Shown here: one piece after another, positions 1-21,266 of the stretch
Layout of the letters: every line of letters starts with the position of its first letter
How positions within the stretch are numbered: position 1 is the stretch's first letter
Source: a virus
Lineage: Duplodnaviria; Heunggongvirae; Uroviricota; Caudoviricetes
Length of the DNA stretch: 21,266 nucleotides
Strand: one strand, 5' to 3'
Virus record (IMG/VR): IMGVR_UViG_2740892113_000010
Position numbers and translations under genes: made by a program
The notes under the pieces: generated by a model
What the model saw: only the letters and a program-made list of their open reading frames with translations
The model's database searches: none
What the model was told of the DNA's origin: nothing

Positions 1-1014
1 TTACTCTACTGTGGACACTGTGTGGACACTCTCGGCTTCAGTACCACCTCTTAGCGGATTAAGAGAAATGGCGTCCTGAAGGTACTCTGGCGCAAAATGA
101 GCGTAAACCATAGTTTGCTCAATCCGCGTGTGACCTAGTATCCGTTGTAGCGTGATAATACTTCCTCCATTAATCATGAAATGAGTGGCAAAGCTGTGCC
201 TTAGTGCATGTGTGGCTTGCCCCGTTGGCAAATCCGGTTTTATTGCTTTCATTGTTCGTCTGAAGCGAGGGTAATCAGCATCAGGGAATAAAAAACCTCG
301 TTTGTTATCCGCGATCATTTTGGCAACAGCCTCTGAGATCGGGACGGTGCGTGGTTTGTTTGTTTTCGTTTTAACAAACGTGACGCGGTTATGGATGATA
401 TTTTCTGCTTTCAAACGAGCTGCTTCTCCCCAACGTGCTCCTGTACTCAGGCAAAGAATCGCAATCTTTTTGTTGTCGCCGTCAAGTGCTGCAAGCAGTA
501 AGGCAATTTCTTCCTGTGTGAGATAGCCTGTTTCTGGTTTTTCCTCCTTAAGCCTCTTTGTCCCTCTGATAGGGTGCTCACCAAAGAATAACTCCGCTTC
601 AATCAGGGCTGTAAACATGCCGCTAATACATGTTAAATCACGATTGATACTCGAAGGTTTAATACCCTGACTTCTTCGGGTGGCGCAGTACTGGCTGATA
701 AGGGATTTCGTGATTTGAAATGCGCATGGGTCATTCGTTATTTTTGTGAAGATTTCAATTTTTCCAAGATTAGATTTCCCATGCTCTTCGTGTTTACCCT
801 TTAAATCCCACCAGATCTGTGTCAGTTCCGACAGACGTCGTTTGTCTGTTGGTTTTGATAGCCATTCTTTATTGTGGTGGTTGTACAACGTGTATTTTTC
901 GAAAGCGACAGCTTCGCTTTTCTTATCAAACTTCCTACGGATGCGTTTTCCGTTACGTCCAGTAGGGCGGATGTCCACTTCATATCGACCATCATCGAGT
1001 TTTTTGATTGCCAT
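1..1014 (-). CDS. int: Tyrosine integrase, P2 Int-like (337 aa)
   Basis: Complete minus-strand ORF whose stop codon (TAA, seen as tta at nt 1-3) is the first triplet of the window. Tyrosine-recombinase C-terminal signatures (HALRHSFATH, LGHTRIEQTMVYAHF). Length equals the 337 aa I recall for P2 Int. Sits next to the repressor gene. Confidence 0.93.
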   Translation of the reverse strand: MAIKKLDDGRYEVDIRPTGRNGKRIRRKFDKKSEAVAFEKYTLYNHHNKEWLSKPTDKRRLSELTQIWWDLKGKHEEHGKSNLGKIEIFTKITNDPCAFQITKSLISQYCATRRSQGIKPSSINRDLTCISGMFTALIEAELFFGEHPIRGTKRLKEEKPETGYLTQEEIALLLAALDGDNKKIAILCLSTGARWGEAARLKAENIIHNRVTFVKTKTNKPRTVPISEAVAKMIADNKRGFLFPDADYPRFRRTMKAIKPDLPTGQATHALRHSFATHFMINGGSIITLQRILGHTRIEQTMVYAHFAPEYLQDAISLNPLRGGTEAESVHTVSTVE

Positions 1015-1129
1015 CAGAAAACCCTCCGAGTGGTACTTTTTTTTGCTACTACTAATCGCTTTTTTCGTGGTGGCTGAAATTTAGCCACCAATAGTAGGCA
1101 CTTGTGATGAATATATTCACGATAAATTG

Positions 1130-1429
1130 TTAACCAGTCTTTTGACCGGAGTGGGGCGACGTTGTTTCGTTTTGCCCAAAGTGTGCGAGAGCGGGCGCAA
1201 TTTGCCCGGCTTCTGGAGCTACCTGATCAGTCATGAACCACAAAGTATATTTAGTAAATCTGGGATGTTGTAAGACCTTCATTATGGCTTCAACTCCAGC
1301 GTTTTTTGACCGGCTCTCATAGCTCGAAAGTGAGCTGTAGGCTACACCAGTTAATTCACTGAATTCTTTACGGTTTAACCTTTCAGATTCACGGATTAGC
1401 TTCAACTTCTCCGAAACGTCTATTGACAT
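1130..1429 (-). CDS. C: Immunity repressor, P2 C-like (99 aa)
   Basis: ORF track gives 1130..1501; I place the start at the internal ATG (codon 1427-1429, MSIDVSEKL...) because it has a good SD (GGAG, 4-nt spacer) and gives 99 aa. HTH-like N-terminus (RKEFSELTGVAYSSLSSYE) and C-terminus ...ALAHFGQNETTSPHSGQKTG as I recall for P2 C. Lies between int and a divergent cox. Confidence 0.85.
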   Translation of the reverse strand: MSIDVSEKLKLIRESERLNRKEFSELTGVAYSSLSSYESRSKNAGVEAIMKVLQHPRFTKYTLWFMTDQVAPEAGQIAPALAHFGQNETTSPHSGQKTG

Positions 1430-1550
1430 AATTACTCCGATTGCGTAATTTCTTGCTGATAGTGTGAAATGTTGTGCTTCTGGAGTTATCCTTTTAGGCA
1501 ATAATTAGCCATTAGGAGCCATTAGAAGCACTAAGGGAGAATCGTAGCAG
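1430..1550. promoter_or_regulatory. C/cox immunity-switch intergenic region (expected Pe/Pc promoters and operators)
   Basis: 121-bp spacer between divergently oriented repressor and cox genes. Contains a tandem direct repeat AGCCATTAG-g-AGCCATTAG (1507-1525) just upstream of the cox SD. Exact promoter hexamers not assigned. Confidence 0.45.
1507..1525. repeat. Tandem direct repeat, 2 x AGCCATTAG with 10-bp period; candidate operator
   Basis: Read directly: agccattag (1507-1515), g, agccattag (1517-1525), located 26 bp upstream of the cox ATG. Confidence 0.5.
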
Positions 1551-1826
1551 ATGAATAGACAGCTTGTAAGCGTGACTGATGCCGTGCCTTATCAGGAGTT
1601 TGCAAAACTCATTGGTAAAACTCCAAGAGCTGTAAGGGGCATGATTGAGAAAGGGAAATTACCAGTTATTGAGATTACTGACCCTCAGTCAGTATCGGGG
1701 CGTGCTGGTGAATATTGGGTATACCTTCCGGCATGGAATAACGGACTAAAACTGGCTTATGAAAGCCGTCCTAAAGAGATTCGTGACGGCTGGTTGATGT
1801 GGTTAGGTCTCGGTGAACCACGTTAA
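1551..1826 (+). CDS. cox: Cox-like excisionase / early transcriptional repressor (91 aa)
   Basis: First gene of the rightward early operon, divergent from C. 91 aa as recalled for P2 Cox. SD AAGGGAGA upstream of ATG 1551. Confidence 0.82.
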   Translation: MNRQLVSVTDAVPYQEFAKLIGKTPRAVRGMIEKGKLPVIEITDPQSVSGRAGEYWVYLPAWNNGLKLAYESRPKEIRDGWLMWLGLGEPR

Positions 1827-1836
1827 GGAGAACCGT

Positions 1837-2007
1837 ATGAATGAGCCTCGTTGTATTGCTCAGTTATTGCGTAACGAAAGCCCCAGGGCGATTGACTTCA
1901 CCATCACCCACGGTAAGGGGCGTAAGGGAATCATTATCCGCACCAAAAAACAGAGTCCGTTAAAAAAGGCTCTGACCTTTCTGAAAAGCCGGAGGGTCTG
2001 GAAATGA
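1837..2007 (+). CDS. Small early hypothetical protein (56 aa from ATG; P2 orf78 position)
   Basis: ORF track 1813..2007 starts at GTG. The in-frame ATG at 1837 is preceded by AAGGAG with a 6-nt spacer. Stop overlaps the B start (ATGA). Confidence 0.5.
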   Translation: MNEPRCIAQLLRNESPRAIDFTITHGKGRKGIIIRTKKQSPLKKALTFLKSRRVWK

Positions 2008-2504
2008 CAGTGATGACGCTCAATCTCGTTGAAAAACAGCCAGCAGCTATGCGCCGGATAATTGGTAAGCATCTGGCCGTCCCTCGCTGGCAGGAGACAT
2101 GCGATTATTATAATCAGATGATGGAACGCGAACGGCTAACGGTTTGCTTCCATGCGCAGTTAAAACAGCGTCACGCAACGATGCGTTTTGAAGAAATGAA
2201 CGACGTCGAACGTGAACGGCTGGTTTGTGCAATTGATGAACTGCGTGGGGCATTCTCAAAACGCCGTCAGGTCGGTGCAAGTGAGTATGCATATATTAGC
2301 TTTTTAACTGTCAGTCAGCGCCGTACTTTATTTATGCATGCCGGATTGACTGAAAAAGAATTCAACCAGCCATACTGGCGAATTAATGAAGAATCATGTT
2401 ACTGGCGTGATGCCTTATTCCGTGCATTACGTGAATTATTCAGCCTGTTTGAGTATGCACCGACAATTCTGACGTCGGTAAAACCAGAGCAATATCTGCA
2501 TTAA
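2004..2504 (+). CDS. B: Replication protein B-like (166 aa)
   Basis: 166 aa, the same length and position (after cox and a small ORF) as P2 gene B. SD GGAGGG 7 nt upstream. ATGA overlap with the upstream ORF. Confidence 0.75.
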   Translation: MTVMTLNLVEKQPAAMRRIIGKHLAVPRWQETCDYYNQMMERERLTVCFHAQLKQRHATMRFEEMNDVERERLVCAIDELRGAFSKRRQVGASEYAYISFLTVSQRRTLFMHAGLTEKEFNQPYWRINEESCYWRDALFRALRELFSLFEYAPTILTSVKPEQYLH

Positions 2505-2567
2505 GTAATTAACCAGAGTTTTTAACGCACTTAATTGTGCGGGGCTTCTTTTTGCCTGGAGAAAGTC

Positions 2568-2792
2568 ATGCATACAGTTTCTGAAAATCAGTGCGGTAAA
2601 TACGCATTACTGCTGCAACAGGCCAGAACCGAAGCACAGGCCGACGCAGCGACGCGCTTTTCTTCTCATCTTGACGCCATGATTCGCCACATCACAAAGG
2701 CGGAGTTATCCCGCGTGGAGATAGTCGAGCTGCTCAGTCAGGAGTCGGAAAAATTTCACAATATCGGATTGTCTCGCGGGGAGGTGCTTTGA
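2568..2792 (+). CDS. Hypothetical early protein (74 aa)
   Basis: ORF 2535..2792; start assigned to ATG 2568 behind SD GGAGA. Same strand and tight packing with the neighbouring early genes. Confidence 0.5.
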
Positions 2793-3094
2793 TGTCCTGT
2801 TCTCGTTCAGTTGTATTACTGAATAACGCCTTAAAAATCGCCGTTATGAAAAATGGCGATTTATCTCTTATTCAACTTGGTCTTGATAAAGAAAAACGCG
2901 AAATAACTGAGTCTGTTATCGCGATTTATCAGAACGAATTAAATCTCCTGTCTGATGTGGTCAATTTACTTGTTAAACGCGCTGTATTTCACAAGCAAAT
3001 CTCCTCCGTGGATGAACTGACGAAATTAACGACAGAAATTGCCAGCTATTGCGCTGATGAATTTAAAAAACTTAACGACAAAAGGAGCTGGTAA
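2792..3094 (+). CDS. Hypothetical early protein (100 aa)
   Basis: ATG 2792 overlaps the upstream stop (TGATG) and is preceded by GGAGG. Translationally coupled chain of small ORFs typical of the P2 orf80-83 region. Confidence 0.5.
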   Translation: MSCSRSVVLLNNALKIAVMKNGDLSLIQLGLDKEKREITESVIAIYQNELNLLSDVVNLLVKRAVFHKQISSVDELTKLTTEIASYCADEFKKLNDKRSW

Positions 3095-3318
3095 TGCCGG
3101 ACAACGTAGATTTTATTCAGGAACAACAGGCTGAATTACTGGAGCGCCAGATTAACGCGGCAAGGGTAAAGCATTGCGGTGTTTCTGCGCTGGTTTGCGA
3201 AGAGTGTGACGCGCCAATACCTGCTGCCCGTCGTGCGGCTTATCCGTCAGCCACGCGTTGTGTTTCCTGCCAGTCAGTCTTTGAAGCAAAAAACAAACAT
3301 TACCGGAGAACGGCATGA
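3094..3318 (+). CDS. TraR/DksA-family C4 zinc-finger protein (74 aa)
   Basis: Four Cys in a CxxC-(17)-CxxC arrangement (CEEC...CVSC) in a 74-aa protein. ATG overlaps the upstream stop (TAATG). SD AAAGGAG. Confidence 0.7.
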   Translation: MPDNVDFIQEQQAELLERQINAARVKHCGVSALVCEECDAPIPAARRAAYPSATRCVSCQSVFEAKNKHYRRTA

Positions 3319-3596
3319 GTATTCGTATTGAAATTGGCGAGCGTTATGTCGTCACAAATGACCGTTTTCAGTTCATTTTGCAGGAGAGAAAGACCGCTGA
3401 AACCGGGAAGAATGCCGGTAAAGAGTGGCTGGATGTTGTCGGCTATTACCCCAAATTAAACCAGCTCGTTTCCGGTCTGATCCATCACGATATTTTGAGC
3501 GGTAACGCTGTCTCTTTTGAGGCGCTGAGCTCTCAGGTTGAGCAGCTCGGTCAGCAGTGTCTGACTGCGTTTCTCTGTGCGGGGAAATCTAAATGA
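3315..3596 (+). CDS. Hypothetical early protein (93 aa)
   Basis: ATGA overlap with the upstream gene and SD CGGAGAA. No recognisable motif. Confidence 0.5.
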   Translation: MSIRIEIGERYVVTNDRFQFILQERKTAETGKNAGKEWLDVVGYYPKLNQLVSGLIHHDILSGNAVSFEALSSQVEQLGQQCLTAFLCAGKSK

Positions 3597-4601
3597 TAGT
3601 TGATACCCGCTGCCGAGCTGAAAGCTCTATCAATATTATTTCTGTTTCTGGCGGAAAGGATAGCCTTGCTCAATGGCTTGTTGGTATTGAAAGCGGTGTG
3701 CATTTTTTTGCCGGTTTTTGCAGACACCGGGCATGAGCATCCGCAGACAATGGAGTATCTCGATTATCTGGAGAACCGACTCGGGCCGGTTAAACGGGTT
3801 AAAGCTGACTTCTCCCGACAGATTGAAGGTAAGCGCAAGTTTATTGCTGAGAAATGGCCTGTTTCTCTGGTTGAAGAGTGCGGAATGTCTCCGGGGGAAG
3901 CGGCAGAGCGCATCAATTGTGCGCTGGAAATTCTCAAGCCTACTGGTATCCCATTTCTTGATTTGTGCATGTGGAAAGGGCGATTTCCTTCCACTAAAGC
4001 CAGATTTTGCACTTTTGACCTTAAACATGAGCCAGTACGTACTCAGGTCGTGTTACCTGCGCTTAATGAGTTTGATGAGGTAATTAGCTGGCAGGGGATT
4101 CGCGCTCAGGAGTCTCCTGCGCGCGCGGGTCTGCCTGCCTGGGAAGAGGATGCGGACAATACGCCCGGGCTCCATGTATACCGTCCTATTCTGAACTGGA
4201 CGCATGAGGAGGTATTTGCATTTGCAAGACGTCATGGAATTAAACCTAATCCGTTATACCAGCAGGGATGCAGTCGTGTCGGTTGTATGCCCTGCATCCA
4301 CGCCAGAAAGTCTGAATTAGCTGAAATTTTTAGTCGCTGGCCGGAAGAGGTTAAGCGTGTTGCGGAATGGGAGCGACTTGTCGCCGCATGCTCCAGACGC
4401 GGAAATTCTACTTTCTTCCCGTCAACTCATGACCCGCGTCGTGCGGAACGCCGCATTGATATTATTACTGTCGATGCTTACGGAATTGAGTCTTATCGTG
4501 ACTGGGCGATGACCACGCGTGGCGGGGCACAGTTTGATTTGCTGGCTTCGGTGAATGATAAGTCAGTTTGCAGTAGTGTCTATGCCGGTGTATGTGAATG
4601 A
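3593..4601 (+). pseudogene. PP-loop / PAPS-reductase-family protein, interrupted by a frameshift
   Basis: ATG 3593 (ATGA overlap with the upstream stop) opens a frame encoding MIVDTRCRAESSINIISVSGGKDSLAQWLVGIESGVHFF..., i.e. a canonical SGGKDS PP-loop, which stops at 3734-3736. The long ORF (track 3600..4601) is in a different frame and carries the expected downstream motif FADTGHEHPQT. The two frames overlap across a T7 run (3703-3709) and a T5 run (3715-3719). Removing one T restores ...GVHFLPVFADTGHE... Confidence 0.7.
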
Positions 4602-6883
4602 GTCATTCTTTCCAGGAGCAATACACCTGCGTACCTCCGTCAGCATTTGCTGCAGGCACCGGTAAGGCGTTTACCGGTGCTTATGCATGGAACGCGCCAC
4701 GCGAGGCCGTCGGGCGCGAAAGACCCCTTACACGTGACGAGATGCGTCAGGTGCAAGGTGTTTTATCCACGATTAACCGCCTGCCTTACTTTTTGCGCTC
4801 GCTGTTTACTTCACGCTATGACTACATCCGGCGCAATAAAAGCCCGGTGCACGGGTTTTATTTCCTCACATCTACTTTTCAGCGTCGTTTATGGCCGCGC
4901 ATTGAGCGCGTGAATCAGCGCCATGAAATGAACACCGACGCGTCGTTGCTATTTCTGGCAGAGCGTGACCACTATGCGCGCCTGCCTGGAATGAATGACA
5001 AGGAGCTGAAAAAGTTTGCCGCCCGTATCTCATCGCAGCTTTTCATGATGTATGAGGAACTCTGCGATGCATGGGTTGATGCACATGGCGAAAAAGAATC
5101 GCTGTTTACGGATGAGGCGCAGACTCACCTGTATGGTCATGTTGCTGGCGCTGCACGTGCTTTCAATATTTCCCCGCTCTACTGGAAAAAATACCGTAAA
5201 GGACAGATAACCACGAGGCAGGCATATTCTGCCATTGCCCGTCTGTTTAACGATGAGTGGTGGACTCATCAGCTTAAAGGCCAGCGTATGCGCTGGCATG
5301 AGGCGTTACTGATTGCTGTCGGGGAGGTCAATAAAGACCGTTCTCCTTATGCCAGTAAACATGCCATTCGTGATGTGCGTGCGCGCCGCCAGGCAAATCT
5401 GGAGTTTCTTAAATCGTGTGACCTTGAAAACAGGGAAACCGGCGAACGCATCGACCTTATCAGTAAGGTGATGGGCAGTATTTCTAATCCTGAAATTCGC
5501 CGGATGGAGCTGATGAACACCATTGCCGGTATTGAGCGTTACGCCGCCGCAGAGGGTGATGTGGGGATGTTTATCACGCTGACCGCGCCGTCAAAGTATC
5601 ACCCGACACGTCAGGTCGGAAAAGGCGAAAGTAAAACCGTTCAGCTTAATCACGGCTGGAACGATGAGGCATTTAATCCAAAGGATGCGCAGCGTTATCT
5701 CTGCCGTATCTGGAGCCTGATGCGCACGGCATTCAAGGATAATGATTTACAGGTCTACGGTTTGCGAGTCGTCGAGCCACACCACGACGGAACGCCGCAC
5801 TGGCATATGATGCTTTTTTGTAATCCACGCCAGCGTAACCAGATTATTGAAATCATGCGTCGCTACGCGCTCAAAGAGGATGGCGACGAAAGAGGAGCTG
5901 CGCGAAACCGTTTTCAGGCAAAACACCTTAACCGGGGCGGTGCTGCAGGGTATATCGCGAAATACATCTCAAAAAACATCGATGGCTATGCACTGGATGG
6001 TCAGCTCGATAACGATACCGGCAGGCCGCTGAAAGACACTGCCGCGGCTGTTACCGCATGGGCGTCAACGTGGCGCATTCCGCAATTTAAAACGGTTGGC
6101 CTGCCGACAATGGGGGCTTACCGTGAACTACGCAAATTGCCTCGCGGCGTCAGCATTGCTGATGAGTTTGACGAGCGCGTCGAGGCTGCACGCGCCGCTG
6201 CAGACAGTGGTGATTTTGCGTTGTATATCAGCGCGCAGGGCGGGGCAAATGTCCCGCGCGATTGTCAGACTGTCAGGGTCGCCCGTAGCCCGTCGGATGA
6301 CGTTAACGAGTACGAGGAAGAAGTCGAGAGAGTGGTCGGCATTTACGCGCCGCATCTCGGCGCGCGTCATATTCATATCACCAGAACGACGGACTGGCGC
6401 ATTGTTCCGAAAGTGCCGGTCGTTGAGCCTTTGACTTTAAAAAGCGGCATCGCCGCGCCTCGGAGTCCTGTCAATAACTGTGGAAAGCTCACCGGTGGTG
6501 ATACTTCGTTACCGGCTCCCACACCTTCTGAGCACGCCGCAGCAGTGCTTAATCTGGTAGATGACGGTGTTATCGAATGGAATGACCCGGAGGTCGTGAG
6601 GGCGCTCAGAGGTGCATTAAAACACGGCCTGAGAAGACCAAACCGTCAGCAAAGAAACGGAAGCCCGTTAAAACCGCATGAAATAGCGCCATCGGCCAGA
6701 CTGACCCGGTCTGAACGATTGCAAATCACCCGTATCCGCGTTGACCTTGCTCAGAACGGTATCAGGCCGCAGCGATGGGAGCTTGAGGCGCTGGCGCGTG
6801 GCGCGACCGTAAATTATGACGGGAAAAAATTCACGTATCCGGTCGCTGATGAGTGGTCGGGATTCTGGCATCAATTTGAGTAA
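4598..6883 (+). CDS. A: Rolling-circle replication initiator endonuclease, P2 gpA-like (761 aa)
   Basis: 761 aa, as recalled for P2 gpA. HUH-type motif (TPHWHMMLF) and tyrosines in YIAKYISK. ATGA overlap with the upstream gene. Confidence 0.93.
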   Translation: MSHSFQEQYTCVPPSAFAAGTGKAFTGAYAWNAPREAVGRERPLTRDEMRQVQGVLSTINRLPYFLRSLFTSRYDYIRRNKSPVHGFYFLTSTFQRRLWPRIERVNQRHEMNTDASLLFLAERDHYARLPGMNDKELKKFAARISSQLFMMYEELCDAWVDAHGEKESLFTDEAQTHLYGHVAGAARAFNISPLYWKKYRKGQITTRQAYSAIARLFNDEWWTHQLKGQRMRWHEALLIAVGEVNKDRSPYASKHAIRDVRARRQANLEFLKSCDLENRETGERIDLISKVMGSISNPEIRRMELMNTIAGIERYAAAEGDVGMFITLTAPSKYHPTRQVGKGESKTVQLNHGWNDEAFNPKDAQRYLCRIWSLMRTAFKDNDLQVYGLRVVEPHHDGTPHWHMMLFCNPRQRNQIIEIMRRYALKEDGDERGAARNRFQAKHLNRGGAAGYIAKYISKNIDGYALDGQLDNDTGRPLKDTAAAVTAWASTWRIPQFKTVGLPTMGAYRELRKLPRGVSIADEFDERVEAARAAADSGDFALYISAQGGANVPRDCQTVRVARSPSDDVNEYEEEVERVVGIYAPHLGARHIHITRTTDWRIVPKVPVVEPLTLKSGIAAPRSPVNNCGKLTGGDTSLPAPTPSEHAAAVLNLVDDGVIEWNDPEVVRALRGALKHGLRRPNRQQRNGSPLKPHEIAPSARLTRSERLQITRIRVDLAQNGIRPQRWELEALARGATVNYDGKKFTYPVADEWSGFWHQFE

Positions 6884-6972
6884 GGATCTCATCTATACAG
6901 TATAAGTAGTTTTGACTGTAATTGATTGTTTTTTATATGGTTGCATGCATTAAATCTACGTCAATATCATTA

Positions 6973-6981
6973 TGTTATAAT
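6973..6981 (+). promoter_or_regulatory. Candidate extended -10 promoter (TGtTATAAT) for the cargo operon
   Basis: TG-n-TATAAT read at 6973-6981, about 30 bp upstream of ATG 7010 in an AT-rich leader. An alternative TTGACT (6912-6917), 16 bp, TATATG pair lies further upstream. Confidence 0.35.
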
Positions 6982-7009
6982 GCATTACTTAAAAATGTTG
7001 GAGATAAAA

Positions 7010-7201
7010 ATGTTAAAGCCTGCAGATGTTGTTTGTTTGAAAAGCGGTGGATTTAAAATGACTGTATCTGACTCTACTGAAACTCATGCTAAATGTATTT
7101 GGCATGATAAAGAAGGAGTTTTGCACGAGGAGTCATTCTCCATTGATTTACTGGAAATAGCAGAGAGTAAAAGTGGTATGCTTTGTCGTCCACGTAAGTG
7201 A
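7010..7201 (+). CDS. Small DUF2158 / YodC-like protein (63 aa)
   Basis: ATG 7010 with SD GGAG (7000-7003, 6-nt spacer). The ORF-track start at 6926 is a TTG with no SD. Motif DVVCLKSGGFKMTV...CIWHD resembles the conserved core I recall for the YodC/DUF2158 family. AT-rich codon usage. Confidence 0.6.
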   Translation: MLKPADVVCLKSGGFKMTVSDSTETHAKCIWHDKEGVLHEESFSIDLLEIAESKSGMLCRPRK

Positions 7202-7228
7202 ATCATAATAAAATTCACGGGGGAAAGT

Positions 7229-7909
7229 ATGAAACAATACAGCGAATTAGAAAACAATGTTAAGAGATTCATTGTTGAGCATGAAAAAGGGATTTCTATT
7301 GATGATATTCATCATAAGTTCCGGATGAAGGATGGTCAGAATCGCAAGATGGCAGATTATCTTATTGATAATAAAAAGATAATTTTGGAGATGAAAAGTC
7401 TTTTTTCTGACAGGGTCAAGAATGTCAATGATAAACTGAATGAGTTGGTTAAAACTGATAGTTGGCTTGCAAAAAACTGGCATGGTGCTATTCATTTAGA
7501 AGAGTTGATAAAAAGACACCCAGACTCAAAGCGATTTAGAAATGATATAATGAACTTTGCTTATGAAAATATTAAAACAAAGATAGTTAAGGAAGCTAAT
7601 AAGCAAATAAATGCAACAAAGGATGTTTTGGATTTAAATGACTCGATTGGCGGGTTGATTTTGTTAAATGATAATGTCTTTTCACATGAGTCTAATTATT
7701 TGTCAGATGAAATATTATATTTGCTAGGCACAAAGAGATATTCGAGTGTTGAGTTTGTGGTTTATATTGCAAAATTGATTGATAAACAGGTTGATGTTTG
7801 TGTGCTACTTGACAGTCAATCTAAAAATAAAAATTATATTGAATGGTATATGAATAATGTTTTTTTATTGAACTGGGCGTCTTTTAATAAATATGCAATA
7901 AAGATGTAG
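7229..7909 (+). CDS. Hypothetical protein, 226 aa (cargo, unknown function)
   Basis: Clean ORF 27 bp downstream of the YodC-like gene on the same strand, G-rich SD (GGGGGAAAG). Strongly AT-rich, Lys/Asn/Ile-rich. No Walker A or other recognisable catalytic motif. Confidence 0.7.
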   Translation: MKQYSELENNVKRFIVEHEKGISIDDIHHKFRMKDGQNRKMADYLIDNKKIILEMKSLFSDRVKNVNDKLNELVKTDSWLAKNWHGAIHLEELIKRHPDSKRFRNDIMNFAYENIKTKIVKEANKQINATKDVLDLNDSIGGLILLNDNVFSHESNYLSDEILYLLGTKRYSSVEFVVYIAKLIDKQVDVCVLLDSQSKNKNYIEWYMNNVFLLNWASFNKYAIKM

Positions 7910-8228
7910 TGGTGTGGATGGATATGAAATGAGTCAACCAAGATGCACCTTGGTCAGTAATCTCATGTGAGATACCACATATAACACCAAAAGTGTCAGG
8001 TTGATGGCCATTGTTCACCGTTTACAGCAGATTATGGTCAACGAAAATCTGACGCCTGACGAGCTGGTCGGGTGTGCCGAAATAGTCTGGGATAATTACG
8101 GGCGGTTTAACTATATCGGTCAGTCCAGAGTTGCGCCACCACCACGCAGACGATAGAGAACGCCGCCAGTCGTGAAACTTGTTTTCAGGCTGGCGGAGTT
8201 GAACAACGAGCGAAGTGAGGCGTTAGCA

Positions 8229-9170
8229 TTAAGTTAATTTTAATGAATGGTACTCTATCGAGCTGATTGTAGATGCGATATATTTACGATCATTTACAGA
8301 GAGTATTGCCGCTAGTAGACGACATACCAGAGCCTGCATTTGTAGCAATATATCGCTACCATATTGACAATCATTGATACTAGAGAAACCAAGCGGTTGC
8401 CCATTAAAAATGGCTTCATGAAAATTATCATTGCGTATAACTGAAACATTACATTCATCTGTTGCCCATGACGGGATTTTTACACCGTAATTTTCGCACA
8501 TCCAATATACTCTATTTTGATGAGATGGTTTTTTCTCTTTAATGACTTTATCCCTTTCATCCCATGCTATAGCAAAACAGCAATCAAGAGCCATATAAAG
8601 ATACTGGAATTTCTCAAAGGAAAGGTATAGTGGGTTATGTGACAGGAATAGGGAGTGTATCACCGCAGCTATTCTTTTAATGGAGCGATCATCTTTTTGT
8701 TTGTCTTTTATATAGTTAAGTGCTAGCTCTATTACTTCTTTTTCAGAGCATCCAACGAGAATAAAGTCGGTTAACTTAGTGGGCTTGATAGTGGTTGCAT
8801 CAAGAAAACCAGCGTCAGTGGTTGTCAATCTTATACCCTTGAAAAAAGAGAGGCACCACACAACAAAGTTGAGAGTTTCTAACGAGGATGTGTTTTTTAA
8901 TTTTAGTGTGTGCGTTTTGGGCATGCCGAATACTCGGTAACTATAAGGCATTGTGCATGTGTCACCATTAAGGTTATATACCTTTCGATTCCCAGGGTAT
9001 ATCCAACCATTAACAACGTTTTTATCATTGTTAATACGTTCCACGTTCTCAATAAGACCGGGTAAAGTACGCAAAGAAAATTGTTCAGTCTCAATGTTAA
9101 CTTCTACTGGATAGTATCCAAACTCCGAAATAATCTCATTTGGTTGCTGTTCGTCAACTTCACCTTGCAT
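8229..9170 (-). CDS. Hypothetical protein, 313 aa (cargo, unknown function)
   Basis: Minus-strand ORF convergent with the 226-aa gene. SD GGAGA 5 nt upstream of the ATG (complement of 9168-9170). AT-rich. No P-loop, so not an Old-type ATPase. Confidence 0.7.
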   Translation of the reverse strand: MQGEVDEQQPNEIISEFGYYPVEVNIETEQFSLRTLPGLIENVERINNDKNVVNGWIYPGNRKVYNLNGDTCTMPYSYRVFGMPKTHTLKLKNTSSLETLNFVVWCLSFFKGIRLTTTDAGFLDATTIKPTKLTDFILVGCSEKEVIELALNYIKDKQKDDRSIKRIAAVIHSLFLSHNPLYLSFEKFQYLYMALDCCFAIAWDERDKVIKEKKPSHQNRVYWMCENYGVKIPSWATDECNVSVIRNDNFHEAIFNGQPLGFSSINDCQYGSDILLQMQALVCRLLAAILSVNDRKYIASTISSIEYHSLKLT

Positions 9171-9408
9171 AACTTTCTCCGTTCAAAAACAGGCACGATA
9201 ATTCTCGTAAGCCTATCATGTTCGCAAAGTATCCATACCTGTGGATTTTGTAAATTTAAGTTGATTTGTCATTAAATAAGCCGTTGCATGCAACAAGTGA
9301 ATGTTTTTGCATGCGTCGGGGATGTCCGTTCAGGCTGCGTGCGGTCAGGACTGGTGCGGATCCATAGTATCTATGCAACTGCATTAAAACCGCCCCATGA
9401 AGCGGGCG

Positions 9409-9427
9409 GGCGAGGCGGGGAAAGCAC
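9409..9427. other. cos site core, P2-type 19-nt cohesive-end sequence GGCGAGGCGGGGAAAGCAC
   Basis: Exact string read at 9409-9427 in the GC-rich spacer between the cargo island and the portal gene Q. It matches the P2/P4 cohesive-end sequence as I recall it (from memory) and sits where cos is expected, next to Q. Confidence 0.6.
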
Positions 9428-9561
9428 TGCGCGCTGGCGGTGGTGCTGATTTTATTTTTTCAGCGTCTCAGCGCGTCGTGATGGCATTTAGTCGGCCTGC
9501 TGGGGCGTTGGTGTGTCTGCGGGGTGTTTTGTGCGGTGGTGAGGGCGTGATGACGGGATGT

Positions 9562-9583
9562 AAAAAAGCCGCCCGCAGGCGGC
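9562..9583 (-). terminator. Intrinsic terminator downstream of Q (leftward P-Q operon)
   Basis: On the minus strand: GCCGCC-TGCG-GGCGGC hairpin followed by TTTTTT, 5 nt past the Q stop codon. Confidence 0.6.
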
Positions 9584-9588
9584 GATGT

Positions 9589-10623
9589 TCAGCCGTTGTC
9601 AGTGTCAAGTGAGTAGTTTTTAAAGCGGATGACCTCCTGACCGAGCCAGTCGTTTATCTCGCGGATCCTGTCCTGTAACGGGATAAGCTCATTGCGGACA
9701 AAGACCTTTGCCACTTTCTCAATATCACCCAGCGACCCGACGTTCTCCGGCTTGCCACCCATCAACTGAAAGGGGATGCGGTGCGCGTCCAGCAGGTCAG
9801 CGGCGCTGGCTTTTTTGATATTAAAAAAATCGTCCTTCGTCGCCACTTCACTGAGGGGGATAATTTTAATGCCGTCGGCTTTCCCCTGTGGGGCATAGAG
9901 AAACAGATTTTTAAAGTTATTGCGGCCTTTCGACTTCACCATGTTTTCGCGAAGCATTTCGATATCGTTGCGATCCTGCACGGCATCGGTGACGTACATG
10001 ATGTATCCAGCATGTGCGCCATTTTCGTAATACTTGCGGCGGAACAGCGTGGCCGACTCATTCAGCCAGGCAGAGTTAAGGGCGCTGAGATATTCCGGCA
10101 GGCCGTACAGCTCCTGATTAATATCCGGCTCCAGCAGGTGAAACACGGAGCCGGACGCGAAGGCTGTCGGCTCGTTGAAGGACGGCACCCACCAGTAAAC
10201 ATCCTCCTCCACGCCACGGCGGGTATATTTTGCCGGTGAGGTTTCCAGCCTGATAACCTTACCGGTGGTGCTGTAACGCTTTTCCAGAAACGCATTACCG
10301 AACACCAGAAAATCCAGCACAAAGCGGCTGAAATCCTGCTGGGAAAGCCACGGGTGCGGAATAAACGTTGAAGCCAGAATATTACGTTTGACGTAAATCG
10401 GTGAGCTGTGATGTACGGCAGCACGCAGGCTTTTTGCCAGACCGGTAAAGCTGACCGGTGGCTCATACCATCTGCCGTTACTGATGCACTCGACGTAATC
10501 CAGAATGTCACGGCGGTCGAGTACCGGCACCGGCTCACCAAAGGTGAATGCCTCCATTTTCGGGGCGCTGGCGGTCATTGTTTTCACCGCAGGTTGCGGT
10601 GTTTTCCCTTTTTTCTTGCTCAT
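9589..10623 (-). CDS. Q: Portal protein, P2 gpQ-like (344 aa)
   Basis: 344 aa, next to cos, start overlapping the stop of P; order and length as in P2. Confidence 0.93.
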   Translation of the reverse strand: MSKKKGKTPQPAVKTMTASAPKMEAFTFGEPVPVLDRRDILDYVECISNGRWYEPPVSFTGLAKSLRAAVHHSSPIYVKRNILASTFIPHPWLSQQDFSRFVLDFLVFGNAFLEKRYSTTGKVIRLETSPAKYTRRGVEEDVYWWVPSFNEPTAFASGSVFHLLEPDINQELYGLPEYLSALNSAWLNESATLFRRKYYENGAHAGYIMYVTDAVQDRNDIEMLRENMVKSKGRNNFKNLFLYAPQGKADGIKIIPLSEVATKDDFFNIKKASAADLLDAHRIPFQLMGGKPENVGSLGDIEKVAKVFVRNELIPLQDRIREINDWLGQEVIRFKNYSLDTDNG

Positions 10624-12395
10624 CAGTAAAACTCCAGAATGGTGGATGTCAGCGGGGTGCTGATACCGGCGGTGAGTGGCTCATTTAACAGGGCGTGCAT
10701 GGTCGCCCAGGCGAGGTCGGCGTGGCTGGCTTCCTCGCTGCGACTGGCCTCATAGGTGGCGCTGCGTCCGCTGCTGGTCATGGTCTTGCGGATAGCCATA
10801 AACGAGCTGGTGATGTCGGTGGCGCTGACGTCATATTCCAGACAGCCACGGCGGATAACGTCTTTTGCCTTGAGCACCATTGCGGTTTTCATTTCCGGTG
10901 TGTAGCGGATATCGCGCGCGGCGGGATAGAACGAGCGCACGAGCTGGAACACGCCGACACCGAGGCCGGTGGCATCAATACCGATGTATTCGACGTTATA
11001 TTTTTCGGTGAGTTTGCGGATGGATTCAGCCTGGGTGGCAAAGTCCATGCCTTTCCACTGGTGACGCTCAAGTATCCTGAATTTGCCACCGGCCACCACC
11101 GGCGGTGCCAGCACCACGCATCCGGCGCTGTCGCCACGGTGTGACGGGTCGTAACCAATCCATACCGGGCGGGAGCCGAACGGATTGGCGGCAAACGGTG
11201 CATAGTCTTCCCATTCTTCCAGCGTGTCGACCATGCAGCGTTGCAGCTCCTCGAACGGGAACACCGATGCCTTGTCGTCAACAAATTCACACATGAACAG
11301 GTTTTTAAAATCGTCGGCGCTGTTTTCGCGTTTGAGCTGCTCAATGTCGAACAGTGTGCAGCCACCTTTCAGGGCGTCCTCAATGGTGACAATCTGCCGC
11401 CACTGGCCGTCCGCACAGAGAAGCCCACCGGCAAGGGCGTTATGACTGACGTCGATTTCCACACGTTCGGCGGCGCTGGCGCGTCCCCGGTTGAACAGTT
11501 CACCCGACCAGAACGGGTAGGCGTCGTGCGCCAGTGTGGACGGGGTGGAGAAATAGGTCGAGCGCAGGTGACTCTGTGAGGCCATACCTGATGCCACCTT
11601 ACGCAGAACCTGAAAATTTGGGATCCAGAAAATCTCGTCGACGTACAGGTCACCGTTATGGCTCTGTGCGGTGTTGGAGTTGGTGCCGAGAAAAATCAGT
11701 TTTGCGCCGTTATTGCCCAGGACAATCGGGTCACCGGTCAGGTCAACGTCAACCAGACGGGCAAAGGCGATGATGTATTCACGGAACACATACGCCTGCG
11801 TTTTACTGGCCGACAGAAAAATCTGGTTATGACCGGTTTTCAGGGCGCGCAGCAGCGCCTCGCGGGAAAAATAAAATGTCGCGCCAATCTGGCGGGATTT
11901 CAGGATATCGCGGATGCGGTGCTCAAGCCCGGCGCGATACCAGTGCAACTGATAGTCGAAAGACTGCTCAAAGAAAATCTGCTCCAGCTTTTCGATAGCC
12001 TCGTCACTGAAAAAATTCTTTTTCGGTTTGCGCCGCCCGCCTTTGTTGCGGTTAGCGACGTTCGGATTAAGGTCTGCCTCGTTGCCGGTCTGGCTGTAGC
12101 GGTTTACCCGTGCCAGTCGTTCAATCTGGCGTCCGAGCAGGTCAATTTCCTTGAAGTCACCGCCGGTTTTCTGCGGTTTGATAATGAGCTGGGTCAGCCG
12201 CGCTTCCAGACTCATTTCGACACGGCTGATGGGGGCAACGCTGTCCCAGCCGTCGCGCTGTTTCCAGCTCTGCACCGTCGGGCGTTTCATCTGCAACATG
12301 GCGGCAATCTGCGGCACGGAAAACCCCTGCCAGTACAGCAGCGCCGCCTGACGACGCGGGTCGTGTAAAAGAGTGGTGTCTGTGGTGATGGTCAT
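10623..12395 (-). CDS. P: Terminase large (ATPase) subunit, P2 gpP-like (590 aa)
   Basis: ORF track 10623..12425 begins at TTG. The ATG at 12395 (MTITTDTT...) has SD GAGG and gives 590 aa, matching P2 gpP. Divergent from O. Confidence 0.92.
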   Translation of the reverse strand: MTITTDTTLLHDPRRQAALLYWQGFSVPQIAAMLQMKRPTVQSWKQRDGWDSVAPISRVEMSLEARLTQLIIKPQKTGGDFKEIDLLGRQIERLARVNRYSQTGNEADLNPNVANRNKGGRRKPKKNFFSDEAIEKLEQIFFEQSFDYQLHWYRAGLEHRIRDILKSRQIGATFYFSREALLRALKTGHNQIFLSASKTQAYVFREYIIAFARLVDVDLTGDPIVLGNNGAKLIFLGTNSNTAQSHNGDLYVDEIFWIPNFQVLRKVASGMASQSHLRSTYFSTPSTLAHDAYPFWSGELFNRGRASAAERVEIDVSHNALAGGLLCADGQWRQIVTIEDALKGGCTLFDIEQLKRENSADDFKNLFMCEFVDDKASVFPFEELQRCMVDTLEEWEDYAPFAANPFGSRPVWIGYDPSHRGDSAGCVVLAPPVVAGGKFRILERHQWKGMDFATQAESIRKLTEKYNVEYIGIDATGLGVGVFQLVRSFYPAARDIRYTPEMKTAMVLKAKDVIRRGCLEYDVSATDITSSFMAIRKTMTSSGRSATYEASRSEEASHADLAWATMHALLNEPLTAGISTPLTSTILEFY

Positions 12396-12568
12396 GAATA
12401 CCTCGCCGTGATGAATACACGGCAAGGCTACTGAGTCGCGCCCCGCGATTCGCTAAGGTGCTGTTGTGTCAGTGATAAGCCATCCGGGACTGATGGCGGA
12501 GGATGCGCATCGTCGGGAAACTGATGCCGACATGTGACTCCTCTAATCACTATTCAGGACTCCTGACA
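12396..12568. promoter_or_regulatory. Divergent late promoter region (P-side and O-side late promoters expected)
   Basis: 173-bp spacer between divergently transcribed P and O, as in P2. I could not find an exact TGT-N12-ACA activator-site match, so only the region is called. Confidence 0.45.
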
Positions 12569-13423
12569 ATGGCAAAAAAAGTCTCAAAATTCTTTCGTAT
12601 CGGCGTTGAGGGTGACACCTGTGACGGGCGTGTCATCAGTGCGCAGGATATTCAGGAAATGGCCGAAACCTTTGACCCGCGAGTCTATGGTTGCCGCATT
12701 AACCTGGAACATCTGCGCGGCATCCTGCCTGACGGTATTTTTAAGCGTTATGGCGATGTGGTCGAACTGAAGGCCGAAAAGATTGACGATGATTCGGCGC
12801 TGAAAGGCAAATGGGCGCTGTTTGCGAAAATCACCCCGACCGATGACCTTATCGCGATGAACAAGGCCGCGCAGAAGGTCTACACCTCAATGGAAATTCA
12901 GCCGAACTTTGCCAACACCGGCAAATGTTATCTGGTGGGGCTGGCCGTCACCGATGACCCGGCAAGCCTCGGCACGGAATACCTGGAATTCTGCCGCACG
13001 GCAAAACACAACCCTCTGAACCGCTTCAAATTAAGCCCTGAAAACCTGATTTCAGTGGCAACGCCCGTTGAGCTGGAATTTGAAGACCTGCCTGAAACCG
13101 TGTTCACCGCCCTGACCGAAAAGGTGAAATCCATTTTTGGCCGCAAACAGGCCAGCGATGACGCCCGTCTGAATGACGTGCATGAAGCGGTGACCGCTGT
13201 TGCTGAACATGTGCAGGAAAAACTGAGCGCCACTGAGCAGCGCCTCGCTGAGATGGAAACCGCCTTTTCCGCACTTAAGCAGGCGGTGACTGACAGGGCG
13301 GATGAAACCAGCCAGGCATTCACCCGCCTGAAAAACAGTCTCGACCACACCGAAAGTCTGACCCAGCAGCGCCGCAGCAAGGCCACCGGTGGTGGCGGTG
13401 ACGGCCTGATGACGAACTGCTGA
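12569..13423 (+). CDS. O: Capsid scaffolding protein, P2 gpO-like (284 aa)
   Basis: ORF track starts at 12503; the ATG at 12569 (MAKKVSKFFRIGVEG...) gives 284 aa as in P2 gpO. Coiled-coil-like C-terminal half. Confidence 0.9.
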   Translation: MAKKVSKFFRIGVEGDTCDGRVISAQDIQEMAETFDPRVYGCRINLEHLRGILPDGIFKRYGDVVELKAEKIDDDSALKGKWALFAKITPTDDLIAMNKAAQKVYTSMEIQPNFANTGKCYLVGLAVTDDPASLGTEYLEFCRTAKHNPLNRFKLSPENLISVATPVELEFEDLPETVFTALTEKVKSIFGRKQASDDARLNDVHEAVTAVAEHVQEKLSATEQRLAEMETAFSALKQAVTDRADETSQAFTRLKNSLDHTESLTQQRRSKATGGGGDGLMTNC

Positions 13424-13481
13424 CCGGCGTCAGTCAGTCCGGGAAAACCTTCACGATTAACCCTTAATTTCAGGAAAAACT

Positions 13482-14555
13482 ATGCGCCAGGAAACCCGCT
13501 TTAAATTTAATGCTTACCTGTCCCGTGTTGCCGAACTGAACGGCATTGATGCCGGTGATGTGTCGAAAAAATTCACTGTTGAACCGTCGGTCACCCAGAC
13601 CCTGATGAACACCATGCAGGAGTCCTCTGACTTTCTGACCCGCATCAACATTGTGCCGGTCAGCGAAATGAAAGGGGAAAAAATTGGTATTGGTGTCACC
13701 GGCTCCATCGCCAGCACCACCGACACCGCCGGTGGCACCGAGCGTCAGCCGAAGGACTTCTCGAAGCTGGCGTCAAACAAGTACGAATGCGACCAGATTA
13801 ACTTCGATTTTTATATCCGCTACAAAACGCTGGACCTGTGGGCGCGTTATCAGGATTTCCAGCTCCGTATCCGTAACGCCATTATCAAACGCCAGTCCCT
13901 TGATTTCATCATGGCCGGTTTTAACGGCGTGAAGCGTGCCGAAACCTCTGACCGCAGCAGCAATCCGATGCTGCAGGATGTGGCGGTCGGCTGGCTGCAG
14001 AAATACCGCAATGAAGCCCCGGCTCGCGTGATGAGCAAGGTCACTGACGAGGAAGGCAGCACCACCTCTGAGGTCATCCGCGTGGGTAAGGGCGGTGATT
14101 ATGCCAGCCTCGATGCACTGGTGATGGATGCGACCAACAACCTGATTGAGCCGTGGTATCAGGAAGACCCTGACCTTGTGGTGATTGTGGGGCGTCAGCT
14201 ACTGGCGGACAAGTATTTCCCCATCGTCAACAGGGAGCAGGATAACAGCGAAATGCTGGCTGCTGACGTCATCATCAGCCAGAAACGCATCGGTAACCTG
14301 CCAGCGGTACGCGTCCCGTACTTCCCGGCGGATGCGATGCTCATCACGAAGCTGGAAAACCTGTCTATCTACTACATGGATGACAGCCATCGCCGCGTGA
14401 TTGTGGAAAACCCGAAACTCGACCGCGTGGAGAACTACGAGTCAATGAACATTGATTACGTGGTGGAAGACTACGCCGCCGGTTGTCTGGTGGAAAAAAT
14501 CAAGGTCGGTGATTTCTCCACACCGGCTAAGGCGACCGCAGAGCCGGGAGCGTAA
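13482..14555 (+). CDS. N: Major capsid protein, P2 gpN-like (357 aa)
   Basis: 357 aa, follows O, strong SD region; length and order as in P2. Confidence 0.93.
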   Translation: MRQETRFKFNAYLSRVAELNGIDAGDVSKKFTVEPSVTQTLMNTMQESSDFLTRINIVPVSEMKGEKIGIGVTGSIASTTDTAGGTERQPKDFSKLASNKYECDQINFDFYIRYKTLDLWARYQDFQLRIRNAIIKRQSLDFIMAGFNGVKRAETSDRSSNPMLQDVAVGWLQKYRNEAPARVMSKVTDEEGSTTSEVIRVGKGGDYASLDALVMDATNNLIEPWYQEDPDLVVIVGRQLLADKYFPIVNREQDNSEMLAADVIISQKRIGNLPAVRVPYFPADAMLITKLENLSIYYMDDSHRRVIVENPKLDRVENYESMNIDYVVEDYAAGCLVEKIKVGDFSTPAKATAEPGA

Positions 14556-14558
14556 CCG

Positions 14559-15302
14559 ATGACGAGTCCCGCACAGCGCCACATGATGCGGGTCTCGGCA
14601 GCGATGACCGCGCAGCGGGAAGCCGCCCCGCTGCGACATGCAACTGTCTATGAGCAGATGCTGGTCAAGCTGGCCGCAGACCAGCGCACACTGAAAGCGA
14701 TTTATTCAAAAGAGCTTAAGGCCGCGAAAAAGCGCGAACTGCTGCCGTTCTGGTTGCCGTGGGTGAACGGTGTGCTGGAGCAGGGCAAAGGTGCACAGGA
14801 TGACATTCTGATGACGGTCATGCTGTGGCGTCTGGATACCGGCGATATTGCCGGTGCGCTGGAGATTGCCCGTTATGCCCTGAAGTACGGTCTGACCATG
14901 CCGGGTAAACACCGCCGCACCCCGCCGTACATGTTCACCGAGGAGGTCGCACTCGCGGCCATGCGTGCCCACGCTGCCGGTGAATCTGTGGATATCCGCC
15001 TGCTGACGGAGACCCTTGAACTGACCGCCACGGCTGACATGCCTGATGAAGTGCGCGCAAAGCTGCACAAAATCACCGGTCTGTTTCTGCGTGACGCTGG
15101 TGATGCCGCCGGTGCGCTGGCTCACCTGCAACGTGCGACACAGCTCGACTGTCAGGCAGGCGTCAAAAAAGAGATTGAACGACTGGAGCGGGAGCTGAAA
15201 CCGAAGCCGGAGCCGCAGCCCAAAGCGGTCACCCGCGCCCCGCGTAAGACCCGGAGCGTGACACCGGCAAAACGTGGACGCCCGAAAAAGAAAGCCAGTT
15301 AA
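14559..15302 (+). CDS. M: Terminase small (endonuclease) subunit, P2 gpM-like (247 aa)
   Basis: 247 aa directly after N, basic C-terminal tail; length and order as in P2. Confidence 0.9.
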   Translation: MTSPAQRHMMRVSAAMTAQREAAPLRHATVYEQMLVKLAADQRTLKAIYSKELKAAKKRELLPFWLPWVNGVLEQGKGAQDDILMTVMLWRLDTGDIAGALEIARYALKYGLTMPGKHRRTPPYMFTEEVALAAMRAHAAGESVDIRLLTETLELTATADMPDEVRAKLHKITGLFLRDAGDAAGALAHLQRATQLDCQAGVKKEIERLERELKPKPEPQPKAVTRAPRKTRSVTPAKRGRPKKKAS

Positions 15303-15401
15303 CAACCGAATGCGCCCCGCGCCAGGGCGGCACGCCGGTCAGTGAGGGTGAATCACCTGACACTGCACCGGCGTCCACCGCCCGACTTTTCAGAGGTAGT
15401 C

Positions 15402-15911
15402 ATGATGACGCTGATTATTCCGCGAAAGGAGGCTCCCGTGTCCGGTGAGGGTACGGTGGTCATCCCGCAACCGGCAGGCGACGAGCCGGTGATTAAAAAC
15501 ACGTTCTTTTTTCCCGATATCGACCCGAAGCGCGTCCGGGAACGTATGCGCCTTGAGCAGACCGTCGCCCCCGCCCGTCTGCGTGAGGCCATCAAGTCAG
15601 GCATGGCGGAGACGAATGCGGAGCTGTACGAGTACCGCGAACAGAAAATTGCCGCCGGTTTTACGCGTCTGGCGGACGTTCCGGCGGACGACATCGACGG
15701 TGAAAGCATCAAAGTTTTTTACTACGAGCGCGCCGTGTGTGCGATGGCGACCGCGTCGCTTTATGAGCGTTATCGCGGCGTGGATGCCAGTGCGAAAGGC
15801 GACAAGAAGGCCGACAGCATTGACAGCACCATTGATGAACTGTGGCGGGATATGCGCTGGGCGGTGGCGCGTATCCAGGACAAGCCGCGCTGCATCGTGA
15901 GTCAAATCTGA
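15402..15911 (+). CDS. L: Head completion/stabilisation protein, P2 gpL-like (169 aa)
   Basis: ORF track 15342..15911; ATG 15402 (MMTLIIP...) behind SD GAGG gives 169 aa as in P2 gpL. Confidence 0.85.
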   Translation: MMTLIIPRKEAPVSGEGTVVIPQPAGDEPVIKNTFFFPDIDPKRVRERMRLEQTVAPARLREAIKSGMAETNAELYEYREQKIAAGFTRLADVPADDIDGESIKVFYYERAVCAMATASLYERYRGVDASAKGDKKADSIDSTIDELWRDMRWAVARIQDKPRCIVSQI

Positions 15912-16114
15912 TGAAGACCTTTGCGCTACAGGGTGACACGCTCGACGCCATTTGTGTCCGGTATTACGGGCGCACTGAGGGCGTGGTTGAGACCGTGCTC
16001 GCCGCAAATCCGGGACTGGCTGAACTGGGTGCGGTGCTGCCACACGGCACCGCCGTCGAACTGCCCGACGTTCAGACCGCGCCCGTGGCTGAAACTGTCA
16101 ATCTGTGGGAGTAA
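15911..16114 (+). CDS. X: Tail protein X, P2 gpX-like (67 aa)
   Basis: ATG 15911 overlaps the L stop (TGATG). MKTFALQGDTLDAICVRYYG... gives 67 aa as in P2 gpX. Confidence 0.85.
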   Translation: MKTFALQGDTLDAICVRYYGRTEGVVETVLAANPGLAELGAVLPHGTAVELPDVQTAPVAETVNLWE

Positions 16115-16117
16115 CGC

Positions 16118-16399
16118 ATGACAGCAGAAGAAAAAAGCGTCCTGTCGCTTTTCATGATTGGGGTGCTGATTGTTGTCGGCAAGGTGCTTGCCGGTGGTGA
16201 ACCCATCACCCCGCGTCTGTTTATCGGGCGCATGTTGCTCGGCGGTTTTGTCTCGATGGTTGCCGGTGTTGTTCTGGTGCAGTTTCCTGACCTGTCACTG
16301 CCTGCGGTGTGCGGCATCGGTTCCATGCTGGGTATCGCCGGTTATCAGGTGATTGAGATTGCCATTCAGCGCCGCTTTAAGGGCAGGGGGAAACCGTAA
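16118..16399 (+). CDS. Y: Holin, P2 gpY-like (93 aa)
   Basis: 93 aa with hydrophobic membrane segments and a charged C-terminus, immediately upstream of the endolysin. Confidence 0.85.
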   Translation: MTAEEKSVLSLFMIGVLIVVGKVLAGGEPITPRLFIGRMLLGGFVSMVAGVVLVQFPDLSLPAVCGIGSMLGIAGYQVIEIAIQRRFKGRGKP

Positions 16400-16896
16400 T
16401 GCCGGTAATTAACACGCATCAGAATATCGCCGCCTTTCTCGACATGCTGGCCGTGTCCGAAGGGACGGCGAATCATCCGCTGACGAAAAACCGGGGCTAT
16501 GACGTGATAGTCACCGGACTGGACGGAAAGCCGGAAATTTTCACCGACTACAGTGACCACCCGTTCGCGCATGGCCGACCGGCGAAGGTGTTTAACCGTC
16601 GCGGTGAAAAATCCACGGCCTCCGGTCGCTATCAGCAGCTTTACCTGTTCTGGCCGCACTACCGCAAACAGCTTGCCCTGCCGGATTTCAGTCCGTTGTC
16701 ACAGGACAGGCTCGCCATTCAGTTGATCCGCGAACGCGGTGCACTGGATGACATCCGGGCGGGACGCATTGAGCGCGCCATTTCACGCTGTCGCAATATC
16801 TGGGCGTCCCTGCCGGGTGCCGGTTACGGTCAGCGTGAGCATTCACTGGAAAAACTGGTCACCGTCTGGCGTACCGCCGGCGGCGTACCGGCTTAA
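16399..16896 (+). CDS. K: Endolysin (lysozyme), P2 gpK-like (165 aa)
   Basis: 165 aa; N-terminal ...FLDMLAVSEGT... region typical of phage lysozymes; start overlaps the Y stop. Confidence 0.9.
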   Translation: MPVINTHQNIAAFLDMLAVSEGTANHPLTKNRGYDVIVTGLDGKPEIFTDYSDHPFAHGRPAKVFNRRGEKSTASGRYQQLYLFWPHYRKQLALPDFSPLSQDRLAIQLIRERGALDDIRAGRIERAISRCRNIWASLPGAGYGQREHSLEKLVTVWRTAGGVPA

Positions 16897-16910
16897 ACGG
16901 AGTAAACACC

Positions 16911-17336
16911 ATGAAGAAATTATCCCTTTCACTGATGCTGAACGTGTCGCTGGCGCTGATGCTGGCACTGTCCCTGATTTACCCGCAGAGCGTGGCCGTC
17001 AGTTTTGTCGCCACCTGGGCGATTCTGGCGACGGTTATCTGTGTGGTTGCCGGTGGTGTCGGCGTGTATGCCACGGAGTATGTGCTGGAACGCTACGGGC
17101 GGGAGCTGCCGCCGGAATCGCTGGCCGTGAAGATTGTCACGTCGCTGTTTTTGCAGCCGGTGCCGTGGCGCAGACGGGCGGCGGCTCTGGTGGTGATGGT
17201 GGCGACGTTTATCTCGCTGGTCGCTGCCGGGTGGATTTTTACTGCGCTGATTTACCTCGTGGCGTCGGTGTTCTTCCGGCTGATACGTACGGCCTGCCGT
17301 CAGCGTTTTGAGGGGCGGGAACCATGTCAAAGCTGA
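16911..17336 (+). CDS. lysA: Lysis regulator LysA-like membrane protein (141 aa)
   Basis: 141 aa, multiple hydrophobic segments, follows K as in P2. Confidence 0.8.
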   Translation: MKKLSLSLMLNVSLALMLALSLIYPQSVAVSFVATWAILATVICVVAGGVGVYATEYVLERYGRELPPESLAVKIVTSLFLQPVPWRRRAAALVVMVATFISLVAAGWIFTALIYLVASVFFRLIRTACRQRFEGREPCQS

Positions 17337-17749
17337 TGATTGTACTGGTTGTGTTGTTATCGCTGGCGGTGGCGGGGCTGTTTCTGGTGAAACATAAAAA
17401 TGCCAGCCTGCGCGCCTCGCTGGACAGGGCGAACAACGTCGCCAGCGGGCAGCAGACGACTATCACCATGCTGAAAAATCAGCTTCATGTTGCCCTCACC
17501 AGAGCAGACAAAAACGAGCTGGCGCAGGTGGTACTGCGTCAGGAACTGGAGAACGCCGCGAAGCGTGAAGCACAGCGCGAGAAAACCATCACGAGGTTAC
17601 TCAATGAAAACGAAGATTTTCGCCGCTGGTACGGCGCTGACCTGCCTGATGTTGTGCGCCGGTTGCACCAGCGTCCGGCCTGCACCGACGCCAGTGATTG
17701 TCGCCAACGCCTGCCCGAAAGTGAGCCTTTGCCCGATGCCGGGCAGTGA
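17324..17749 (+). CDS. lysB: LysB (Rz-like inner-membrane spanin) (141 aa)
   Basis: 141 aa, N-terminal TM segment, start overlaps the lysA end; length and position as in P2. Confidence 0.8.
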   Translation: MSKLMIVLVVLLSLAVAGLFLVKHKNASLRASLDRANNVASGQQTTITMLKNQLHVALTRADKNELAQVVLRQELENAAKREAQREKTITRLLNENEDFRRWYGADLPDVVRRLHQRPACTDASDCRQRLPESEPLPDAGQ

Positions 17750-17894
17750 CCCGCAGACGAACGGCGATTTAAGTGCTGATATCCGGCAGCTTGAGAACGC
17801 GCTGGCACGCTGTGCCAGCCAGGTAAAAATGATTAAACACTGTCAGGACGAAAACGATGCTCAAACCCGACAGCCTGCGCAGGGCGCTGACTGA
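17604..17894 (+). CDS. lysC: LysC (Rz1-like outer-membrane lipoprotein spanin), embedded out of frame in lysB (96 aa)
   Basis: ORF in another frame inside lysB. ATG 17604 behind SD GAGG gives 96 aa beginning MKTKIFAAGTALTCLMLCAGC (lipoprotein signal with lipobox Cys). 96 aa matches P2 LysC. Confidence 0.72.
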   Translation: MKTKIFAAGTALTCLMLCAGCTSVRPAPTPVIVANACPKVSLCPMPGSDPQTNGDLSADIRQLENALARCASQVKMIKHCQDENDAQTRQPAQGAD

Positions 17895-18324
17895 CGCCGT
17901 CACGGTGCTGAAAACCAGTCCCGAGATGCTGCGGATATTCGTGGATAACGGGAGTATTGCCTCCACACTGGCGACGTCTATGTCATTCGAAAAGCGTTAC
18001 ACGCTCAATGTGATTGTGACCGACTTTACCGGTGATTTTGACCTGCTCATTGTGCCGGTGCTGGCGTGGCTGCGGGAAAATCAGCCAGACATCATGACCA
18101 CCGACGAAGGCCAGAAAAAGGGCTTCACGTTTTATGCAGACATCAACAATGACAGCAGCTTTGATATCAGCATCAGCCTGATGCTGACCGAGCGCACGCT
18201 GGTCAGTGAGGTGGAAGGCGCGCTACATGTGAAGAATATCCCGGAACCTCCGCCGCCGGAGCCGGTTACCCGCCCGATGGAGCTGTATATCAATGGCGAA
18301 CTGGTGAGCAAGTGGGATGAATGA
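17857..18324 (+). CDS. R: Tail completion protein, P2 gpR-like (155 aa)
   Basis: 155 aa; position and length as in P2. Confidence 0.85.
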   Translation: MLKPDSLRRALTDAVTVLKTSPEMLRIFVDNGSIASTLATSMSFEKRYTLNVIVTDFTGDFDLLIVPVLAWLRENQPDIMTTDEGQKKGFTFYADINNDSSFDISISLMLTERTLVSEVEGALHVKNIPEPPPPEPVTRPMELYINGELVSKWDE

Positions 18325-18769
18325 GTTTAAGCGTTTTGAAGACCGGCTGACCGGACTGACTGAATCGCTGTCACCGTCAGGGCGTCGGCGACTGAGCGCC
18401 GAACTGGCGAAACGTCTGCGTCAGAGTCAGCAGCGTCGGGTGATGGCACAGAAAGCCCCGGACGGCACACCCTACGTGCCACGCCAGCAGCAGAGCGCCA
18501 GAAAAAAGACCGGTCGTGTTAAGCGAAAAATGTTTGCGAAACTTATCACCAGTCGTTTTTTGCATATCCGCGCCAGCCCGGAACAGGCATCAATGGAGTT
18601 TTACGGCGGGAAGTCGCCGAAAATTGCCAGTGTGCATCAGTTCGGTCTGTCGGAAGAAACCCGGAAAGACGGTAAGAAAACTGATTATCCGGCGCGTCCT
18701 CTGCTCGGCTTTACCGGTGAGGATGTGCAGATGATTGAAGAGATTATCCTGGCTCACCTTGAGCGTTAG
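18317..18769 (+). CDS. S: Tail completion protein, P2 gpS-like (150 aa)
   Basis: 150 aa, overlaps the R end; position and length as in P2. Confidence 0.85.
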   Translation: MNEFKRFEDRLTGLTESLSPSGRRRLSAELAKRLRQSQQRRVMAQKAPDGTPYVPRQQQSARKKTGRVKRKMFAKLITSRFLHIRASPEQASMEFYGGKSPKIASVHQFGLSEETRKDGKKTDYPARPLLGFTGEDVQMIEEIILAHLER

Positions 18770-18798
18770 TTTTATCCAGGCAGAGGCTGATGCGCAAT

Positions 18799-18835
18799 TA
18801 AACATTGAGCGGCCGTGCTGGTCGCTCAATGTTTA
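18799..18835. repeat. Perfect inverted repeat (12-13 bp arms, 11-nt loop) between S and the antisense cargo gene
   Basis: AAACATTGAGCG (18800-18811) and CGCTCAATGTTT (18823-18834) are exact reverse complements, extendable by one bp. Lies between the stops of the convergent S and 261-aa genes. Not followed by a U-run on either strand. Confidence 0.55.
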
Positions 18836-18840
18836 GAGGT

Positions 18841-19626
18841 TTATGAGTGGTTTTTATTTGATGCTTTGTATTCTAAAACCTTCTTATTGGCGTAAAGGAA
18901 TTTTGTGTATGACAGGAATATAAATAGACCTGAAATGAAATAGATTAGGGATATTATTAATAATGTTTTTCTGTGGCTGTTATTATCTTTAATCTCCTGA
19001 CTTAACCATTCGGAGTCCTCCTCGTTTAGCTGTAAGAGCTTATTGCAGGCGATTGCAGGAAGTGTGTCTGTTACAAAAGTGTTCTGCAGTCTCTTGCAAT
19101 CGGCAATGCTAAAAGCTTTATAGAACTTATCTGTTTTATTGTCGGAGAACAAAAGAACCTTGTCATTATAAACATGGTACATCATATTTTTATATGGTAT
19201 GGCTATGGCATCCTCTACTATGGCAGATTGCTCGTTGTGTATGCAACATGCGAAGATAATATAAAGAATTCCGGCCAGGACTGCACTCATTGTTTTTGTG
19301 ATGCATGGCGGTTCTGTTATGTCTCCCCAGAAGCGAGTAAGGAAAAAATCCGATGTTTTTAGTTTTCCATCAATCAGCCCCTGCTGTATCATTCTCACAT
19401 CTTCGATGCCTGATACATTGATTCCGTTAAGTATTTTAAATAGTTGAATGTCGCGCCACTCGCGGTCCAGTCTTTTTAATTTTTTGTCTGAATATCCAAA
19501 TTTGAAATAATGTGCAATAAGCCTCATAAGGTTACTTTTACCAAAGCTAAAAAATGCTAATACTGCAAAGACCAAAAGATACAAAACGATTAGCTCCCAC
19601 ACATTAGTCACATTATAGCTGACCAT
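18841..19626 (-). CDS. Membrane protein, 261 aa, three hydrophobic segments (cargo between S and V)
   Basis: Minus-strand ORF with a strong SD (AAGGAGAG, 6-nt spacer to the ATG at 19626). Hydrophobic stretches near residues 10-28, 112-129 and 221-240. AT-rich, unlike the flanking tail genes. Confidence 0.72.
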   Translation of the reverse strand: MVSYNVTNVWELIVLYLLVFAVLAFFSFGKSNLMRLIAHYFKFGYSDKKLKRLDREWRDIQLFKILNGINVSGIEDVRMIQQGLIDGKLKTSDFFLTRFWGDITEPPCITKTMSAVLAGILYIIFACCIHNEQSAIVEDAIAIPYKNMMYHVYNDKVLLFSDNKTDKFYKAFSIADCKRLQNTFVTDTLPAIACNKLLQLNEEDSEWLSQEIKDNNSHRKTLLIISLIYFISGLFIFLSYTKFLYANKKVLEYKASNKNHS

Positions 19627-19709
19627 TACGCTCTCCTTGAATGTTGTCTGGTGGTTCTACAAATGAATCCAGATAGCATAACTTTTATATATTGTGCAAT
19701 CTCACATGC

Positions 19710-20345
19710 ATGGACACTCTCGCAAATATTCAGGAACTCGCGCGCGCACTGCGCAACATGATTCGTACCGGCATTATCGTTGAAACCGACCTTAACGCCG
19801 GTCGCTGCCGTGTGCAGACCGGCGGCATGTGCACCGACTGGCTTCAGTGGCTGACCCATCGCGCCGGACGTTCGCGCACATGGTGGGCACCTTCCGTGGG
19901 GGAACAGGTGCTGATTCTGGCCGTGGGCGGTGAACTCGACACGGCGTTCGTTCTGCCGGGGATTTATTCCGGCGATAACCCTGCGCCGTCTGCGTCGGCG
20001 GATGCCCTGCATATCCGTTTCCCTGACGGGGCGGTGATTGAGTATGAACCCGAAACCAGTGCGCTTACGGTAAGCGGAATTAAAACGGCCAGCGTGACGG
20101 CTTCTGATTCTGTTACTGCCACGGTGCCGGTGGTCATGGTGAAAGCATCAACCCGCATCACTCTGGACACGCCGGAGGTGGTCTGCACAAACAAGCTGAT
20201 CACCGGCACGCTGGAAGTGCAGAAGGGCGGGACGATGCGCGGCAACATTGAACACACCGGCGGTGAACTCTCATCAAACGGTAAGGTACTGCATACCCAT
20301 AAACACCCCGGCGACAGCGGCGGCACAACCGGGAGTCCTTTATGA
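19710..20345 (+). CDS. V: Baseplate spike / assembly protein, P2 gpV-like (211 aa)
   Basis: ORF track 19692..20345 starts at TTG; ATG 19710 (MDTLANIQELARAL...) gives 211 aa as in P2 gpV. No obvious SD immediately upstream. Confidence 0.88.
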   Translation: MDTLANIQELARALRNMIRTGIIVETDLNAGRCRVQTGGMCTDWLQWLTHRAGRSRTWWAPSVGEQVLILAVGGELDTAFVLPGIYSGDNPAPSASADALHIRFPDGAVIEYEPETSALTVSGIKTASVTASDSVTATVPVVMVKASTRITLDTPEVVCTNKLITGTLEVQKGGTMRGNIEHTGGELSSNGKVLHTHKHPGDSGGTTGSPL

Positions 20346-20689
20346 CAGCGCGTTATCTCGGAATGAATCGCAGTGATGGCCTGACTGTCACTGACCTTGA
20401 GCATATCAGCCAGAGTATCGGCGATATCCTGCGCACACCGGTCGGCTCACGGGTGATGCGTCGTGATTACGGCTCGTTGCTGGCGTCAATGATTGACCAG
20501 CCGCAGACCCCGGCGCTTGAGTTGCAGATTAAGGTCGCCTGTTACATGGCGGTGCTGAAATGGGAACCCCGCGTCACCCTGTCATCCGTCACCACTGAGC
20601 GCAGTTTTGACGGGCGAATGACGGTCACGTTAACCGGCCAGCACAACGACACCGGCCAGCCACTTTCGTTAACCATCCCTGTGAGTTGA
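20342..20689 (+). CDS. W: Baseplate wedge protein, P2 gpW-like (115 aa)
   Basis: 115 aa, ATGA overlap with the V stop; length and order as in P2. Confidence 0.9.
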   Translation: MTARYLGMNRSDGLTVTDLEHISQSIGDILRTPVGSRVMRRDYGSLLASMIDQPQTPALELQIKVACYMAVLKWEPRVTLSSVTTERSFDGRMTVTLTGQHNDTGQPLSLTIPVS

Positions 20690-20693
20690 AACC

Positions 20694-21266
20694 ATGCCGA
20701 TTATCGACCTGAACCAGCTACCCGCACCGGATGTGGTCGAGGAGCTGGACTTTGAAACCATTCTTGCCGAACGCAAGGCGACACTGATTTCCCTTTACCC
20801 GGAAGACCAGCAGGAGGCGGTCGCCCGTACCCTGACACTGGAATCTGAGCCTCTCGTCAAACTGCTGGAGGAAAATGCTTATCGTGAGCTTATCTGGCGT
20901 CAGCGTGTGAATGAGGCCGCACGGGCGGTGATGCTGGCCTGTGCCGCCGGTAATGACCTTGATGTGATTGGTGCCAATTACAACACCACGCGCCTGATTA
21001 TCACCCCGGCAGATGATTCGACCATCCCGCCGACACCGGCAGTGATGGAATCTGACACCGATTATCGTCTGCGTATTCAGCAGGCGTTTGAAGGTTTAAG
21101 CGTCGCCGGGTCGGTGGGTGCCTATCAGTATCATGGACGCAGTGCTGACGGGCGTGTCGCGGATATCTCTGTCACCAGTCCGTCTCCGGCCTGTGTCACC
21201 ATCTCTGTGCTGTTGCGTATTTTCATGAAAGGAGATCACTCAATAACTTCCATCGAGATCGGGTAA
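20694..21266 (+). CDS. J: Baseplate protein J-like, ends after 190 codons at the window edge (probably truncated)
   Basis: N-terminus MPIIDLNQLPAPDVVEELDFE... follows W as P2 gpJ does, but an in-frame TAA occupies the last three bases of the window (21264-21266). P2 gpJ is about 302 aa as I recall. Confidence 0.8.
   Translation: MPIIDLNQLPAPDVVEELDFETILAERKATLISLYPEDQQEAVARTLTLESEPLVKLLEENAYRELIWRQRVNEAARAVMLACAAGNDLDVIGANYNTTRLIITPADDSTIPPTPAVMESDTDYRLRIQQAFEGLSVAGSVGAYQYHGRSADGRVADISVTSPSPACVTISVLLRIFMKGDHSITSIEIG

Follow-up and report, generated by a model that had tools for sequence, protein, structure and literature searches.

Phage 186 carries, directly upstream of its gene A, a gene named orf84 (protein CP84; NP_052288.1), in an operon that runs in the order DUF2732, TraR/DksA zinc finger, DUF5405, orf84 and A. 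The annotation of the 186 record describes orf84 as non-essential and of unknown function, states that translation of A appears to depend on orf84 being translated to its end, and places early in A a terminator (tM1) that is active when A is untranslated. Genes of the same PAPS-reductase family occur in other phages, where they cluster in variable, anti-defence-rich regions. Two papers (PMC13551039, PMC10945359) cite a PAPS reductase from a vibriophage that has been reported to assist in evading Dnd, a phosphorothioation-dependent defence (Piel et al., 2022); one of the two saw no association with Dnd resistance among the phages that it studied itself.

The window analysed here, a stretch of 21,266 nucleotides of viral DNA (IMG/VR record IMGVR_UViG_2740892113_000010), corresponds to the left two thirds of a P2-like (Peduovirus) prophage. 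Its PAPS-reductase-family gene (3593-4601, plus strand) is frameshifted and of the orf84 type. Sequence comparison identifies it as the ortholog of 186 orf84: the encoded proteins are 82% identical over residues 2-335 and the operon order of phage 186 equals that of the window. The two loci differ in that the window copy is split by an extra T and 186 orf84 is not. As a whole, the best explanation, which we consider highly probable, is that an orf84-type gene has been broken by a genuine and vertically inherited insertion of one nucleotide, changing a run of six T (T6) into a run of seven (T7).

Genomic context of the split gene

The window starts with an integrase gene (1-1014, minus strand), followed on the early side of the prophage by the genes for the repressor C, then cox, then B (2004-2504). 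Small early genes encoding DUF2732, DUF5405, TraR/DksA zinc finger and again DUF5405 proteins lie between B and the PAPS-reductase-family gene. The last of them (DUF5405; 3315-3596, plus strand) ends in a stop codon that overlaps ATG 3593 (ATGA), a layout also present in phage 186. Downstream, an intact gene (4598-6883, plus strand) encodes the 761-aa replication initiator gpA, recognized in the list of open reading frames and by the Pfam family Phage_GPA (4e-124). This A gene is of the P2 type and diverges from that of phage 186 right after the start codon. A cargo region follows on the 3′ side of gpA, and then the portal gene Q, the terminase gene P and late genes. The placement of the split gene in a phage early region, made in the original prediction from the letters of the DNA, can thus be specified as the early lytic operon of a P2-like prophage, between cox/B and A.

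Several other features of the prophage deserve mention. The cargo region (6926-9170), which occupies between gpA and portal Q the position of tin/old in P2, encodes a small DUF2158 protein, a 226-aa protein (phrog_20483), a 51-aa ORF and, on the minus strand, a 313-aa protein (phrog_5937); apart from DUF2158, none of these cargo proteins obtained a Pfam or PADLOC assignment. Sister prophages carry in the same slot a reverse transcriptase, an 827-aa DEAD helicase or a 739-aa AAA_13 ATPase, and since the cargo varies in this way the slot behaves like a defence hotspot. Among the late genes, a 261-aa ORF (18841-19626, minus strand; phrog_2407) sits between a virion morphogenesis gene and the baseplate gene V. 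It is oriented against its late-gene neighbours and resembles a moron. Finally, the last 53 nt of the window (21214-21266) are unlike the sequence of all nine otherwise identical genomes described below and match the outer end of the multicopy IS21-family element ISEc12, which adjoins istA in E. coli strain 4/0. It thus appears that ISEc12 has inserted into the baseplate gene J (ORF starting at 20694) of the genome from which the window derives, which would be a second lesion of the prophage. The replacement of the sequence from 21214 by an ISEc12 end, inside gene J, is consistent with a prophage that is starting to decay.

One additional T separates the PP-loop from the rest of the domain

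The frame opened by ATG 3593, which has an SD-like GGGGA (3581-3585) located 7 nt upstream, encodes MIVDTRCRAESSINIISVSGGKDSLAQWLVGIESGVHFFAGFCRHRA and stops at a premature TGA (3734-3736). This N-terminal fragment of 47 codons (3593-3736, plus strand) includes the PP-loop motif SGGKDS (3647-3664). The gene body (3705-4601, plus strand; about 297 codons) lies in the frame of position 3600, which is +1 relative to that of 3593, and reads FLPVFADTGHEHPQT onward to a C-terminus in VCE and the stop codon TGA 4599-4601. A T7 homopolymer (3703-3709, plus strand) and a second run, T5 (3715-3719), are found where the two frames meet. The original prediction had distributed the PP-loop and the remainder of the domain between these two frames and had pointed to the same two T runs; our coordinates and translations agree with it on each of these points. 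It had also argued that a programmed -1 shift would land in the wrong frame. The arithmetic agrees: joining both frames needs a shift of +1 or -2, and a programmed -1 event was rejected on this ground, the needed frame being +1.

An alignment of 101 nt of DNA, in which the window and E. coli 4/0 were compared with E. coli C11 and Yersinia phage P37, shows a sole difference, T7 vs T6. Removal of one T from the window restores a single ORF of 335 aa reading GVHFLPVFADTGH, and the repaired protein is identical to an intact 335-aa protein that is found on 128 contigs. Residues 1-38 of the fragment are likewise identical to the intact P37 protein. Across the lesion region, an 82%-identical homolog reads NVPILPVFADTGH. 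Because the DNA alignment and the reading of this homolog coincide, the intact frame must run through the first T run and not through the T5 run; an indel in the latter (3715-3719) was ruled out by the same alignment together with the conserved reading LPVFADTGH. The alignment to intact homologs that had been proposed in the original prediction therefore places the indel in the first T run and bears out its central claim, an insertion of one nucleotide in the T7 homopolymer. Homologs with the same two-frame layout, which it had named as an observation that would speak against this claim, are absent, all intact relatives examined being single-frame. The family comprises more than 5000 homolog clusters, and the best 120 all have a single frame and encode proteins of 334-424 aa (334-340 aa in all but three).

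These data also bear on a reading in which the T7 run is a site of programmed recoding, where a +1 frameshift or transcriptional slippage would be a regular source of full-length enzyme. If tRNA-Phe moved by +1 from UUU (3704-3706) to UUU (3705-3707), the result would be exactly VHFLPVF, as in the wild type, and the slippage of RNA polymerase on A or T runs is well established. Against this stand the single-frame homologs, an A site with neither a slow nor a stop codon, and the lack of a convincing stimulatory element near the run; the weak GGTG that lies 5 nt upstream of it occurs in the intact T6 alleles as well. Efficient slippage moreover needs runs longer than seven T, and the run of the window is below that length. 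Because the homologs are single-frame, we discarded a programmed +1 shift or slippage as a designed feature; a programmed event being excluded on this basis, regular recoding keeps a very slight probability in our assessment. In the broken gene that we favour, low-level rescue of the frame, through slippage during transcription or a +1 slip of the ribosome on U UUU UUU, is possible and would recreate the wild-type protein.

The T7 allele follows a single prophage genotype

A megablast search with positions 3500-4700 of the window retrieved two classes of near-identical sequence. The first consists of nine complete E. coli genomes that are 100% identical over all 1201 nt and thus carry T7. The second, 99.8-99.9% identical and one base shorter, consists of five E. 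coli genomes and four phage records, namely Yersinia phage P37 and a Peduovirus P2 isolate with two records each. Intact alleles, with T6 and a 335-aa ORF, are represented by those of P37 (QIW90028.1), Peduovirus P2 OU784746 and E. coli prophages (WP_000634534.1), and their DNA is 99.8-99.9% identical to that of the window over 1.2 kb. After removal of one T, the protein of the window is identical to that of the P37 allele and 99.4% identical to that of the OU784746 allele.

In the nine T7 genomes, the entire prophage is 99.7-100% alike over 21.2 kb, which corresponds to a single prophage genotype. Flanks were checked in three of these genomes, 4/0 (Sweden), JJ2434 (USA) and BLSE177-2012 (Belgium), which have the same prophage neighbours with identical accessions for the flanking proteins. 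The insertion site is yegQ/yegR, with yegR-yegS-gat on one side in the three genomes and yegQ on the other side in 4/0. JJ2434 is a ST131 C2/H30Rx strain (PMC8829994). A draft genome, E. coli IS29, also carries T7, and a 333-aa ORF has been called there in the +1 frame. In strain 4/0, PGAP/RefSeq labels the T7 gene "frameshifted" and no other phage gene of the prophage bears this label; the other flagged pseudogene is a partial IS3 transposase remnant, and the remainder of the prophage is annotated as intact.

T6 was found in P37, in E. coli C11 and in 10/10 further contigs that were fetched for the exact intact protein. These ten contigs represent several prophage backbones and three kinds of flanking context: two attachment sites account for eight of them, six at gat/yegS/yegR and two beside another integrase, and one is an integrase-less remnant. 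The T6 contig most similar to the window is collinear with it and occupies the same site, but has 126 differing positions in 14.6 kb. Since T7 is tied to one genotype and T6 is present in all sister contigs fetched, T6 is, by this sequence comparison, the ancestral state, and T7 arose once, in one prophage genotype, and was then inherited.

The integrase-less remnant (8976-12663 of contig L017; CP050198.1) is part of a 5.66-Mb genome. It extends from DUF2732 through DUF5405 and the TraR zinc finger to an intact PAPS-reductase-family gene and then a truncated, 552-aa gpA, without integrase or late genes, and is surrounded by autotransporter, Rhs and T6SS genes. The accessory gene has remained intact there while the phage decayed.

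The original prediction had left three explanations for the extra T side by side, a pseudogene, a homopolymer sequencing error and phase variation, and the distribution of the alleles favours the first. If the extra T were a sequencing or assembly error, the gene would be intact in the source genome. Homopolymers are indeed the classic site of indel errors in long reads, and T6 is far commoner in public data (128 contigs vs a few). On the other hand, the same T7 is present in nine complete genomes from different submitters and countries, as well as in the draft IS29. The sister prophages are consistently T6, and T7 follows one genotype and, where checked, one insertion site, which indicates inheritance rather than random error. 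With nine independent complete assemblies and one draft carrying T7, a sequencing error is very unlikely, and we attach hardly any probability to it.

The remaining explanation is that the T tract is a contingency locus that alternates between T6 and T7 by slipped-strand mispairing, perhaps switching gpA through translational coupling. A +1 change in a mononucleotide run is the type of change that slippage yields, and in phage 186 the end of the gene is coupled to A. However, six or seven T are short for efficient switching, the tract is one of 40 A or T runs of at least six in the window, and the 82%-identical homolog has GTACCCATATTGCCG in its place, so that the tract is not conserved. Furthermore, the T7 copies form a single genotype, for which 9/9 genomes have T7 and no T6 copy was found. 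A contingency locus is hence improbable to a high degree, and its fuller version, in which the T6/T7 tract would be a heritable slippage switch for both the accessory enzyme and, through gpA coupling, prophage replication, is a shade more doubtful still; if true, prophage induction in a pandemic E. coli clone would be under a phase-variable lock. Of the three explanations, only the pseudogene stands.

The repaired protein is a member of the PAPS-reductase family

The repaired protein matches the Pfam family PF01507 (PAPS_reduct) with 123.6 bits (cut-off 22.5; 1e-35) over residues 15-236, in line with the view that the split PAPS-reductase-family domain reported in the original prediction is no chance pattern, and it also matches phrog_424. 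Both the profile score and the SGGxDS motif thus place it in PF01507, with the qualification that in the window its reading frame is interrupted by the stop codon 3734-3736. Full-length homologs are encoded by phages of Burkholderia, Pseudomonas, Serratia, Stenotrophomonas, Vibrio and Bacteroides; that of Vibrio phage 367.14 is 32% identical to the window protein at 97% coverage. In an alignment of 28 homologs, the PP-loop SGGKDS (residues 19-24) is invariant, as are Cys139 (in RFCT), Cys226, Cys231 and Cys234 (in GCSRVGCMPC) and the C-terminal Cys326 and Cys334. The CxxC of this set aligns with the Fe-S CxxC (GCaPC) of the APS reductase of M. tuberculosis (7lhr).

An AlphaFold model based on the 28 homologs has a mean pLDDT of 76; its quality is good up to residue 265 and poor over the final 70 residues. 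The predicted structure is nearest to PAPS/APS reductases and then to the Fe-S tRNA thiolase TtuA. The Foldseek search against the PDB retrieved nothing closer than CysH and APS reductases (6vpu, 2o8v, 1sur, 2goy, 7lhr), which share the PP-loop alpha/beta fold and are, in sequence and in structure, the best matches among solved structures. In the C-terminal half of the domain, no more than about 20% of the residues are identical to those of these enzymes. Compared with them, the repaired protein contains some 70 inserted residues (roughly 70-140) and, in the low-confidence part of the prediction, an additional C-terminal extension of ~80 aa. It is not a CysH proper, as its scores fall far below the cut-offs of NF002537 (66 vs 154) and TIGR02057 (42 vs 254), the curated cut-off for APS reductase being likewise far from reached, and it lacks the ECGLH motif, its C-terminus being VCSSVYAGVCE. 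The model and the conserved residues point to an intact protein that looks like a Fe-S-type PP-loop enzyme with a cysteine-bearing C-terminal tail.

The same superfamily includes DndC, SspD and BrxP, the PAPS-reductase-like subunits of systems for DNA phosphorothioation and of BREX type 4. Their profiles match the repaired protein weakly, with E-values of 3.5e-22 (SspD), 1.8e-15 (BrxP) and 8e-07 (DndC), and these matches are limited to residues 126-263. Membership in DndC was rejected, with 22.3 bits vs a cut-off of 290.4 for TIGR03183 and only partial PADLOC matches to SspD and DndC, and membership in BrxP or SspD was ruled out by the cut-offs and by the missing partner genes. None of the DndA/D/E or SspA/B/C partners (cysteine desulfurase, DndD/SspC ATPase, DndE/SspB) is encoded in the operon, where the neighbours are instead DUF2732, DUF5405, the TraR zinc finger, B and gpA.

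In the T7 allele, residues 1-38 with the PP-loop are severed from the rest, so that the normal product is not encoded in one frame. As the PP-loop is separated from the probable Fe-S cysteine ligands and from the C-terminal cysteines, the split gene would encode no active enzyme.

A possible polar effect on the replication gene A

The stop codon of the split gene overlaps the start codon of gpA (ATGA, 4598-4601) within a junction of 21 nt that reads TATGCCGGTGTATGTGAATGA (4581-4601, plus strand). The same 21 nt, which occupy positions 4485-4505 of L009, are found without change in phage 186, P37, RS571 and the P2-like prophages despite diverging flanks. Upstream of this junction the genes have diverged by about 20%, and directly downstream the A genes show no relation in sequence. 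The conservation of the junction between diverged flanks suggests a constraint on a coupling site. The sole SD-like element before the gpA ATG 4598 is a weak GGTG (4587-4590), and the premature stop of the split gene lies 860 nt upstream of the start of A.

The coupling to A that is annotated for the end of orf84 in phage 186, together with the unchanged 21-nt junction, makes a polar effect of the frameshift on gpA probable. The argument has as its basis an annotation note in the record of phage 186, whose A differs from that of the window, and we give about an even chance to the full proposal that the frameshift is polar on gpA and weakens prophage replication. This probable polar consequence for the overlapping gene A was absent from the original prediction.

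Several ways in which such polarity could be strengthened or relieved were considered. No equivalent of the 186 terminator tM1 is conserved inside the gpA gene of the window, and a pattern scan retrieved no more terminator-like sites than expected. Hairpins predicted over the start of A are not more stable than those of shuffled sequence in the window or in phage 186 (z = 0.04 and -0.97), and RNA structure hiding the gpA start was dropped for this reason. With regard to a possible Rho-utilisation signal, the C/G ratio of the 860 nt left untranslated is mostly below 1, with short C-rich stretches near 4377-4450. The first ATG in the frame of the gene body (3750-3752, plus strand; Met53) lies 14 nt past the premature stop without SD; it is a candidate site for re-initiation, the product of which would lack the PP-loop. 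The PP-loop codons GGC GGA AAG GAT create by themselves an SD-like AAGGA located 5 nt before a TTG of the +1 frame (3666-3668). Re-initiation at ATG 3750 or initiation at TTG 3666 could bring ribosomes to the A junction.

Taken in order, the steps that we propose are the following. A T6 to T7 insertion at 3703-3709 has occurred in a Peduovirus prophage whose insertion site lies between yegQ and yegR; the E. coli lineage concerned includes the ST131 C2/H30Rx strain JJ2434. Translation from ATG 3593 ends after 47 codons, which parts the PP-loop from the remainder of the domain. Ribosomes stopping 860 nt before the start of A may then leave gpA with less coupled initiation, and additional transcriptional polarity is possible, the expected outcome being a weaker replication of the prophage.

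Role of the orf84 family and significance of the lesion

On the evidence of its operon and of the 186 record, the intact protein can be regarded as a PP-loop enzyme from the early operon of the phage that is accessory and non-essential. Its role is most likely anti-defence or DNA-modification-related, with a putative sulfur or adenylation chemistry acting on DNA or on a defence component. A link to DNA modification, which the original prediction had also suggested, is suspected because the superfamily is shared with DndC, SspD and BrxP and because a phage PAPS reductase has a reported anti-Dnd effect. The vibriophage gene with the reported anti-Dnd effect is, like that of the window, a stand-alone PAPS-reductase-family gene of a phage in a variable region, and orthology between the two is putative.

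The finding is in itself ordinary, the gene being already flagged as a pseudogene in public annotation, its family known and its ortholog present in phage 186. The correct label for the gene of the window is that of a frameshifted pseudogene of the phage 186 orf84 family, as in RefSeq for the identical genomes, and the lesion has little importance beyond annotation. The orf84 family is a widespread accessory gene family of P2-like phages, for which an anti-defence role is plausible, and the natural T7 null with its intact T6 counterpart provides a ready-made isogenic pair. One base in a non-essential gene may also cripple, via lost translational coupling, the essential replication gene downstream, and predictors of prophage intactness that count only essential genes would miss such silent inactivation.

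Follow-up and report, generated by a model that had tools for sequence, protein, structure and literature searches.

The slot between gpA and gpQ of phage P2, the tin/old position, is a validated hotspot for accessory and defence genes (PMC9122126; PMC9519451). In P2, this TO (tin-old) region consists of AT-rich, foreign-looking DNA between gene A and cos, bordered by conserved flanks, and its exchangeable cargo excludes other phages in the tested cases (PMC9122126; PMC9519451). Vassallo 2022, citing Odegrip 2006 for this variable locus, reported 63 P2 portal proteins in 47 of the 71 E. coli strains of one collection, and found that many new E. coli systems are remotely similar to the PD-(D/E)xK superfamily, several of these systems lying in the P2 hotspot (PMC9519451). 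Non-defence cargo, e.g. partition systems, occupies about one quarter of P2 hotspot loci (PMC9122126), about one fifth of P2-like elements lack a recognisable defence gene at the hotspot (PMC13586616), and at the equivalent hotspot of P4 six out of eight randomly chosen loci with no assigned function were protective against phage (PMC13586616). P2-like prophages are common in E. coli, and the cargo of the hotspot shapes which phages infect a strain.

A second point of comparison is ApeA, a single-protein HEPN defence that Gao and colleagues are said to have described in 2020. ApeA has about 580 aa, is almost all helical, has a three-domain build (an N-terminal, a Mid, and a split HEPN domain), and forms decamers or dodecamers. 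The arginine of its Rx4H motif is essential, its N-terminal non-catalytic parts sense infection via a ligand pocket, and the outcome is cleavage of tRNA or phage RNA (bioRxiv 10.64898/2026.01.26.701840, 10.64898/2026.03.20.713152). HEPN domains are defined by an Rx4-6H motif in which the arginine is directly followed by a polar residue, either N, D, or H (PMC3710099).

Here, we describe the gene A-cos slot of a P2-like E. coli prophage, contained in a window of 21,266 nucleotides, i.e. the whole stretch of DNA that was analysed. The locus has the same position, conserved flanks, and AT-rich character as the P2 TO region, but its proteins are unrelated to Tin, Old, and orf91, and its cargo also displaces orf91/DUF3850 on the gene A side of a conserved core block. 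We propose that the region contains two independent nuclease-based anti-phage or exclusion units, a reading to which we give a probability of about 60%.

The locus is not new as a sequence. It is present in GenBank as AM157369, corresponding to P2-EC67 (ORF73, ORF226, and ORF313), with the same gene order and lengths and with protein identities of 100% for the DUF2158 protein and 99% for ORF226, and this record assigns no function to the ORFs. Identical DNA occurs in E. coli strain 4/0, where RefSeq annotates the same genes. The exact proteins of the locus are catalogued as "hypothetical" by Rousset 2022 (Table S5A, PMC9122126), and ORF226 and ORF313 are absent from the tested systems of that study, validated or negative (all of Table S2). 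A full-text literature search by protein accessions and PHROG ids returned no paper naming these proteins. The initial annotation of this DNA, made from the sequence alone, called the locus uncharacterised, which holds for its function, as no functional test was found in the literature searched, but not for its sequence, given the GenBank record and the 2022 hotspot catalogue.

Organization of the locus

Gene A (ORF 4598-6883) ends at position 6883, and the P2 cos core GGCGAGGCGGGGAAAGCAC is found on the + strand at 9409-9427 as an exact match, with 0 expected by chance, providing the right-hand landmark of the hotspot. The same core sequence is found in cloned P2 and P4 fragments (Table S2, PMC9122126). 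The ORF call and the exact match thus confirm both landmarks of the initial annotation, and the tin/old position that it assigned to the locus matches the documented gpA-gpQ slot (PMC9122126; PMC9519451).

The AT-rich island that had been delimited at 6884-9300 is borne out by a drop in GC content and by its A/T runs, but it is not continuous. The GC content goes from 0.535 in gene A to 0.318 (6884-7968), rises to 0.504 (7969-8226), falls again to 0.372 (8227-9255), and reaches 0.556 from 9256 onwards, the mean outside the region being 0.528 (sd 0.06, 500-nt windows). The region makes up 11% of the window and contains 10 of its 28 A/T-only runs of at least 10 nt. Rfam and repeat scans of 6700-9700 gave chance-level matches only.

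The two AT-rich parts are cargo slots. Slot 1 (6884-7968, + strand) extends from the gene A stop to the conserved block, and its cargo substitutes for the orf91/DUF3850 gene found there in P2, Wphi, and YpM46. Slot 2 (8227-9255, - strand) lies on the cos side of the block, at the position occupied by the methyltransferase cargo of Wphi and, presumably, by tin and old on the P2 map. Its right flank (9256-9300) is 97.8% conserved in genomes without ORF313.

The core block between the slots (7969-8226, no strand assigned) is 89-92% identical to P2, Wphi, P22H4, and other peduoviruses, with a mean column identity of 88% in the alignment, and is probably the recombination junction between the two slots. 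It contains a small ORF on the + strand (8001-8156), which encodes 51 aa from a TTG codon, or about 41 aa from an internal ATG, and which is a phage core gene, not cargo. This ORF matches phrog_11386 (E 4e-26), is a RefSeq CDS under a misleading name, and shows several between-phage substitutions that are synonymous, at third positions. Directly after it, we observe a strong, conserved hairpin (8162-8197, no strand assigned), with predicted energies of -24 kcal/mol (z -3.1) on the + strand and -19.3 kcal/mol (z -2.6) on the - strand, and whose stem is retained in P2-EC67 although the loop differs. Based on this energy prediction, the hairpin is likely a bidirectional terminator for the convergent cargo transcripts. 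The initial annotation correctly described three genes of 63, 226, and 313 aa, the last one convergent with the others, but listed neither this fourth ORF nor the hairpin.

None of the genes had been equated with Tin or with an Old-type ATPase-nuclease, and our searches agree. The hhalign comparison of the ORF226 family profile with Tin gave a probability of 0.5%, BLASTP against Tin gave E values of about 1 (at least 0.9) for all three proteins, and the four ORFs showed no AAA, SMC, or Toprim match in Pfam and no OLD-family match in PADLOC. Rst_3HP (Hp1-Hp3 of E. coli E1114, Rousset 2022), which was initially suspected, is unrelated (best BLASTP E 0.4). The PADLOC check that had been proposed for the locus matched no model, and for ORF226 and ORF313 there was no match in PADLOC 2.0.0 (E up to 1), Pfam, or NCBIfam. 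The PADLOC database, which we take to include the PD-T4, PD-T7, and PD-Lambda sets, gave no match for ORF226 in these either.

Slot 1 encodes a predicted PD-(D/E)xK nuclease

A promoter-like site (TTGACT-18-TATGGT, 6912-6941, + strand), which is a consensus match only, precedes the first gene of slot 1. This gene (7010-7201, + strand), whose ribosome-binding site GGAG lies 6 nt upstream, encodes a DUF2158 (YodC-like) protein of 63 aa (Pfam PF09926, E 4.7e-8; phrog_3261). Its dN/dS is 0.20 relative to Citrobacter. The DUF2158 gene precedes ORF226 homologues in three P2-like architectures and may assist or regulate ORF226, which starts 27 nt after its stop.

ORF226 (7229-7909, + strand, 226 aa) is predicted to be a PD-(D/E)xK nuclease with a restriction-endonuclease fold. 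The putative catalytic segment, DYLIDNKKIILEMK (7355-7396, + strand), includes D43 and the triplet E54-M-K56, and 21 sequences of the family, with identity down to 20%, all retain D43, E54, and K56. D43 adjoins strand 44-46, E54-M-K56 lies within strand 51-57, and the predicted structure has a restriction-endonuclease-like α/β core. This D...ExK signature and core fold are common to NucC, Cap4, and type II restriction endonucleases such as BsmI, but ORF226 has neither a methyltransferase partner nor a cyclic-nucleotide sensor domain. The nearest distant homologue of ORF226 shows a weak Pfam match to the DpnII-MboI restriction endonucleases, and the dN/dS of ORF226 is 0.09. PDB sequence searches with ORF226 and the DUF2158 protein gave no match, and a search of the genome collection with the ORF226 profile gave no locus. 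The relatives of ORF226 number 346. A homologue with 41% identity, in the P0147 prophage, lies 33 nt downstream of a CI-type repressor gene and adjoins a DUF4238 gene of the validated Rst_DUF4238 type, with a BamHI restriction-modification system nearby.

Slot 2 encodes a predicted HEPN ribonuclease

ORF313 (8229-9170, - strand, 313 aa) is the only gene of slot 2 and reads away from cos, convergent with the slot 1 genes. Its upstream region (9171-9275, - strand) contains a GGAG 6 nt before the ATG and a promoter-like site (ATGACA-16-CAAAAT, 9272-9245, - strand), both of which are consensus matches only. The AF2 model (pLDDT 84.7, pTM 0.85) shows two domains. The N-terminal β-rich domain (residues 13-140; 8751-9134, - strand), a novel and putatively sensory or autoinhibitory domain, has invariant aromatic residues, including F17, Y20, F31, W56, Y58, F81, F102, and W105. 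The C-terminal helical bundle (residues 143-300; 8271-8744, - strand) is the predicted HEPN domain and carries the motif RNDNFH (8418-8435, - strand), i.e. R246-N247-D-N-F-H251, followed by an invariant E252. The spacing of R246 and H251 and the polar N247 directly after the arginine agree with the HEPN definition, and 39 sequences of the family, with identity down to 43%, all retain R246, N247, H251, and E252. We therefore predict, from the sequence, that ORF313 is a stand-alone HEPN ribonuclease.

ORF313 belongs to phrog_5937, whose function is not annotated. Foldseek against the PDB gave nothing below E = 1, and a weak, short PDB sequence match between the motif region and the NrdB N-terminus (E 0.008) was judged to be due to chance. 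Searches with the N-terminal domain alone found nothing but truncated copies, with alternative fusions absent. Compared to P2-EC67, ORF313 is a mosaic, with 96.5% identity in the N-terminal domain and 68% in the HEPN half. The motif is kept in this 68%-identical allele, and the dN/dS of the HEPN half is 0.18. The initial annotation had seen no recognisable signature in these proteins, a view overturned by the Rx4H motif of ORF313 and the D...ExK motif of ORF226.

Similarly to ApeA, ORF313 is the product of a single gene with a predicted C-terminal HEPN domain and an Rx4H motif, and one of its homologues is named "Apea-like HEPN domain-containing protein" in UniRef. This name was the lead for membership of the ApeA family, but length, architecture, and HMMs all speak against it: ORF313 is much shorter, its N-terminal domain is β-rich, neither ORF313 nor 38 homologues match HEPN_Apea of Pfam (PF18739), and the PADLOC ApeA model gives no match either. 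ApeA is the best working model for a possible action of ORF313. In comparison with the minimal HEPN toxins (HepT/MNT), AbiV, and the Tha protein of S. aureus prophages, ORF313 shows no sequence similarity and has an extra domain of 140 residues; across 73 loci of its family, there is neither an MNT-type antitoxin neighbour nor any other conserved neighbour gene or small partner gene.

The ORF313 family comprises more than 260 homologous clusters. Its representatives come from at least 77 species, spread over the Alpha-, Beta-, and Gammaproteobacteria plus a small number of other phyla; P. aeruginosa, A. baumannii, Klebsiella, and Salmonella are among the proteobacterial carriers. Most homologues lie outside phages, for instance in ICEs, chromosomal islets, and defence islands. 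ORF313 homologues are found beside Gabija in an island of P. aeruginosa, in three different contexts in Providencia (beside a type I restriction-modification system with GmrSD, and beside AbiH and TIR), and close to a PIN_8 gene in A. baumannii; these observations come from a handful of annotated loci. The Aeromonas homologue lies amid housekeeping genes, adjoining an AlkZ-like gene, with no obvious defence island, and the Stenotrophomonas context is uninformative on defence association. Together with the nuclease motifs, the defence-gene neighbours of the homologues support the role in defence or exclusion that the initial annotation had considered most likely. We tentatively consider, at odds clearly below even, that ORF313 could be the founder of a single-gene HEPN immunity family that is widespread and uncatalogued. 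Its N-terminal domain would be a new type of infection sensor, and its HEPN half would be swapped by recombination at the domain boundary, as in the mosaic relative to P2-EC67, retargeting or diversifying the effector while the sensor is kept.

Assortment of the units and alternative explanations

One or both units could instead be selfish addiction modules, or stabilise the prophage or plasmid in the manner of toxin-antitoxin systems, the DUF2158 protein being the antitoxin of an ORF226 toxin. The layout, a small gene with a nuclease-fold gene 27 nt after it, is reminiscent of type II toxin-antitoxin pairs, the pair is retained in the three P2-like architectures, a Pantoea homologue of ORF226 adjoins the replication genes of an IncFII plasmid, and both HEPN and PD-(D/E)xK domains are common among toxins (PMC3710099). 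However, the pair is not an obligate two-gene operon: no DUF2158 gene was found beside the ORF226 homologues of Pantoea plasmids and of the P0147 prophage, and the DUF2158 protein is therefore not an obligate antidote. In addition, ORF313 lacks a small partner gene in all 73 loci, and toxin-antitoxin function and phage defence frequently overlap. We regard this explanation as unlikely.

The initial annotation took the three genes as one module, and a single cooperative system made of the DUF2158 protein, an ORF226 DNase, and an ORF313 RNase would fit the E. coli data at first sight. Of 5426 complete E. coli genomes, 27 carry slot 1, with at least 98.8% identity in each case, and all 27 also have an ORF313 allele, even where the HEPN half of this allele is only 68% identical. 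Among the 523 genomes matching the core block, only a minority have cargo of the ORF313 type. The two slots nevertheless separate in both directions. At least 26 E. coli genomes have ORF313 but not slot 1, as do the Yersinia phages YpM46 and VB-YPM-4, which have orf91/DUF3850 in place of slot 1. Conversely, in two architectures of Citrobacter P2-like prophages, the DUF2158 gene and ORF226 are present and slot 2 is empty or holds other cargo, and ORF226 homologues stand alone on the Pantoea IncFII plasmid and in another prophage. The genes are convergent, with core DNA and a terminator-like hairpin in between, the 27 E. coli cases represent few lineages, and a swap between homologous ORF313 alleles is easier than replacement by unrelated cargo. 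Since the units assort independently, they are not a single three-gene system, which we consider quite unlikely; the locus consists of two independently exchanged cargo units split by the core block.

It is very unlikely, in our view, that the genes work for the life cycle of the phage itself or against host defences, through degradation of host RNA or DNA or through anti-restriction, instead of protecting the lysogen. The carriers vB_EcoM-720R8 and YpM46 do form plaques, nucleases are frequent tools of phage takeover, and the site on the Pantoea plasmid could be of the leading-region type. On the other hand, ORF313 homologues are mostly in non-phage contexts, both genes are missing from most P2-like phages, and in P0147 the ORF226 homologue immediately follows the CI repressor gene, which is the position of a lysogen-expressed gene. 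Finally, inert or decaying cargo with coincidental motifs would agree with the absence of family model matches and the modest fold-match scores, but is extremely improbable, given that both genes are intact in every copy examined with dN/dS values of 0.09-0.28, reflecting purifying selection, that the motif residues are the sole invariant polar residues across families reaching 20-43% identity, and that P2 and P4 reportedly contain few defence-gene pseudogenes (PMC13586616).

Proposed action and significance

If the region comprises two independent anti-phage or exclusion units, ORF313 would be made constitutively by the lysogen and held inactive by its N-terminal β-rich domain. Upon infection by another phage, this domain would detect a phage product or a by-product of infection and release the Rx4H active site of a HEPN dimer. 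The active enzyme would then cut tRNA, mRNA, or rRNA, or perhaps phage RNA, whereby translation would stop and the infection would be aborted or blocked. ORF226 might act on incoming phage DNA or, as an abortive effector, on the DNA of the host, and the DUF2158 protein would be dispensable, as an accessory or regulator.

The locus is a concrete, well-delimited case of a P2 hotspot without a recognisable defence gene, and the cargo of this hotspot is relevant to phage therapy and to host-range prediction. If neither gene protects, the locus would be a caution against equating each AT-rich gene of the slot with defence. If ORF313 is active, PADLOC would be overlooking a HEPN defence family that spans dozens of proteobacterial species.

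Two cargo slots between gene A and cos

The sequence is that of a P2-like prophage of E. coli, in which the P2 cos core GGCGAGGCGGGGAAAGCAC (9409-9427) lies 2.5 kb past gene A (4598-6883, 761 aa), with the minus-strand portal and terminase genes beyond it. The AT-rich DNA that the initial annotation placed between gene A and cos is real, with GC contents of 0.318 in slot 1 (6884-7968) and 0.372 in slot 2 (8227-9255), compared to 0.535 in gene A, 0.556 in the segment 9256-9588, and a mean of 0.528 (sd 0.06) in 500-nt windows outside this region. Of the 28 A/T-only runs of at least 10 nt in the window, 10 fall in this region, which makes up 11% of the length. Its three genes lie exactly where they were first located: a DUF2158 gene (7010-7201, plus strand, 63 aa), ORF226 (7229-7909, plus strand, 226 aa), and the convergent ORF313 (8229-9170, minus strand, 313 aa). 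Nevertheless, the single continuous island described initially is broken by a GC-normal block at 7969-8226 (GC 0.504).

Within 6884-9400, only this 260-bp block matches P2, Wphi, P22H4, and numerous further peduoviruses (89-92%), with a mean column identity of 88% in an alignment of six phages. It contains a small ORF (8001-8156, phrog_11386), for which the RefSeq name "meiotically up-regulated 80 protein" is evidently a misnomer. In Wphi, a 1-nt insertion occurs early in this ORF, which suggests that an internal ATG is the real start. Directly past the ORF, we observe a hairpin (8162-8197, -24 kcal/mol, z -3.1), a putative terminator predicted from folding energy, whose stem is retained in a divergent allele. 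P2, Wphi, and YpM46 share a gene order in which A is followed by orf91/DUF3850, the block, variable cargo, and cos. In the window, DUF2158 and ORF226 stand in place of orf91, ORF313 occupies the cos-side slot, and the conserved right-hand flank begins near 9256. The region is thus composed of two cargo slots, not one island.

A second AT-rich island occurs at 18800-20012 (GC about 0.40-0.43, about 0.57 around it), in what looks like the late-gene region, probably among the tail genes. Its two minus-strand ORFs (18841-19626, 261 aa; 19626-20012, 128 aa) have no Pfam or PADLOC match; the island is possibly a further cargo slot of the prophage. Separately, the ORF directly upstream of gene A (3600-4601) carries a PAPS-reductase domain (Pfam E 1e-31) and also matches the PADLOC models SspD, BrxP, and DndC; the identical locus of E. 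coli strain 4/0 is annotated in RefSeq as a frameshifted pseudogene.

Prior record of the locus

Neither the slot nor its AT-rich cargo nor this particular allele is new. GenBank AM157369, "Bacteriophage P2-EC67 proviral ORF226 and ORF313", matches the entire region at 92.9% identity and annotates ORF73, ORF226, and ORF313 all as hypothetical; in phage vB_EcoM-720R8, the identity rises to 99.6%. Of 5426 complete E. coli genomes, 27 carry the locus in full, and many of these copies are 100% identical. The exact proteins (WP_032179103, WP_072164333, WP_023136039, WP_001547483) are entered in Table S5A of Rousset et al. 2022 as "hypothetical x3 + DUF2158", and the locus is absent from both the validated and the negative systems in the whole of Table S2 of that study. 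The "hp + hp + hp" system of the same study, Rst_3HP, is unrelated.

The literature searched made no mention of the protein accessions or PHROG identifiers. PADLOC, a check proposed with the initial annotation, gave no match for the two large proteins, nor did Pfam or NCBIfam, and PHROGs assigns both to families of unknown function. ORF226 and ORF313 belong to known kinds of defence effector, yet to unmodelled families. The literature and tools used contained neither nuclease assignment, and likewise lacked the division into two units and the wide range of the ORF313 family.

ORF313, a predicted HEPN ribonuclease

ORF313 belongs to a large family of uniform length (about 310-320 aa), represented in the protein collection by more than 260 clusters. 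Relatives were found in 77 species representatives, chiefly Gamma-, Beta-, and Alphaproteobacteria and a few members of other phyla. The initial annotation found no recognisable signature in the three genes, but signatures exist: across 39 aligned members, the most distant at 43% identity, R246, N247, H251, and E252 are among the invariant polar residues, and the motif RNDNFH (translated from 8418-8435) reads as the Rx4-6H signature of HEPN RNases, in which a polar residue typically follows the Arg (PMC3710099). In the AlphaFold model (pLDDT 84.7, pTM 0.85), a beta-rich N-terminal domain (13-140), which is new, precedes a helical C-terminal half (143-300), in which the motif opens helix 242-255.

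UniRef gives one homologue the name "Apea-like HEPN". However, ApeA proper is a three-domain, almost entirely helical protein of about 580 aa, and ORF313 and 38 relatives match neither the PADLOC ApeA model nor Pfam HEPN_Apea; we therefore rejected ORF313 as an ApeA on length, architecture, and lack of model match. Profile positions 240-280, the RNxxxH region, weakly match the N-terminal residues 5-45 of E. coli NrdB, the ribonucleotide reductase R2, in an HMM comparison (E about 0.008); the match is short and was judged to be chance.

In the handful of loci annotated with Pfam, some homologues lie beside defence genes. In a P. aeruginosa island, one adjoins Gabija, and a single Providencia protein is found in three different contexts: an integrase-bounded island where its neighbours are AbiH and TIR, a locus where it adjoins a type I RM with GmrSD, and one where AbiH is adjacent and PIN_12 lies further upstream. 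The A. baumannii homologue is near PIN_8, and contexts in Aeromonas, Stenotrophomonas, and P. viridiflava are uninformative.

ORF226 and its DUF2158 neighbour

Close relatives of ORF226, a predicted PD-(D/E)xK nuclease, form 26 clusters, all in Enterobacterales, and a full HMM scan gave 346 distant ones, some of which are longer proteins that combine the same domain with an N-terminal Mrr_cat nuclease domain. In three of the distant relatives (P0163, P0166, P0182; 600-740 aa), the ORF226-like domain lies at residues 350-510 approximately; P0166 and P0182 also carry the N-terminal Mrr_cat restriction-nuclease domain and P0182 a C-terminal SEC-C motif, while P0163 has no Pfam match. These architectures suggest modular reuse of the domain in larger nucleases.

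A 41%-identical homologue on a Logan contig (SRR29733102, 4327-6539) begins 33 nt past a CI-type repressor gene (HTH_3 and Peptidase_S24), is convergent with an adjoining DUF4238 gene, and lies beside a serine recombinase, with a BamHI R-M about 3 kb off. The DUF4238 type was validated as defence by Rousset et al., and this locus has the look of a compact defence cluster that an unrelated prophage expresses during lysogeny.

DUF2158 accompanies ORF226 only in P2-like phages, and is therefore not an obligate partner. Clustering of flanking ORFs at 73 loci likewise revealed no conserved partner gene for ORF313, and those neighbours that do recur are accounted for by shared synteny of an ICE or genus. 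Both results argue against an addiction or TA-like module, which we consider improbable.

Independence of the two units and proposed function

The best-supported reading, to which we give a probability of about 0.6, is that the locus comprises two independent nuclease-based exclusion genes. A single cooperative system would fit the presence of some ORF313 allele in all 27 E. coli carriers of slot 1, but appears still less probable: at least 26 complete E. coli genomes have ORF313 but lack slot 1, as do the Yersinia phages YpM46 and VB-YPM-4 (98.7% DNA identity). Conversely, two Citrobacter P2-like architectures (A, DUF2158, ORF226 homologue, other cargo, Q) lack ORF313, and the ORF226 homologue of Pantoea IncFII plasmids stands alone. 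We take the E. coli linkage to reflect descent and easy allele exchange, not functional coupling.

Such exchange is apparent in the comparison with P2-EC67, against which the window is a mosaic. Slot 1 is nearly identical at the protein level (ORF226 99%, DUF2158 100%), and ORF313 (8232-9170 against AM157369 1411-2349) is 96.5% identical in the N-terminal domain (dS 0.011) compared to 68% in the HEPN half (dS 1.15, dN/dS 0.18), with residues 196-240 approximately being least conserved. Recombination has therefore introduced a divergent patch of about 0.8 kb, with one breakpoint at the domain boundary inside the ORF313 gene, in line with reports of chimeras forming at these hotspots (PMC13586616).

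A lytic-cycle or anti-defence function seems unlikely, and inert cargo very unlikely given purifying selection on ORF226 (dN/dS 0.09) and DUF2158 (0.20).

As two independent exclusion genes, the units would presumably be expressed in the lysogen, and candidate promoters are predicted from consensus. ORF313 would be a single-chain HEPN RNase kept off by its own N-terminal domain; an infection cue may switch it on, and the resulting RNA cleavage would arrest translation. ApeA is the nearest worked example of this sense-then-cleave logic. The target of ORF226 would be DNA, and the DUF2158 protein may modulate this nuclease; triggers, substrates, and the exclusion phenotype are likewise predictions. 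Nuclease-like unknown genes in such a hotspot will not surprise a specialist; the value of the locus is that of a clean and cheap experimental target.

Follow-up and report, generated by a model that had tools for sequence, protein, structure and literature searches.

A DUF2158–ORF226 gene pair in the gpA–gpQ hotspot of P2-like prophages: a candidate nuclease-based exclusion cassette

Two small co-directional genes lie next to each other in the interval between replication gene A and portal gene Q of a P2-like prophage, and the question they raise is whether they form a two-gene defence system or have some looser relationship. The DNA analysed here (hereafter, the window) is a stretch of 21,266 nt from a P2-like Escherichia coli prophage, the hotspot of which is 100% identical in strains 4/0, JJ2434, Ecol_656 and others. 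In the window, gpA occupies positions 4598-6883 (PF05840, E 4e-124), the portal gene Q, assigned by annotation, occupies positions 9589-10623, with the terminase gene after it, and the A–Q interval contains four features, at 7010-7201 (+), 7229-7909 (+), 8001-8156 (+) and 8229-9170 (−), of which the first two are the pair. The pair is located inside the gpA–gpQ variable hotspot, a position at which kindred phages carry other genes. The original prediction was correct in placing the pair in a defence hotspot: the gpA–gpQ hotspot of P2 is the anti-phage hotspot defined in PMC9122126, in which old, tin and many validated systems are located, together with cargo unrelated to defence, for example partition systems and the cdt toxin (PMC9122126).

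The window contains other accessory genes. Upstream (5') of gpA are integrase, repressor-like, DUF5405 and PAPS-reductase-like genes; the PAPS-reductase-domain gene, at 3600-4601 (+) and directly 5' of gpA (PF01507, E 1e-31), shows PADLOC similarity to SspD, BrxP and DndC (E 2e-18 to 1e-6), has an orthologue in strain 4/0 that is frameshifted according to RefSeq, and is located in the integrase–primase interval, a minor P2 defence hotspot (PMC13586616). Between the tail-completion and baseplate genes, and on the opposite strand, is an AT-rich (34-40% GC) gene for a 261-aa protein at 18841-19626 (−) that spans phrog_2407 over its full length, that yielded no Pfam or PADLOC match, and that is a possible further accessory gene in a tail-gene hotspot. 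A 128-aa ORF at 19626-20012, which is GC-rich and overlaps a + strand gene, is probably spurious.

The pair itself is already catalogued. GenBank entry AM157369, 'P2-EC67 ORF73, ORF226, ORF313', is the same locus (92.9% nucleotide identity to the window over the region, with both proteins 99-100% identical), and Rousset et al. 2022 enter both proteins in their Table S5B as one genetic system (number 63, labelled 'DUF2158'), counted 67 times in the P2 hotspots of E. coli (PMC9122126). Table S2 of the same paper, which covers validated and additional tested systems, contains neither protein sequence, and a literature search by accession and ORF names of the locus returned nothing relevant. The three-gene 'HP' system, which protects against P1 (PMC9122126), was considered as an identity for the combination of DUF2158, ORF226 and ORF313 and was rejected: the combination is absent from Table S2, PADLOC was negative, and ORF313 travels independently.

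The boundaries of the pair coincide with those of a foreign, AT-rich cassette (6884..7968, +) that occupies the first variable slot after gpA and comprises a promoter, the DUF2158 gene and ORF226. The GC content of the leader and cassette is 29-37%, as compared to 53-60% in the flanking phage backbone, and returns to ~52% at 8000-8200. Alignment to other P2-like phages ends at the end of gpA and restarts at window position 7969; in those phages, similarity to the region is limited to 7969-8226 and the stretch near cos, and the breakpoints relative to other P2 phages bracket exactly the DUF2158–ORF226 pair. The right boundary (7969..8226, +), outside the cassette, is a conserved P2-family spacer, with ~88-99% identity in many P2-like phages, that contains a 51-aa ORF at 8001-8156 (+) matching phrog_11386 at positions 18-69 of 69 only. 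(The RefSeq name of this ORF, 'meiotically up-regulated 80 protein', is an evident naming artefact.) Yersinia phage VB-YPM-4 carries a full-length, 68-aa version of the gene, with an unrelated gene for a 150-aa protein in slot 1 and an ORF313 homologue after it. From these alignments we conclude that the 51-aa ORF is what is left, after loss of the 5' end, of a gene for 68-69 aa that P2-like phages conserve, and that the cassette junction lies inside that gene. The GC shift, the P2 alignments and the layout in VB-YPM-4 together indicate that 6884-7968 is one exchangeable slot, the right junction of which clips the small gene. We conclude that the cassette was acquired horizontally and is self-contained and accessory.

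The remaining gene of the interval, ORF313 (8229-9170, −), is AT-rich and spans the whole of phrog_5937, and searches of Pfam, NCBIfam and PADLOC gave no significant match to it. Yersinia P2-like phages contain ORF313 but not the pair; conversely, a Citrobacter locus (L008) and a metagenomic P2 relative (L021) contain the pair but not ORF313. ORF313 is a second hotspot cargo, in its own slot, independent of the pair.

The original prediction described two co-directional ORFs 27 bp apart, each with its own Shine-Dalgarno sequence, behind an AT-rich leader with an extended −10 element, and inspection of the sequence bears out each part of this description. The gene for the DUF2158/YodC-like small protein (63 aa; 7010..7201, +; ORF call and Pfam PF09926) ends with a TGA codon at 7199-7201, and the gene for ORF226 (226 aa; 7229..7909, +), a putative effector and predicted PD-(D/E)xK-type nuclease, starts with an ATG codon at 7229, leaving a 27-nt gap (7202-7228). 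An upstream TTG start would give the small ORF 91 aa, and the ATG start giving 63 aa is favoured because 62-aa homologues start with MFKPADVV. The Shine-Dalgarno region of the DUF2158 gene, GTTGGAGA (6997..7004, +), is located 6 nt 5' of the ATG, and that of ORF226, GGGGGA (7219..7224, +; read from the sequence), is located within the spacer, 4 nt 5' of the ATG; spacers in relatives are 19-42 nt in length, with an own GAGG or GGGGA in each. Farther upstream are a candidate extended −10 element, TGTTATAAT (TGnTATAAT; 6963..6971, +; read from the sequence), and a conserved element, TAAATCTACGTCA (6941..6953, +), which is at the −35 position or may be a regulator site.

In a comparison of five upstream regions, four retain TAAATCTACGTCA, TGnTATAAT and GTTGGAGA, and in the fifth, from a P2-like metagenomic contig (L020), these elements are degraded. 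The core of the upstream element, ATCTAC-TCA, is present in the window and in L008, L021 and L023, with a degraded version in L020; the TG-n-TATAAT is retained in L008 and L023, reads TGATATACT in L021, and lacks the TG in L020; and the Shine-Dalgarno region of the DUF2158 gene is kept in L008, L021 and L023 and decayed to GCTGGATA in L020. The extended −10 element is missing from the list returned by a simple promoter scan because its −35 is poor, and we uphold it as a candidate because of its conservation in four of the five diverged loci. A site scan of the 27-nt spacer detected no terminator-like site and no + strand promoter-like site, and a + strand hairpin at 7639-7657 falls inside ORF226. 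The arrangement of these sites suggests that the two genes are probably expressed as a single bicistronic mRNA from their own extended −10 element in the lysogen.

The assignment of the small protein to the YodC/DUF2158 family is upheld by profile search, with a match to PF09926 of 33.1 bits (E 4.7e-8; cut-off 22.3 bits) that places residues 6-46 on profile positions 4-48 of 50, and by BLASTP against E. coli K-12 YodC (31% identity over 48 aa, E 2e-7). The invariant residues G13, G14, C29, W31, D33 and G36 are common to the small protein and YodC. PF09926 is also matched, in precomputed assignments, by homologues P0176, P0178 and P0179, and the small protein matches phrog_3261. The best AlphaFold2 model (pLDDT 81.8, from a three-sequence alignment) has strands at residues 7-10, 16-22, 26-32, 38-44 and 48-50, followed by a disordered basic tail. 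According to the model, the small protein is a five-strand KOW/SH3-like barrel, and the predicted fold is of adaptor type, with no obvious catalytic site. A literature search on DUF2158 returned no assigned function, and mentions only in unrelated work. Classification of DUF2158 as a P2 backbone gene was ruled out: the gene is present in two of 50,697 phage records, both with ORF226.

ORF226 has no Pfam, NCBIfam or PADLOC family, and its PHROGs matches, including phrog_20483, which it spans end to end, are to unknown-function families only. The family to which it belongs is nevertheless large. Close homologues (64-100% identity) are present in E. coli, Salmonella, Citrobacter and Pantoea, and 1.84 billion cluster representatives searched with a profile yielded 348 clusters at E<=1e-3, of which 76 reach E<=1e-10, defining a family of at least 348 clusters (clustered at 50% identity). 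Sets of 13 close and 21 diverse sequences show no substitution at D43, E54 or K56, and at least 90% of 134 members retain each of these residues. In the 21 diverse members, A123, Q126 and N147 are invariant as well, and, across the 134, Q126 is invariant and D25, A42, T130, G141, A123 and N147, like the three residues above, are kept in at least 90%. The original prediction had seen no recognisable motif in the 226-aa protein; what emerges instead is a D...ExK motif on a predicted PD-(D/E)xK-like fold, for which the codons of the putative catalytic triad are those for D43 (7355-7357), E54 (7388-7390) and K56 (7394-7396), spanning 7355..7396 (+).

Structure prediction for the 226-aa protein alone is in keeping with this assignment. 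The AlphaFold2 model (pLDDT 82.2, pTM 0.79) bears a moderate resemblance to PD-(D/E)xK restriction-type nucleases: D43 is just ahead of a strand at residues 44-46, E54-x-K56 is within a strand at residues 51-57, and a long helical insertion (residues ~58-134), with Q126 on its long helix, is followed by a strand at residues 140-150 containing N147-D148. In the model, the placement of D43 and ExK is the classical PD-(D/E)xK arrangement. The structural similarity of the model to known folds is moderate only, and a Foldseek search of the model against the PDB gave no significant match. Sequence similarity to named families is likewise below threshold: the window ORF226 has no match to PF18742 (REase_DpnII-MboI) at E<=1; the family consensus matches PF18742 with E 0.0095 and 15.9 bits, under the 27-bit cut-off and in the D...ExK segment only; and eight of the 134 relatives match PF18742 weakly at E<=0.01 (best 1.3e-4), below cut-off. 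A PDB sequence-search match to shikimate kinase (E 0.014) was judged spurious, and single-protein and profile searches otherwise gave nothing meaningful. We conclude from the conserved residues and the model that the ORF226 family probably is an unnamed branch of the PD-(D/E)xK superfamily and that ORF226 is probably an active nuclease.

Larger architectures occur within the family. Some distant relatives (P0046, P0062 and P0084) are 520-740 aa in length, and in these the ORF226-like domain is C-terminal or central, with an Mrr_cat restriction-endonuclease domain on its N-terminal side, a SEC-C metal-binding motif on its C-terminal side, or both; a separate subgroup of ~330-345 aa has a conserved helical extension at the C-terminus.

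Within the P2 lineage, the two genes are inherited as a unit. Of 5,426 complete E. coli genomes, 27 contain the two genes, the same 27 for each and adjacent every time, as had been expected of a two-gene system; with 98-100% nucleotide identity, co-occurrence within E. coli is largely identity by descent. Among the 50,697 phage records, both genes are present in the same two only, and the DUF2158 lineage never occurs without ORF226. The pair is kept in Citrobacter (L008) and in metagenomic P2 relatives (L021/L022 and L023), and partly in L019, with identities across diverged pair loci of 67-81% for DUF2158 and 75-83% for ORF226. Between the window and L008, dN is 0.133 for each gene, dN/dS is 0.185 and 0.087 for the two genes, and the divergence of the pair is comparable to that of gpA; these values indicate that both genes are under purifying selection. 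The neighbouring cargo changes around the pair, being ORF313 in the window, a gene for a 250-aa protein in L008, and nothing in L021, where the pair is the sole cargo from gpA to the portal gene. We conclude from this comparison of loci that the pair is a stable, operon-like module within one lineage.

Outside that lineage, ORF226 homologues are found without the small gene. A Pantoea homologue (240 aa, 64% identity) is alone on IncFII-type contigs, with 500 nt of gene-free sequence upstream; it adjoins a PLD nuclease gene, and a Macro-domain gene is close by in some plasmids. (A tblastn search of ORF226 against PLSDB plasmids gave no match.) A homologue with 67% identity (L018) is without DUF2158. 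In Serratia fonticola (L009, 3333-5538, chromosome), a 226-aa homologue with 43% identity is located 30 nt 3' of a gene for a CI-like repressor (HTH + S24 peptidase), is convergent with a DUF4238 gene, DUF4238 being a validated single-gene defence (PMC9122126), and adjoins a large serine recombinase gene; on our analysis, this layout is reminiscent of prophage immunity regions, in which exclusion genes take a rexAB-like position. A Brenneria homologue (42% identity) follows an unrelated gene for a 141-aa protein; L014 contains a solitary family member with a PD-T4-3/PDC-S11-like gene nearby; and remoter family members are solitary or are located behind a DUF6966 gene. In the latter case (L012, 3526-4672; L013, 142-1288), the DUF6966 gene encodes 128 aa and is co-directional, 89 nt 5' of the family member, in an islet between housekeeping genes, suggesting that another small upstream partner may replace DUF2158. 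A search with the DUF2158 HMM detected nothing within 4-5 kb of the Pantoea, L018, Serratia, Brenneria or remoter homologues.

One locus within the P2 group shows decay of the small gene next to an intact partner. In L020 (540-740), the DUF2158 reading frame contains three in-frame stops: the translation starts MFKLADVV, continues to WHDKCVFLN, and is followed by two stops, SFTFELPEVAVG, another stop, and SGMRRSSRK with its terminal stop. The Shine-Dalgarno sequence is weakened, and the gene for the 229-aa nuclease-fold protein is intact, with 77% identity and all invariant residues kept. This pseudogene rests on a single Logan contig, in which an assembly error is possible. The solitary homologues and the L020 pseudogene together indicate that the nuclease gene can be carried without DUF2158. 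The prediction of a two-gene system thus holds in part: the genes are inherited as one cassette with a conserved promoter and Shine-Dalgarno sequences, but the association is not obligate, most sampled 226-aa members being solitary.

What the cassette does is suggested by its context. Four indirect lines point to a role in defence, namely location in the hotspot, a foreign composition, a nuclease signature, and what relatives have beside or fused to them (DUF4238 or a PD-T4-3/PDC-S11-like gene; Mrr_cat), and it is from this context that we infer a defence function for ORF226. A search with PADLOC-DB v2.0.0 detected neither protein at E<=1, and none of five relatives at E<=0.01. According to the reading that we prefer, and to which we give an even chance of being right, the cassette is a nuclease-based exclusion cassette with ORF226 as effector and DUF2158 as a facultative adaptor or modulator. 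The cassette would be expressed in the lysogen from its own promoter; ORF226 would be a metal-dependent nuclease serving as the effector of superinfection exclusion (anti-phage), with incoming or replicating phage nucleic acid or, once triggered, cellular nucleic acid as its target; and DUF2158, itself non-catalytic, would target or tune the nuclease in the P2 lineage through binding of nucleic acid or of a partner protein. DUF2158 would not, on this best explanation, be an antitoxin.

The distribution of the family bears directly on two competing explanations of the pair. If the pair were a toxin–antitoxin (addiction) module, with DUF2158 as antitoxin and ORF226 as toxin, it would confer prophage stability, or abortive infection upon decay of the antitoxin. 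We regard this explanation as improbable. A type II toxin gene would be expected always to occur with its cognate antitoxin gene, and the loci in Pantoea, L018, Serratia, Brenneria, L014 and L020 depart from that expectation: no DUF2158 is present within 4-5 kb of homologues with 64-67% identity (Pantoea plasmids, L018) or 42-43% (Serratia, Brenneria), no upstream gene whatever is present at the Pantoea homologue, and in L020 the 229-aa gene is intact beside a DUF2158 gene with three stops. Moreover, the predicted KOW/SH3-like barrel is outside the usual antitoxin DNA-binding folds, and DUF2158 exists by itself, as chromosomal yodC. Several of the same observations fit an explanation in which the two are independent accessory genes, the linkage being an accident of cassette assembly and the role of DUF2158 being like that of stress-regulated YodC: the ORF226 family is mostly solitary, DUF2158 stands alone as yodC and constitutes a separate phage family (phrog_3261), the two genes have a Shine-Dalgarno sequence each, across a spacer of 19-42 nt with no translational coupling, and DUF2158 decayed in L020 without loss of its partner. 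However, the equal dN of the two genes through a divergence like that of gpA, the persistence of the pair while cargo changes around it (ORF313, the 250-aa gene, none), and the restriction of the DUF2158 lineage, in 50,697 phage records, to genomes that also have ORF226 make accidental linkage unlikely.

Two further explanations concern what the proteins do. ORF226 could have a non-defence function, either as a DNA-processing or counter-defence protein for phage or plasmid, or as an inactive nuclease-fold DNA binder, located at a permissive site. The hotspot does have non-defence cargo too (PMC9122126), no known defence model was matched, relatives on plasmids are close to replication genes, and structural similarity is moderate only; however, the D, ExK, Q and N, near-invariant throughout 134 diverse members, speak for a conserved active site, several relatives adjoin defence genes or carry an Mrr_cat fusion, and the gene is under strong purifying selection in prophages, so that we consider a non-defence function doubtful. 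A more elaborate proposal, to which we assign a very slight chance, is that DUF2158 is a KOW-domain mimic that would link ORF226 to the transcription or translation machinery or to a phage protein directed at that machinery, such that the pair would sense phage takeover through a NusG/S10-type interface.

New in this work, relative to the existing records, are the nuclease assignment of ORF226 and the size of its family, the predicted KOW/SH3-like fold of DUF2158, and the observation that the partnership is confined to one lineage and can be dispensed with. If the reading of the locus as a nuclease-based exclusion cassette is confirmed, an unnamed nuclease family (at least 348 clusters; not in Pfam, NCBIfam or PADLOC) would join the anti-phage repertoire, and the small-protein family DUF2158/YodC would have a first functional handle. 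If the KOW-mimic proposal were true, the cassette would represent a new sensing principle, the first function for YodC/DUF2158, and a new PD-(D/E)xK defence nuclease family. Three natural variants, namely an intact pair, a nuclease on its own, and a pair in which DUF2158 has decayed, make the question of adaptor versus antitoxin directly testable. In practical terms, the value is modest: the cassette, present in 0.5% of complete E. coli genomes, is rare, is catalogued, and most likely follows the familiar logic of a restriction-fold nuclease effector.

The closest known kind for ORF226 is that of the PD-(D/E)xK nucleases (BsmI, NucC, CdiA-CT EC869 and NucS; PF18742 and Mrr_cat), from which ORF226 differs in scoring under every Pfam cut-off, in having a helical insertion with the invariant Q126, and in belonging to an unnamed family. 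The closest known protein to the small protein is YodC, with the same size, the same level of identity (31%) as given above, and a common G13-G14/C29/W31/D33/G36 core; however, yodC, which is reported to be RpoS-controlled in Salmonella (PMC5437024), is a solitary chromosomal gene, whereas the prophage DUF2158 copy is phage-borne and operon-like with a nuclease-fold gene. In its model, the small protein is akin to the KOW/SH3-like small barrels of the NusG, Spt5 and RfaH C-terminal domains, NdhS, Tudor and HspQ. The records of the locus itself, AM157369 and system 63, give the genes as hypothetical only, without fold, motif or wider family, and a later P2/P4 survey reports novel antiviral functions from P4 loci (PMC13586616). 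As cargo of the P2 hotspot, old, tin, DUF4238 and 'HP' are like the cassette in occupying the same slot, in being small, in having their own promoter, and in being AT-rich and foreign, but have no sequence relationship to the cassette proteins.

Follow-up and report, generated by a model that had tools for sequence, protein, structure and literature searches.

A one-gene cassette in the old slot of a P2-like prophage encodes a widespread protein with a predicted HEPN-like domain and is a credible anti-phage candidate

The window analysed here, a 21,266-nucleotide stretch of viral DNA (IMG/VR record IMGVR_UViG_2740892113_000010), is a segment of a P2-like prophage. It carries an open reading frame for a 313-aa protein, the subject of this work, which lies on the minus strand, antisense to gene A and to two AT-rich cargo ORFs, and in the same orientation as the portal gene Q and the terminase gene P. 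The ORF, its strand, its antisense orientation to A and the cargo ORFs and a good Shine-Dalgarno sequence had all been described in an earlier reading made from the letters of the DNA (the sequence-only reading), and all were confirmed. The features of the locus, in window coordinates, are the following:

4598-6883, plus strand: gene A
6926-7201, plus strand: DUF2158-like cargo ORF
7229-7909, plus strand: cargo gene for a 226-aa protein
7969-8226, no strand: conserved 258-bp spacer, 90% identical to the 3' end of Wphi orf92 and the downstream intergenic region
8229-9170, minus strand: coding sequence of the 313-aa protein (stop codon included), ATG start; product identical to WP_032179103; PHROG 5937
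9177-9180, minus strand: Shine-Dalgarno sequence GGAG, read from 9180 to 9177, 6 nt 5' of the ATG
9226-9254, minus strand: promoter candidate of the sequence-only reading, TTTACA (9254-9249), 17 nt, TACTTT (9231-9226)
9245-9272, minus strand: preferred promoter candidate, ATGACA (9272-9267), 16 nt, CAAAAT (9250-9245)
9390-9409, minus strand: GC-rich stem-loop followed by a T-run, adjoining cos, terminator-like
9409-9427, plus strand: 19-nt cohesive-end sequence of a P2-type cos, GGCGAGGCGGGGAAAGCAC, aligned to P2 cosR, 239 bp from the start codon of the 313-aa gene
9583-9568, minus strand: hairpin of the Q terminator, terminator-like
9589-10623, minus strand: portal gene Q
10623-12425, minus strand: terminase gene P

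The ORF is clearly a real gene, since the identical protein is encoded on 799 contigs and its profile finds 654 clusters (50% identity, E ≤ 1e-3) in a full HMM scan, 441 of them at 1e-10 or better. By a word-indexed search, 260 relatives were retrieved. Family members are nearly all ~300 aa long and matched over their full length, and no extra domains or domain fusions could be recognised in the longer homologues. Seventy-seven family loci were recovered from one-genome-per-species contigs of Gamma-, Beta- and Alphaproteobacteria, together with a few from metagenome-assembled Acidobacteriota, Planctomycetota, Latescibacterota, Gemmatimonadota-like and Chloroflexota genomes, and the family is also found in Pseudomonas, Acinetobacter, Aeromonas, Xanthomonas and Sphingopyxis. 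Within E. coli, the gene is present in 93 of 5426 complete genomes (1.7%), always on the chromosome. Searches of Pfam, NCBIfam and PADLOC gave no match for the protein (in Pfam, no family at E ≤ 1) and none for 68 diverse family members, and PHROG 5937 is a group without assigned function. The best Pfam HEPN scores among these 68 members, E 0.074 for PF18735 (RiboL-PSP) and E 0.15 for PF18739 (HEPN_Apea), were obtained for one member each and lie below the gathering score.

In phage P2 (NC_001895), old occupies the same slot on the same strand and likewise adjoins cosR. The sequence-only reading, which had placed the gene in the position of P2 old beside cos, was therefore correct on this point. 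The slot is part of the P2 A-to-Q hotspot defined by Rousset et al. (2022), in which the gene was found in the same orientation in all four E. coli loci inspected. Its companions across these loci were DUF2158 and the 226-aa protein, ImmA/IrrE and a 199-aa protein, or DinI with small hypothetical proteins and a 327-aa protein, with divergent alleles of the gene adjoining ImmA/IrrE or DinI. The cassette is of low GC content (36-39%, compared with 52-58% for the phage core), and Yersinia phage vB_YpM_46 matches the stretch from 7969 to 9365 at 98.7% identity; in that phage the other slot (slot 1) differs from the window and is filled by DUF3850 and a small ORF. The left border of the cassette is formed by the conserved spacer, which is of higher GC content, lies between the gene and the second cargo slot and ends 3 nt before the stop codon of the gene. 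As this spacer belongs to the phage backbone, the unit that is swapped consists of the 313-aa gene and ~200 nt upstream of it.

Among 72 loci drawn from many taxa, no conserved partner of the gene was detected; the commonest neighbour cluster occurred in 11 loci, which are syntenic Sphingopyxis genomes. The cassette was also searched for Rfam RNA families and for a repeat array or tandem-repeat antitoxin, and none was found. A one-gene cassette in the old slot of the A-to-Q hotspot, partnerless in 72 loci, bears out the earlier suggestion of an independent single gene. The convergent 226-aa gene was considered as a partner and rejected, as its 27 occurrences in the 5426 complete E. coli genomes fall short of the 93 of the 313-aa gene, and as it accompanies the latter in two of seven phage records and is parted from it by the backbone spacer. 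The 226-aa gene is at least 99% identical in 25 of these 27 genomes; being near-identical beside alleles of the 313-aa gene that are 15% apart in DNA, it must have had a separate history.

Several minor observations were made on the architecture of the hotspot. The 226-aa gene and the DUF2158-like ORF make up a separate cargo slot just after A (31-35% GC), and the fixed spacer parts two exchangeable cargo slots. The 226-aa protein belongs to PHROG 20483, which is without assigned function, and gave no match in Pfam, PADLOC or NCBIfam. A 51-aa ORF annotated by RefSeq within the spacer (8001-8156) as a "meiotically up-regulated 80 protein" has the look of an annotation artefact. In E. coli 2779 (locus L012), an extra unannotated gene for a 327-aa protein (5418-6401, minus strand) lies between the homologue and the portal gene, so that the cos-side slot can take more than one cassette.

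Two minus-strand terminator-like hairpins, at 9583-9568 and 9409-9390, lie between the late P-Q transcript and the 313-aa gene. As these cut the gene off from that transcript, it must own a promoter, and the two promoters listed above are both candidates. The TTTACA/TACTTT pair had been proposed in the sequence-only reading and its hexamers do lie at 9249-9254 and 9226-9231, but it is weak, with TACTTT agreeing with the -10 consensus TATAAT at three of six positions, and it was not reported by a consensus promoter scan of the region. Promoter-like sites in the region numbered 14, against 9.8 ± 3.1 expected in shuffles, and are thus not above chance. The mapped transcript starts of P2 old-tin, as annotated in NC_001895, align to window positions 9241 and 9239. 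These fall inside the spacer of the TTTACA/TACTTT pair, which is therefore probably not the promoter used, and favour the ATGACA/CAAAAT candidate, which is in the list of the consensus scan and whose CAAAAT is the positional homologue of the -10 element 5' of the mapped P2 starts. Judging from the aligned sequences, a promoter resident in the P2 hotspot may serve whichever gene is swapped in. Between cos and the gene (9171-9430), the sequence shows patchy homology to the region 5' of P2 old, including the old-tin start area, and contains an 18-nt insertion relative to P2.

An AlphaFold2 model of the protein, built on a 28-sequence alignment (pLDDT 81, pTM 0.82), has an alpha/beta region at the N-terminus, followed from about residue 143 onwards by a C-terminal half made of helices. 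The corresponding features are:

8745-9170, minus strand: N-terminal region, aa 1-142, with an alpha/beta core (predicted model)
8232-8744, minus strand: C-terminal helical domain, aa 143-313, with a HEPN-like fold (predicted model)
8655-8675, minus strand: R166-x5-H172, the motif named in the sequence-only reading, not conserved family-wide
8415-8435, minus strand: R246-N-D-N-F-H251-E252, candidate HEPN Rx4H catalytic motif

In this predicted model the C-terminal domain forms the alpha-helical up-down bundle of HEPN domains. The best structural matches of the model were HepT-type HEPN toxins, with moderate Z scores, and the further HEPN names given beside it were, in one group, Csm6, ST0689, AbiA, the sacsin HEPN domain, 4nqf and AF0298 and, in another, AbiV (6.2) and SO_3166. 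The Foldseek search called for in the sequence-only reading was uninformative when run against the PDB, with nothing at E below 0.6.

In its canonical form the HEPN Rx4H signature reads R-N-x-x-x-H, HEPN motifs being of the form Rx4-6H and commonly R-[N/H/Q/D]-x3-H. In the C-terminal domain, R246-N-x3-H251 has this form and is conserved: in an alignment of 68 members, with identity down to 23%, R246 and H251 were found in 68/68, N247 in 64/68 and E252 in 63/68, the full set of invariant residues being G112, E186, R246, H251, G261 and R284. The R246/H251 motif sits in a helix of the model (residues 243-256), and the segment 246-269 has a pLDDT below 50. This invariant pair had been overlooked in the sequence-only reading, which had instead taken R166-x5-H172 as a pattern of the HEPN type and named these two residues for mutation. 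That motif is present, but R166 is found in 21 and H172 in 55 of the 68 members, and an R-x4-6-H spacing occurs 0.66 times per shuffle of the protein sequence. The HEPN-type idea is thus supported but the residues were wrong, and the mutagenesis targets are corrected to R246 and H251. HEPN domains are not always nucleases, as exemplified by sacsin and the C-terminal domain of KNTase. A segment that includes the motif, SVIRNDNFHEAIFNGQPLGF (8415-8500, residues ~243-283), resembles the N-terminus of the E. coli ribonucleotide reductase R2 protein (whole-sequence E ~0.007, per-domain E 0.16), a likeness that is probably due to chance.

The N-terminal region is modelled with strands at residues 13-18, 25-27, 31-35, 62-65, 71-74 and 87-91 and helices at 39-47 and 97-111. 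It contains the conserved motifs FGYYP, WIYPG, RVFGxPKTH and FVVWCLSFFxGxRLT-x4-GFLDAT, and its polar residues T86, H87, R114 and D135 are near-invariant. Residues 110-140 are strongly conserved and are folded in the model only alongside the C-terminal domain; when the N-terminal region was modelled alone, the pLDDT was 63 and residues 109-142 were disordered. This poor stand-alone model argues that the region is not an autonomous domain. A search for a fold assignment detected no fold relatives of the region, and a bacterial RyR domain was rejected, there being neither a significant profile match nor the RyR-repeat fold.

The protein belongs to none of the named HEPN families and defence systems that could be tested. 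HepT toxins (7ae2, 8xdj, 5yep) are ~130-140 aa long and always paired with an MNT nucleotidyltransferase antitoxin, whereas the protein described here has 313 aa and no partner across 72 loci. A HepT-MNT toxin-antitoxin pair was rejected on this ground, as no nucleotidyltransferase family was found next to the homologues among the 25 most frequent of the 76 Pfam families matched by 111 neighbours. ApeA (Gao et al. 2020; PF18739) is similarly a stand-alone protein with an N-terminal non-HEPN domain and a C-terminal HEPN domain (predicted in our protein), but its NTD1 is ~300 aa long and mostly beta, in contrast to an alpha/beta region of ~140 aa. Membership of the ApeA family was dismissed, with no PADLOC match to ApeA and a best E of 0.15 for PF18739 in one of 68 members. 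AbiV and the HEPN domain of AbiA, both from abortive-infection proteins of Lactococcus, are without sequence similarity to the protein; AbiA has in addition a reverse-transcriptase-like polymerase domain, while AbiV is small and consists of HEPN only. P2 Old shares with the protein its slot, its strand and its nearness to cos, and probably its mode of expression from a promoter between gene and cos, but it is an OLD-family ATPase-TOPRIM nuclease to which the protein, having neither P-loop nor TOPRIM, is unrelated. The sequence-only reading had rightly noted that a P-loop is lacking: GxxxxGK[ST] is absent from the protein, and assignment to the OLD family was rejected on this basis and for want of a match in Pfam, NCBIfam or PADLOC. 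Judged by design, the closest characterised analogue is HepS of the Gifsy-1 prophage of Salmonella (PMC13043305), which is likewise the product of one gene without a partner, a prophage-encoded single HEPN-domain protein. In that system one protein senses siphovirus tail tips, cuts tRNA anticodon loops and executes abortive infection (PMC13043305).

Genes next to family members in other genomes were surveyed with PADLOC and Pfam as a set of 111 non-redundant immediate neighbours. Defence genes and mobile-element genes often flank family members: the former comprised mad2 (3 loci), DUF4238 (2 loci), a type IIG restriction-modification enzyme, HmaA/HmaB, DRT1a, PDC-S49, HEC-05 and RmrA, and the latter type IV secretion system conjugation genes and phage genes.

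The family has already been flagged, unnamed, in two published catalogues. Table S5A of Rousset et al. (2022) contains the exact locus (WP_032179103 + WP_072164333 + WP_023136039 + WP_001547483), and in Table S5B a family member appears as the one-gene, unannotated system 11, which was counted 218 times in P2 hotspots. Signature peptides of the family occur in this catalogue (Table S5) only, and the table of cloned systems in the same work has none of them. Identity with the three-hypothetical-protein (3HP) system was rejected on the absence of these peptides from that table and of a PADLOC match, as was, on the same evidence, membership of any of the validated systems DUF4238, 3HP, DprA-PRTase and old-tin. 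In Table S10 of DefensePredictor, a machine-learning predictor of defence genes (Science 2026), the paralogue WP_001161722.1 is listed as "Predicted novel defense gene" with a log-odds of 9.68 (cutoff 4); it is absent from the tables of tested or validated systems in that study, in which the overall validation rate of predictions was 45%. A full-text literature search with four family accession numbers gave no mention, and no experimental test or phenotype of the family was found in the accessible literature.

HEPN superfamily RNases are metal-independent and act through a composite site formed by a dimer. The explanation that we prefer is that the protein is a prophage-expressed single-protein sensor and HEPN RNase acting in abortive infection or exclusion, a reading that we consider to stand an even chance of being correct. 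The prophage would express the gene from a promoter in the old-proximal region adjoining cos. The C-terminal half would be an RNase domain of the HEPN fold, in which R246-N-x3-H251 may pair with the motif of a second protomer to build the kind of composite site that HEPN nucleases typically have. Packed on the HEPN domain, the conserved N-terminal alpha/beta region would hold the nuclease inactive, and the sensing of a product made by an infecting phage would lift this block. The active enzyme might then cut tRNA, mRNA or rRNA, such that translation would halt before the cycle of the invader ends. What the analysis itself contributes to this proposal is a conserved gene, a one-gene hotspot cassette, a HEPN-like fold, an invariant Rx4H motif, the lack of a partner and neighbours drawn from defence systems and mobile elements. 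On these grounds the gene is a credible single-gene anti-phage candidate, to which we would attribute an anti-phage phenotype.

The protein could instead be a non-defence lysogenic-conversion or regulatory protein, with a domain that resembles HEPN but binds a ligand, a nucleotide or another protein and is not a nuclease. We regard this as unlikely. The support for HEPN is indeed confined to the level of the fold, with moderate Z, the motif region is of low confidence in the model, some homologues lie among housekeeping genes (as in Aeromonas veronii), and part of the P2-hotspot cargo is non-defensive, for instance partition systems and a cytolethal distending toxin (Rousset et al. 2022). Conservation of R-N-x3-H-E across distant phyla is, however, what would be expected of a catalytic HEPN site, and the patchy distribution linked to mobile elements and defence, together with the high DefensePredictor score, also argues against a non-catalytic role.

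Another explanation, which we find very unlikely, holds that the gene encodes a selfish toxin of an addiction module, in which the HEPN toxin would be checked by an antitoxin that has escaped recognition, be it a small protein, an antisense RNA or auto-inhibition, and the module would stabilise the cassette or the prophage, without being primarily anti-phage. It is in keeping with this that HepT-type toxins are the best structural matches and that antitoxin-like genes (PhdYefM, HTH_3) occur near homologues in a few loci. Yet the 72 loci revealed neither a conserved neighbour nor an MNT partner, the cassette is without an Rfam RNA or tandem-repeat antitoxin, and the protein, which has a conserved extra region, is with its 313 aa over twice as large as a HepT toxin. 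A role on the side of the phage, either in counter-defence or as a weapon against P4 satellites or rival P2-like phages during lytic growth, appears highly improbable. Plaque-forming P2-like phages isolated on Yersinia pestis do carry the gene, and it adjoins cos, an element common to P4 and P2, but most family members are found elsewhere than in P2-like phages, namely on conjugative elements and chromosomal islands in many phyla. The two terminators part the gene from the late P-Q operon, and P2 old, the occupant of this slot in P2, is a prophage-expressed exclusion gene, both of which speak against such a role.

If the preferred reading of a sensor coupled to a HEPN RNase were validated, a widespread family (~650 clusters at 50% identity) would join the single-protein HEPN abortive-infection systems, and system 11, among the most abundant unannotated entries of the P2-hotspot catalogue of Rousset et al. 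(2022), would be identified. Since the protein is compact, with 313 aa, and its N-terminal region is without known relatives, it could reveal a new mode of infection sensing. In its strongest form, this would make the family a new class of signal-gated HEPN nucleases, with the N-terminal region as a new sensor of a phage protein or small molecule that allosterically activates the RNase. We hold this to be decidedly unlikely; if true, it would mean that many bacterial phyla contain a one-protein sensor-effector that has no kinship with HEPN systems gated by CARF/SAVED or by tail tips.

Two of the genomic settings in which homologues occur are described here as side observations. In Aeromonas veronii (loci L006-L009, 4684-6963), the homologue lies 105 bp downstream of an AlkZ-like DNA glycosylase-family gene on the same strand, and the two form a small islet between housekeeping operons. 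In Pseudomonas aeruginosa (loci L001-L005), the homologue (6001-6960) is part of an island with ParB (ParB_N) and DUF932 genes, and ~3 kb downstream of it lies a Gabija-like pair of an OLD-family ATPase and a UvrD helicase (9984-12960). Several unannotated genes upstream in this island, for proteins of 200-360 aa, could be further defence candidates.

Follow-up and report, generated by a model that had tools for sequence, protein, structure and literature searches.

Introduction

What is the AT-rich gene that some P2-like phages carry antisense between the tail genes S and V, and does it serve the virion or the host cell? We came upon this gene in a 21,266-nucleotide stretch of DNA from a virus of the class Caudoviricetes (IMG/VR record IMGVR_UViG_2740892113_000010), hereafter called the window, where positions 18841-19626 of the minus strand form an ATG-start open reading frame of 261 amino acids. 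A preliminary description of the window had regarded this gene as foreign cargo that interrupts a late operon comprising R, S, V, W and J and seems to have displaced the leader of V, and had contrasted it with the "small orf30" of phage P2. It had also supposed that the product is an accessory membrane protein serving the lysogen, possibly as a superinfection-exclusion or abortive-infection factor. Here we trace the origin of the gene, its position relative to the late operons, its predicted product and its relatives, and then weigh what it may do.

Results

Relationship of the minus-strand gene to P2 orf30

By our own estimate, the chance of finding 261 consecutive open codons is approximately 1e-8, since about 7% of codons would be stop codons at such a base composition. 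Both a chance reading frame and a pseudogene were ruled out by the existence of full-length homologs and by a dN/dS ratio of 0.46, which is below 1.

In a tblastn search, the protein encoded in the window matched Orf30 of P2 (AF063097; AAD03281.1) over 261 of 261 residues with 81.2% amino acid identity (E 5e-130). P2 orf30 is located at 9439-10224 of AF063097 on the complementary strand, comprises 786 bp encoding 261 amino acids and is tagged "nonessential" in the annotation. Length, strand and neighbours are identical for the two genes, and a 2.1-kb region of the two phages can be aligned end to end with 94% DNA identity. The orf30 of P2 is therefore by no means small, and it is the same gene as the one found here. 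The mistaken impression of a small gene has a parallel in the literature, where the wording is "the short, 261-bp-long ORF30" (PMC6823313).

The tblastn search covered deposited phage genomes and returned 21 records, P2 among them; all belong to P2-type phages, and every match spans the full length at 77-96% identity. The nearest alleles (96%) are those of the Yersinia-plated phages vB_YpM_46 and VB-YPM-4. P2 and six other phages are collinear with the window, without insertions or deletions and with all features at the same offsets. The alleles vary by up to 23% in their protein sequence, whereas the flanks vary by only 1-2%. Across the orf30 region, the window is 100% identical to E. coli strain 4/0. 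The only strong match among the PHROG families was to phrog_2407 (E 2.6e-137, profile positions 1-261 of 261), which carries the label "unknown function".

We conclude that the gene in the window is almost certainly the ortholog of P2 orf30, an AT-rich, non-essential accessory gene. As P2 orf30 has been catalogued since the annotation of P2, the gene described here was already known and is an allelic variant of it. The notion of foreign cargo was right insofar as this is a non-structural, compositionally foreign accessory membrane gene; it does not distinguish the phage from P2, in which the gene occupies the same position with no structural role attached to it.

Arrangement of the S-V region

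Gene S (18317..18769, plus strand) functions in tail completion and virion morphogenesis and is collinear with S of P2, which closes the O late operon there. It is followed at 18799..18835 by a hairpin with a 16-bp stem, common to the convergent transcripts of S and orf30, which corresponds by collinearity to the P2 "putative rho-independent terminator for O operon" (9397-9433). The calculated folding energy was -25.4 kcal/mol for the plus strand and -20.9 kcal/mol for the minus strand (z approximately -6), and none of 200 shuffled sequences was as stable. The stem is kept in eight alleles, with most changes falling in the loop. The orf30 stop codon is 5 nt away from the hairpin, which on the orf30 strand has a z-score of -6.7 and is followed by UUUAAUU; the hairpin probably serves as the terminator of orf30 as well.

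The orf30 ortholog itself (18841..19626, minus strand) is preceded by the Shine-Dalgarno sequence AAGGAG (19633..19638, minus strand) located 6 nt 5' of the start codon, and its start region reads AAGGAG-AGCGTA-ATG on its own strand. Six of eight alleles have AAGGAG at this place, and the other two have GAGGAG. The strong ribosome binding site and the unusual base composition, both pointed out in the preliminary description, are thus real: the GC content is 36.4% for orf30, compared to 54.5% for S and 59.4% for V. This deviating composition and a putative terminator of its own, the hairpin past the stop codon of orf30, agree with the Hendrix-type definition of a moron. As for a promoter, a consensus scan of the minus strand upstream of orf30 found no sigma-70 promoter, and our own scoring of this region yielded only weak candidates (TTGCGA-N16-GAGATT and GTGAGA-N19-TATGCT).

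The spacer between orf30 and V (19627-19709) is nearly invariant across the eight alleles. At this place the P2 annotation reads "activator binding site; activation of pV promoter" (misc_feature 10239-10266), and by collinearity the binding site of the late activator Ogr at PV, the promoter of the V operon, maps to 19641..19668 on the plus strand of the window. The Ogr consensus, which we take to be TGT-N12-ACA, had no exact match in the window, and the mapped site has N11 spacing; TGT-N12-ACA is present in 186-type spacers. Gene V (19710..20345, plus strand) encodes the baseplate spike and opens a late operon of its own. In P2, the "transcription start site for V operon" is annotated on the first base of V, the A of its ATG. 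No Shine-Dalgarno-like sequence precedes the ATG of V at 19710, as had been noticed before, and the same is true for prophages in which the S-V site is empty. The missing ribosome binding site can thus be explained by the start of transcription at the first base of V, and no displacement of a leader has to be assumed.

Mapped from P2 in this way, orf30 occupies the space that separates two late operons and is antisense to both, with the terminator of the O operon on one side and the PV promoter on the other. The idea that it interrupts a single operon could not be upheld, since the O-operon terminator after S and the separate, activator-dependent promoter and transcription start of V are both conserved in the window.

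Occupancy of the S-V junction in E. coli

The S-V junction was detected in 1586 of 5426 complete E. coli genomes, and 460 of these 1586 (29%) carry orf30. Of 60 junctions sampled at even intervals, 18 had orf30, 37 were empty, with a 66-bp spacer between S and V, and 3 carried other AT-rich cargo, either a gene for 247 aa on the minus strand (phrog_12680) or one for 246 aa on the plus strand (phrog_10503). The phrog_10503 gene resembles one described in phage R18C. As approximately 60% of the E. coli P2-like prophages have an empty site, orf30 is dispensable. Unrelated genes are thus found between the same anchors, as expected for a hotspot of variable cargo. When occupied and empty junctions were compared, the homology stopped within about 9 nt of the S stop codon and resumed exactly at the ATG of V, indicating that the variable unit is the whole module consisting of the terminator, orf30 and the PV region.

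Such breakpoints and the sharp drop in GC content would also be expected if a recent foreign insertion, absent from P2, had split an R-S-V-W-J operon and displaced the leader of V, all the more as S and V, being only 66 bp apart in the empty prophages, may be co-transcribed there. We consider this extremely improbable, because P2 has the same gene in the same place, the terminator, the gene and the PV promoter form one conserved module, and V has no Shine-Dalgarno sequence whether the site is occupied or empty. Furthermore, divergent phages of the P2-like and 186-like kinds carry, in this slot, members of the superfamily to which the gene appears to belong (see below).

The orf30 region has been described as the third P2-like locus with non-P2 genes that are thought to be horizontally acquired (PMC3091744). 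Recent surveys of defence hotspots cover old/tin and Z/fun and do not list S-V (PMC9122126, PMC9519451, bioRxiv 10.1101/2024.10.15.618418). Like the TO region (old/tin) and the Z region (Z/fun), which are the documented defence hotspots of P2, the S-V slot holds accessory cargo. It differs from the TO region with its diverse repertoire in being dominated by one protein superfamily.

Predicted architecture of Orf30 and selection acting on it

A Kyte-Doolittle scan (19-residue mean of at least 2.0) located hydrophobic segments at residues ~9-28, ~111-130 and ~220-241, separated by charged loops of ~80 and ~90 residues. In the AlphaFold model (AF2, pLDDT 82) these segments are long helices, in agreement with the three membrane segments and soluble loops proposed in the preliminary description. 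The N-terminus is uncharged, Lys and Arg residues follow directly after the first segment, and the C-terminal tail is basic. Based on this charge distribution (positive-inside rule) and on the conserved pair Cys177 and Cys194 in the second loop, we predict that the N-terminus lies outside and is followed by TM1 (~9-28), a cytoplasmic helical loop (29-108) and TM2 (~109-134). The remainder would form a periplasmic alpha/beta loop (135-219), TM3 (~220-243) and the basic C-tail on the inside.

An alignment of 24 family sequences, whose distant members are 19-33% identical to the window protein, revealed G68, G87, C194 and I212 as invariant and G29, Q61, D76, C177 and K254 as nearly so. The best-kept stretch is located in loop 1 and has the form D-x-Q-L-F-R-x-x-N-G-I-N-V ... 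D-A.

Among eight close alleles, the dN/dS ratio of 0.46 for orf30 is to be compared with 0.07-0.12 for R, S, V and W. The ratio differs along the protein: TM1 and TM3 have values of ~1.0-1.2, the soluble parts only 0.2-0.4. Read from these alleles, the loops are under purifying selection and the membrane anchors are only loosely constrained. These values do not demonstrate positive selection as the cause of the fast divergence, as omega exceeded 1 only in TM1, and there only marginally. The raised dN/dS of the helices fits a relaxed constraint on the anchors as well as an arms race. For the pair L001 and L033, the dS of orf30 was 0.006, whereas that of V was 0.094, and the trees of the orf30 alleles conflict with those of the flanks, which points to recombination.

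Distant homologs and the probable link to DUF6216

A word-indexed search detected only four clusters (at 90% identity) of related proteins, whereas an exhaustive HMMER search yielded 42 cluster representatives, of which about 22 are full length (250-270 aa). Homologs with 24-28% identity are encoded on 12 P2-like contigs of IMG/VR, and homologs with 36-38% identity in one Enterobacter MAG; in all these contigs and in the MAG the gene is antisense between S and V. The flanks of these loci are well conserved compared to the window (75-86% identity for V, 69-82% for R and ~80% for J). The occurrence of such divergent homologs in the same slot, next to conserved V and R, shows that the gene is an old resident which diverges far faster than its neighbours. 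One distant homolog had already been placed in phrog_2407 by PHROGs. Searched by tblastn, the distant homologs matched no phage records outside the orf30 set and no plasmids, and the subgroup represented by P0025 was absent from complete E. coli genomes.

Five of the 24 family members matched the Pfam family DUF6216 (PF19723) at E <=0.01 (best E 8.7e-7), while the window protein itself had no Pfam match even at E <=1 (PF19723 has a gathering score of 27.3 bits). A genuine DUF6216 gene is nevertheless found in the same slot: the cryptic P2-like prophage of BL21(DE3) encodes, antisense between S and V, a protein annotated in RefSeq as "DUF6216 family protein" (WP_000115390.1), which scores 44.5 bits against the cutoff of 27.3. 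We counted 111 complete E. coli genomes that carry this BL21-type gene, REL606 and E. coli C among them. Searching with the DUF6216 profile, we found 19 further viral loci, most of which have the gene at S-V; four of the 19 lack V or S, being either truncated or remnants left by a deletion. Taken over other taxa, a member of the superfamily was found in the S-V slot, always antisense, in 33 of 33 intact P2-like prophage or viral loci, and this position is kept in both the P2-type and the 186-type lineages.

The two families were also compared directly. An hhalign comparison of the Orf30 family with DUF6216 gave a probability of 72% (E 3.5e-5) over 143 columns (Orf30 108-259, DUF6216 82-240); with a single sequence the probability was only 13%. 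The aligned region corresponds to TM2, loop 2 and TM3 with both conserved cysteines paired, and the N-terminal third is left unaligned. DUF6216 proteins share with Orf30 the antisense S-V slot, a similar length (264-268 aa), three helices, a basic C-tail, a low GC content (~33%) and a predicted periplasmic loop in which two conserved cysteines precede a motif resembling L-L-T-T-D/E. Differences exist as well: pairwise BLAST between the two was not significant, loop 1 of DUF6216 has ~40 residues instead of ~80 and is not alignable, and the DUF6216 gene overlaps the 3' end of S, whereas orf30 is kept apart from S by the hairpin. From these profile and layout similarities, we regard Orf30 as a putative divergent branch of a DUF6216-like superfamily and their relation as remote, and we do not assign it to DUF6216 because the window protein fails the Pfam model. 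All members examined have a GC content of 31-36% within flanks of 43-63%.

Occurrence outside intact phages

Members of the superfamily were also found where the phage is missing or has decayed, intact copies being left in remnants with hardly any structural genes. At the edge of a Pantoea prophage, the genes are arranged as cI-yebY-int-homolog, the homolog overlapping the end of int, and a related strain has the gene at the same chromosomal site while the prophage is absent. A remnant in Serratia rubidaea retains an intact DUF6216 gene together with ogr and S (in the order ogr-DUF6216-S), whereas of Q, V, O, P and A only fragments are left. In K. aerogenes the intact gene is part of an IS-flanked remnant, and a remnant at the ybjL site has kept DUF6216 along with CI and an OLD-like ATPase. 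Finally, an orphan homolog with 36% identity is located in Enterobacter among genes for DsbD, an ECF sigma factor, an MCP, LacI and GH32, and another relative lies between LysE and LysR genes, far from any phage.

The survival in remnants, the orphan copies, the cI-int context and the constantly low GC content indicate that the protein is sufficient in itself, works inside the cell and is retained once the phage has died. Taken together, these contexts speak for a role in the host or lysogen and against one in the virion. A virion component or a lysis protein was rejected from the orientation of the gene, its dispensability and its survival outside phages.

A different role in the lytic cycle would be that of a non-essential helper, for example in lysis timing, in the protection of the membrane during tail assembly or in DNA entry, which is kept in place by late co-regulation. 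The gene is indeed strictly positioned beside PV and the activator site in P2-type and 186-type lineages, next to a nearly invariant spacer and just downstream of the lysis genes. Nevertheless, such a role seems distinctly unlikely to us, since late transcription would oppose a gene that is antisense to both late operons and convergent with S, even overlapping S in the BL21 type. Moreover, the gene is "nonessential" according to the P2 annotation and missing from most E. coli P2-like prophages, intact copies persist after the loss of lytic functions and outside phages, and one homolog belongs to a lysogeny operon.

The same remnants bear on the possibility that the gene is a selfish or neutral passenger, i.e. 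that it encodes a potentially toxic AT-rich membrane protein which is silenced (e.g. by H-NS) and persists by linkage or by an addiction-like effect. Intact copies in heavily deleted remnants argue for selection instead, as do the omega of 0.2-0.4 in the soluble loops and the persistence of full-length reading frames, conserved motifs and the cysteine pair across sequences of only ~24% identity. Although the AT-richness in every context, the lack of a strong promoter, the relaxed selection in the membrane helices and the frequent absence of a dispensable gene would all fit a passenger, we think there is little to recommend this explanation.

Discussion

The results fit the earlier idea of an accessory membrane protein in the service of the lysogen, which is supported in outline. 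We propose that Orf30 would be a single, self-sufficient protein residing in the inner membrane of the host as long as the prophage is present. Its ~90-residue periplasmic domain with the conserved cysteine pair would be exposed toward the envelope, and the conserved ~80-residue cytoplasmic helical domain would face inward. The most likely benefit for the lysogen would be interference with other incoming phages at a step at the envelope or inner membrane, either by exclusion or by abortive infection at the membrane level. In view of the low GC content, silencing by H-NS with conditional expression is plausible. That Orf30 acts in the lysogen as an inner-membrane protein interfering with foreign phages is a serious possibility, if one that we would not yet call probable.

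Small inner-membrane exclusion proteins of phages and prophages, encoded by single, non-essential genes, are exemplified by HK97 gp15, P22 SieA and T4 Imm, and the gene for HK97 gp15 is a compositionally distinct "moron" in the late region. Orf30 resembles these proteins in being phage-encoded, predicted to reside in the inner membrane, encoded by a single gene and non-essential. It is unlike them in size and topology, with its three helices and two soluble domains, and we found no relation to them in sequence or fold.

Several observations limit what Orf30 could act upon. As far as is known, exclusion by P2 lysogens is due to old, tin and fun and not to orf30, for which no exclusion phenotype is known. 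P2 vir mutants plate on P2 lysogens, which means that P2 itself is not excluded by Orf30. An intact DUF6216 gene is present at S-V in both of the classical phage-permissive hosts, E. coli B and E. coli C, indicating that this allele causes no visible block of P2 or T phages in wild-type cells. Searches of defence and protein family collections did not connect the protein to a known system either: PADLOC returned no family at E <=1 for the window protein and none for the BL21 homolog, an NCBIfam scan of the window protein gave no match, a PDB sequence profile search found nothing, and no fold match was obtained. The lack of a clear promoter upstream of orf30 and the absence of the gene from most E. 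coli P2-like prophages likewise speak against such a function.

The presence of a family member in permissive E. coli B and C and the lack of a match to a defence family are also what would be expected of a lysogenic-conversion factor, that is, a protein that helps the host through an envelope property or a stress response (colonisation, serum or bile tolerance, signalling) and not through phage resistance. Retention in remnants, orphan chromosomal copies and the place in a cI-int operon fit such a factor equally well, and one relative between LysE and LysR is located away from any phage. However, no enzymatic or transport domain is suggested by the sequence, one remnant pairs the gene with an OLD-like ATPase, and 24% identity at a fixed phage locus, compared to 75-86% for V, is more typical of conflict genes than of conversion genes that resemble housekeeping genes. 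We therefore regard a conversion factor as unlikely.

Returning to interference with foreign phages, one could extend this proposal to the whole group. Orf30 and DUF6216 might represent an unrecognised superfamily of single-gene inner-membrane anti-phage proteins, S-V being a third defence slot of Peduoviridae across Enterobacterales, with members that are normally silenced by H-NS on account of their low GC content and become domesticated immunity genes after prophage decay. In this comprehensive form the proposal is doubtful. A preprint of September 2026 entitled "H-NS silences antiviral immunity..." (bioRxiv 10.64898/2026.09.05.749240) offers a lead here, as it contains "DUF6216" once, "P2-like prophage" four times and "BL21" 29 times.

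What the present work adds to the long-known P2 gene is modest, namely the link to a superfamily, the general occupation of the slot by its members and the persistence of the gene in prophage remnants. It nevertheless changes the picture of orf30, which is among the last P2 genes without a function. This gene is not a random insert; it appears to be a branch of a slot-holding, AT-rich and fast-diverging superfamily that outlives the prophage and is found even in E. coli B and C. Should Orf30 turn out to act in exclusion or abortive infection, a model phage would gain a third defence locus and the defence catalogue a new family of membrane proteins.

Size of orf30 and the S-V junction

The preliminary description had assumed that P2 itself carries only a small orf30 between the tail genes S and V, but according to the P2 record this gene is 786 bp (261 codons) long. 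The record thereby also contradicts the phage R18C paper, which calls P2 ORF30 'short, 261-bp-long' (PMC6823313); this slip may be the source of the belief in a small P2 orf30.

About 60% of the E. coli P2-like prophages have an empty S-V junction. The junction in these, as in E. coli AB_24_S34 (locus L002, 671-736), consists of a 66-bp spacer, which includes the GC-rich hairpin GCCGCCGG-TATGA-CCCGGCGGC. Inspection of this spacer revealed neither a T-run nor a P2-type activator site, and therefore the majority of P2-like prophages in E. coli may co-transcribe V with S, without a separate late promoter for V. The P2 record places the transcription start of the V operon on the A of the ATG of V. 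Since the start coincides with the start codon, the V message would be leaderless. In the corresponding region of the window (19641-19710), the activator site has the spacing TGT-N11-ACA, in contrast to the N12 of the consensus, which is present in the 186-type spacers.

Divergence of gpS

When P2 was compared with the phages carrying distant Orf30 homologs (L016-L027), the gpS proteins (window 18317-18769) were 47-54% identical, and the products of the adjacent genes R and V were 69-86% identical. Divergence of S goes along with that of its antisense neighbour; the cause could be linkage to the swapping of alleles, or an interaction.

Additional cargo in the S-V slot and in the old/tin region

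Some relatives have further genes beside the Orf30 homolog. One IMG/VR P2-like contig (L025) possesses two additional genes upstream of it on the same strand (5965-6507 and 6498-6899). One product, of 180 aa, contains the HExxH motif HEFVHIWQH; the second, of 133 aa, is a lipoprotein in which both a lipobox and a DUF7480 domain (E 2e-21) are present. Together they look like a toxin/immunity pair adjoining the spike gene. In an Enterobacter MAG, the Orf30 homolog is adjoined by a second cargo gene in the S-V slot (L015, 7996-8817, minus strand), which is oriented like the late genes and encodes a 273-aa protein with two hydrophobic helices at its N-terminus and no match to Pfam or PHROG.

In the window, the documented old/tin defence hotspot of P2 corresponds to the interval that separates the replication gene A (4598-6883) from the portal gene Q (9589-10623). 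Here it contains two genes of unknown function, one for a 226-aa protein (7229-7909, plus strand; phrog_20483) and one for a 313-aa protein (8229-9170, minus strand; phrog_5937). Because of their position in this hotspot and the lack of any match in Pfam and PADLOC scans, we regard both as candidates for uncharacterised defence cargo. At the old/tin position, the P2-like prophage of BL21 has a St85-family retron.

Presence in decayed prophages and possible retention after prophage loss

This BL21 prophage is decayed (L034; BL21(DE3), 872-893 kb). Among laboratory strains, E. coli B (BL21, REL606 and C43) and E. coli C (NZ_CP029371, 1213513-1214319) both possess an intact DUF6216 gene, located in a P2-like prophage that has decayed.

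Two Pantoea strains share a chromosomal site between rplS and acetyltransferase/aroF, as seen by comparing Pantoea sp. ARC270 (L008, 7775-8777) with L005. One strain has a complete P2/186-like prophage there, ending in int and the Orf30-family gene, whereas the other has just the family gene left, together with an upstream ORF of 79 aa. Judged from these sequences, this difference at the same site suggests that the family gene in Pantoea was retained once the prophage had gone.
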